Below are positions 1 through 37,197 of a stretch of 37,197 nucleotides of DNA, piece after piece. Origin of the DNA: a virus (taxonomy: Duplodnaviria > Caudoviricetes); the IMG/VR virus record IMGVR_UViG_3300048609_000006, positions 1 through 37,197 of that record, one strand, 5' to 3'. Made by a program: the position numbers and the translations under genes. The notes beneath the pieces are model-generated. The model had not been told where the DNA came from. It made no database searches and saw nothing but the letters and a program-made list of their open reading frames with translations. Within the stretch, counting starts at the first letter, position 1, and the number at the start of each line of letters is the position of its first letter.

Positions 1-171
1 GTTTCTTAAATATCGCATCGTTTGAATAATCAATTCATGCGATTTTTGAGAAAAATCTCGATCCTCTAAAAAATCGATTTTGTCTAAAGCATCAGGGTCG
101 AGGAACACCGCACCCAAAACCGCTTGCTCAGCCTCCAAGTTTCTTATATCCGGTTCCATTTCCATATACAT
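1..171 (-). CDS. dnaB: Replicative DNA helicase, DnaB family, N-terminal part (runs off window edge)
   Basis: Not in ORF track. Manual translation from ATG 171 (RBS GGAGGTG): MYMEMEPDIRNLEAEQAVLGAVFLDPDALDKIDFLEDRDFSQKSHELII. 'EAEQAVLGA' and 'DF...H' are hallmarks of the DnaB N-terminal domain. Follows a G39P-like loader. Confidence 0.9.
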   Translation of the reverse strand, partial: MYMEMEPDIRNLEAEQAVLGAVFLDPDALDKIDFLEDRDFSQKSHELIIQTMRYLRN

Positions 172-451
172 AGGGATCACCTCCCTCATTGACATATTGG
201 ATAAAGGCTAGGTCGGCATTGCGTAATTCAATTTCCTTATCATGACCTGTTTTAAAATATCCAGTTATGGAGGCTGGAGTAGGGATGTGTTCACTTGTTC
301 TCAAATGCTCTTTTAGATTTTTTACTGCTATATCTACTGGGATATCAATTAACAATTCGAACCAAGTGTCAACCTTACTCTCTGAAAACAAGAAATCTTG
401 TCGGCAATCAGATATTATGTCCATCAAGTCGATTACGTCCTTTCGCTCCAC
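128..451 (-). CDS. Helicase loader/inhibitor, SPP1 G39P-like
   Basis: Likely GTG start at 451 after AAGGGAGGGG. Pattern 'KVDTWFELLIDIPVDIAVKNLKEHLRTSEHIPTPASI'. Lies between initiator and helicase. Confidence 0.75.
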   Translation of the reverse strand: MERKDVIDLMDIISDCRQDFLFSESKVDTWFELLIDIPVDIAVKNLKEHLRTSEHIPTPASITGYFKTGHDKEIELRNADLAFIQYVNEGGDPYVYGNGTGYKKLGG

Positions 452-1340
452 CTGACCCCTCCCTTTCTCTAGCAGCAGCAATTGCATCTTTAGTTTGTTC
501 CGGCCGATTTCGCACACTGCTTTTAATTACAGAATCCTTTTTCATCCCGAGTTGCACATATTGTTTCCTGAGTTTAGAAGGGCTTAGGATATTGATTTGC
601 CAAAATGAATCTTTTGTTGCCCAATCAATGATTTCCCTAAGCTCGACTAGATTGCGCTTATCAATCTCCACAATCTTTCTAAACTCGTCTCGCCATTTTT
701 GCAAATCTGCATTTTTAACAAGGTGATCTTTTTTATTAATTACAGCATGATCCATTATTTTATTAAAAAAATAAGTTGAAATTTGATAGTAAACATCGTC
801 CTCTGAATAAGTGATTTTCTTATTGAGAGAAGAAGTCTTTATATCTCTTTCTTTATCTAGTTCTAGTTCTAGTTCTAGTTCTAGTTCTGTTGCGTGACCA
901 AGCGTGACATTAGCGTGACTGTCACGCTCTACTATAATAGAAGGAAGACGTTTGTTCTTACGCTCCTTTTCCTTCCTCAAGCGGCTCTGTTCCTTGATTT
1001 TATCGAGTTTTTCAGCCGCTTGGTGCTTCTCCCAATTTGCAATACAAATTCGTCCTGATTCATCTATTTCAAGCATTTCATATGACTTGCTTGAGAATAA
1101 TTTGAGAGCCACTTCAATCATTTGCTGACTCTCGTTAAATAAAACAGATAAATTTTGTGACGTATAAGGTGTATCTTCGTTTAAGAATATCCACCCGCCC
1201 GCATTGGTCTTTCCAGCCTGCATTAATAATTGAAACCACAGAAGAACTAGCGTTTTTCCTTCCGGCATTGACTTAATGAGTTTTATCTTTTCGTCCTCAA
1301 AGATGTCGGTGAGGACTTTAATCCATTTAATTTCAGCCAT
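408..1340 (-). CDS. Phage replication initiator (replisome organizer N-terminal domain)
   Basis: 'IKWIKVLTDIFEDEKIKLI...LLMQAGKTN...IANWEKHQ' N-terminus. C-terminal 'IIDWATKDSFWQINILSPSKLRKQY' as in lambda O/phage Rep proteins. Carries internal iterons. Confidence 0.9.
   Translation of the reverse strand: MAEIKWIKVLTDIFEDEKIKLIKSMPEGKTLVLLWFQLLMQAGKTNAGGWIFLNEDTPYTSQNLSVLFNESQQMIEVALKLFSSKSYEMLEIDESGRICIANWEKHQAAEKLDKIKEQSRLRKEKERKNKRLPSIIVERDSHANVTLGHATELELELELELDKERDIKTSSLNKKITYSEDDVYYQISTYFFNKIMDHAVINKKDHLVKNADLQKWRDEFRKIVEIDKRNLVELREIIDWATKDSFWQINILSPSKLRKQYVQLGMKKDSVIKSSVRNRPEQTKDAIAAAREREGSGGAKGRNRLDGHNI
856..885. repeat. (TCTAGT)x5 tandem hexamer encoding an ELELEL linker
   Basis: Five exact units visible in the sequence. 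Confidence 0.9.
892..928. other. Putative replication origin iterons inside the initiator gene
   Basis: GCGTGAC at 892, 902 and 913, plus inverted GTCACGC at 921. AGCGTGACtGTCACGCT palindrome at 912-928. AT-rich tract nearby (~730-850). Confidence 0.7.
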
Positions 1341-1352
1341 TAGATCACCCGC

Positions 1353-2441
1353 TTAATGTTTATAAATCTCTTCTACCAGCCGAACAACGGTCGCAATCAA
1401 TATTTCTCGTTTCTCGTCAAGCGCGAGCGATGGCGAATCATCCAGTTCGCGTTTTAACGCCTCCATCCCAGCCCTGAACGCGGCTTCGTTGGCTTCTTCT
1501 TGTGTTTGTTCAACCTCGTAACCCTCGACCAAAACTCTCTCCAACAACTCGGTTGAAATGTAATTAAAGGGGTGAAAATTACCGTACCAAATTTCGCCAT
1601 CTTTTTTTATTTCTCGATGTTTCCTTATGAGGTATTTATGTTCCTTGTACAAATGGGTATCTAAAGCACATTTAATGGCCTTATCCAACTCTTTTGAGAG
1701 TACGATATTTTCAGGTTCGACCGTGTAACCGTTAACGAGGGCTTTAAGCAACAAATCGCCGTTTTCTATTTCCTTTACATATCTTTCTAAAATGATAGTT
1801 TCCTTCCTATCTCCTTCGCTGATATAAGTAAAAAATAATCTAGCGAATGAAGCTGGTGTGAAATTATCTTTTTTAAAATATTCAATTGCCTCCGCCACGT
1901 CCTTTGGCAACACTACCGACTGGTGATCCAACATAGCGCGTTCTAACGCGGATTCGAGATAAATCCTAGACTCAACCTCAGCGTTATGCGCCGTCCAAGC
2001 GCTGCTGACTTCTACATTCAATTGCCGAATCTGCTCGATTTTTTTGTTAGTTAACTCTGTCAGCGACTTGACTTGACGTTGCAGCCCTTGTACCTCTTCA
2101 AGGCGCTGGAGGTTTTCTTGGGTAAGTTGAGTGAATACTTCAGGAATGTCGCAATCATGAACTAGGCTTTTATGGATAACATGACCTTTATATTTACCGC
2201 TCACCACCACCCAAAAACCATTGTTGAGTTCCCTGACTTCAAGAACGTAGCCTTTTTTCTCATTGAAATTGCCCGCATACATGTTGGTGTTAGTGACGAC
2301 AATTTGAAATCCGTTGCTTAATTCCTGCTCAAGAACTTCGATATGACCAACCGCTTCGTTGAATGTGCTTTGTTGTACGGTCCCGTGTTTATACCTAGCT
2401 ATATTTTTTAATTCCTGTAGTCTTTCCTTTGATAATTTCAT
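1353..2441 (-). CDS. Hypothetical protein with coiled coil and two DUF1642-like units
   Basis: 'VVLPKDVAEAIE...LKALVNGYTVE' followed by 'IVLSKELDKAIK...ERVLVEGYEVE'. Confidence 0.6.
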   Translation of the reverse strand: MKLSKERLQELKNIARYKHGTVQQSTFNEAVGHIEVLEQELSNGFQIVVTNTNMYAGNFNEKKGYVLEVRELNNGFWVVVSGKYKGHVIHKSLVHDCDIPEVFTQLTQENLQRLEEVQGLQRQVKSLTELTNKKIEQIRQLNVEVSSAWTAHNAEVESRIYLESALERAMLDHQSVVLPKDVAEAIEYFKKDNFTPASFARLFFTYISEGDRKETIILERYVKEIENGDLLLKALVNGYTVEPENIVLSKELDKAIKCALDTHLYKEHKYLIRKHREIKKDGEIWYGNFHPFNYISTELLERVLVEGYEVEQTQEEANEAAFRAGMEALKRELDDSPSLALDEKREILIATVVRLVEEIYKH

Positions 2442-3196
2442 CTTATGGCCTCCAATTGGTAATTAAATATTCTTTCGAATCCCTTGCTCTCCAACGCATC
2501 CTCAACAGCTTTTTCAGCCAGTTCAGGCGTGTTATTCGCCTTTGAAAGATGGGTTAATATGATCCGTTCCCCAGTGCCGAGAATAAGCTTAGAAAGCGCT
2601 TCTGCGGTCTGTTCGTTGCTCAAATGCCCCAAGTCCGAGCATATCCGGGCTTTTAATTGGTCATGGTAACCACCATTGATGAGCATGTCCAAGTCGTGGT
2701 TTGCCTCAATGATGTAGATGTCCGATCCACTCATCGCTTCTATCATGTTGTCATCTACAACGCCAGTATCCAGGCAGACTGAAAGTTGTTGCCGACTATC
2801 GTCAGTAATCACAAATCCTAGCGGATCAAAGTCATTGTGATGCGTGTGGAACGATTCGATATAAAACTCACATTCAATATTTACCGTTTCGCCAACCACT
2901 AAAATATTTTGCAAATCATCGTTAACGGTTTGCATATACTTCTCGTTTTTCCAAGTTCCCTCGGAAGCGTAAACAGGTATTCGATACTTATTCGCCAGTG
3001 ATATTCCTTGGCAGTGGTCCTGGTGTGGATGCGTCACGAATATGGCTTGTATTTCCGTTGGGTAAAATCCGTTCTGAATCAGCAAGCTTTCAATTTTAGT
3101 TTTTGGCAGCCCACACTCGACAAGGATTATTGTTTCATTGGAGCGAACGGCAATTACGTTGCCGCCCGATCCTCCTGCTATGATTTTTACGTTCAT
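2438..3196 (-). CDS. MBL-fold metallo-hydrolase (YycJ/WalJ-like nuclease)
   Basis: 'GSGGN', 'THPHQDH', 'IEANHD', 'GHLSN' and 'LTHLS' motifs. Confidence 0.9.
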   Translation of the reverse strand: MNVKIIAGGSGGNVIAVRSNETIILVECGLPKTKIESLLIQNGFYPTEIQAIFVTHPHQDHCQGISLANKYRIPVYASEGTWKNEKYMQTVNDDLQNILVVGETVNIECEFYIESFHTHHNDFDPLGFVITDDSRQQLSVCLDTGVVDDNMIEAMSGSDIYIIEANHDLDMLINGGYHDQLKARICSDLGHLSNEQTAEALSKLILGTGERIILTHLSKANNTPELAEKAVEDALESKGFERIFNYQLEAIR

Positions 3197-4134
3197 TCTG
3201 GTAGATCATCGCCCTTATCGGCGATTTGTTTTTCGATGAAGGACAGTAATGCTTTGCGCTCTGAGATAGTTGGAACATCTCCAGCAGCTTTCATATGGGT
3301 GTTCATGTAAGCTAGAATATCCGCATCTGTAACAATGCCCAATTCTTTCAGTTTGGCTTTGATTGTTTTGTTCAATGCTTTGCGCTCGGTTTCTTCATCG
3401 ACTGGCGTTATTTCAACGTCGATAGCCTTAGATGCTTCGGTTGCTCGCTTTGATGCAGGCTTTGTAGGTTCCTTAGCTGACGGTGTAGTTTCTGCATCTG
3501 GGTTAATTTCTTTACGTTCATACGGCGCATTGTTCGAATCCTGTGCTTCATCATCTTCAAAGCCTAAACCGAATGCCGCATTCAAAGCCCGCTTAGCCAC
3601 ATGCTTTTTGAACATATCTGGCAAGTTGTTTTTCCACATAGTCTTTTGCATGCCGCTTTGAGAGTTCTGCAAGTGTTCGACTTCTTCGATGCCCATCACG
3701 ACGGTAAATGGTGAAAATCCATCCCGATAAGCAATTGCGTAACCGCCAATTATCTTACCCCTTGGAAACGTCCAACTATGTTCATCGATCACGGCATAAT
3801 ATCTGCCATCCTCTGCTCGTTCTTGGTGCATGTTGAATTTATCGTGTTCATGCACCATTTGAGCATCATAACCCTTGTAATCGTTATGCTTGCGAGCTTG
3901 CTTTACGTGGAACCCAATGCCGAACTGAGGGACAAGCTTACCTAGATATACCGTCGGATAAATCTCATTAAGCAACGGATTTGCCCCTAGTGACTTCGAA
4001 ATAGTCATAAACAATCTGAACTGCGGCTCGGTGCAATCCTTGGCAATGGTTTCATGAATCGTTTGGATCATGGTTTCGTCCAAGTCGCCAAATGTGAACT
4101 TTTTGTATTCTACTAATTGATTAGCCAAGGACAA
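3193..4134 (-). CDS. Single-strand annealing recombinase, Bet/RecT family
   Basis: 'TIAKDCTEPQFRLFM...LGANPLLNEIY' and 'MWKNNLPDMFKKHVAKRALNAAF'. Sits between the ATPase and the MBL nuclease. Confidence 0.85.
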   Translation of the reverse strand: MSLANQLVEYKKFTFGDLDETMIQTIHETIAKDCTEPQFRLFMTISKSLGANPLLNEIYPTVYLGKLVPQFGIGFHVKQARKHNDYKGYDAQMVHEHDKFNMHQERAEDGRYYAVIDEHSWTFPRGKIIGGYAIAYRDGFSPFTVVMGIEEVEHLQNSQSGMQKTMWKNNLPDMFKKHVAKRALNAAFGLGFEDDEAQDSNNAPYERKEINPDAETTPSAKEPTKPASKRATEASKAIDVEITPVDEETERKALNKTIKAKLKELGIVTDADILAYMNTHMKAAGDVPTISERKALLSFIEKQIADKGDDLPE

Positions 4135-4408
4135 TTACCTCCCAAAAATCTATTGTTTTCTTCATCTTGCGGACTTCCTCGACCTTGGCATCGCCGTAAT
4201 CCTCCAACAACCAATCTTCTTTAGGCGTAGCAGATCGAGTAACAACAGCCTTAAAATTCTTATCGCCATTGGTGAAGACGATCTCCGCTTTCTGCCATCT
4301 ACCCTCTTGTGTCCACTCACCGCGCTTTACAGCGATTAGATTAGATTCGTTGCTTTCAAGGGAGCCGTTTTCGAAAAGCTCATTTAATTGCTTTTGGGTT
4401 AATTTCAT
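4121..4408 (-). CDS. Hypothetical phage protein
   Basis: 95-aa ORF overlapping both neighbours in the operon. Confidence 0.65.
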   Translation of the reverse strand: MKLTQKQLNELFENGSLESNESNLIAVKRGEWTQEGRWQKAEIVFTNGDKNFKAVVTRSATPKEDWLLEDYGDAKVEEVRKMKKTIDFWEVIVLG

Positions 4409-4758
4409 TTGATCGCCTCTTTCAATTTATTTAAAACTCCTAATAGCGCTGTGTTGAATTCGTCAGCATCCCAATTCATGCCAAGCTTGCCTTCTGTAGC
4501 TCTATGCAACAGAGCATCAATGTTTGTTTCCTCCGGAATCCATTGATCTTCTAGCCCATGGCAAGAACAATGGCCGCCATTTACTTCGAACAATTGCCCT
4601 TGCCCAGTTTGGAAAAGAACAAAGGCGTTTCCTGAGTAATCTCTATAGGCGTAGGAAGCGAGCAAAACAGTTGAGTTCGCTAACTGATCGGATGGTATTT
4701 CAAAGTCTTTGCACATTCCCTCCAAGTCTGACCAATCGTGTAAAAAGATAGGGTCCAT
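4405..4758 (-). CDS. Hypothetical phage protein with GGHCSCHGL motif
   Basis: 117 aa, acidic, possible metal-binding HCSC. Abuts the ATPase stop codon. Confidence 0.7.
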   Translation of the reverse strand: MDPIFLHDWSDLEGMCKDFEIPSDQLANSTVLLASYAYRDYSGNAFVLFQTGQGQLFEVNGGHCSCHGLEDQWIPEETNIDALLHRATEGKLGMNWDADEFNTALLGVLNKLKEAIK

Positions 4759-6300
4759 CTAAATCACTTCCTGTCCATTAATTTGTAATGCTTGACCCTC
4801 GACAACCCTGCTGATTATCGCTTGCCCATACACCTTTATCTCGCCTGTGTAGCTCTCGACGTTGTCCAAAAAGCAAGGAACAATTAACCCTGATTGTTTA
4901 TGCAGCACCTCATGAAGCTCCAGTCCAGCGGCCATCTTTTCCCCTTGGCTCAATGCACTAAAGTCCTTATCATCCATCTGAATCATGAAAAATGGCTTGT
5001 ACTCGCCAGTAGATTCAACGTAATTGAAAAGTCGCACCTTGAGCCTTGTGAACAACGCCTCAACCTTCGAAACTTGCAAGCTAGCTTCTGTGGCATTGAA
5101 GGATTTAATAGCATCGAGAACAAATATAGAGTCCTTATTTGATGCCAGGTGTTCGGCTTCGAGCTTCTTGGCTGCATCCAGTTGCCCGGTCAAAGCGTCC
5201 TTTTGTTGCTGCTTGCGGATAGCATCTTTATTTACCTCAAACTCCGCTTCTAGCAACTTAATCTGATCGCGCTGCTCTGAAATATCAACAGATTCAATTC
5301 CTTCAAGTTCTGCTTCTAGCAACTTCCGCTTAGAAACGAGTCCCGCATGATTCGCCTTAAATGCCTCGATTCTCTTTTCCTTATCTGCAACGACAGCAAC
5401 TTTAGCTTCATCGGGCAGCGTCTGCTTACAGGTTCGGCATGTGTCGATAATCTGCTCATCCCTCAAGTAAGGCCACTGCTCAACTAATGGCGTTATTTGT
5501 TCTTTTGTGGAGTTAATACGACTGACTAAGGATGCTATCGACATGTTAACGTCAACGCCATCATCCGCAATCTTTACTATAAAAATTATCTGTTTTTCGA
5601 GGTCTGCGTTATCCGAAGCCAACTTCTCCAAATCGACATCCGGCACATCCTTAAACGCCTTGATCTGATCTTGAATGGTTTTAACACTGCCCTGCGACTT
5701 CTTCCAAGCATCCTCTTTTTTATTCTTGTTATCCGTATGCTTGGCTTTTAAATCAGCAATGCTCGCCTTTTTAAGATCGGTTTCCAATCTCTTTGCATAA
5801 GGGTTTATTTCCTTGCCATCTGACATGGCTGCAAATATATCTGCATTTAATGGAGCTGAAACATATTTCATGATCTGTTTGCGCTGATCCTCCCACTTCT
5901 GTGAGAAGAAGAAGGCTGGGTTATAAAGCGAAAGAAACATTTCCTTTTCGAAAAGTGAATCCACGAATGCCTTGTACTCAGTGGCTGTAACAGGCACTTC
6001 GTTTTTGTAAAACACGTTCTTTCCATTGACGATTTCACGCTTGAGCAGATATTCCGCGCCGTCTTTTGAAAGAAGCAGTTCCACCGAAACCGTGTCATAA
6101 TCGTAAGTAGTTGGTGTTGGATCGAACTTGCTGCCGTTCATTAAATCGACACCATACAAGCACCAAATTGGAGCTTCGCCAATGGATGTTTTACTCTCGC
6201 CATTTTTCCCAGTAAGCTTTAAGACATCGGGATAAGTGATATTAAGATCGCGCACGGCTTTAAAATTGTGTAACGTCAGTTCAAGGAATTTAACGATCAT
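4759..6300 (-). CDS. SbcC/Rad50-like ABC-ATPase
   Basis: 'LHNFK', Walker A-like GKNGESKTS, long coiled coil with central CRTC hook, signature LSQGEK, Walker B CFLDNVES. Confidence 0.85.
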   Translation of the reverse strand: MIVKFLELTLHNFKAVRDLNITYPDVLKLTGKNGESKTSIGEAPIWCLYGVDLMNGSKFDPTPTTYDYDTVSVELLLSKDGAEYLLKREIVNGKNVFYKNEVPVTATEYKAFVDSLFEKEMFLSLYNPAFFFSQKWEDQRKQIMKYVSAPLNADIFAAMSDGKEINPYAKRLETDLKKASIADLKAKHTDNKNKKEDAWKKSQGSVKTIQDQIKAFKDVPDVDLEKLASDNADLEKQIIFIVKIADDGVDVNMSIASLVSRINSTKEQITPLVEQWPYLRDEQIIDTCRTCKQTLPDEAKVAVVADKEKRIEAFKANHAGLVSKRKLLEAELEGIESVDISEQRDQIKLLEAEFEVNKDAIRKQQQKDALTGQLDAAKKLEAEHLASNKDSIFVLDAIKSFNATEASLQVSKVEALFTRLKVRLFNYVESTGEYKPFFMIQMDDKDFSALSQGEKMAAGLELHEVLHKQSGLIVPCFLDNVESYTGEIKVYGQAIISRVVEGQALQINGQEVI

Positions 6301-6647
6301 CTCTCACCCGCAGCTTTCTTCCACTGCTTGGAGTTGATTTTGTCTTTGTAGGCTTCTGGCTTTTCGAGTTGTTTGGCCACTTTTAGAGAAGTGCCTTTAA
6401 CTGCTTCGAGATGATCGCGATCTTGAACAACAAGCGTTCCCCATCTTGACTTGCTGTAAGGAACCTTCTTATCGCGCTTTCCGTCCACCCTTTTACATGG
6501 AACTCTCTTGCTGTTATGCCCACCTTTAGCGGCTACAGCCTCCCGAATAATCCCTGCGGTTGTTTGGATGGCAAGTTCCTGTTTAGAGTTGGCGAACCTC
6601 TTGGATACGGATAGAGCTAATTTTTCGGACTTGGTTAAATGTTTCAT
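6297..6647 (-). CDS. Highly basic hypothetical protein
   Basis: Probable start at ATG 6647 (MKHLTK) after AGGAGG. Lys/Arg-rich. Confidence 0.65.
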   Translation of the reverse strand: MKHLTKSEKLALSVSKRFANSKQELAIQTTAGIIREAVAAKGGHNSKRVPCKRVDGKRDKKVPYSKSRWGTLVVQDRDHLEAVKGTSLKVAKQLEKPEAYKDKINSKQWKKAAGER

Positions 6648-6757
6648 CGTGATTTTTCCTCCTATTTTTATGATTTTTGGCAGCAGAGAATATGCCACCA
6701 GACGATAAGGTTACTTCTGGGGTAAATGTGGTTATGGGTTAAAGAGGACCATTTATT

Positions 6758-6970
6758 TTAGCTTTCCAGTTGCTCGATCTTCTCCAAAGCCTCTTCCAAC
6801 TGCTCTTTTAGTGATTCTATTTCGCTTTCCATCTTCGCTGCGGCACGATCAAGATCATCGTAAGCATCCTTAAGCTTGTCCCAGACAACCGGTCCAATGA
6901 ACTGCTCGTTTTCGTCTAAAACAGTCTCTAAATCACTTGCCAAGGCTGAGATTGCGATTTTTACTGACAT
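6758..6970 (-). CDS. Small acidic coiled-coil protein
   Basis: 70 aa with a GGAGG RBS upstream. Confidence 0.65.
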   Translation of the reverse strand: MSVKIAISALASDLETVLDENEQFIGPVVWDKLKDAYDDLDRAAAKMESEIESLKEQLEEALEKIEQLES

Positions 6971-7200
6971 TCGATTTCCTCCACTTCTACAATTATTCCG
7001 TTCTCTTTTAAAACCTCAAGCCATAGCTCTTTCGTTTCATCCGAACAATGAGCCATAGCGTCTGTCCATGTCGGCCGACGTCCATGCTGACCATAGAACC
7101 AACACTTCCAAAACAAACTTTCTTGATTGTGCGGGTTTGCTGGATCATGATCTACAGCGCACTGTTGGCATTTGTCGGGTGCTGGAGGTAGTAGAAACAT
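6961..7200 (-). CDS. Small Cys/His-rich hypothetical protein
   Basis: CQQC-x3-H-x5-H...AHC. Start overlaps the upstream stop (TAATG). Confidence 0.7.
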   Translation of the reverse strand: MFLLPPAPDKCQQCAVDHDPANPHNQESLFWKCWFYGQHGRRPTWTDAMAHCSDETKELWLEVLKENGIIVEVEEIECQ

Positions 7201-7457
7201 TAGAGTTCCGCCAATTCTTGCTCAAGGCGCTTGATTTCCGCAGTAGCCAACACGGTAAAATTATCCTTCAATGTCCCGAACAACTTAGGATGAATTCTCC
7301 TTTCAATTTCAAAACTCGATCCGTTATATCGGAATAAAATTGAGTGTACTTCCTCATTGTTAAGTTTAATGTTCCGCTTAAGCTCCTCAATCTTGTTCAT
7401 CAACAACTTGGATTTTTCAATGCGGACTCTCATATATTCATAAGTTTTAATATCCAT
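7200..7457 (-). CDS. Hypothetical phage protein
   Basis: 85 aa with AGGAGG RBS. Confidence 0.7.
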   Translation of the reverse strand: MDIKTYEYMRVRIEKSKLLMNKIEELKRNIKLNNEEVHSILFRYNGSSFEIERRIHPKLFGTLKDNFTVLATAEIKRLEQELAEL

Positions 7458-7466
7458 GCGTTCCTC

Positions 7467-7613
7467 CTAATCGCCCACAGGCGGTCTTATTTTTAATGCT
7501 GCGAGTTCCTTTTCCTCAAGCTCCAAGTCGCACTGCTGTTTGTATGCGTCTAGCTCGTCCACAGAGGGTTTGTTGCGGGATTCTTGGGATAATGGTTGGT
7601 CAAAGCGGTCCAT
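7467..7613 (-). CDS. Small hypothetical protein (48 aa)
   Basis: Below ORF-track cutoff: MDRFDQPLSQESRNKPSVDELDAYKQQCDLELEEKELAALKIRPPVGD. RBS GGAAGTGGTG. Confidence 0.55.
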   Translation of the reverse strand: MDRFDQPLSQESRNKPSVDELDAYKQQCDLELEEKELAALKIRPPVGD

Positions 7614-7719
7614 CTACGATCACCACTTCCAAAAATCGTTCAAATGTCATGAGGTGATATAAGCCGCGTAAACGAAATTCATTGCCTAAAAACTCAATCA
7701 ACTCGTCTGGTAATCTCAT
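7600..7719 (-). CDS. Small hypothetical protein (39 aa)
   Basis: MRLPDELIEFLGNEFRLRGLYHLMTFERFLEVVIVDGPL. RBS GGGAGG. Confidence 0.55.
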   Translation of the reverse strand: MRLPDELIEFLGNEFRLRGLYHLMTFERFLEVVIVDGPL

Positions 7720-7822
7720 CGACTTCCTCCCTCCCCGCATCATGGATGCACCATGCAAGGGTTAAAAATGTTAAGGTAAAAATGGACGCTCCGAGCAATT
7801 GCCATATAGGGTTAAGGCTCAT
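7694..7822 (-). CDS. Small single-pass membrane protein (42 aa)
   Basis: MSLNPIWQLLGASIFTLTFLTLAWCIHDAGREEVDEITRRVD. ATGA overlap with upstream stop, RBS AAAGGAG. Confidence 0.55.
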   Translation of the reverse strand: MSLNPIWQLLGASIFTLTFLTLAWCIHDAGREEVDEITRRVD

Positions 7823-8163
7823 TGGGTTGCTCCTTTCTTCATGCTTTTAACCCAATCTGGCTCCCATTCGTCAATCCAAATGAATACGATATCGTAATAG
7901 TTCATAGGTGTGTCGAAGTAGGATTTAACATTGAATTCCGTCCAATAATCTTTCCAAAGAGCTGAACGAACCGACCTCAACTTTGAATTGTATAAACCCG
8001 AAGTCTTGCCTCCGAGAATCTCAATTAGGCGTGTAGCTGTATAAGCTTTAACCGCTTTACGCTCAGGTGCTTTAAATGTGATCAAGCTATTTAGGATTGA
8101 TATGGTCTTGTCCCTCTCCGCCAGCAATCTCGACAACTCCGCTATCCGTTGTTCCTGCGACAT
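7819..8163 (-). CDS. Stand-alone ORF6C-domain protein
   Basis: 'VRSALWKDYWTEFNVKSYFDTP...IWIDEWEP' resembles the ORF6C antirepressor C-terminal domain. RBS GGAGGTG. Confidence 0.7.
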   Translation of the reverse strand: MSQEQRIAELSRLLAERDKTISILNSLITFKAPERKAVKAYTATRLIEILGGKTSGLYNSKLRSVRSALWKDYWTEFNVKSYFDTPMNYYDIVFIWIDEWEPDWVKSMKKGATQ

Positions 8164-9025
8164 TCACTATCACCTCCTCCGATACGACTGTGACACCTCG
8201 CCACGTTTTGAATAATTCCTGAACCAATGGATCAAACCGCTTGATAAAGTCCTGTACCGCCTCGTTAGCCTCTTTATGACCAGCTATGAGTCTGTACTGC
8301 TGCTTGGCGTTGCTATTCTCCATGGTGACCACGTTAATGATGGATCGTAAGGATTTTCGTAAATCTCCATAAGCCTGTGATTCTTTGTCGCGTTGGGTAA
8401 TCTTCTCTGCAAAATCACGTTCCATGTTTTTCATATCCAGTTGTAATTTGATGTTATCCTTAGCCAGTTGATACTCTTTATCTTCTTTAGCTTCCAGTTT
8501 AGCAATGCGCTTAAGCGATTCTGTGTCGATTGTGGGTGGCTTAGAACGTTCCTCATTGAGTTCTCGCTGCTGGGTAATGGTTAGGTTTTCTAGGCGGATG
8601 CGCTCGGATTCGGCTTGCTTGAGTTGCTTAGTGACTTCCCTTAGCTGCTTGACCGTCATATCCTCCACTTGCTTTGATTCGCCTGTAGACGGAATGGTGT
8701 GAGGGTCGGCTATGAACTCGGCACGATCCACTGATTCGGGAAGAGAGATAACTTGCCTGATTTTTGTCCATTCAAGACCATCGAAAAGCGAATTCGAGTT
8801 CGTATTTGAATCGTAAAACTTCATGAACTCTTGTGCGTAGCGGTTGGTAAATTCAAAATTATTTTCAATCCATTTAGTGAATTCGCCATGCGAGACAACA
8901 GATTTTGCTTCGTTTAACCGTCTTCCGATTTCCCAAGCATGATGGGCTATTGATTCTTTCATTGACTGTTCGAATATTTTAATTTCGGCGGTTATTGTTT
9001 CAATCGATCTTATTACTATGCTCAT
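8087..9025 (-). CDS. DUF3102-domain DNA-binding protein
   Basis: 'ITAEIK...EIGRRLNEAKSVVSHGEFTKWIENNFEFTNRYAQEFMK' and 'EDMTVKQLRE', then coiled coil. Confidence 0.85.
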   Translation of the reverse strand: MSIVIRSIETITAEIKIFEQSMKESIAHHAWEIGRRLNEAKSVVSHGEFTKWIENNFEFTNRYAQEFMKFYDSNTNSNSLFDGLEWTKIRQVISLPESVDRAEFIADPHTIPSTGESKQVEDMTVKQLREVTKQLKQAESERIRLENLTITQQRELNEERSKPPTIDTESLKRIAKLEAKEDKEYQLAKDNIKLQLDMKNMERDFAEKITQRDKESQAYGDLRKSLRSIINVVTMENSNAKQQYRLIAGHKEANEAVQDFIKRFDPLVQELFKTWRGVTVVSEEVIVNVAGTTDSGVVEIAGGEGQDHINPK

Positions 9026-9243
9026 TTCCGCACCCCGAATTTTACTGATAACATAAAATCAAGTGCATCTTGTGGGCTTATGTCTAACTGAGGAGCTACA
9101 TGATTTGCTATCTGTTTTAATGATGCTGACTCTCCTAATTGACGCTTACCAATTTCGAATACTGCTTGTCCGGCTACTTGCTTAAAACTGTTTATCTCAG
9201 CGGTTATGACTGTTAGGTCACTTGATAATGCGAGTTGGTTCAT
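9022..9243 (-). CDS. Short protein with a DUF3102-like N-terminal helix
   Basis: Start ATG 9243 after AAGGAGG. 'LSSDLTVITAEINSFKQVAGQAVFEIGKR', then diverges. Confidence 0.6.
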   Translation of the reverse strand: MNQLALSSDLTVITAEINSFKQVAGQAVFEIGKRQLGESASLKQIANHVAPQLDISPQDALDFMLSVKFGVRK

Positions 9244-9332
9244 TTGTTTTCCGCCTCCTTCTAACACAATTTAGGCATGACGAGATAGCACCATTTTGAA
9301 TAAAGTGGCTTTTGTTTGATTGACAATGTGAC

Positions 9333-10355
9333 TCATTTCCTTTTCATTTCAACAACTTTTCCATCTGTTTGTTTTTTTGCAGGATTTAATTGGTTTTTTT
9401 GAGCATCTATTATCTTTTGACTGAGCGATTTGATCTGATCGGCGATAAAGGTCAAGTGGTCAATCGCTTCTTTGGAACGGTTAAACTCAATCATCAAGTC
9501 AATCATTTTCGGATCAGGTTGGACAAGAAGGTTTGCGCCTCTCAGGTTCTTAAAGAACCCCTCAAGCTCCGTCAATCGCTTATTCGCATTCAACTCTTCA
9601 TCTGTAGGTATTGGCGGCTTCATTCCGGATGCTTGGTGTTCGGCTAAAATGTCATGTCTGGCTTCTTGAACAGCTTGTTTGATATCCGCCTTAATCGCCA
9701 TTTTCTGAATCTCAGTAGGAGGTATGTTGGTTTCAATTGCTTTCTGTTTTAATTCCGGCGATATGGACTCGTCTTTCAGGACTTTCACGAGTTGTTCGGT
9801 TTCTCGGGTAGTCAAGTCTTCTTTGACAACCTTGTCTGCGATGGCGGATTGTAGCTCTTTTGGAGCTTGAGCAATTCCTCGCGCTTGAGTTGGATTTATC
9901 ACGCGCGTGATAATTTTCTCTTTAATGGATTCATCAAGCCCAAGTAATGACAATCTATAGCTGACCCAATTTTGAGTTTTACCAAACTCCTTAGAAACCC
10001 TATCCTGCGTCCATTTGAACTGTTCGATCATCTGCCGGATGCCTTCTGCTTCTTCCAATTCTGAAAGGCTGTGTGATTGAATATTGGCAGTCATCAATGC
10101 CTTGAATGCTTGTTCGTCATCCATTTCAACCACATCACAATTCACGTCAAGCGAGCCTATTTTAGTGATTGCAACCTTTCTTCGATGACCCGAAATGATC
10201 TGAAATCCATCGCCCCACGGTCTTACGAGTATTGCAGTAAGCAAACCCATTTCTTTAATGCTTTCCACAAGCTCGTCTATGTTCAATTGCTTACGCGGAT
10301 TATTAGGATGCTCGTACAATTTACTTAGCTTTACGACTTGCCTTTTCGACTTCAC
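9333..10355 (-). CDS. ParB/Spo0J-like protein
   Basis: 'NPRK...ELVESIKEMGLLTAILVR...IISGHRR' ParB N-terminal CTP-binding patch. HTH 'WTQDRVSKEFGKTQNWVSYRLSLL'. Confidence 0.9.
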   Translation of the reverse strand: MKSKRQVVKLSKLYEHPNNPRKQLNIDELVESIKEMGLLTAILVRPWGDGFQIISGHRRKVAITKIGSLDVNCDVVEMDDEQAFKALMTANIQSHSLSELEEAEGIRQMIEQFKWTQDRVSKEFGKTQNWVSYRLSLLGLDESIKEKIITRVINPTQARGIAQAPKELQSAIADKVVKEDLTTRETEQLVKVLKDESISPELKQKAIETNIPPTEIQKMAIKADIKQAVQEARHDILAEHQASGMKPPIPTDEELNANKRLTELEGFFKNLRGANLLVQPDPKMIDLMIEFNRSKEAIDHLTFIADQIKSLSQKIIDAQKNQLNPAKKQTDGKVVEMKRK

Positions 10356-10662
10356 GAGCTATTTCCTCCATTTCAGGGAAGAACTCATTTGGTACTGGAA
10401 TACCTCGGGATACTGAATCCTCATCCAGTTTCTTAATCTCAATGAAGTCTTTGTATATTCGATCCGTTCGCTTCTTCCGATATTTCATGATATCTTGATA
10501 AGTCATAACTGGCTTGTACTTGTTCCTGCCAGTATTCAGCACCTTAAATCCTCCAGCGCGGATTGCGGCATTTACAGCATTGCGGACATAAGCCATTTTC
10601 TGATTCCTCGGTGCTACTGTCCGAATTTCATTTTTTGTCTTTTCGTCAATCAATTCGACCAC
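10321..10662 (-). CDS. Basic hypothetical protein
   Basis: 113 aa, fills the gap between the ORF6N and ParB genes. Confidence 0.6.
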   Translation of the reverse strand: MVELIDEKTKNEIRTVAPRNQKMAYVRNAVNAAIRAGGFKVLNTGRNKYKPVMTYQDIMKYRKKRTDRIYKDFIEIKKLDEDSVSRGIPVPNEFFPEMEEIAREVEKASRKAK

Positions 10663-10663
10663 A

Positions 10664-11470
10664 TCATATCGTCATAGAGCGAATCGATAATTCCTTTACG
10701 ATGCTGGTGTAGATTTCTTTCAAGCGTTTATCATTTTCGATAATGTCCATTTTTGAAGCATCCTTAATTTTTGTTTTTGTCGCCCCGCTATCTTCCAATC
10801 GCTTTTTTAGATTAGTTAATTGTATGTTGAGACGGCATCCAGCTCTTTCCTCTAAAATGCGATATGTTTCATTGCGAAGAGCTTGAAAATCTTGTCCATC
10901 GCTATTCCGTACCGCGCTGTTGAACATGGTGTTAATGGACTTGCGCCAATCGTCATCACGCTGAATGATGGTTTCTTTGATGGTTGTGACGGCTGTAAGC
11001 GCCTTTTGCGACTGCTCTGTGACATCAGACAATTGCTGCTGCATCTTAGCGTTATCAATTTGAATTCTGGCTTGTCCATCCCATATCTGTTTGAACATCT
11101 GCATTTCTGGAGACAATAGGGATAAATCAATAGATTGTTGTTTAACGGTGTAATAATCGTCAACCAGCATTTCGTAAACTTCCCAAGCGGAATCGGTGTT
11201 TAATGATTTGGCATGGAGCCAAGCGCCTTTTTCTGTCCAAAGGTAGATGGTTTTTGCATTTTTTAAACCATCGTCAATTTGTACATGGTTCAAAAAGTCG
11301 CGTTTCGCTTGATCTTCCAAGGCGAAAAAGTGTTTTCCGAGCAAGTAGCGATTTTCATTCCTAATGAAGTTTTTACTAATGTTCTGTGAATCAGTTCCAA
11401 GCGATTCTGCTAATTGTGCTGATGTAAGCACTCGTTGATTGTTGTGTACGATTGGGGTTAATTGGTTCAT
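10664..11470 (-). CDS. ORF6N-domain antirepressor-like protein
   Basis: 'NQRVLTSAQLAESLGT...NFIRNENRY...YLWTEKGAWLHAKSLNTDSAW'. Confidence 0.9.
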   Translation of the reverse strand: MNQLTPIVHNNQRVLTSAQLAESLGTDSQNISKNFIRNENRYLLGKHFFALEDQAKRDFLNHVQIDDGLKNAKTIYLWTEKGAWLHAKSLNTDSAWEVYEMLVDDYYTVKQQSIDLSLLSPEMQMFKQIWDGQARIQIDNAKMQQQLSDVTEQSQKALTAVTTIKETIIQRDDDWRKSINTMFNSAVRNSDGQDFQALRNETYRILEERAGCRLNIQLTNLKKRLEDSGATKTKIKDASKMDIIENDKRLKEIYTSIVKELSIRSMTI

Positions 11471-11517
11471 TGGTCATCTTTCCTTTCCGTAAAACTAAAC
11501 AAGAACAAATATTCCGA

Positions 11518-11546
11518 TTGCGTTAATTAAATGCGCGGTGTATAAT
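11518..11546 (+). promoter_or_regulatory. Rightward sigmaA-type promoter antisense to cro (PRE-like)
   Basis: TTGCGT (11518-11523), 17 bp spacer, TATAAT (11541-11546). Confidence 0.6.
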
Positions 11547-11579
11547 CCTTATTGTGAGTTAATGGATTGCTACATGGCA

Positions 11580-11813
11580 TCATTGCGCCAAGTCTTGAAA
11601 CAAGTCATCGACTGTGGTTTCGAAATACTTAGCAAGTTTAAACATAAAGCCTGCTTCTGGGTTACACAGACCACCCTCAAGTCTGCGGATAAAACTTTCA
11701 GTAACACCTAAATCTAAAGCGACGGCAAGTTGAGTTTTGCTTTTTTGTAAACGAAGAATTTTGAATCGAGTGCGCTTCTGGATGGTACGGGAATCTGCTT
11801 TGCGTCTAGCCAT
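11580..11813 (-). CDS. Cro-like XRE HTH regulator
   Basis: Start ATG 11813 after AAAGGAG. 'KTQLAVALDLGVTESFIRRLEGG...LAKYFETTVDDLF'. Divergent from the repressor. Confidence 0.85.
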   Translation of the reverse strand: MARRKADSRTIQKRTRFKILRLQKSKTQLAVALDLGVTESFIRRLEGGLCNPEAGFMFKLAKYFETTVDDLFQDLAQ

Positions 11814-11850
11814 GCGGTATCTCCTTTCAATGTATTTGTATGCGTTGCGT

Positions 11851-11901
11851 GTGCATTTTCTGCGCACGACAAATATACCATGTGCATATTGTGCGCGTCA
11901 A
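11851..11901. promoter_or_regulatory. Genetic switch: two 15-bp operators and the leftward early promoter
   Basis: GTGCATTTTCTGCGC (11851-11865) and GTGCATATTGTGCGC (11882-11896), pseudo-palindrome GYGCA-N5-TGCRC. Minus-strand TTGACG (11896-11901), 18 bp, TATATT (11872-11877) with extended TG. Confidence 0.75.
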
Positions 11902-11934
11902 CATATTTTTTTTGATAAAGAAAGGTGTATATTA

Positions 11935-12708
11935 ATGATTTCTGATAAGGAACATAAAAAGCTTATAGGGTTGCGTCTTAGGGGATTGAGAGAAAAAGCT
12001 GGATTAATTCAGTCCGAAGTTGCAGAAGCAACAAATTCAGAAAGAGCAAGTATCTCAAATTATGAAATAGGGAGAGCTATTCCTCCCAGTAAGGTTCTAA
12101 AATCATTAGCTCTTTTATTTCATACAACAATTGACTATATCCTCGGAAAAACAGATGATCCGCAATTAACCGCAAAACTTAACCAACGAGATACCGAGGA
12201 AAAAGAACTCACTGAAAAAATATTTTTAAAACTAAAATATACAGTAGACATCGAAAATAATTTCTTTGAGTATTTACGAGAAGACATATTCAAGGCAATA
12301 TCAGATAATCTATATATGGCTTATGCGTACCATAATGCTAATGACAACGACTTTTATATTAATCATTTCAAAAAATACTTTGGATCATTGGATGAATTTA
12401 CAAAAAGAGAACACGAAGAATCTACCGAGGAATTTAAAAAAGCATATAATTTTTCTAATGTTAAAAAAGTGTTAGAACTCACTAACAGAGAGCGCAAAGA
12501 GATATTCCTTTCTAGTCTTCAAAATATAATTGATAAATACAACATAAAAAACCCCGACCCATTGGCGAATGAGAAGGAGTTTAGTAACACTTTATTCGAT
12601 AAGATAAAAGTTCTTGCCAATAAACATGGCATGGATTTAGCTGATCCTTCAACGCTTGAATTGATGGATAGTGCGTTCGATTTCATTAAGAGGATGAAGT
12701 CTAAATAA
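11935..12708 (+). CDS. CI-like repressor, XRE HTH plus uncharacterised C-terminal domain
   Basis: Start ATG 11935 after AAAGGTG. 'IGLRLRGLREKAGLIQSEVA...ISNYEIG...TTIDYILGKTD'. No recognisable S24 peptidase motifs. Confidence 0.85.
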   Translation: MISDKEHKKLIGLRLRGLREKAGLIQSEVAEATNSERASISNYEIGRAIPPSKVLKSLALLFHTTIDYILGKTDDPQLTAKLNQRDTEEKELTEKIFLKLKYTVDIENNFFEYLREDIFKAISDNLYMAYAYHNANDNDFYINHFKKYFGSLDEFTKREHEESTEEFKKAYNFSNVKKVLELTNRERKEIFLSSLQNIIDKYNIKNPDPLANEKEFSNTLFDKIKVLANKHGMDLADPSTLELMDSAFDFIKRMKSK

Positions 12709-12783
12709 TTCGATCAAATCATAATAAAATAATTCGCCCTGATCCATCGATTCTTTCAGACAAATTTCCTTCTGCTTGTCCAT
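12649..12783 (-). CDS. Unannotated 44-aa protein, candidate SOS-inducible antirepressor
   Basis: MDKQKEICLKESMDQGELFYYDLIELFRLHPLNEIERTIHQFKR. RBS AAGGGAAGTGG. Has its own promoter overlapped by a LexA box. Confidence 0.6.
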   Translation of the reverse strand: MDKQKEICLKESMDQGELFYYDLIELFRLHPLNEIERTIHQFKR

Positions 12784-12825
12784 TATCCACTTCCCTTATG
12801 ATTTATTTCTCTTAATGGGAATTTC

Positions 12826-12861
12826 ATTATAGCATATGAGTATAATACGAACAACCGTTCT
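12826..12861 (-). promoter_or_regulatory. LexA (Cheo) box overlapping the -35 of a leftward extended -10 promoter
   Basis: CGAAC-AACC-GTTCT at 12848-12861. Minus-strand TTGTTC (12849-12854), 17 bp, TATAAT (12826-12831) preceded by TG. Confidence 0.75.
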
Positions 12862-13078
12862 ATCATCATGTAAAACGTTTCAATAGGAAAATTATAGCTC
12901 TAATCGACAAGGTTTGTATATGTGCTGAAAGTGCCAAGAAAATATTAGATTTGAAACGAAGACCTCAACTTCGCTTAAAAATGTCTAGTAAAATTTGCTC
13001 AGTTCTGCTAAACTAAATTTCGACAAAGTTTACAGCAAATACTCCAGCCGATGGGGATAATACAAATGGGGAATTATA

Positions 13079-13690
13079 ATGGGATTTTTAAAAGTATTAG
13101 GTTGGATATTTGTGCCATACATAATGATGGTTGTCCAATGGAAGAAAACAAGTAAGGTAGTAAAGGTGTTCGGCGGCATATGGGCACTTGTAGCATTGCT
13201 TGTCGTTATTGGATCATTTATGCCAACACCTCCACCGACAGCAGAAGAGATTGCGAGAGAGCAGGTACAAGCAGCCAAACTACAAAAAATAAAAGATGAT
13301 GGTGACGCTAAGATTGCAGCTATTGAGGCAGAAGCGGAAGCTATAAAAGTAAAAAATGCAAAGGCAGAAGAAGAAAAAGCTGCTGAAGAAGAAAAAGCAA
13401 GGATCGCAAAGGAAATTGAAGACAGCAAACCGAAGCTTGAAGTGTTGGATCACAAGTGGGTAAACGAAGAATATAGCAGTTATGTATCGGGTACTGTCAT
13501 CAATAACACAAAGAAAGAATACTCATACGCCCAAGTCGAGGTTAATCTATATGACAAAGACGGAGCTGTTGTCGGTAGTTCCTTAGCAAACATTAATAAT
13601 TTAGAGGGTGGCGCAAAATGGAAGTTCAAAGCCGTTGTTCTTGAGGATAACGTAGCTAGCTATAAAATAAAAGATGTTACTGGATTTTAG
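13079..13690 (+). CDS. Membrane-anchored FxLYD-domain protein
   Basis: N-terminal hydrophobic helices, charged helical stalk, C-terminal 'VSGTVINNT...YAQVEVNLYDKDGAVVGSSLANINNLEGGAKWKFKA'. Confidence 0.85.
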   Translation: MGFLKVLGWIFVPYIMMVVQWKKTSKVVKVFGGIWALVALLVVIGSFMPTPPPTAEEIAREQVQAAKLQKIKDDGDAKIAAIEAEAEAIKVKNAKAEEEKAAEEEKARIAKEIEDSKPKLEVLDHKWVNEEYSSYVSGTVINNTKKEYSYAQVEVNLYDKDGAVVGSSLANINNLEGGAKWKFKAVVLEDNVASYKIKDVTGF

Positions 13691-13710
13691 AGCCCTCCTG
13701 GGCTTTTTTT
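13691..13710 (+). terminator. Intrinsic terminator
   Basis: AGCCC-TCCT-GGGCT followed by a T run. Confidence 0.8.
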
Positions 13711-13820
13711 ATTCCCCATATTTCCCTATCTGAATCCTTATCAACTCCGCAAGTTAACAATCACCAGACTCACGTTAATTCTGAGGAAAAAATTATTTTC
13801 ATGTTCGTACTATGTTCCCA

Positions 13821-13849
13821 TTTACTTAGTAAACTATCTGTGTTACATT
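13821..13849 (+). promoter_or_regulatory. sigmaA promoter with inverted-repeat operator over the -35
   Basis: TTTACT, 17 bp, TACATT with extended TG. Palindrome TTTACT-T-AGTAAA at 13821-13833. Confidence 0.65.
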
Positions 13850-13885
13850 AAATATATGGAAAACAAACAAACGGAGGTAATGAAG

Positions 13886-14188
13886 ATGGGAAGATTGATG
13901 AGCATTGTAAAAAGAAATGTGAATGTAGAAGTGATAAAAAATACTAAAGATAATTACGAGATCGTGTTGGATGGTGCTACTTATAAAACTTATGTGGTTT
14001 GCTTAAGGGGCATCCCATCTTGGTCAGTTCCGGCAGAAGCTTGCAAAAAACATTTTGGAATAGCAAAAGAAAGCTTCATCGAACATCATTCGGCTAAAGC
14101 AATTCATGAAGCCAACGAAAAAAACAGAAAAAGCAATTACGCTTTTAGGGAAAATCAACGCAAAGAGTTTTATGGAGAAGTTGAATAA
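13886..14188 (+). CDS. Small hypothetical accessory protein (~100 aa)
   Basis: Probable start ATG 13886, 7 nt after GGAGGT. The stop codon abuts the hammerhead. Confidence 0.75.
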   Translation: MGRLMSIVKRNVNVEVIKNTKDNYEIVLDGATYKTYVVCLRGIPSWSVPAEACKKHFGIAKESFIEHHSAKAIHEANEKNRKSNYAFRENQRKEFYGEVE

Positions 14189-14238
14189 GATCGAAACCGC
14201 TACGGCGGTCTAACGGTGAAGCCGTTACTGACGAGATC
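14189..14238 (+). ncRNA. Type II hammerhead self-cleaving ribozyme
   Basis: GATC (stem II), GAAA, CCGC/TACG/GCGG (stem III), TC^, TAACGG/TGAAG/CCGTTA (stem I), CTGACGA, GATC (stem II). All core nucleotides present. GUC cleavage predicted after 14210. Confidence 0.93.
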
Positions 14239-14318
14239 AGAATTCGAGTTAGATAAAAAAGCAATTGAAGAAAAGTCGCGGCTAACAAAGGGTAGCGGAC
14301 TTAAAGGAGTTAATTAAA

Positions 14319-14735
14319 ATGTCAGAATTTAAAAATGTTACTGTGAATTATATGGAACTCGTTAAATTGGTGAACGGATCGGACTCTTTCGGTCACTTCG
14401 ATTTCTCTTTATTGGCAGATGGCACAATTGCCGTGCTAGAAAAAGATCGCTCTGCTGATGATGTCATTTCACGCTTTCGTGTTGGATCGAGCCATAACGA
14501 CCGCGCAAATCGTTTCTTGGGAAAATGGGAAGATAACATTACTGCTGAGGATTTAGCTGATTGGGACTTCGGTAACGAGTTAGACGAACTTGAGGAATAT
14601 GTAATAAACTCTCTTATGCCGGAGCAAGATGCGATATATAATGTGATTTTCGAGGGGGATAGGAATACAACAAAAATGGCAATAAAGGAAGCGTTCGTAA
14701 ACAAAAACAGTGGAACGCTTGTGTTAGGCATATAA
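14319..14735 (+). CDS. Acidic hypothetical accessory protein (138 aa)
   Basis: RBS AAAGGAG. D/E-rich segment 'WEDNITAEDLADWDFGNELDELEEY'. Confidence 0.8.
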   Translation: MSEFKNVTVNYMELVKLVNGSDSFGHFDFSLLADGTIAVLEKDRSADDVISRFRVGSSHNDRANRFLGKWEDNITAEDLADWDFGNELDELEEYVINSLMPEQDAIYNVIFEGDRNTTKMAIKEAFVNKNSGTLVLGI

Positions 14736-14763
14736 AAAAAGAAAGCCCAGGGGCTTTCTTTTT
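14736..14763. terminator. Bidirectional intrinsic terminator
   Basis: AAAAAGAAAGCC-CAGG-GGCTTTCTTTTT. Confidence 0.85.
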
Positions 14764-14770
14764 CACATCA

Positions 14771-14840
14771 CATGTTACGGTTAAATGATTTTAAATAAAA
14801 TGTAATTAAGATATTTCAATACACTTCATGTTGCGGTTAA
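14771..14840. repeat. 14-bp direct repeat CATGTTRCGGTTAA
   Basis: Copies at 14771-14784 and 14827-14840, one mismatch. Confidence 0.7.
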
Positions 14841-14889
14841 TAAACCTATGATAAACCAACTTGCGAAAAAATACAACAGGAGGTTTTTT

Positions 14890-15300
14890 ATGTATAAGGG
14901 CTTAGCGGTTCAATTTTACAACATAATTAAAGGCGAAACACAGGACACCAGCATGATCGCCCAATGTTTAAATAAGATGCATCAGGACGGATTCGATTTA
15001 CAAGAGCTTTTAGACTCGGGACTTTTGGCATTCGAGAAAGGATTGGTCGAATCTATATTAAAAAAACCAAAAGAGGATCCTTTAATTAATTCCAAGGAGT
15101 TTGCGGGAATGCTTGAGATTAGTAAACAGGCTTTCCATCAGCGTTATAAACGTTCTTTAAACCCTAACAGTGAAAGTGATCTTCCAGTTGCTTCGTACTC
15201 CCAAGATGGCAAGAACCCAATGTGGTATTTGTCTGTAGTGCAGACTTATGTAGTTCGCAGGAAAATGAATAGAAACAAAAAAAGCCCCCACCTGAAATAG
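14890..15300 (+). CDS. Putative regulator with C-terminal excisionase/MerR-like HTH
   Basis: Start ATG 14890 after AGGAGG. 'LINSKEFAGMLEISKQAFHQRYKR...LPV...NPMWYLSVVQTY'. Confidence 0.7.
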   Translation: MYKGLAVQFYNIIKGETQDTSMIAQCLNKMHQDGFDLQELLDSGLLAFEKGLVESILKKPKEDPLINSKEFAGMLEISKQAFHQRYKRSLNPNSESDLPVASYSQDGKNPMWYLSVVQTYVVRRKMNRNKKSPHLK

Positions 15301-15311
15301 CGTGAGGGCTT
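15277..15311 (-). terminator. Terminator at the end of the late/lysis operon
   Basis: AAGCCC...GGGCTT stem with a T run on the minus strand, between convergent genes. Confidence 0.7.
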
Positions 15312-15315
15312 GGGT

Positions 15316-16020
15316 TTATTGTATGGGTTGTCCTGATACTTTCCGCAGTTCATTCGCCAATCGAGCAGCTTCTTTCATGCCAGCGGGATCACCTTGCTTC
15401 TTTGCACATTCATAATCTGGCTTTAAAAATTTATTGATTATTTTGTTTGCATCTTCTTTAAGCATTTCTAATCCCCCTTTCAACTTATCGTTAACCAATT
15501 TCTTAAATCGCTCAAATTCGCTCGGATTACGTACCCAAGGCAGCGGACAATCCTTCCAGCCGACTACCCCCTTATGGGTGAACAGCACTTCCGGGAACCC
15601 TTCGTTTCGGATCAAATGAACAACAATATCGGTAGCATTCTGAAAAGTGTCTTCGTGGATGCTGCCATCGGCTTCGATGCACATTTCAATACCTACTGTA
15701 GTGTCGTTCGGATAATTGCCTAACGCCTTGATTGCATCTGAGAGATATGGCTGCGAGCTGCCGCAATGGTATCCACGTTCATTCGTCGGGATGCTTTGGA
15801 CAATGGATTGCCTGTCTACACTGAAATGCGCTCCGGCATATCGATCCGGCACATTGTCTTTGGTATTTTGATCTTTGAGTCCTATGAAGTAACGGCTTAT
15901 ATTTTTAGCTGGCGCACCTGGAGAGGCAGTGTAGTGCAACACAATCCCCCTCTTGGATTTTAACTTTCTACCATCCCTACTAAAGGGATTTATTTGAATT
16001 AAATCTTGCATGATATCCAA
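15316..16020 (-). CDS. Endolysin, N-acetylmuramoyl-L-alanine amidase (Amidase_2)
   Basis: 'GIVLHYT', 'AHFSVD', 'GYHCG', 'VGIEMC' and 'THK...WKDCP'. Downstream of the holin. Confidence 0.92.
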   Translation of the reverse strand: MDIMQDLIQINPFSRDGRKLKSKRGIVLHYTASPGAPAKNISRYFIGLKDQNTKDNVPDRYAGAHFSVDRQSIVQSIPTNERGYHCGSSQPYLSDAIKALGNYPNDTTVGIEMCIEADGSIHEDTFQNATDIVVHLIRNEGFPEVLFTHKGVVGWKDCPLPWVRNPSEFERFKKLVNDKLKGGLEMLKEDANKIINKFLKPDYECAKKQGDPAGMKEAARLANELRKVSGQPIQ

Positions 16021-16021
16021 T

Positions 16022-16417
16022 TTAACTACCTCCCTTGTTTTTCAGTATTTGAATCATCTTTTTAACCTGATCAGGAAGTGGAAGCCCTAGCCTGCCGTAA
16101 TTCTCCGTTATGCTAATCAGTTCGTTTGCTAGGTAAAAGTAAATTGCTCCTGTTTCGATCACCGAAAGCCCCATAAGCTCATCCATTCGGTGCGCCATGA
16201 CTACAACAACAAGCATAAGCGCCTTTTTCGCTAACCCCCAAAATCCAGTATGCGAACTAAGCCCTTTCCCTTCTTTGAGCGAAGCTGACAATCCTGTAAC
16301 ATAATCGATCACGATGGTCAGCAGGAAAAAACTCAACAAGTCGCTCCATCCCCCGAAAAAATACGATACTAAACTTCCACCAACACCTACACTTGCGTTA
16401 ACTATGGTTTGTTTCAT
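16022..16417 (-). CDS. Holin (phage holin 4-1 / toxin-secretion-type family)
   Basis: 'FFGGW...DYVTG...GLSS..GFWGLAKK...YLANELISITENYGRLGLPLP'. Confidence 0.92.
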   Translation of the reverse strand: MKQTIVNASVGVGGSLVSYFFGGWSDLLSFFLLTIVIDYVTGLSASLKEGKGLSSHTGFWGLAKKALMLVVVVMAHRMDELMGLSVIETGAIYFYLANELISITENYGRLGLPLPDQVKKMIQILKNKGGS

Positions 16418-16439
16418 TCTATCAATCCTCTCTTTGCAT

Positions 16440-16468
16440 AAAAATAGAGCCTAGCTCGGCTAGACTCT
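16440..16468 (-). terminator. Intrinsic terminator after the moron gene
   Basis: Minus strand AGAGTCTAGC-CGA-GCTAGGCTCT-ATTTTT. Confidence 0.75.
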
Positions 16469-16481
16469 TTGATTTAATATT

Positions 16482-16964
16482 TTATTGGGCTAAAGCAGCT
16501 TTTCTAGCTTCCCACATAGCTAGTTCTTCTTTAGCTCTTAGCGATGTCACTTTCCATTGTTCATAAATAGTAAATCGTTTTATATCTGTATCGCCGTTAG
16601 AACTTGATGAAGTTGTTATGGCACCATCAACCGCCCATATGATTCTTTTTTGACGATTAATTTCCTGCGTTACTTTCGTAACATCGTAAGTTGATTCTGT
16701 GACAGATAACTTTTTATTCAATGATATTCCTAAATCGGCATTAAAGGTTACGTCCAATCCAAGTGCATCGCCCATAGTTCTAACGGGAATGTATCCAATT
16801 CCATCGATCACAATTGCTTGTTTTTCTAGTGCTTTACCTTTAATTGTCACAGGAAATGTTCCTTGTACTGCCTTTCCCACTAAACTTTTAATATCATCTG
16901 CATGAACCGATAATGAAAACGTTAGAACAAATCCAAATAATGCACCGATAATGTACTTTCTCAT
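16482..16964 (-). CDS. Secreted protein with copper-amine-oxidase-N (stalk)-like domain; probable moron
   Basis: Start MRKYIIGALFG after AGGAAGTG. Signal peptide ending VHA. 'AIVIDGIGYIPVRTMGDALGLDVTF'. Own TATAAT at 16996-17001. Confidence 0.75.
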   Translation of the reverse strand: MRKYIIGALFGFVLTFSLSVHADDIKSLVGKAVQGTFPVTIKGKALEKQAIVIDGIGYIPVRTMGDALGLDVTFNADLGISLNKKLSVTESTYDVTKVTQEINRQKRIIWAVDGAITTSSSSNGDTDIKRFTIYEQWKVTSLRAKEELAMWEARKAALAQ

Positions 16965-17008
16965 AAATTTACACTTCCTATTGGGTTTTGATATCATTAT
17001 ACGATAGA

Positions 17009-18949
17009 TTACATGATATGGCTATGCCCTGCTGATCCTGCATAAGGAACCCATTGTTTGAGTGTAGTTGGAACTCCTGCTCCGTCATAGCATTGAATGT
17101 AATCCGATGTTGTGAAACCGTGATTGTGACTATCTGCAACAGCGACGGAGCTTGTGGACGATCCAGTAGCAGCCTTACTATTAATCGCAGTCATAATATT
17201 CGTTCCGTTAAACAATAAATTAACCGCTACCAAATCTATCGAACCAAAAAGAGAAGTTAATTCTATATTGTCGATAAGAGCAATCATACCAAGGCCGCTA
17301 TTGCCATATATTCGACCTGTTAATCCGCTAGGATCACTAAATCCTATTCCTGGTGCGCCTCCTATATTTGGTTCGATGCTCATACTATGAGTTGCGTCAT
17401 AGTATGCCGCTAATAAATTTCCAACTGAGCTAAACTCAATCCTTGGATATGACGTTCCTGTTCGGATTAAAGCCCCTGTAAGCGTGCCGCCTGATATTTC
17501 CCCGGTAGCTGTGATTGTCCCCGAGAATGTCCCACTTGTGGCATTTATCTCACCAGTGATTGTCGCACTAGAGGCAAATAAAGCACCTGACTCCGCAACC
17601 CTAAAAGGCGCACTACTTGGGGTAGCATGACCTGCGAAGAAACGAATATCATCCCCGCCAGTGACTGTCGACAACATTCCGACTGTACCAGCTACATCCT
17701 TGATTGAATCAGCAGCTACAACCCAACCGCCTATAGCACCCTCGCCCGAAGTTACCTTCCCGGTGATGTCTGCATTGGTTGCAATTAAATTACCGGCCAT
17801 ATTAACCCTAAACGGAGCAGAGGCAAATGTAACGTGTCCCAGATATATCCCATTCGCATCCGCAATAAAGATGTTATTCCCACTGCCAATCGCAATGCTA
17901 CCACCAACAAATTCAGATGCTTCTATTCGCCCGGTGAAGAATGCATTCCCGTCACCGTCTAGGTATATGACATCGATCCAGTTGTTTCCTGTGCCATCCC
18001 CTTTCTGCAACTTAATCATATTGGCATTCATGATGCTGCGAGCCTTATTGTCGCTTCGAATCGTTTCAAATCCGCTTTCTGGTCCGATGCGTGTGCCAAA
18101 ATAAAGTTTTTCTTTGTAAACTGTTGTACGCTGAATCTGGCTGATTGTGTTTTCTATGCCCTCGATAAAATTAGCGATAGTCACACGACTGTTCATTTTT
18201 AATTTTGGACTATAGTCATATTCGACGATCCGTTGTTGTTCATTTACGCCCAAATCCGAATCAGTAACTCGAATCGTATCACCCAGCTCTATAGCCTCTA
18301 AAGCGCCATATTCTGCGAGCGATGACAACTCTACCATATCGACATCATAAGCCGTTTTGAGTGTGCCAGAACGCTTGTCTTGATGGACAGTGATCCCCTT
18401 TAGGTTCTTGCCTACTCGGAATTGGTTGCCATTGTCTGCCCCCCTTCGAGTGAGTAGATGGACAACATATTTCTCGAACTTGTATTCACCGCCGATAGCA
18501 TTTGCAAACTGAATCAATAGACTACGTCTGCTAGACGCTTCTTGGACACTAAAGGTCGAAACGTCCGTTAGTTCCACTGTCCCTACCGTGAAGCCTGTAC
18601 CGCTCAATATGGCGGTTAGAATCGCAGTGGGATTGCCGTTCTCTGCAATTGAGTCCATGTTGTAAATCGGGTCATTTAGAACAGATTGATTAACTTGCTC
18701 GCAATCGACATCTATAGTTAGTGTTCCGTCTGAATTGCGCTTTTTCTGGAGATAGACAATTTTAAAATAGTTGTTTTCGACTTCAACAATGTTATCAATC
18801 ACGATGTATTGCGACTTTTCTTGATCGATGACAGCCGAGAAAGTAAAGTCGAATTCTTTATTGATGCTTTCGTGCAGATTATCGTTCCAGTAATCGTCGA
18901 TAAATGCTCGCAGTTCGAGAGCGGGATTTCTAATTTTTATGGTCATCAA
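17009..18949 (-). CDS. Tal-like tail spike/hub protein (prophage tail endopeptidase-type N-terminus with fibre extension)
   Basis: 'ILSGTGFTVG', 'FRVGKNLKGI' and 'IELGDTIRVTDSDLG...RIVEYDYSP'. Repeated 'SAPFRV' fibre units. Confidence 0.8.
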   Translation of the reverse strand: MMTIKIRNPALELRAFIDDYWNDNLHESINKEFDFTFSAVIDQEKSQYIVIDNIVEVENNYFKIVYLQKKRNSDGTLTIDVDCEQVNQSVLNDPIYNMDSIAENGNPTAILTAILSGTGFTVGTVELTDVSTFSVQEASSRRSLLIQFANAIGGEYKFEKYVVHLLTRRGADNGNQFRVGKNLKGITVHQDKRSGTLKTAYDVDMVELSSLAEYGALEAIELGDTIRVTDSDLGVNEQQRIVEYDYSPKLKMNSRVTIANFIEGIENTISQIQRTTVYKEKLYFGTRIGPESGFETIRSDNKARSIMNANMIKLQKGDGTGNNWIDVIYLDGDGNAFFTGRIEASEFVGGSIAIGSGNNIFIADANGIYLGHVTFASAPFRVNMAGNLIATNADITGKVTSGEGAIGGWVVAADSIKDVAGTVGMLSTVTGGDDIRFFAGHATPSSAPFRVAESGALFASSATITGEINATSGTFSGTITATGEISGGTLTGALIRTGTSYPRIEFSSVGNLLAAYYDATHSMSIEPNIGGAPGIGFSDPSGLTGRIYGNSGLGMIALIDNIELTSLFGSIDLVAVNLLFNGTNIMTAINSKAATGSSTSSVAVADSHNHGFTTSDYIQCYDGAGVPTTLKQWVPYAGSAGHSHIM

Positions 18950-18963
18950 ATACCTCCAAGCTC

Positions 18964-18993
18964 AAAATAAAAAGCCCTGAGTAATCAGAGCTT
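18964..18993 (-). terminator. Intrinsic terminator inside the tail operon
   Basis: Minus strand AAGCTCTGA-TTAC-TCAGGGCTT-TTTATTTT. Confidence 0.7.
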
Positions 18994-19012
18994 GCTGCAC
19001 AATTTCATCCAA

Positions 19013-21358
19013 CTATGAAATTGTTCCACCGCCGCTGGTTGCTTCGGCTGTAGTTCCTGATGGCTGCGTACTACTTTTCCCAATTTTAGCCGAGTTAACA
19101 GCATTTAATCCGACGGTGTTTCCAGTTCCCGTATTCGTTAAACTAGTTACTAACGACTGCGATTCAACTTCAATACCCACGAATCGATTAGAAACATTAC
19201 AGGTATCAACAGTCCCAGAAGCATGATTAAATAGGAATCCGTATTTACCCGTAGCGGATACCACTGTATCACAGAATTTAAAATCAACACTCGTACTATA
19301 TAGTGCTAAAAACGCGTTTTGTGCTGCATTAGTAGCTCTAAATCCCTTTATGATTACTGGAATGTAACAATTACTTACTATAATATTTGGAGTTAGAAAA
19401 TTTGCTGCTGCTGCTAAGTTAGCCCCTCCGTTGATAGTCACTGAAGCTCTCCCATAAGCGCTGTCAAGCACAATGTCTGGATAAGTGCCCGCAACACAAT
19501 TAATTACAATTTCATGATTTTTAAACATAGGCAATCTCAACAAGGCAGATTCTATTGTTTGTAAAGGTGTAAGACTGTCTAAACCATCATTTAACGTATC
19601 GCTACCTGACAATGGATCAACATAGTAAGTCAATATTTCATTTGTCATTGTGAGTGCATCGCTCCTCACATCTGCTAGTTCCTTGACCAAACCATTAAAA
19701 GCAGGAGTATACATCATATCGTGTCCCAATCCACTTGGATGTACAGTTGCACTTCCGCTTTCGGCGCTATTGTATTTACCTAGCAAGTCCAATTCGGTAT
19801 ATAATGGAGTGCTGACAATTTTATCCATAGCAGACAAGCTTAGATTCGATATGATTGGAGGTGTTCCGTCGCCACCTATTGATATACCACCATCCTGATT
19901 CATGCGATAGGAAGTAACGGTAAGTACCAATACATTGTTTACATAGACTATATGGTTTGATCCTTTCACAATTATTTTCAATGTATGATTCGTGCTAATT
20001 GGTATATTGATCAAACCACTAGTTGAAATTAATGTTGTGTTGTAATAAAGTGATGCAGTTCCAGTAGAGCCGCCTTGGATTTTAAGTATCAGGTTTCCAA
20101 ACGTGGGATCATCCCTATACTTGAAAACTAAATTACCAGACGCTCCTATGGCAGATTGCTTAAAGGTCATATCAATAGTGCCGTTATACATATTAAAAGC
20201 ACGACTAACAAATTTATTCGTTACCGCATTAGGTGTAAGCACTCCAGAAGCTAGTACAAATGAACTTATATCACCAGTCCATAAAGAAGGGTAGTTAATA
20301 AAGTCTAGTTCTCTTCGACCAACTCTAGCCACATCTTCCACGCCGTTAATTAGAATATTGTATAAACGATTTGCATCAGCAACATAATATCCGTTGTCTA
20401 CACCCCAATTCCTTGTAGCCCTAGCTAGAGATTGGGTAATCCGTTGATTTAGTACGCTACCACCATGACTTGCAGATTGTATAAAAGTAGGAACGACAAC
20501 AACAGATGGTATAGTAAGCCATGTTGCAATAGTCGATTTAAAAAAGTCTGCATAAAACGAAAATGTATAGTCACTACCAACTCCGCTTGCATCATTCATG
20601 CCAAAAGCTAAAACGATTACATCTGGACGGAATCTTTTAACAGCATCTATCCACGACTCTCCAATAATAGACCAAGAACGGTAGAAGCCTGTGTTTGTAT
20701 CAACAGGTTCAGATGCCATTCCGAGGAAAGTAGGACTAGTTGCCAAATATAAATTTCTTCCGCCTAATGAATAGTTTGCGACTGTGACTGTTTTCCCGGG
20801 CATAACATTGCGAATTGCTTGTTCAACTCTTGAGGCGTATTTTTCTTCATCATTAACTATGTCGCTACCTTCGGTAATTGAATCTCCTAAGAATAATACT
20901 CTTACCTCTCCTCGTAGCGCAACTGCCCTCCTAGCTTGTAACAGGGAATTGTATGGGACAATGTTTATTTCATTAATCGCTTCGGAATACATAGCTGCTG
21001 TTTTTGCTAGTTTTGCACTTACCCCACTTAATTGTTCAACATAAACTTGATCCCCACCCACATCTAACGTTGCATTATTACCGACTAAGCTAACTTGATC
21101 TAATCCAGTTAATGCCGTTGCGCTGTAGATGCCTTGAGGAAAAAATACGAGTTTAGAATCACCTGCAATAACAGCATTAATAGTATTTTGTATTTTAGTA
21201 GTTTCATCTGATCCATCTCCAATAACTCCATATGACTTTACGTTTATCCCTCGCTGCACAACATCCGCCTGAAGCGCAATACGCTCCGTTTCTAAATAAC
21301 TAAAATTGTCATTCAAAACTTGCGATGCAATACTAGTTCCAACCGCTTGTATAGTCAT
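19013..21358 (-). CDS. Tail spike / receptor-binding protein with SGNH-hydrolase, lectin-like and beta-helix regions
   Basis: 'INVKSYGVIGDGSDETTKIQ...FFPQGIY' leader. GDSITEG, FGMND and VHPSGLGH blocks. C-terminal 'YYVDPLSGSDTLNDG...PLQTI' beta-helix start. Confidence 0.75.
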   Translation of the reverse strand: MTIQAVGTSIASQVLNDNFSYLETERIALQADVVQRGINVKSYGVIGDGSDETTKIQNTINAVIAGDSKLVFFPQGIYSATALTGLDQVSLVGNNATLDVGGDQVYVEQLSGVSAKLAKTAAMYSEAINEINIVPYNSLLQARRAVALRGEVRVLFLGDSITEGSDIVNDEEKYASRVEQAIRNVMPGKTVTVANYSLGGRNLYLATSPTFLGMASEPVDTNTGFYRSWSIIGESWIDAVKRFRPDVIVLAFGMNDASGVGSDYTFSFYADFFKSTIATWLTIPSVVVVPTFIQSASHGGSVLNQRITQSLARATRNWGVDNGYYVADANRLYNILINGVEDVARVGRRELDFINYPSLWTGDISSFVLASGVLTPNAVTNKFVSRAFNMYNGTIDMTFKQSAIGASGNLVFKYRDDPTFGNLILKIQGGSTGTASLYYNTTLISTSGLINIPISTNHTLKIIVKGSNHIVYVNNVLVLTVTSYRMNQDGGISIGGDGTPPIISNLSLSAMDKIVSTPLYTELDLLGKYNSAESGSATVHPSGLGHDMMYTPAFNGLVKELADVRSDALTMTNEILTYYVDPLSGSDTLNDGLDSLTPLQTIESALLRLPMFKNHEIVINCVAGTYPDIVLDSAYGRASVTINGGANLAAAANFLTPNIIVSNCYIPVIIKGFRATNAAQNAFLALYSTSVDFKFCDTVVSATGKYGFLFNHASGTVDTCNVSNRFVGIEVESQSLVTSLTNTGTGNTVGLNAVNSAKIGKSSTQPSGTTAEATSGGGTIS

Positions 21359-21367
21359 TTATATCAT

Positions 21368-22153
21368 CTACTTTCCTGCAATTGTTGCGGTTATTGTAGC
21401 TGCTCCACTGGATCGCAAACGGACATAACGAGCTGCTGTTTCGAAACTTATATGAAAGCTACCACTACCGCCTAGCACGACATTCGTGCTTGTTTCGTAG
21501 AACGTTGTATTGTCTTGGCTTACCCATGCCGTGATCGTTGTTGCGGCATCCACGTTTCCAAAAGCCGAGATTCGATATTGATATTGGCAGTCTATCGCGG
21601 TTGAATCCCCGCCAGCCGAAACAGCAGCAGCGCTCCATGCATTCGCTTGTGTTCCGACTACAGCACCAACAATAATATTCTCCCCTGCTGTTTGCGAAAT
21701 CTTAGACACTGTTCGATTTGTTGTGCCATCTGTGGTTTGGTCTATGCCGAACTTCCCAATGAGGTTCGTCCCTGCTGGAATAGCTGCGCTTAAAGTGGTG
21801 TTTATTGTTTTAAGCCGGTCAAGCACTGTATTTGCTGTAGGTGAAGCCGTAACGAGTCCGAGAATGGCTTGTATGCCCTTTAGTAATGCGATTGCACTAC
21901 CTGAACTTGAAGCGTCCTGAATTGCTGCATCCGCCTTTGCTCCGAGTGTTATATCCGCACCGTCAATCTTTTGTATATATCCCGCATTAGCGACCGCAAA
22001 TAGAGCCACACCAGCCGCATCGTAAATGATAGTCCTTGCCGATCCGTTAACACCTTGCACCTTTTCATATGCGGTTCCTGTCCAATATTGAGGGACGGGA
22101 GAAAGTGGATTGCTTTGATATGCCGTAGCCTCGCGAATTAATGTATCTGCCAA
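21368..22153 (-). CDS. Putative minor tail/baseplate structural protein
   Basis: Ala/Gly/Thr-rich, 'IPAGTNLIGK' fibre motif, C-terminal beta-sandwich 'ARYVRLR'. Directly after Dit. Confidence 0.6.
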   Translation of the reverse strand: MADTLIREATAYQSNPLSPVPQYWTGTAYEKVQGVNGSARTIIYDAAGVALFAVANAGYIQKIDGADITLGAKADAAIQDASSSGSAIALLKGIQAILGLVTASPTANTVLDRLKTINTTLSAAIPAGTNLIGKFGIDQTTDGTTNRTVSKISQTAGENIIVGAVVGTQANAWSAAAVSAGGDSTAIDCQYQYRISAFGNVDAATTITAWVSQDNTTFYETSTNVVLGGSGSFHISFETAARYVRLRSSGAATITATIAGK

Positions 22154-22166
22154 TCAAATCACTCCT

Positions 22167-23045
22167 TTACACAAATTTATTAAGCCATTGATAAGTGACC
22201 GTCGCCAATGGGGATGCGCCTGTAAAAGTAAATAAGTTTTCTCCAATGTCCATCGTTATAAAGTCGCCTGTAAGGTAGCTCAGGGCGTTTACGCCATCAA
22301 TGGTCACAATCTTTCTATTTCCATCTATCAGCAAGGTTTGATTTACGAGAGTTGTCGTAATTGTTATCGTGTCGCCATTTGCACTTGTGATAGTCGGGTT
22401 TATTACGTCACCTGAAATTTCTACGATAAGCGGCGTTTCCACCGCCCCGTAATTGTGCTGACTACTGAAATGAGTCGAATACATCCACACAAACCCAGCC
22501 CACATTCTCGGATCACCTATGGGAACAATCGTTGTGGGCGCTAAAAATGACCAATCCTGTACAAATCGAGCATTCGGATATATAAGTCCTGTATCGTATT
22601 CAAGCCCCACATCATACAAATAGGTTTCGTCATATGCTTCGGCTACAGCATAGGCGAAGGGGTCATACGCAAGCAATGGAAGATCAAAAAATCCATACTT
22701 CAATAGGCGCTGTATTGGCAAACTCCCAGAATACCGCACGATATAATACTTTTCGGTTTCATCATAGAATTGAAGCACCATGTTGCGCGGCTTTCCGCTT
22801 GCATCCATTAGAAATGCCGCGAATGTCCTGATTTTCGCTTGTAAAGCAGTTGTGGATATCTCGTCTTTCCAGGCAAGAGGAACCTTAAATGATCGCGGAC
22901 CCATATCAGCCCCGAAGTCGTATGCTCCGTCACGCTCTGGAATTTCTACAATTTTATCACGGGTTTCAGACAACATTGGAATGTCTTGTTCTATTTTTTC
23001 AACCAGCCCAAACGATGCAAACGTACTTCCGTCCAACGTACTCAT
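22167..23045 (-). CDS. Distal tail protein (Dit)
   Basis: 'VEIPERDGAYDFG...PRSF', 'KYYIVRYSG' and 'AYDPFAY'. Immediately after the tape measure gene. Confidence 0.85.
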   Translation of the reverse strand: MSTLDGSTFASFGLVEKIEQDIPMLSETRDKIVEIPERDGAYDFGADMGPRSFKVPLAWKDEISTTALQAKIRTFAAFLMDASGKPRNMVLQFYDETEKYYIVRYSGSLPIQRLLKYGFFDLPLLAYDPFAYAVAEAYDETYLYDVGLEYDTGLIYPNARFVQDWSFLAPTTIVPIGDPRMWAGFVWMYSTHFSSQHNYGAVETPLIVEISGDVINPTITSANGDTITITTTLVNQTLLIDGNRKIVTIDGVNALSYLTGDFITMDIGENLFTFTGASPLATVTYQWLNKFV

Positions 23046-25201
23046 GTCGGCACCATCCCCATTCCCCGATTGTATCTGGACGAACGATCATTTTGCGGCC
23101 TCGATATTGCATCAGCCACTTTTCGGCCATCAACATTTATTGTGGTATTTATAATCGGAGATTGTTTATTGCCTTGCAAGTTATTATTATTTAAAGCGGG
23201 ATTATAAGCTTTCGGGACAACCGCTTCTCCTTTGTGGAGCATGGCAACCATATCATATGGTACATTATTAGTTCCGATAGCCAGCTTAGGGATGTTCGGT
23301 ATTTGCGGCATACCGAACGTCTGTCCACCGATAGAACCGCCACCAATTGTTTTCCCTAGAACCGTAACTGATGGTATATCCACCGTTGGAATAGATATCG
23401 TTATTCCGTTGAATTTGTTGATAAACGAGTTTATCAGACCAATCACATTATTAATTGCGTTCTTGATCGTTCCAGTGATACCCTGCCAAACCGATTCTAC
23501 CTTTTTTGTGATTGAATCCCACACACCGCTGAGTACATTTGCTATGGAATTAAATACACTGGATGCAGTCGATTTGATACTCTCCCACGTCTTAACAAAA
23601 AAACCAGCAATAGCTCCCCAAATCTTCTCAGTGGTAGCTTTGATTGTGTCCCAATTGGCTATTACAACAGCCACAACAGCGACGATAGCGGCTGTTACCC
23701 ATGCTATCGGACCCAAAGCTATGATCCATGCCGCAGCCATTCGAGCAGCTTGTAATAGACTTTGAGTACCCATCCAAACCCACTTTGCAACCATGATGGC
23801 AAATTGTGCAACATTGACGGCGGCACTGGCTATTGCTCCCGCTGCGGTACTAGCCCAAGCGGCTACAACTTGAATAGCTGACCTTGTACCCTCACTTCCA
23901 AGGAAAATCCACGAAATGGCTGTTGCTGTGGCGCTGGCGATGCTTGCAGCCATAGGAATAATAGTACCTGCTATGGCTGTTGTCATCATACCTATTGCGA
24001 TTAATAATGGTCCGATTGCAGCCACTACAAGACCGATTATAACAGTGACATTTTGCATCTTAGGGCTGAGATTTTCGAACCATGTAACAATACTTTCGAT
24101 TGCGGTTGAAATCTTAGGAAGCCAACTTTCAGCTAAGTTAAGCAGAATGACCCCCAACGGTTCGAGCGCTGTTTGAGCATTTCGCCACATTTCAGTTAAG
24201 CGTGAACCAAAATTATTGTTTAATGCTTCCCCTGCTTTTTGTGTAGCTCCATCCACGACCCCTAACTGATCGGTTGTAGTTGCCATAGCCGTTATCACTT
24301 TAGATTCCAAGTCTTCCCACTGTGTACCAAATAGAGCGACACCCGCAGTCGTTCGTGCTACTGGATCGGTCATAGCTGCTAGTCCAGCAATCGTAGCTTG
24401 AAAAGCTTGTTCTCCCTTAGTTCCACCTTCGGCAATGGCTGTTCCCATTTGTTTAGCATTCAATCCAATCATTGCGAATCCATCTGCCGTTTTGGTAGAT
24501 CCGTCTTTTGCTCTAATATTGAATTCCTTCATTGCGTCCCCAACCTTGTCCAAGTTGAAGGCTCCACCCTTAGCCCCCGCAATGAGGATATTGAGCATAC
24601 CCTCCGCAGAATGTCCCATTGTTGAGAATTGAGGTGCGTACTCATTCAAGGTATCCAGCAACTCGCCTGAGTAATCGCCACCTTTTTGAAATCCTACAGT
24701 CATGATGTCAAATGCCTTTTGTCCATCGATCCCGAAGTTCTTCATCATGGTTGAAGCGGTTTTAGTGGATTGTGCAATGTCGGCTCCAAATGTATCGCGC
24801 AAAATAAAAGCTTGCTCTGTTAATCCTTGCAAATCCGTGTCACTAACACCTTCCATATTCTTTTTGACCAACGCCAATGCTTCGGCAACTTCATCCAACG
24901 AATCACCAAAGGCGTTTTTCCAAACGTTCTTTGCAATGTCTCCAAGCTTCTCTGCTTCTTCACCTGTTATTCCTAACTGTGACTGGAGTTTGCCCATAGC
25001 TTTTTCTGAGTTAGCTGCAAAATTACCGGCAGCTAAACCTAATCCAGCAAGCGGCGCAGTTAGGGAAGCGGTTAGCGAAGCCCCTACTTTTTTAAAAGTT
25101 TCTCCTGTCCTGTTCAACGCTCTTTGAGCATTTTGTAACTGCCGTTCTAAATCAGAGACTACGGCAGTTATACGCACAGTTATGGTTCTTATTATCGCCA
25201 T
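23042..25201 (-). CDS. Tape measure protein
   Basis: 719 aa. PhageMin_Tail-type region 'ELLDTLNEY...FNLDKVGDAMKEFNIR', hydrophobic segments and W-periodic repeats. Confidence 0.92.
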   Translation of the reverse strand: MAIIRTITVRITAVVSDLERQLQNAQRALNRTGETFKKVGASLTASLTAPLAGLGLAAGNFAANSEKAMGKLQSQLGITGEEAEKLGDIAKNVWKNAFGDSLDEVAEALALVKKNMEGVSDTDLQGLTEQAFILRDTFGADIAQSTKTASTMMKNFGIDGQKAFDIMTVGFQKGGDYSGELLDTLNEYAPQFSTMGHSAEGMLNILIAGAKGGAFNLDKVGDAMKEFNIRAKDGSTKTADGFAMIGLNAKQMGTAIAEGGTKGEQAFQATIAGLAAMTDPVARTTAGVALFGTQWEDLESKVITAMATTTDQLGVVDGATQKAGEALNNNFGSRLTEMWRNAQTALEPLGVILLNLAESWLPKISTAIESIVTWFENLSPKMQNVTVIIGLVVAAIGPLLIAIGMMTTAIAGTIIPMAASIASATATAISWIFLGSEGTRSAIQVVAAWASTAAGAIASAAVNVAQFAIMVAKWVWMGTQSLLQAARMAAAWIIALGPIAWVTAAIVAVVAVVIANWDTIKATTEKIWGAIAGFFVKTWESIKSTASSVFNSIANVLSGVWDSITKKVESVWQGITGTIKNAINNVIGLINSFINKFNGITISIPTVDIPSVTVLGKTIGGGSIGGQTFGMPQIPNIPKLAIGTNNVPYDMVAMLHKGEAVVPKAYNPALNNNNLQGNKQSPIINTTINVDGRKVADAISRPQNDRSSRYNRGMGMVPT

Positions 25202-25203
25202 AT

Positions 25204-25596
25204 CTACATCCCCAATCGCTCGAAAATCTCTTTTGCAACCTCTTCCGCAACTCCGCTTTGATAATGGTCTGCGGTCGAGCGCATAAACGGTCGAGGAGCA
25301 ACCCCTTCACGTCCAGTTTCGACATGGAATCCATAATTCGCTGATCTTCTTCCAATATTTATAGATGCACTTTGTTTGATTGTCCTCTTAGGCCTGGCCC
25401 GCGATATTTTAATTGCATCGCGCAAATGTAAATCATCACTCGAACCTATCGGAATGTTCGCTTTTATTTTCGGAGCTAAATATTCAGCTCCTTTATTTAC
25501 CGCACCATGAAGGATCACTTTTGACTCGTTTCCAAGTTGCGTCAACGCCCTCAATACTTCTTCAAATCCTTCTACTTCAACGTCGATTCTCGCCAA
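25204..25596 (-). CDS. HK97 gp10-family tail component
   Basis: 'VEGFEEVLRAL', 'LRDAI' and 'YGFHVETG...APRPFMR'. Confidence 0.85.
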   Translation of the reverse strand: MARIDVEVEGFEEVLRALTQLGNESKVILHGAVNKGAEYLAPKIKANIPIGSSDDLHLRDAIKISRARPKRTIKQSASINIGRRSANYGFHVETGREGVAPRPFMRSTADHYQSGVAEEVAKEIFERLGM

Positions 25597-25597
25597 A

Positions 25598-25921
25598 TCA
25601 ATCCCCTCCTAAGGCGGAATTCATGAGTTTTACCATTGCGAACATTTGTTCAGCAGATTGCTCTTTTTTTGTTTCTTCTTTACTCATAAAATCTTTATAA
25701 CTTGGTATCTTCTCCGCTCTAGTTAACGCAGCGATAAGCCATGCCTGAGACATGGATATTTCCATATTTTTTTCTTCTCGATTTATATATTCATTCATCA
25801 AAACGTTAAATTCGTAAGGAGTTAATTGCCAAAACTCTAACGGTTTTATTCCGGCGGTAGCAGCTTGCTTGATTAGATCGTCCCAGACCCAAGATTCATC
25901 GCTACCGCCTGCTTGTTTTTT
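25598..25921 (-). CDS. Tail assembly chaperone C-terminal extension (gpGT-like, -1 frame)
   Basis: The -1 frame is open from the slippery site: KQAGGSDESWVWDDLIKQAATAGIKPLEFWQLTPYEFNVL, continuing into ORF 25598-25801. Confidence 0.8.
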   Translation of the reverse strand, partial: KKQAGGSDESWVWDDLIKQAATAGIKPLEFWQLTPYEFNVLMNEYINREEKNMEISMSQAWLIAALTRAEKIPSYKDFMSKEETKKEQSAEQMFAMVKLMNSALGGD

Positions 25922-26199
25922 GAGAATGCCTCGTCGATTGCCTTGCCCATTAGTTCAGCCGCTTCTTCGATTGAGCTATGATCGTCGATAAGTTCCATTA
26001 CTTTTTCTGGTGTCAGTTCCTTATCTTCGTGATACAGCCCGACAAATATCAGCACACCCAAATCTTTTATGGATACTTTGTTAAAGTCAATGAATAGCAT
26101 TTCTTTGCCTGTTGTTTCTTCAAAAAGTGAAAGGGCGACCATACCATATCTAAGATTGCGGACCTTGTCCAATTTATAGGGTATATATGCTTTTGCCAT
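25873..26199 (-). CDS. Tail assembly chaperone (gpG-like)
   Basis: Follows the major tail protein. A AAA AAC slippery heptamer near the 3' end. Confidence 0.85.
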   Translation of the reverse strand: MAKAYIPYKLDKVRNLRYGMVALSLFEETTGKEMLFIDFNKVSIKDLGVLIFVGLYHEDKELTPEKVMELIDDHSSIEEAAELMGKAIDEAFSKNKQAVAMNLGSGTI

Positions 26200-26202
26200 A
26201 AT

Positions 26203-26229
26203 AAATAGGGGCTACCGCAGCAACCCCTT
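26203..26229 (-). terminator. Hairpin or weak terminator after the major tail gene
   Basis: Minus strand AGGGGTTGC-TGCG-GTAGCCCCCT-ATTT, directly against the chaperone start region. Confidence 0.5.
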
Positions 26230-26247
26230 GTCCCTCCTTTAATTCAA

Positions 26248-26967
26248 TTAGGAAACCTTATTCAAAATTATATTGTACGTTATTTCCGTCTTTCCAACTT
26301 CGTTAACGACTAAAGTAACTCGTTTGCTGACTGCGATTGTTAATGCAATAGACGATGAAGCAACTCCAGATGTAACTGATTCGATATAAACGTCATCAAT
26401 ATAAAGCTTGATCGTATGCGAGGCCGCTGTAGGAGTTACAGTTACACTTGCTGCCGTCACCCCGATGAATGTATAGGAACGGAGTGCTGTACCGAATGCA
26501 GGGGATAATGCGCCGCCTGCTCCAGTCAAGGTTAGGGCAGTCAATCCACCGGATGCAGTTATGTTGAGTGTAGGCTTTCCAGATATCTTCAAGACAGCTT
26601 CAAACTTCAATGCCCCGCCTGTATCTGCATCACCACCTTTAAAGCTTTTGACTAACGCCGAGAACGTCCACGTTGCGCCCATGGATGTTGGAAATGTAAT
26701 GGTGTAACTCCCCAATGTCCCTGCGTTAAAATCAGTTAAAAGCACTGCTTGTCCCAAGGTATCTCCCGGATACATATTGCCCGAAATCTGACACTCTCCA
26801 CCGTCACGAAAACCTTGGATAAACTCTTTATAACCGTCCGCCTGAGCCAGTGTGGTGACATCCACCATATCGGAATCTATCGCTAGACCGCCGATATTCG
26901 TTACTTCACCAATTACATTTAAACCAGTTTTTATTGTCGTACTTTTAGAATGGACTGCTGCTGTCAT
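26248..26967 (-). CDS. Major tail tube protein with C-terminal Ig/cadherin-like domain
   Basis: 'VDVTTL...GYKEFIQGFRDGGE...LKISGKP' tube fold, then 'LTALTL...LSPAF...YT...VTVTPTA'. Confidence 0.88.
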   Translation of the reverse strand: MTAAVHSKSTTIKTGLNVIGEVTNIGGLAIDSDMVDVTTLAQADGYKEFIQGFRDGGECQISGNMYPGDTLGQAVLLTDFNAGTLGSYTITFPTSMGATWTFSALVKSFKGGDADTGGALKFEAVLKISGKPTLNITASGGLTALTLTGAGGALSPAFGTALRSYTFIGVTAASVTVTPTAASHTIKLYIDDVYIESVTSGVASSSIALTIAVSKRVTLVVNEVGKTEITYNIILNKVS

Positions 26968-26979
26968 TTTAGAACCTCC

Positions 26980-27357
26980 TTATTCGGTATAATAAATAGA
27001 AAACTCAACGACACCTTTATATTTCACGATGTCGATGAGTTCTTCAATATCTTCCATTTCGTTTAATATTTCGACTGACTGGATGAACGTGCTCCCAATC
27101 GTTAACTGGTTGTATGTTTTTAACCTAGCGATTACCGCCGCTTTAATTGTTAACATCGCCGCTCTGGTGCTGTGATAGATGTCTAATTGAAAGGCGGTTT
27201 CTACGTTGCCAAAGCTTGTGAGTGTCTGCTCCCGCTGCGTGCTGATGCGGTTGTAAACGCCATAAGGCAACGTTGCGCTTTTGCCTGCCCTAAGTGCGTA
27301 AAGGGATGATAAACCCGTGACCGTGATTAGGTTCGCGTACAGATTATTTTCGATCAC
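26980..27357 (-). CDS. Tail completion/terminator protein (DUF3168/gp17-like)
   Basis: 'LPYGVYNRIS...FQLDIYH'. Directly before the major tail gene. Confidence 0.8.
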   Translation of the reverse strand: MIENNLYANLITVTGLSSLYALRAGKSATLPYGVYNRISTQREQTLTSFGNVETAFQLDIYHSTRAAMLTIKAAVIARLKTYNQLTIGSTFIQSVEILNEMEDIEELIDIVKYKGVVEFSIYYTE

Positions 27358-27677
27358 ACAAACACCTCTTTTGCACCAATCTGCATCTCGATATTGCGCT
27401 CTTCATAGTCCAACACTTCAAAAATCTGAAATATTCGAGTTCCGAAAAGCGCTCTGCATTTTGGGGTTACAGTAGAAAGATGGCGTATCCTGATTTTGTG
27501 CGTGATTTCGGAATTAACCATTTTGGCATTCACTAGTTCGCGACCGACTAGAGGTGAAATCGATGCCCAAACCGTCGCTAATGTTGCCCACGTTTCAACA
27601 AGTCCGCCTCCTGCATCCACCGTATCCGTAGAAGTCTGGAATGTGATTCTATGTCTTAAGGAACCTGCATTCATCAT
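27354..27677 (-). CDS. Head closure (head-tail adaptor, SPP1 gp16-like)
   Basis: 'MNAGSLRHRITFQ...W..LATVWASISPLVGRE...THKIRIRH'. Confidence 0.92.
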   Translation of the reverse strand: MMNAGSLRHRITFQTSTDTVDAGGGLVETWATLATVWASISPLVGRELVNAKMVNSEITHKIRIRHLSTVTPKCRALFGTRIFQIFEVLDYEERNIEMQIGAKEVFV

Positions 27678-28270
27678 TGCAACCTCATTACACGGTATGG
27701 TCCGATCAAATAATCGAACGTCATCGGCACTTTCTCTACGGCTTTATCGACGGGCTGCCTATTTTCGTACCAGTGCGCCACAAGGAAGAAGATTGCTTGT
27801 TTTAAAGGTTGCGGGACTGCTACTGCCAAGCCGTAACCAGCCACAAAACGGATGCGGATCGCTGAAGCAGGTCTTAAAACGACGGTCGGCCATTGTTTGC
27901 CATAGCCCAAAACAACTCTTCCGCTATCGGTATCAACGATGTAATCGGCAGCGGACATGGTGTTGGTCACATCATCCGAACCGATATAAGTAATGCTTGT
28001 CACCGATTGCAGCTTAGGTTTACGCATAGTTATGGTGTTTCCACACGGAAAACGATCCAATACATAGTCCCAAGTCTGTGTTATCAACGCTCGGTTTGTG
28101 CGTTCCTCTGCAATTGTGCGAGCTGCGACAATCAATGCAGTTATATAGGAGTCATCATCCGTGGAATCTATACGCAAATGTGCCTTTGCTTCGGTCAATG
28201 TAATTGGTTCAACAGCAGGGGCTGTGACGAGTGTCAGTGCCCATTGAATATTCTTGTTATTCAGGCTCAT
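27674..28270 (-). CDS. Head-tail connector (HK97 gp6 / phiE125 gp8-like)
   Basis: 'EPITLTEAKAHLRID...DDSYI...RALITQTW...VAHWYENR'. Confidence 0.92.
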   Translation of the reverse strand: MSLNNKNIQWALTLVTAPAVEPITLTEAKAHLRIDSTDDDSYITALIVAARTIAEERTNRALITQTWDYVLDRFPCGNTITMRKPKLQSVTSITYIGSDDVTNTMSAADYIVDTDSGRVVLGYGKQWPTVVLRPASAIRIRFVAGYGLAVAVPQPLKQAIFFLVAHWYENRQPVDKAVEKVPMTFDYLIGPYRVMRLQ

Positions 28271-28306
28271 TACCTCTCATCCTTTCTTGTAAATATCAAT
28301 CCTCCT

Positions 28307-29122
28307 TTATGCTGTAGTGAACGCCTGCCATACGCTCCATCTAGTGTAGTAACCTTCCAAATGTTTGTGACGAGTTCTCAGCTCGTATATGGTTGCTAAT
28401 GTTAATGCTGGAGACACATTTACACTTAAACTTGCAACATCTCCACTACTATATACGACTATCCCAGAAGATTGTGAGCGAATTTCAATTTGTGTATATG
28501 ATTGAGTATAGTCATGATGTGCCGTTGTTGTTGCGTGTATCGTAGCCCAAGAGTTATTCATGCTGAATGTACATGTTCCTGTTAAAAATGTAGTCGTTCG
28601 CAATTTAACTTCTGTGGCGGTCGTTGTTCTTATCACAGCTTTGGCTTGAGGTTGCGATCCTGCATTGCTGGCAAATGTAGACGGTATGATACTTCCAGAT
28701 TGAGCATTAGGAAGAACGGAATTATCCGCAGCCAATACCCAATCGAAGTAAACAAATCCAGCGGCAGAAGTAAATGCAGTGAGATTAGGCGCTCCCGTAA
28801 GCTCAAACTCATAATGAGCAGGTAACGTAAATACTCCAGTAGTTGTATTTAACGGTATATCCGTGTCGGAAAATTGGTTATAGACAAGATCTGTATCGAT
28901 TACTATCCCGGTAACATCTGAAGTTGCGCGGGTGTAAAAGCTGTAAAGATTCGATACGCCTTCTTTTGTAACAATCGTTGGCGTAACGCTTATACCAGTT
29001 TCCCCGATTGTTGGACTTGTTATTGTAGGTAACGGCATTGTGGTAGAATGCACGGATTGATGAAAAAACGTATCGTCTGGATCTATTACCGGTGTATCTG
29101 ATATGCCGTTTATTATCCTCAT
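28307..29122 (-). CDS. Putative virion accessory protein (beta-rich; C1q/BclA-like middle, FnIII-like end)
   Basis: Thr-rich. 'LNTTTGVFTLPA' and C-terminal 'YELRTRHK...YTRWSVWQAFTT'. Confidence 0.5.
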   Translation of the reverse strand: MRIINGISDTPVIDPDDTFFHQSVHSTTMPLPTITSPTIGETGISVTPTIVTKEGVSNLYSFYTRATSDVTGIVIDTDLVYNQFSDTDIPLNTTTGVFTLPAHYEFELTGAPNLTAFTSAAGFVYFDWVLAADNSVLPNAQSGSIIPSTFASNAGSQPQAKAVIRTTTATEVKLRTTTFLTGTCTFSMNNSWATIHATTTAHHDYTQSYTQIEIRSQSSGIVVYSSGDVASLSVNVSPALTLATIYELRTRHKHLEGYYTRWSVWQAFTTA

Positions 29123-29134
29123 CGTTCATCCTCC

Positions 29135-29494
29135 TCAGTGGATTGCCGACCAAATAATCTCTAGGCCATACGTCCTTGTACTGGCATTTGCCCATGCTAT
29201 AACCAATTTATCGCCATTTGAAAAATTTATAGGTCTAGTAGGTTGCCAGTGCAAATCAACTACGCTAGTCATGTCCTGCGTGAAAAGGACTGTATCGTAT
29301 GCAGCGCCGGCAATGGCATCAAGCGTAATAGTTAAATTACCCGCTCCGCCTGCGGCGCTTAAATGCAGGCGAAATTCTTCGAGTTGAAATGTCTGCACCG
29401 GATCAAGAGTTGAAGCTATCGCTATCGCCCCAGTGGCTCGGTGAAATCTCCGCATTTGTTCACACCCCCTTATCTCGAGATAACAATAGTGCAT
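29135..29494 (-). CDS. Hypothetical head-region structural protein
   Basis: Beta-rich ORF in the late operon. True start probably MRRFHR after GGGGGTG. Confidence 0.6.
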   Translation of the reverse strand: MHYCYLEIRGCEQMRRFHRATGAIAIASTLDPVQTFQLEEFRLHLSAAGGAGNLTITLDAIAGAAYDTVLFTQDMTSVVDLHWQPTRPINFSNGDKLVIAWANASTRTYGLEIIWSAIH

Positions 29495-30795
29495 GAAGCA
29501 GGCATAGTTGCATCTGTGCCGCCGTCACTTATAATCTCGATGGCTTGTCCTGCTGTCACAACATTTGTTGCAGTTGGAACCGAGCTTGATACAGTTCCTG
29601 CTGCTTGTGTAATAGTGATTTCCCAAGCTGGAGCCGTCACTAGGACACCTGCGATTTCAGCGGTAAGAACCGTTTTGGTAGTTGCATTATTAACATCATT
29701 CACAGCATATAGTCCTATAATGCTGCCTGCATGAGGAGCAACAACAAAGATGCTTCCTGCTGTACCTGCATCGGTGAATTTAGCTTGCACAAAATATTCA
29801 TTAAGTTCTGCTGTAGTTGAAGTAATACCTGTCATTGTGTTTAATTCTGCGGCATTTGCTGTAACCGAAGTTCCTGCTCCAGCTCCAATTTTCAATCCGC
29901 TAACCGGAAGAGCCAAGGCAGTTAAAGCGCTATTAGCATCGACAACAAGCGCTTTACTAGCCGTTGTTGTTCCAGCAGTAACGCCGTTTAACACATTTAA
30001 TTCTGCTGCTGTACAATCAACTGCCGTTCCTGCTGCCGCACCTATTTTAAGTCCACTTACAGGTAATGCAATGTTACTTATTGCGCTGTTGGCATCAACA
30101 ACTAATGCTTTAGATGCCGCGGTTGTCCCGCCTGTAACTCCAGCTAATTTATTGATTTCCACCGCCGTTGAAGTAACTGCCGTTCCTGCGACAGCCCCCA
30201 AATATAAACCGCCATCAGCAATGACGAGCGTATCTATATTTTTTGTTGCCCCTAAAGATAAAACTTTGCTTGCTACTGCCGTTCCTGCGATAGATCCATC
30301 AATTAAATTAATTTCCGCTGCTGTTGCCGTTATAGCTGTTCCCGCTCCAGCTCCTAATGAAAGTCCTCCATCTGCAATAACAAGAACGTCAAGGTTTTTA
30401 TTGGCTCCCAAAACAGCCGCTTTACTAGCTACCGAAGTACCCGCTACAGAACCATCAAGCAAGTTTATTTCTGCGGCTGTAGATGTTACTGCCGTGCCTG
30501 TAGTTGCTCCGAGTTTCAACCCACCATCTGCAATAACGATAGTATCAATGTGCTTGTCAGCATCAACCACAACCGCCTTTGAGGCAGTAACTGTCCCTGG
30601 GGTTATGCCGTCTAAATATAAACTCTCCGCAGGGCTAGCAAGAGCTACGCCGGCTACTTTTAATTTATCTGCTATTTTAATGTCTACCGTTCCGTCAGAC
30701 TCAATAGATAACAATTCCGTTCCGCTATTGTCTGTGTAGACGAGATTTCCACTCGACCATTTTGCTTTTATATTAGTTACCGGCATTGCATCCAT
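29470..30795 (-). CDS. Putative head fibre/decoration protein with five 52-aa repeats
   Basis: Unit LDG..AGT..ASKA.V.....D..VIADGGL.LGA.AGTA.T.TAAEIN. 156-bp DNA periodicity. Confidence 0.7.
   Translation of the reverse strand: MDAMPVTNIKAKWSSGNLVYTDNSGTELLSIESDGTVDIKIADKLKVAGVALASPAESLYLDGITPGTVTASKAVVVDADKHIDTIVIADGGLKLGATTGTAVTSTAAEINLLDGSVAGTSVASKAAVLGANKNLDVLVIADGGLSLGAGAGTAITATAAEINLIDGSIAGTAVASKVLSLGATKNIDTLVIADGGLYLGAVAGTAVTSTAVEINKLAGVTGGTTAASKALVVDANSAISNIALPVSGLKIGAAAGTAVDCTAAELNVLNGVTAGTTTASKALVVDANSALTALALPVSGLKIGAGAGTSVTANAAELNTMTGITSTTAELNEYFVQAKFTDAGTAGSIFVVAPHAGSIIGLYAVNDVNNATTKTVLTAEIAGVLVTAPAWEITITQAAGTVSSSVPTATNVVTAGQAIEIISDGGTDATMPASCTIVISR
29836..30615. repeat. Five degenerate 156-bp tandem repeats
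   Basis: CCnCCATCwGCAAT recurs at ~30209, 30365 and 30521. Protein repeats align without gaps. Confidence 0.85.
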
Positions 30796-30833
30796 CTCCC
30801 TTTGAGTTTAAGGCCGTGGTTCGGCCGAATGAT

Positions 30834-30857
30834 AAAAAAACCACCCCGAAGGATGGC
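30834..30857 (-). terminator. Intrinsic terminator with UUCG loop
   Basis: Minus strand GCCATCC-TTCG-GGGTGGT-TTTTTT. Confidence 0.8.
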
Positions 30858-30865
30858 GCGTTACA

Positions 30866-31348
30866 TTATGCGATTGCTGTCGCGGACTGATCTCCGCCAT
30901 ATCTTGCTCCGGAAAGAATGGCTACTGCGCTGACGAGAGTTGCTCCGCCTGGTGCCGACCATTTAAGGATTAAACAAGGATATCCGTCTGAAAGTTGAGC
31001 GGCATCAATCTCGATTACGTAAGTGATATTGTCGTTCGCGCTCACATCAATGCCCGTTGCAGCCACTGCGGCTGTTCTTGCTCCAAGTGTGTCTCCTGCG
31101 GCCGTTGTTTCAGCATAGTAACTAAAATCAATCGCTGTATCGTTTGATGGCGTGAAGTTGTCGCACTCTTCGATGGTGACGAATCCAGCATCTGCGTTGG
31201 TCGCGCCACAAGTAACGATGATTGAGCAATGCGCATAGTTCTTCATGCTCCACACATCGCTTGTGACAGCTCCTGTAATGGATACTGGCGGTAAAATATT
31301 AACGACGTGAAACTCTTCTGCAATTGTTGTTCCTGCCATTTCAAACAT
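30866..31348 (-). CDS. Putative capsid decoration/cement protein
   Basis: 160-aa beta-rich ORF directly after the capsid gene ('WSMKNY...YVIEIDAAQL...AILSGARY'). AGGAGG RBS. Confidence 0.6.
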   Translation of the reverse strand: MFEMAGTTIAEEFHVVNILPPVSITGAVTSDVWSMKNYAHCSIIVTCGATNADAGFVTIEECDNFTPSNDTAIDFSYYAETTAAGDTLGARTAAVAATGIDVSANDNITYVIEIDAAQLSDGYPCLILKWSAPGGATLVSAVAILSGARYGGDQSATAIA

Positions 31349-31392
31349 TCCTCCTAGAATTTTAGTGGCGAAGATAAACCGAAAAAAGGCAT

Positions 31393-31415
31393 AATAAAAA
31401 GCCCTTTCTCGGCTT
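31393..31415 (-). terminator. Intrinsic terminator after the capsid gene
   Basis: Minus strand AAGCC-GAGAAAG-GGCTT-TTTATT. Confidence 0.65.
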
Positions 31416-31428
31416 GTGGGTTAAGCTA

Positions 31429-32757
31429 TTATCTTGTTGCTAAAACAACGTGCGGGCTTTGTGTGTTGCTGCCCTTAAATGGTGTTAATGTCGAGTGCCA
31501 GATCGGTTGTCCATCCACACGATAAACAAACTTGAACACCTGCTCATCGTAGATAAAACGAACATGAACCGATACGTCTGACTTGATAGAACCTTTGTCT
31601 GCGATGAGATATTGAGAAAAGTCAGAGAGGATGATATCACCGACAGTTCCAAGCGTCTGGCATTGCTCCAGCGGAATGACCGGGCGACCAAATAATGTGC
31701 TGTATGGCGAGTCCGACAATCCATTTGCCGGCATGTACACTGGCGCTCCGCCTGTGCCTACTGCGATAGACATGGTGTACAGTTGTGGCTCAATGTCTTG
31801 GTTGATATACCAAGCAGCATTCATGCGACTGCGACCGTAGCAACGAGACCACATCTTGACGATGTTCTCTACGAGGATTGTAGCAGCGGCTTGACCCGTT
31901 TCTTTAGTGACGGTCACTAAAGAAGGTGCATTTAGAATCCCTAATGGTTGTCCAGCCCCAGTGCCATTGATAATGACATCATCAAGCTTAAACCCAAATT
32001 CTTCGGCAAATCCGTCGGTTAGGATACTTTCTAGGGCTGCGGCATCTTCCAATAGTTCGTCCGTTGCATAGCAAAGACCTGTGAGCTTCTTCAGATTCAA
32101 TTCGATCTTACGGAATTTCGGCTTGCTGCCTACATAGACATCAGCTTCATTCTCCCAATAAGCTTGAATACCACCCATACGCGATCCATTGGCGCGGCTT
32201 GTCTCATCAATGCCGTTGATCTTAATACCGTTAGCATTGGCTGAGATAGGTATCTTGCGAACCCTCGAAGCAAGTACACCTGTATCGTAGGCTTTTTTTA
32301 GCAGTTCAGTTGTGAAGTCCTGCTGAACTAGAAAACCTCCATCACTCGGAACGGCTTCACTTAATCCAGTCGCTGCGTTCCTGATAAACAAGCGAGGATC
32401 GATAGTTCCTCCGGGCGCTGCGGCTGCTCTTACTGCCAGCATTTGCTCCCCGAAACTCGCCCAAGGCTTTTCTGCTTCGCGATTAGTACCGACAATAATT
32501 GCACTTGGCGTTGCCCTACCTCCCGCCGCCATTGGTACAGGAGTTTGCAGTTGCGAATTCAAAGCAACAAGTTCGGCCTCACGCTTGACTTGCAGTTCAG
32601 ACTCCGCAAGCTTCGCCTGATATGCATCGCGCTCCACTTCATAAGCCTTAAACATTGTTTCTTCTTCATCTGTGAATCCTCTACCAGCCGCTTTTGCTGT
32701 ATCCAGCATAGCTTTCATAGCAGCCAGCGTGTTCTTTAGTAATAATCCGTAATCCAT
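31429..32757 (-). CDS. Major capsid protein, HK97 fold with N-terminal scaffold (delta) domain
   Basis: Start MDYGLL at 32757 after AAAGGAG. 'SDGGFLV', 'TDELLEDAA', 'NGTGAGQPLGIL' and 'TLFGRPVI'. Confidence 0.95.
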   Translation of the reverse strand: MDYGLLLKNTLAAMKAMLDTAKAAGRGFTDEEETMFKAYEVERDAYQAKLAESELQVKREAELVALNSQLQTPVPMAAGGRATPSAIIVGTNREAEKPWASFGEQMLAVRAAAAPGGTIDPRLFIRNAATGLSEAVPSDGGFLVQQDFTTELLKKAYDTGVLASRVRKIPISANANGIKINGIDETSRANGSRMGGIQAYWENEADVYVGSKPKFRKIELNLKKLTGLCYATDELLEDAAALESILTDGFAEEFGFKLDDVIINGTGAGQPLGILNAPSLVTVTKETGQAAATILVENIVKMWSRCYGRSRMNAAWYINQDIEPQLYTMSIAVGTGGAPVYMPANGLSDSPYSTLFGRPVIPLEQCQTLGTVGDIILSDFSQYLIADKGSIKSDVSVHVRFIYDEQVFKFVYRVDGQPIWHSTLTPFKGSNTQSPHVVLATR

Positions 32758-32758
32758 T

Positions 32759-33595
32759 TTAACAACTCCTTTGATTTTGGTAGTATTCAAGGCTTTTATA
32801 TTCAAGATCGAAATTCCGACCTATAGCCGTTGTGGCAGGTTGAACGATTGGTTCAGGAGTAGTTGTCTCCTGTATGTTTTTGGCTGCAACTTGATCTTTT
32901 AGCGCCTTTATTTCTTTTATGAGTTCGGCAATAGGATCGGATGATTTCTCGTCAGGTAGCTTCGGAGCGTTTTTGAACTTGGATAAGTCCATTTCGATTC
33001 CGTTGATGATTGCTTTACCATCCCGAATAGATGCGGCGACTGGTTGGGAATCCTCTTCGAGTCTAGTGGCAAATCCTTTTTCTACCGCCGTAGCCGCTGA
33101 CATCCAAGTTTCATCTTCAAGCATTTGTGCTAATTCCTCTCGGTCAACGCCAGTTCGAGCAACGTAAATATCTGACATCGATCCGCCAACCTCTTCCAAG
33201 TCATCGGCAAGCTTTCGGAAGTCTTTCGCGTTACCCATTCCGAAAGTCCACGGATTATGAATCATGAGCATTGACCCATTGGGCATAATGATCTCGTCGC
33301 CAGCCATAGCGATGATTGAGGCGATAGAAGCGGCTATGCCATCGATATAGACCGTGATTTTGGCTTTATGCCGCTTGAGCATAGAATGAATAGCCACGCC
33401 AGCAAATACGCTACCTCCATTGCTGTTGATACGAACGGTGATATCGTCCACATCATCGCCAAGAGCTTTCAACTCATCGTTAAACTTTTGGGGAGTGACT
33501 GCGCTATCATCCCAATAACTCTCATAAGTGCTGATATCACCATAAATCATGATCTCTGCCGACTTGGCTTGAATCTTCTTCATCTTCCATTTCAT
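32759..33595 (-). CDS. Head maturation protease, ClpP-related (S14)
   Basis: 'RINSNGGSVF', 'DGIAASIASII', 'MIHNP' and 'ETWMSA..AVEKGFA'. Confidence 0.95.
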   Translation of the reverse strand: MKWKMKKIQAKSAEIMIYGDISTYESYWDDSAVTPQKFNDELKALGDDVDDITVRINSNGGSVFAGVAIHSMLKRHKAKITVYIDGIAASIASIIAMAGDEIIMPNGSMLMIHNPWTFGMGNAKDFRKLADDLEEVGGSMSDIYVARTGVDREELAQMLEDETWMSAATAVEKGFATRLEEDSQPVAASIRDGKAIINGIEMDLSKFKNAPKLPDEKSSDPIAELIKEIKALKDQVAAKNIQETTTPEPIVQPATTAIGRNFDLEYKSLEYYQNQRSC

Positions 33596-34836
33596 TTAGT
33601 TGGTTCACCCCCTTTCGATGGATCTTGAATCGCTACTGGCGTATCAGCAGGGACCATATTCACAGGTCGCCACGTCTTGGCTAACTGTTCTGGTGTGAGT
33701 GGGTTCATATTTTCCATTGCTCTCCACTCATCCGCCGTGATAATGCCGTCCAATCTAGCGATATGGAGGGCTTCAAATCGACTTTTGATATCGCCCCTGA
33801 GCAATCCTTCCAACGAAAATTCAGCGAACATATATTTCTTTTCTTGTGCGCTAAACAATTTCCAAAGAATCGTTTGCTCAATTCGAACGCCCCAAGGAAT
33901 AATAGAAAACTTTACGAATTCTAGAGATTGATGCTCGATATTGTTGTTGGTGCTTCGTTCCAAATCAGCGAGCATATGCGGTGGCACACGAAAAAAACGA
34001 GCAATCTCAGTTACCTGAAATTTTCTCGTCTCTAAAAACTGCGCCTCGTTTGGTGGGATACCGATTCTTACATACTTCATGCCTTCTTCAAGGATCATTA
34101 ATCGGTGAGCGCGAGATAACCCCGAATAAGTTTCCTCGAATGATCTACGGAGGTTGTCTCTTCCTTCGTCACCGAGTTCGGTAGGATGTTCTAACACTCC
34201 ACTGACATTACCGCCATTGCTAAAGAATCTAGCGCCAAACTCTTCAGCAGCAAGCCCTAGCCCAATTGCTTCACGCGCCATTTGAAGGGGCGAAAATCCA
34301 CATAGACCATTAGAACTTAATCCGTGTACATGAAAGATTTGTTCCTTTTTGATCGGCACCGTCTTTCCTTCCGGCAATGTATACAGATAGATAATTTCTC
34401 CATCCAAACGGTCAACCTTCATATTCTGTGGAAGTAATGGCCATAGCCCCGTGACATCCCCAAAACTATCACTTTCAATCTCCGCATAACAATTTCCATG
34501 GAATAGCAGACCGAACATCATTACTTCCCAAAAGCTAAAGGCTGTCATTTCGGTATTTGGCTGGTTGTGTAGAATGTTATACAGTGGATGTCCTCTAGCT
34601 CTTTTCTTGCCATCTTCGCCGACTCTGATATATACATGGAGCGGAATAGATGCAATCGTTTCTGCCAGTATTCTTACCGCCGCATATACAGCCGTGTAGG
34701 TCAAGGCTGATTCCTCAGTGACTTGCTTTCCGGTGTAAGACTGACCGCCGAAAAACATATTCATCATTGACCTGCCCCAACTAGTCTTTGCTGGTTCGAC
34801 CACTCGCTTCGCGACTATTGGTCCAAAAAAACTCAA
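33592..34836 (-). CDS. Portal protein, HK97 family
   Basis: 'AVYAAVRILAETIASIPL', 'EAQFLETRKFQVTEIARFFRVPPH' and 'GLLRGD'. Confidence 0.96.
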   Translation of the reverse strand: MSFFGPIVAKRVVEPAKTSWGRSMMNMFFGGQSYTGKQVTEESALTYTAVYAAVRILAETIASIPLHVYIRVGEDGKKRARGHPLYNILHNQPNTEMTAFSFWEVMMFGLLFHGNCYAEIESDSFGDVTGLWPLLPQNMKVDRLDGEIIYLYTLPEGKTVPIKKEQIFHVHGLSSNGLCGFSPLQMAREAIGLGLAAEEFGARFFSNGGNVSGVLEHPTELGDEGRDNLRRSFEETYSGLSRAHRLMILEEGMKYVRIGIPPNEAQFLETRKFQVTEIARFFRVPPHMLADLERSTNNNIEHQSLEFVKFSIIPWGVRIEQTILWKLFSAQEKKYMFAEFSLEGLLRGDIKSRFEALHIARLDGIITADEWRAMENMNPLTPEQLAKTWRPVNMVPADTPVAIQDPSKGGEPTK

Positions 34837-34837
34837 T

Positions 34838-34990
34838 TCACTTCACCTCCCTCCTCAACCCCACTATCCCAACGGCAATCAGGGTTGCGGATAACGTAAA
34901 CATCCCAGCCAATGGATGAATGGTCCAGCACGAATATACGAATAGAGCCAGTCCGATAAATATCAATCCGTCTGGTATAGGTAGTTTCAT
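34838..34990 (-). CDS. Small two-helix membrane protein (50 aa) between TerL and portal
   Basis: MKLPIPDGLIFIGLALFVYSCWTIHPLAGMFTLSATLIAVGIVGLRREVK. ATGA overlap with the TerL stop, GAGGAG RBS. Confidence 0.7.
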   Translation of the reverse strand: MKLPIPDGLIFIGLALFVYSCWTIHPLAGMFTLSATLIAVGIVGLRREVK

Positions 34991-36729
34991 ATGCTTGTAG
35001 CTCCTCTCGTTTGATAGATCGAAGGTTTCTTTGTTTGGTGGTCTATAATTCTTCGCAAGGCATTAATGCAAGCCGCTATACCATCAATGCGGTTAGTGGA
35101 CTTGCTTTTGTCTGGCATAATGTTCGTGTTGGTATCAACTTTAGCCACAACAGCATCAGCCATCCACCTAAGAACAGGATTTCCGCCGTGAATAAATCTC
35201 GTCTCTAACACTAGCCGCTCCAATTCTTTCATAGGCTCGGACAATGTTTTAAAGCCTTGCCGAGCCGGGATCATCGTAAATCCTTCTGCCGAAAGTTCTA
35301 AAGCTATTTGGGTTGCATTCCATTCGTCAAACGCAATTTCTAAAATCTTGTATTCTTTGCCAAGGTTAATAATTGTTTCTTTGATATAGCTATAATCAAT
35401 TGTGTTGCCCGGCGTTGTTTGGATGACTCCTTTATTAACCCAGTGTCGATATTGGAACTTATCCCGATCTTCCCGTTCCTGTAAATCATCTTCAGGTATC
35501 CAGAAGTAAGGAATAATGATGTAATCCCCATTCTTTTCATCAGGCGGAAAGATCAGTGCGAGTGCTGTGATATCCGTTTTTGACGATAGATCAAGACCTG
35601 CGTAACACTTGCGACCTTTGAGAGATTCTAATAACTCAGGCGTATGTTCTTTCTTGCAAGCATCCCATTTAGATAATGGCATCCATTTAACCGATGCATT
35701 GGTCCAAACGTTCAAGTCTTTTGTTAGGAATTCAACAAAAGCAGTCGGCATCTGTTTAGCCTTGGCTGCTTGTTTGGTCATGTATTCGAGGTTTTTAGAA
35801 ACGCCTAGGTTCGGATTTGCTTTCATCCATGTGTTGATATCGTAAACATCGTCGCCCTCATCAACAGTTGCAATATAGGCGAAGAATGTTTCATCAATGT
35901 GTATCTTTTTCAAAACCTTAAGCGCATAATCCCGAAGTTGGTAACATGGACCGTGTTGATTCGAACCAGCCGTTGTTATTACGAATATCATGGGCTGCTC
36001 GCGAGCTGATGTCCCTGACTCGATAACATGGTAAAGGTTGGCGTTCTTGTGGGCGTGGTATTCATCAATGATTCCGCCGTGTACATTTAGTCCGTCCAAT
36101 GAATTGGAGTCCGCAGCGAGCGGTTCATACTTCGATCCAGTTTCGATTGCGTACATATTATTTTCGTGGATGCGAACAAACTGGGAAAGGTCTGGTGATG
36201 CCCTGACCATTCTTTTCGATTCGTCAAATGTGAGTTTAGCTTGATCTTTTTTAGTTGCACAGGCATAGACTTCAGCGCCATATTCATCATCGCCTATAAA
36301 AAGATAATCGCCCACACCTGAGGCTAGTGTCGTTTTCCCATTCTTTCTCGGTATTTCGTCATAAGCAGTTCGGAATCTCCTCAGTTGAGTAGTTTTATGG
36401 AGCCACCCAAACAGCGAGCCAACTATAAACTTTTGCCAAGGTTCCAAGATAAAGGACTGCCTTGCCCATTTTCCTTTGGAATGTTTTAGATAATCGTAGA
36501 ATCTGATAGCGTGATCGGCTGCTAAATCATCAAAATAGTATTCAAACGTAGTTACATTTAACTTTGAATCTCGTAGGTTTTCAATATGTCTTTGACACGC
36601 CAACTGAACTGGTTCTCCTGCAATAATCTCTCCAGATACAACCTTTTCTGCGTAATCAAGAACTGGACATATCGCGTTTTCTTCTTCCTCCAAGGTATTC
36701 AGAAAAACCACCCTTTCCAGACTGACCAC
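34987..36729 (-). CDS. terL: Terminase large subunit (Terminase_1 family)
   Basis: Walker A 'IPRKNGKT', Walker B 'IIDEYH', 'ITTAG', nuclease 'GLDLS' and 'RIDG'. Exact start uncertain. Confidence 0.96.
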   Translation of the reverse strand: MVSLERVVFLNTLEEEENAICPVLDYAEKVVSGEIIAGEPVQLACQRHIENLRDSKLNVTTFEYYFDDLAADHAIRFYDYLKHSKGKWARQSFILEPWQKFIVGSLFGWLHKTTQLRRFRTAYDEIPRKNGKTTLASGVGDYLFIGDDEYGAEVYACATKKDQAKLTFDESKRMVRASPDLSQFVRIHENNMYAIETGSKYEPLAADSNSLDGLNVHGGIIDEYHAHKNANLYHVIESGTSAREQPMIFVITTAGSNQHGPCYQLRDYALKVLKKIHIDETFFAYIATVDEGDDVYDINTWMKANPNLGVSKNLEYMTKQAAKAKQMPTAFVEFLTKDLNVWTNASVKWMPLSKWDACKKEHTPELLESLKGRKCYAGLDLSSKTDITALALIFPPDEKNGDYIIIPYFWIPEDDLQEREDRDKFQYRHWVNKGVIQTTPGNTIDYSYIKETIINLGKEYKILEIAFDEWNATQIALELSAEGFTMIPARQGFKTLSEPMKELERLVLETRFIHGGNPVLRWMADAVVAKVDTNTNIMPDKSKSTNRIDGIAACINALRRIIDHQTKKPSIYQTRGATSI

Positions 36730-37192
36730 CTAGACCGCCAGCAGGAATAATGTCTGGCGCATTCATTCGTGATCTAGCCGATGGGGTGCAACCAAACTCG
36801 GCAGCAAGCGATTTTAATATGATAGATTCTTTTTGGATGATCTGAATTTCTGGTAGTACCATAAAGTTCTTCGCATCCGCTTTGTTTGTGTGTTCGTAAG
36901 TTAACGACTTGAACTTTTTTAAAGCTTTTTGAGCTTGGACTATCCGAGCGTAACAAAGGCACATTGTCTCAAACAATGGAATGTCTGCGATCGTTAAAAG
37001 ACCCAATCTCATAAGATCGGGTCCAAGCCTTTGCCATTCTTTTTTAGCCACACTATCAAAATATGACGGCGCATTTGGCAATTCTTGAAACTCTGGAGGC
37101 TTCGGTTCATTGCTTGGTGTTCTGTCTTTTCGATTGGTTCCTTGTAAAATTTTTAGTGCTGTTGGTTTGTTGGCGGGACCTCTGCTTCCCAT
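36656..37192 (-). CDS. terS: Terminase small subunit, P27 family
   Basis: 'GPANKPTALKILQG', 'AKKEWQRL' and 'EFGCTPSARSR'. Confidence 0.93.
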   Translation of the reverse strand: MGSRGPANKPTALKILQGTNRKDRTPSNEPKPPEFQELPNAPSYFDSVAKKEWQRLGPDLMRLGLLTIADIPLFETMCLCYARIVQAQKALKKFKSLTYEHTNKADAKNFMVLPEIQIIQKESIILKSLAAEFGCTPSARSRMNAPDIIPAGGLGGQSGKGGFSEYLGGRRKRDMSSS

Positions 37193-37197
37193 AATCA

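Follow-up and report, generated by a model that had tools for sequence, protein, structure and literature searches.

A putative Aca-like autoregulated cassette carrying a known type of hammerhead ribozyme in a temperate phage

Aca proteins are the main route to new anti-CRISPR and other anti-defence genes. In the accessible sections of PMC9410906 and PMC12282945 they are defined by a layout of promoter, repeat and downstream regulator. Type II hammerhead ribozymes are described in the accessible part of Perreault et al. 2011 (PMC3088659) as flanking variable prophage genes; for hammerheads of this type cleavage was shown in vitro as well as in E. coli, and the anti-restriction gene ardA adjoins such ribozymes. 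What purpose hammerheads serve in phage operons has been a standing question since 2011. The locus described here appears to bring both elements together in the form of an Aca-like autoregulated cassette having acquired a known ribozyme.

The analysed stretch of DNA, referred to as the window, is a single virus record of 37,197 nt from a soil phage. Its gene content reads as that of a temperate tailed phage with replication and recombination genes, an antirepressor and cro- and cI-like repressors, after which the genes for the holin, the amidase endolysin, the tail and the terminase follow on the minus strand. Paenibacillus is the likely host, since 18 of the 20 genome relatives of the endolysin belong to this genus, the other two being assigned to Paenibacillaceae and Priestia. 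The cassette is flanked by the convergent endolysin-holin pair on one side and by a gene encoding an FxLYD membrane protein together with the cI/cro-like repressors on the other side, in agreement with the position between lysis and immunity genes proposed by the first-pass annotation. Its further remark, that the acrIIA loci of Listeria lie in the same place, has no counterpart in the accessible part of bioRxiv 10.1101/787200. Homologs of the two cargo genes (ORF1 and ORF2) or of the gene encoding the helix-turn-helix (HTH) regulator were not detected at the 23 loci of endolysin relatives, and a DNA search with the cassette against named phages gave no match. In the related phage L123 the cassette slot is occupied by a 476-aa ORF, the start of which appears to resemble a serine recombinase.

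Every part of the cassette named in the first-pass annotation was found where it had been placed, including the terminators proposed to bound the unit. On the left an intrinsic terminator-like hairpin with a T run (13689..13710, -10.5 kcal/mol) closes the upstream FxLYD gene, and on the right a terminator-like hairpin (about 15275..15320, -15.5 kcal/mol) is common to the cassette and the convergent endolysin gene. A further hairpin of this kind, which is bidirectional (14736..14763, -14.3 kcal/mol), separates the cargo genes from the HTH gene. All other features given below are located on the plus strand, as is the left hairpin, with no strand being assigned to the latter two hairpins and the operator palindrome.

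The predicted sigma-A promoter (13821..13849) consists of the -35 box TTTACT (13821-13826), a 17-nt spacer including a TG (13841-13842) and the -10 box TACATT (13844-13849). The resulting extended -10 element reads TG-T-TACATT, and the layout matches that of the head promoters of the related cassettes. The promoter was not listed by the promoter scan because it matches 8 of 12 consensus bases and the scan needs 9. Two TGTTC boxes 11 nt apart (13802..13819) precede the -35 box and recur in most promoters of the regulator family irrespective of the operator. The -35 box itself is covered by the palindrome TTTACT-T-AGTAAA (13821..13833), predicted to be the operator of the HTH protein. Downstream of the promoter an A-rich leader (13850..13885) contains the ribosome binding site (RBS) GGAGG (13873-13877). 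In the region 14771..14852 in front of the HTH gene, CATGTTRCGGTTAA occurs twice (14771, 14827) and is accompanied by a weak promoter-like site, TTCATG-16-TATGAT (14825-14852); the region is a candidate for the own promoter of the HTH gene. The 14-nt repeat in this region was missing from the first-pass account.

The regulator (136 aa, 14890..15300) comprises an N-terminal helical domain followed by a predicted AlpA/Xis-like winged HTH (approximately aa 61-128) with the predicted recognition helix SKQAFHQRY (aa 79-87). Its C-terminal half showed weak matches to excisionase-type profiles (phrog_9834 excisionase/regulator, E 2e-4; Xis_Gifsy_1, E 0.02) and to the AlpA structure 8c3t (E 0.2), and its AlphaFold model was poor (pLDDT 56). 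Neither Aca proteins nor AcrIIA1 were among the PDB, Pfam and NCBIfam matches of the regulator, and a kinship with AcrIIA1 or a listed Aca is supported by no match obtained.

Protein-pattern scans of viral contigs and metagenomes revealed no relatives of the HTH protein. Profile searches detected the regulator in 8 of 401 Paenibacillaceae genomes using three sequences and in 33 of 401 using 11 sequences, and the 11-sequence profile identified it also in 8 of 401 genomes sampled class-wide, two of which had been counted previously. The regulator is predicted to belong to an AlpA/Xis-like HTH family, the members of which nearly always follow exchangeable small cargo and a promoter whose -35 box is overlapped by a palindrome.

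A head promoter was called at 29 of the 33 loci, and its -35 dyad has on average 5.9 of 8 positions paired compared to 3.7 for 128 other promoter-like sites at the same loci (Mann-Whitney p 7e-11). For the two closest homologs of the regulator (G019 and G377), the -35 box of a promoter is covered by the identical 13-mer, and the cargo behind this promoter differs. The operator palindrome, identical or with one central base changed, occurs at L246, L249, L164, L176 and L253. Within the window the palindrome by itself is not beyond chance because it is one of nine 6-1-6 palindromes of this type.

The relation between recognition helix and operator was counted at those 27 out of 37 loci that reach a score of at least 40 bits. 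The motif TTTACTWAGTAAA was found at all six loci encoding a lysine at position 2 of the recognition helix (S/T-K-Q/H), only four of which are unbiased because L164 and L176 were picked through the operator pattern, and at none of the 21 others. The permutation test of this association, in which relatedness is ignored, gave p 0.0014; the six lysine loci belong to two distinct clades, which are 13-26% identical to each other. Members with an x-Q-Q helix have the pattern TTGT-N5-ACAR in common in four of five cases in which the promoter has an upstream box, and for two further x-Q-Q loci no promoter with an upstream box was called. At L156 (G018), which encodes a TRG helix, the corresponding position is taken by a different palindrome in two promoters, which lie on either side of the HTH gene. 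The ten weak members include one with TTTAC-N3-GTAAA in the absence of the lysine (L310, SVQ), two with the lysine and no site (L267, L311) and two with the near-match TTGAC-N3-GTAAA (L271, L273).

A pattern consisting of the palindrome and the -10 box alone was not enriched in 116 genomes (13 matches vs 22 in the reversed control), and an HTH relative was found beside one of the 13 genome matches and two of 69 viral matches. The predicted link goes from the protein to the site, and the pattern alone is no marker. As operator sequence and recognition helix vary together throughout the family and in two separate clades, the HTH protein likely recognises the palindrome, as the first-pass annotation had proposed. 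We consider it probable that it binds and represses the promoter of its own cassette.

The cargo of the family loci comprises at least a dozen unrelated types, located upstream of or fused to the HTH and in many cases small and acidic. Gp111 (PF07410) is present at four loci and four acidic families of 72-120 aa at six, three, two and three loci, respectively, in addition to several single types; the literature search yielded no link between Gp111 and anti-CRISPR loci. Promoter, operator and HTH gene thus persist with changing cargo as had been anticipated, but the hammerhead, for which the same had been expected, is no standard component of the cassette, being absent from all 32 other loci of the regulator family.

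In the window the cargo consists of ORF1 (13886..14188; 100 aa), which is basic (pI 9.1), and ORF2 (14319..14735; 138 aa), which is acidic (pI 4.4) and preceded by the RBS AAGGAG (14304-14309). The expectation of small acidic proteins therefore applies to ORF2 but not to ORF1. Both are without family: no match was obtained in Pfam, PHROGs, NCBIfam, PADLOC and PDB sequences and no usable match in Protein Atlas, and protein-pattern scans revealed no relatives of ORF2 in viral contigs or of ORF1 in genome contigs. ORF1 has one homolog (55% identity) and ORF2 has homologs with 78% and 75% identity, as well as a third one with 31% identity found among 1.84 billion representatives. P0012 and P0013, being repeat proteins, were excluded from alignment A5. 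The longest contig given for P0007 and for P0008 is in both cases 1393 nt in length, a mere hint that the two could be neighbours. The AlphaFold model of ORF2 was poor (pLDDT 52.6), and fold searches with the models of the HTH protein and ORF2 returned nothing at E 0.001; a row for AcrF2 (E 2.7, TM 0.16) was regarded as noise.

The earlier suggestion that the cargo represents anti-CRISPR or anti-restriction proteins has gained no named match in profile and sequence searches, neither for ORF1 and ORF2 nor for the cargo of related loci, of which those tested gave two weak partial rows in PADLOC only. This negative result is limited because general profile libraries instead of a dedicated Acr set were compared. 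Judging from the layout by analogy, we regard an anti-defence function of the cargo as an evenly balanced question. Under the same regulation and with the same ribozyme, the cargo could instead consist of early host-takeover or phage-competition proteins which are not immunity inhibitors, for example proteins for superinfection exclusion, inhibitors of host processes or lysogen fitness genes. Such a role would be in line with the missing anti-defence match, the basic character of ORF1 and the neighbouring FxLYD membrane protein, by which the slot seems to hold other lysogen accessory genes as well. However, the fast exchange among many small acidic proteins that are governed by a single autorepressor corresponds to the acr-aca pattern according to the accessible parts of PMC9410906 and PMC13551039, and the hammerhead clusters in the accessible part of PMC3088659 include ardA, so that we consider this explanation possible but rather unlikely.

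The hammerhead (14189..14239), identified by descriptor and fold, is complete and begins directly 3' of the ORF1 stop codon. Stem II is formed by 14189-92 and 14235-38, followed by GAAA (14193-96), stem III (14197-14208), the GUC site with a predicted cut after C14210, stem I (14211-14227), the core CUGACGA (14228-34) and A14239. It displays the CUGANGA and GAAA core, the UH site, the three stems and the open stem II of its class, is the sole descriptor match on both strands of the window (none in 100 dinucleotide shuffles) and has a fold z of -2.9. In Rfam 15 no hammerhead match was obtained, neither at the gathering score nor at E up to 5. The hammerhead is without a long pseudoknot; stem I ends in a U and the 4-bp stem II is followed by an A, an arrangement which occurs in 33 of 46 short-loop relatives and which may represent a U-A Hoogsteen contact.

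In the pattern scan for the hammerhead 122 viral loci were obtained, and the family is estimated to occur in about 280 viral stretches; 108 distinct relatives comprise 26 variants of stem II and 58 of stem I, indicating compensatory variation. Of the 75 distinct copies with flanks, 69 have a called upstream ORF, with a median of 5 nt between stop codon and core, and 59 have a called downstream ORF at a median distance of 27 nt. The element is a genuine hammerhead, as the first reading had assumed, and belongs to a family sited between phage cistrons; with its intact core it is very probably an active, self-cleaving ribozyme. After removal of one ORF with an internal stop and one duplicate, 126 of 128 flanking ORFs were scanned, of which 12 have a Pfam family and 114 have none; ArdC, encoded by one of the 126 genes, is the only named anti-defence protein among them.

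The exact variant of the window was absent from the metagenome contigs, and its three viral matches are all located in one unrelated phage with three hammerheads. A loose hammerhead pattern gave approximately the control level in 401 genomes and was dropped, and a 33-codon frame starting with GTG at 14216 within the hammerhead was found to be unsupported. Between the hammerhead tail and the RBS of ORF2 the window contains an extra piece of 56 nt (14248..14303) which the first-pass account did not include and which was recognised by its absence from a relative sharing the hammerhead, record 4 of run X1. A hairpin in this piece is weak (z -0.6) and no better than shuffles.

Ribozyme and cassette may belong together in the lineage of the window. 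Record 4 (2368 nt, depth 11.5 against 15) has the positions 13847-13877 and 14168-14247 in common with the window. Changes in its hammerhead are confined to loop III, 777 different bases are present where the window has the 290 bases of the ORF1 slot, and the ribozyme tail runs directly into an RBS and the start codon of another gene. This comparison suggests that leader and ribozyme persist while both slots change, with the restriction that record 4 stops short of the operator, that one side of the joint comprises just 31 nt and that the record is not independent, because the contig comes from possibly the window's own sample. Five of 83 hammerhead-bearing viral loci, which look like two or three distinct phages, match the HTH profile of the regulator weakly (E 5e-6 to 1e-3), and at L305 and L307 the weak match sits at the end of a three-hammerhead operon.

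The hammerhead could also be a passenger that arrived with ORF1 and ORF2 from the early region of another phage and has no effect on expression. Its absence from the other loci of the family would agree with this, as would the 56-nt piece, which puts a distance of 80 nt between the ribozyme and the start of ORF2 compared to the family median of 27. Considering, on the other hand, the intact core and stems and the restriction of changes to loop III in record 4 despite the replaced flanking genes, we regard a mere passenger as improbable.

A HigBA-like type II toxin-antitoxin or abortive-infection unit, in which a toxic cargo is followed by an HTH antitoxin and autorepression occurs at the palindrome, would resemble the cassette in having the cargo first, the HTH second and the operator within the promoter, a likeness also given by the accessible part of PMC9410906 for toxin-first operons. 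The extra N-terminal domain of the regulator could bind a partner. In contrast to such operons, one HTH family is combined here with many unrelated, exchangeable cargo types which are sometimes fused and sometimes absent (no cargo was called ahead of the regulator at L252, L254 and L263), no Pfam toxin family and no PADLOC match were found for the window proteins, and the terminator between cargo and HTH gene would starve the antitoxin; a unit of this kind seems very improbable. Hardly any weight can be given to the possibility that the HTH protein acts as an excisionase or recombination directionality factor without any relation to the promoter and that the palindrome arose by chance, even though its best matches are of the excisionase type and the window contains nine such palindromes. 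The regulator resembles AlpA and Xis (Gifsy-1) winged-helix proteins in weak profile matches of its C-terminal domain. It differs from them in its link to a palindrome within a promoter, which varies together with the recognition helix, and in having no adjacent integrase, none being present among the 34 window proteins scanned (the head and tail genes at 25204-34836 lay outside the scan and the contig is perhaps incomplete).

With the HTH protein as a likely autorepressor, the cassette would operate as follows. Upon entry of the DNA into a repressor-free cell the promoter would be used by the host polymerase and yield a burst of ORF1 and ORF2. The HTH protein would be made more slowly behind the internal terminator, via read-through or from the weak site at 14825, and after accumulation would bind to 13821-13833 as a dimer and block the polymerase at the -35 box. 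Based on the intact core and the tested relatives, the RNA is expected to cleave after C14210, so that the ORF1 piece would extend 22 nt beyond the stop codon and the ORF2 piece would begin with the stem I hairpin and a 5'-OH end. Cleavage into two pieces would consequently allow the two cistrons to be translated and degraded separately.

In Bacillota 5'-OH RNA ends are open to attack by RNase J1, as in the case of the glmS ribozyme. The effect of cleavage may therefore go either way, as the terminal stem I hairpin may protect the end of the ORF2 RNA; we favour protection over RNase J1 attack. The cargo itself would, according to the layout, act against host immunity. Taken as a whole, an accessory cassette of a temperate phage with a self-repressed promoter, two exchangeable anti-defence genes and a message split by a ribozyme is a reading that we hold with divided confidence. 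More tentatively, and with some doubt, we propose that the regulators form a new Aca-like family with an AlpA/Xis fold and a readable helix-operator code that marks anti-defence cassettes of Paenibacillaceae prophages, with the hammerhead being kept between the two exchangeable slots in the lineage of the window. If true, the dozen or more cargo families would represent new anti-immunity proteins, and the hammerhead would place the entry burst under a further control at the level of RNA.

A regulator family with a predictable operator provides a direct candidate list in Paenibacillus and relatives. Since one promoter, one operator, one ribozyme and two genes are involved, cleavage and repression should be separately switchable and measurable, and the cassette may serve as a minimal test case. 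In a literature search that covered subscription papers little, no paper was found on this regulator type as an Aca or on a ribozyme within such a cassette, and a term search of the accessible text of PMC9765179 gave no mention of Paenibacillus, AlpA or excisionase.

According to the accessible parts of PMC9410906, PMC12282945, PMC13551039 and bioRxiv 10.1101/787200, the cassette resembles acr-aca operons (Aca1-Aca14 and the N-terminal domain of AcrIIA1) in its inverted repeat in the core promoter, its variable small cargo and its downstream or fused DNA-binding regulator. The regulator of L156 serves promoters on both sides of its gene, as has been reported for Aca11 and Aca13 in the portions consulted. 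Differences concern the AlpA/Xis-like HTH, which is not among the types given in Table 1 of PMC9410906 as far as this source is accessible, as well as the internal terminator and the ribozyme; in most relatives regulator and cargo are by layout on one transcript, whereas in the window the terminator-like hairpin intervenes. The cassette is not classed as acr-aca because no known acr gene was found at any locus examined.

The hammerhead belongs to a known ribozyme class, the layout of which has been in print since 2011 in the accessible part of PMC3088659. It shares with the type II hammerheads described there the open stem II, the full consensus core, the GUC site, the inconstant flanking genes and the position adjoining the stop codon of the gene upstream and preceding an RBS. 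It differs from them in its short loop I without a long pseudoknot, the 56 extra bases before the downstream RBS and the lack of an Rfam 15 match, and in being a single copy within an operator-gated cassette instead of part of a cluster.

The gene for a membrane-anchored FxLYD-domain protein (13079-13690; NF038353 match) is flanked by the repressor on one side and by the cassette on the other; it may serve in superinfection exclusion or as an accessory gene of the lysogen. A CGAAC-AACC-GTTC box (12848-12861) similar to the Bacillus LexA (Cheo) box was identified within a promoter-like site on the minus strand (12866-12839). The 44-codon ORF downstream of this site (12783-12649, minus strand) overlaps with the end of the cI-like gene and had no match in a Pfam search. 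It possibly represents an SOS-induced small gene.

No integrase gene was detected in the lysis-to-immunity interval of the window (11580-16020), whereas the related phage L123 carries a recombinase-like ORF in this slot. The window contains a ParB-like gene (9333-10355). The phage may integrate by means of a gene located beyond the contig or persist by other means.

Immediately 5' of the -35 element of the cassette promoter a pair of TGTTC boxes was identified (13802-13819, approximately 11 nt apart). The pair also occurs in promoters of the regulator family (loci L154, L156, L164, L253, L255-L257 and L259) irrespective of the operator, and is possibly the site for a common host or phage factor. 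Upstream of the HTH gene the 14-nt direct repeat CATGTTRCGGTTAA is present in two copies (14771-14784 and 14827-14840) spaced by 56 nt.

Members of the hammerhead family were detected in the early region of Mu-like phages (L009, L021, L027, L044, L058, L066, L069), adjacent to HU, DUF3164, DUF2786 and GemA genes. In two further viral loci (L305 and L307), three type II hammerheads are combined with DUF932 and small orphan genes in one operon, the last gene of which encodes a 61-aa HTH protein with weak similarity to the cassette regulator family.

In one regulator clade (L164:1961-2161, L176:3010-3210, L253, L255-L257, L264-L266) the GTG or non-standard start of the HTH gene overlaps the cargo stop codon, which suggests translational coupling and a low repressor output. 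In several other genomes (L157, L158, L160, L267, L274) membrane-protein genes that resemble an agrB/LytTR-type peptide-signalling module directly follow the regulator, which has tRNA genes as neighbours at L157 and at L158.
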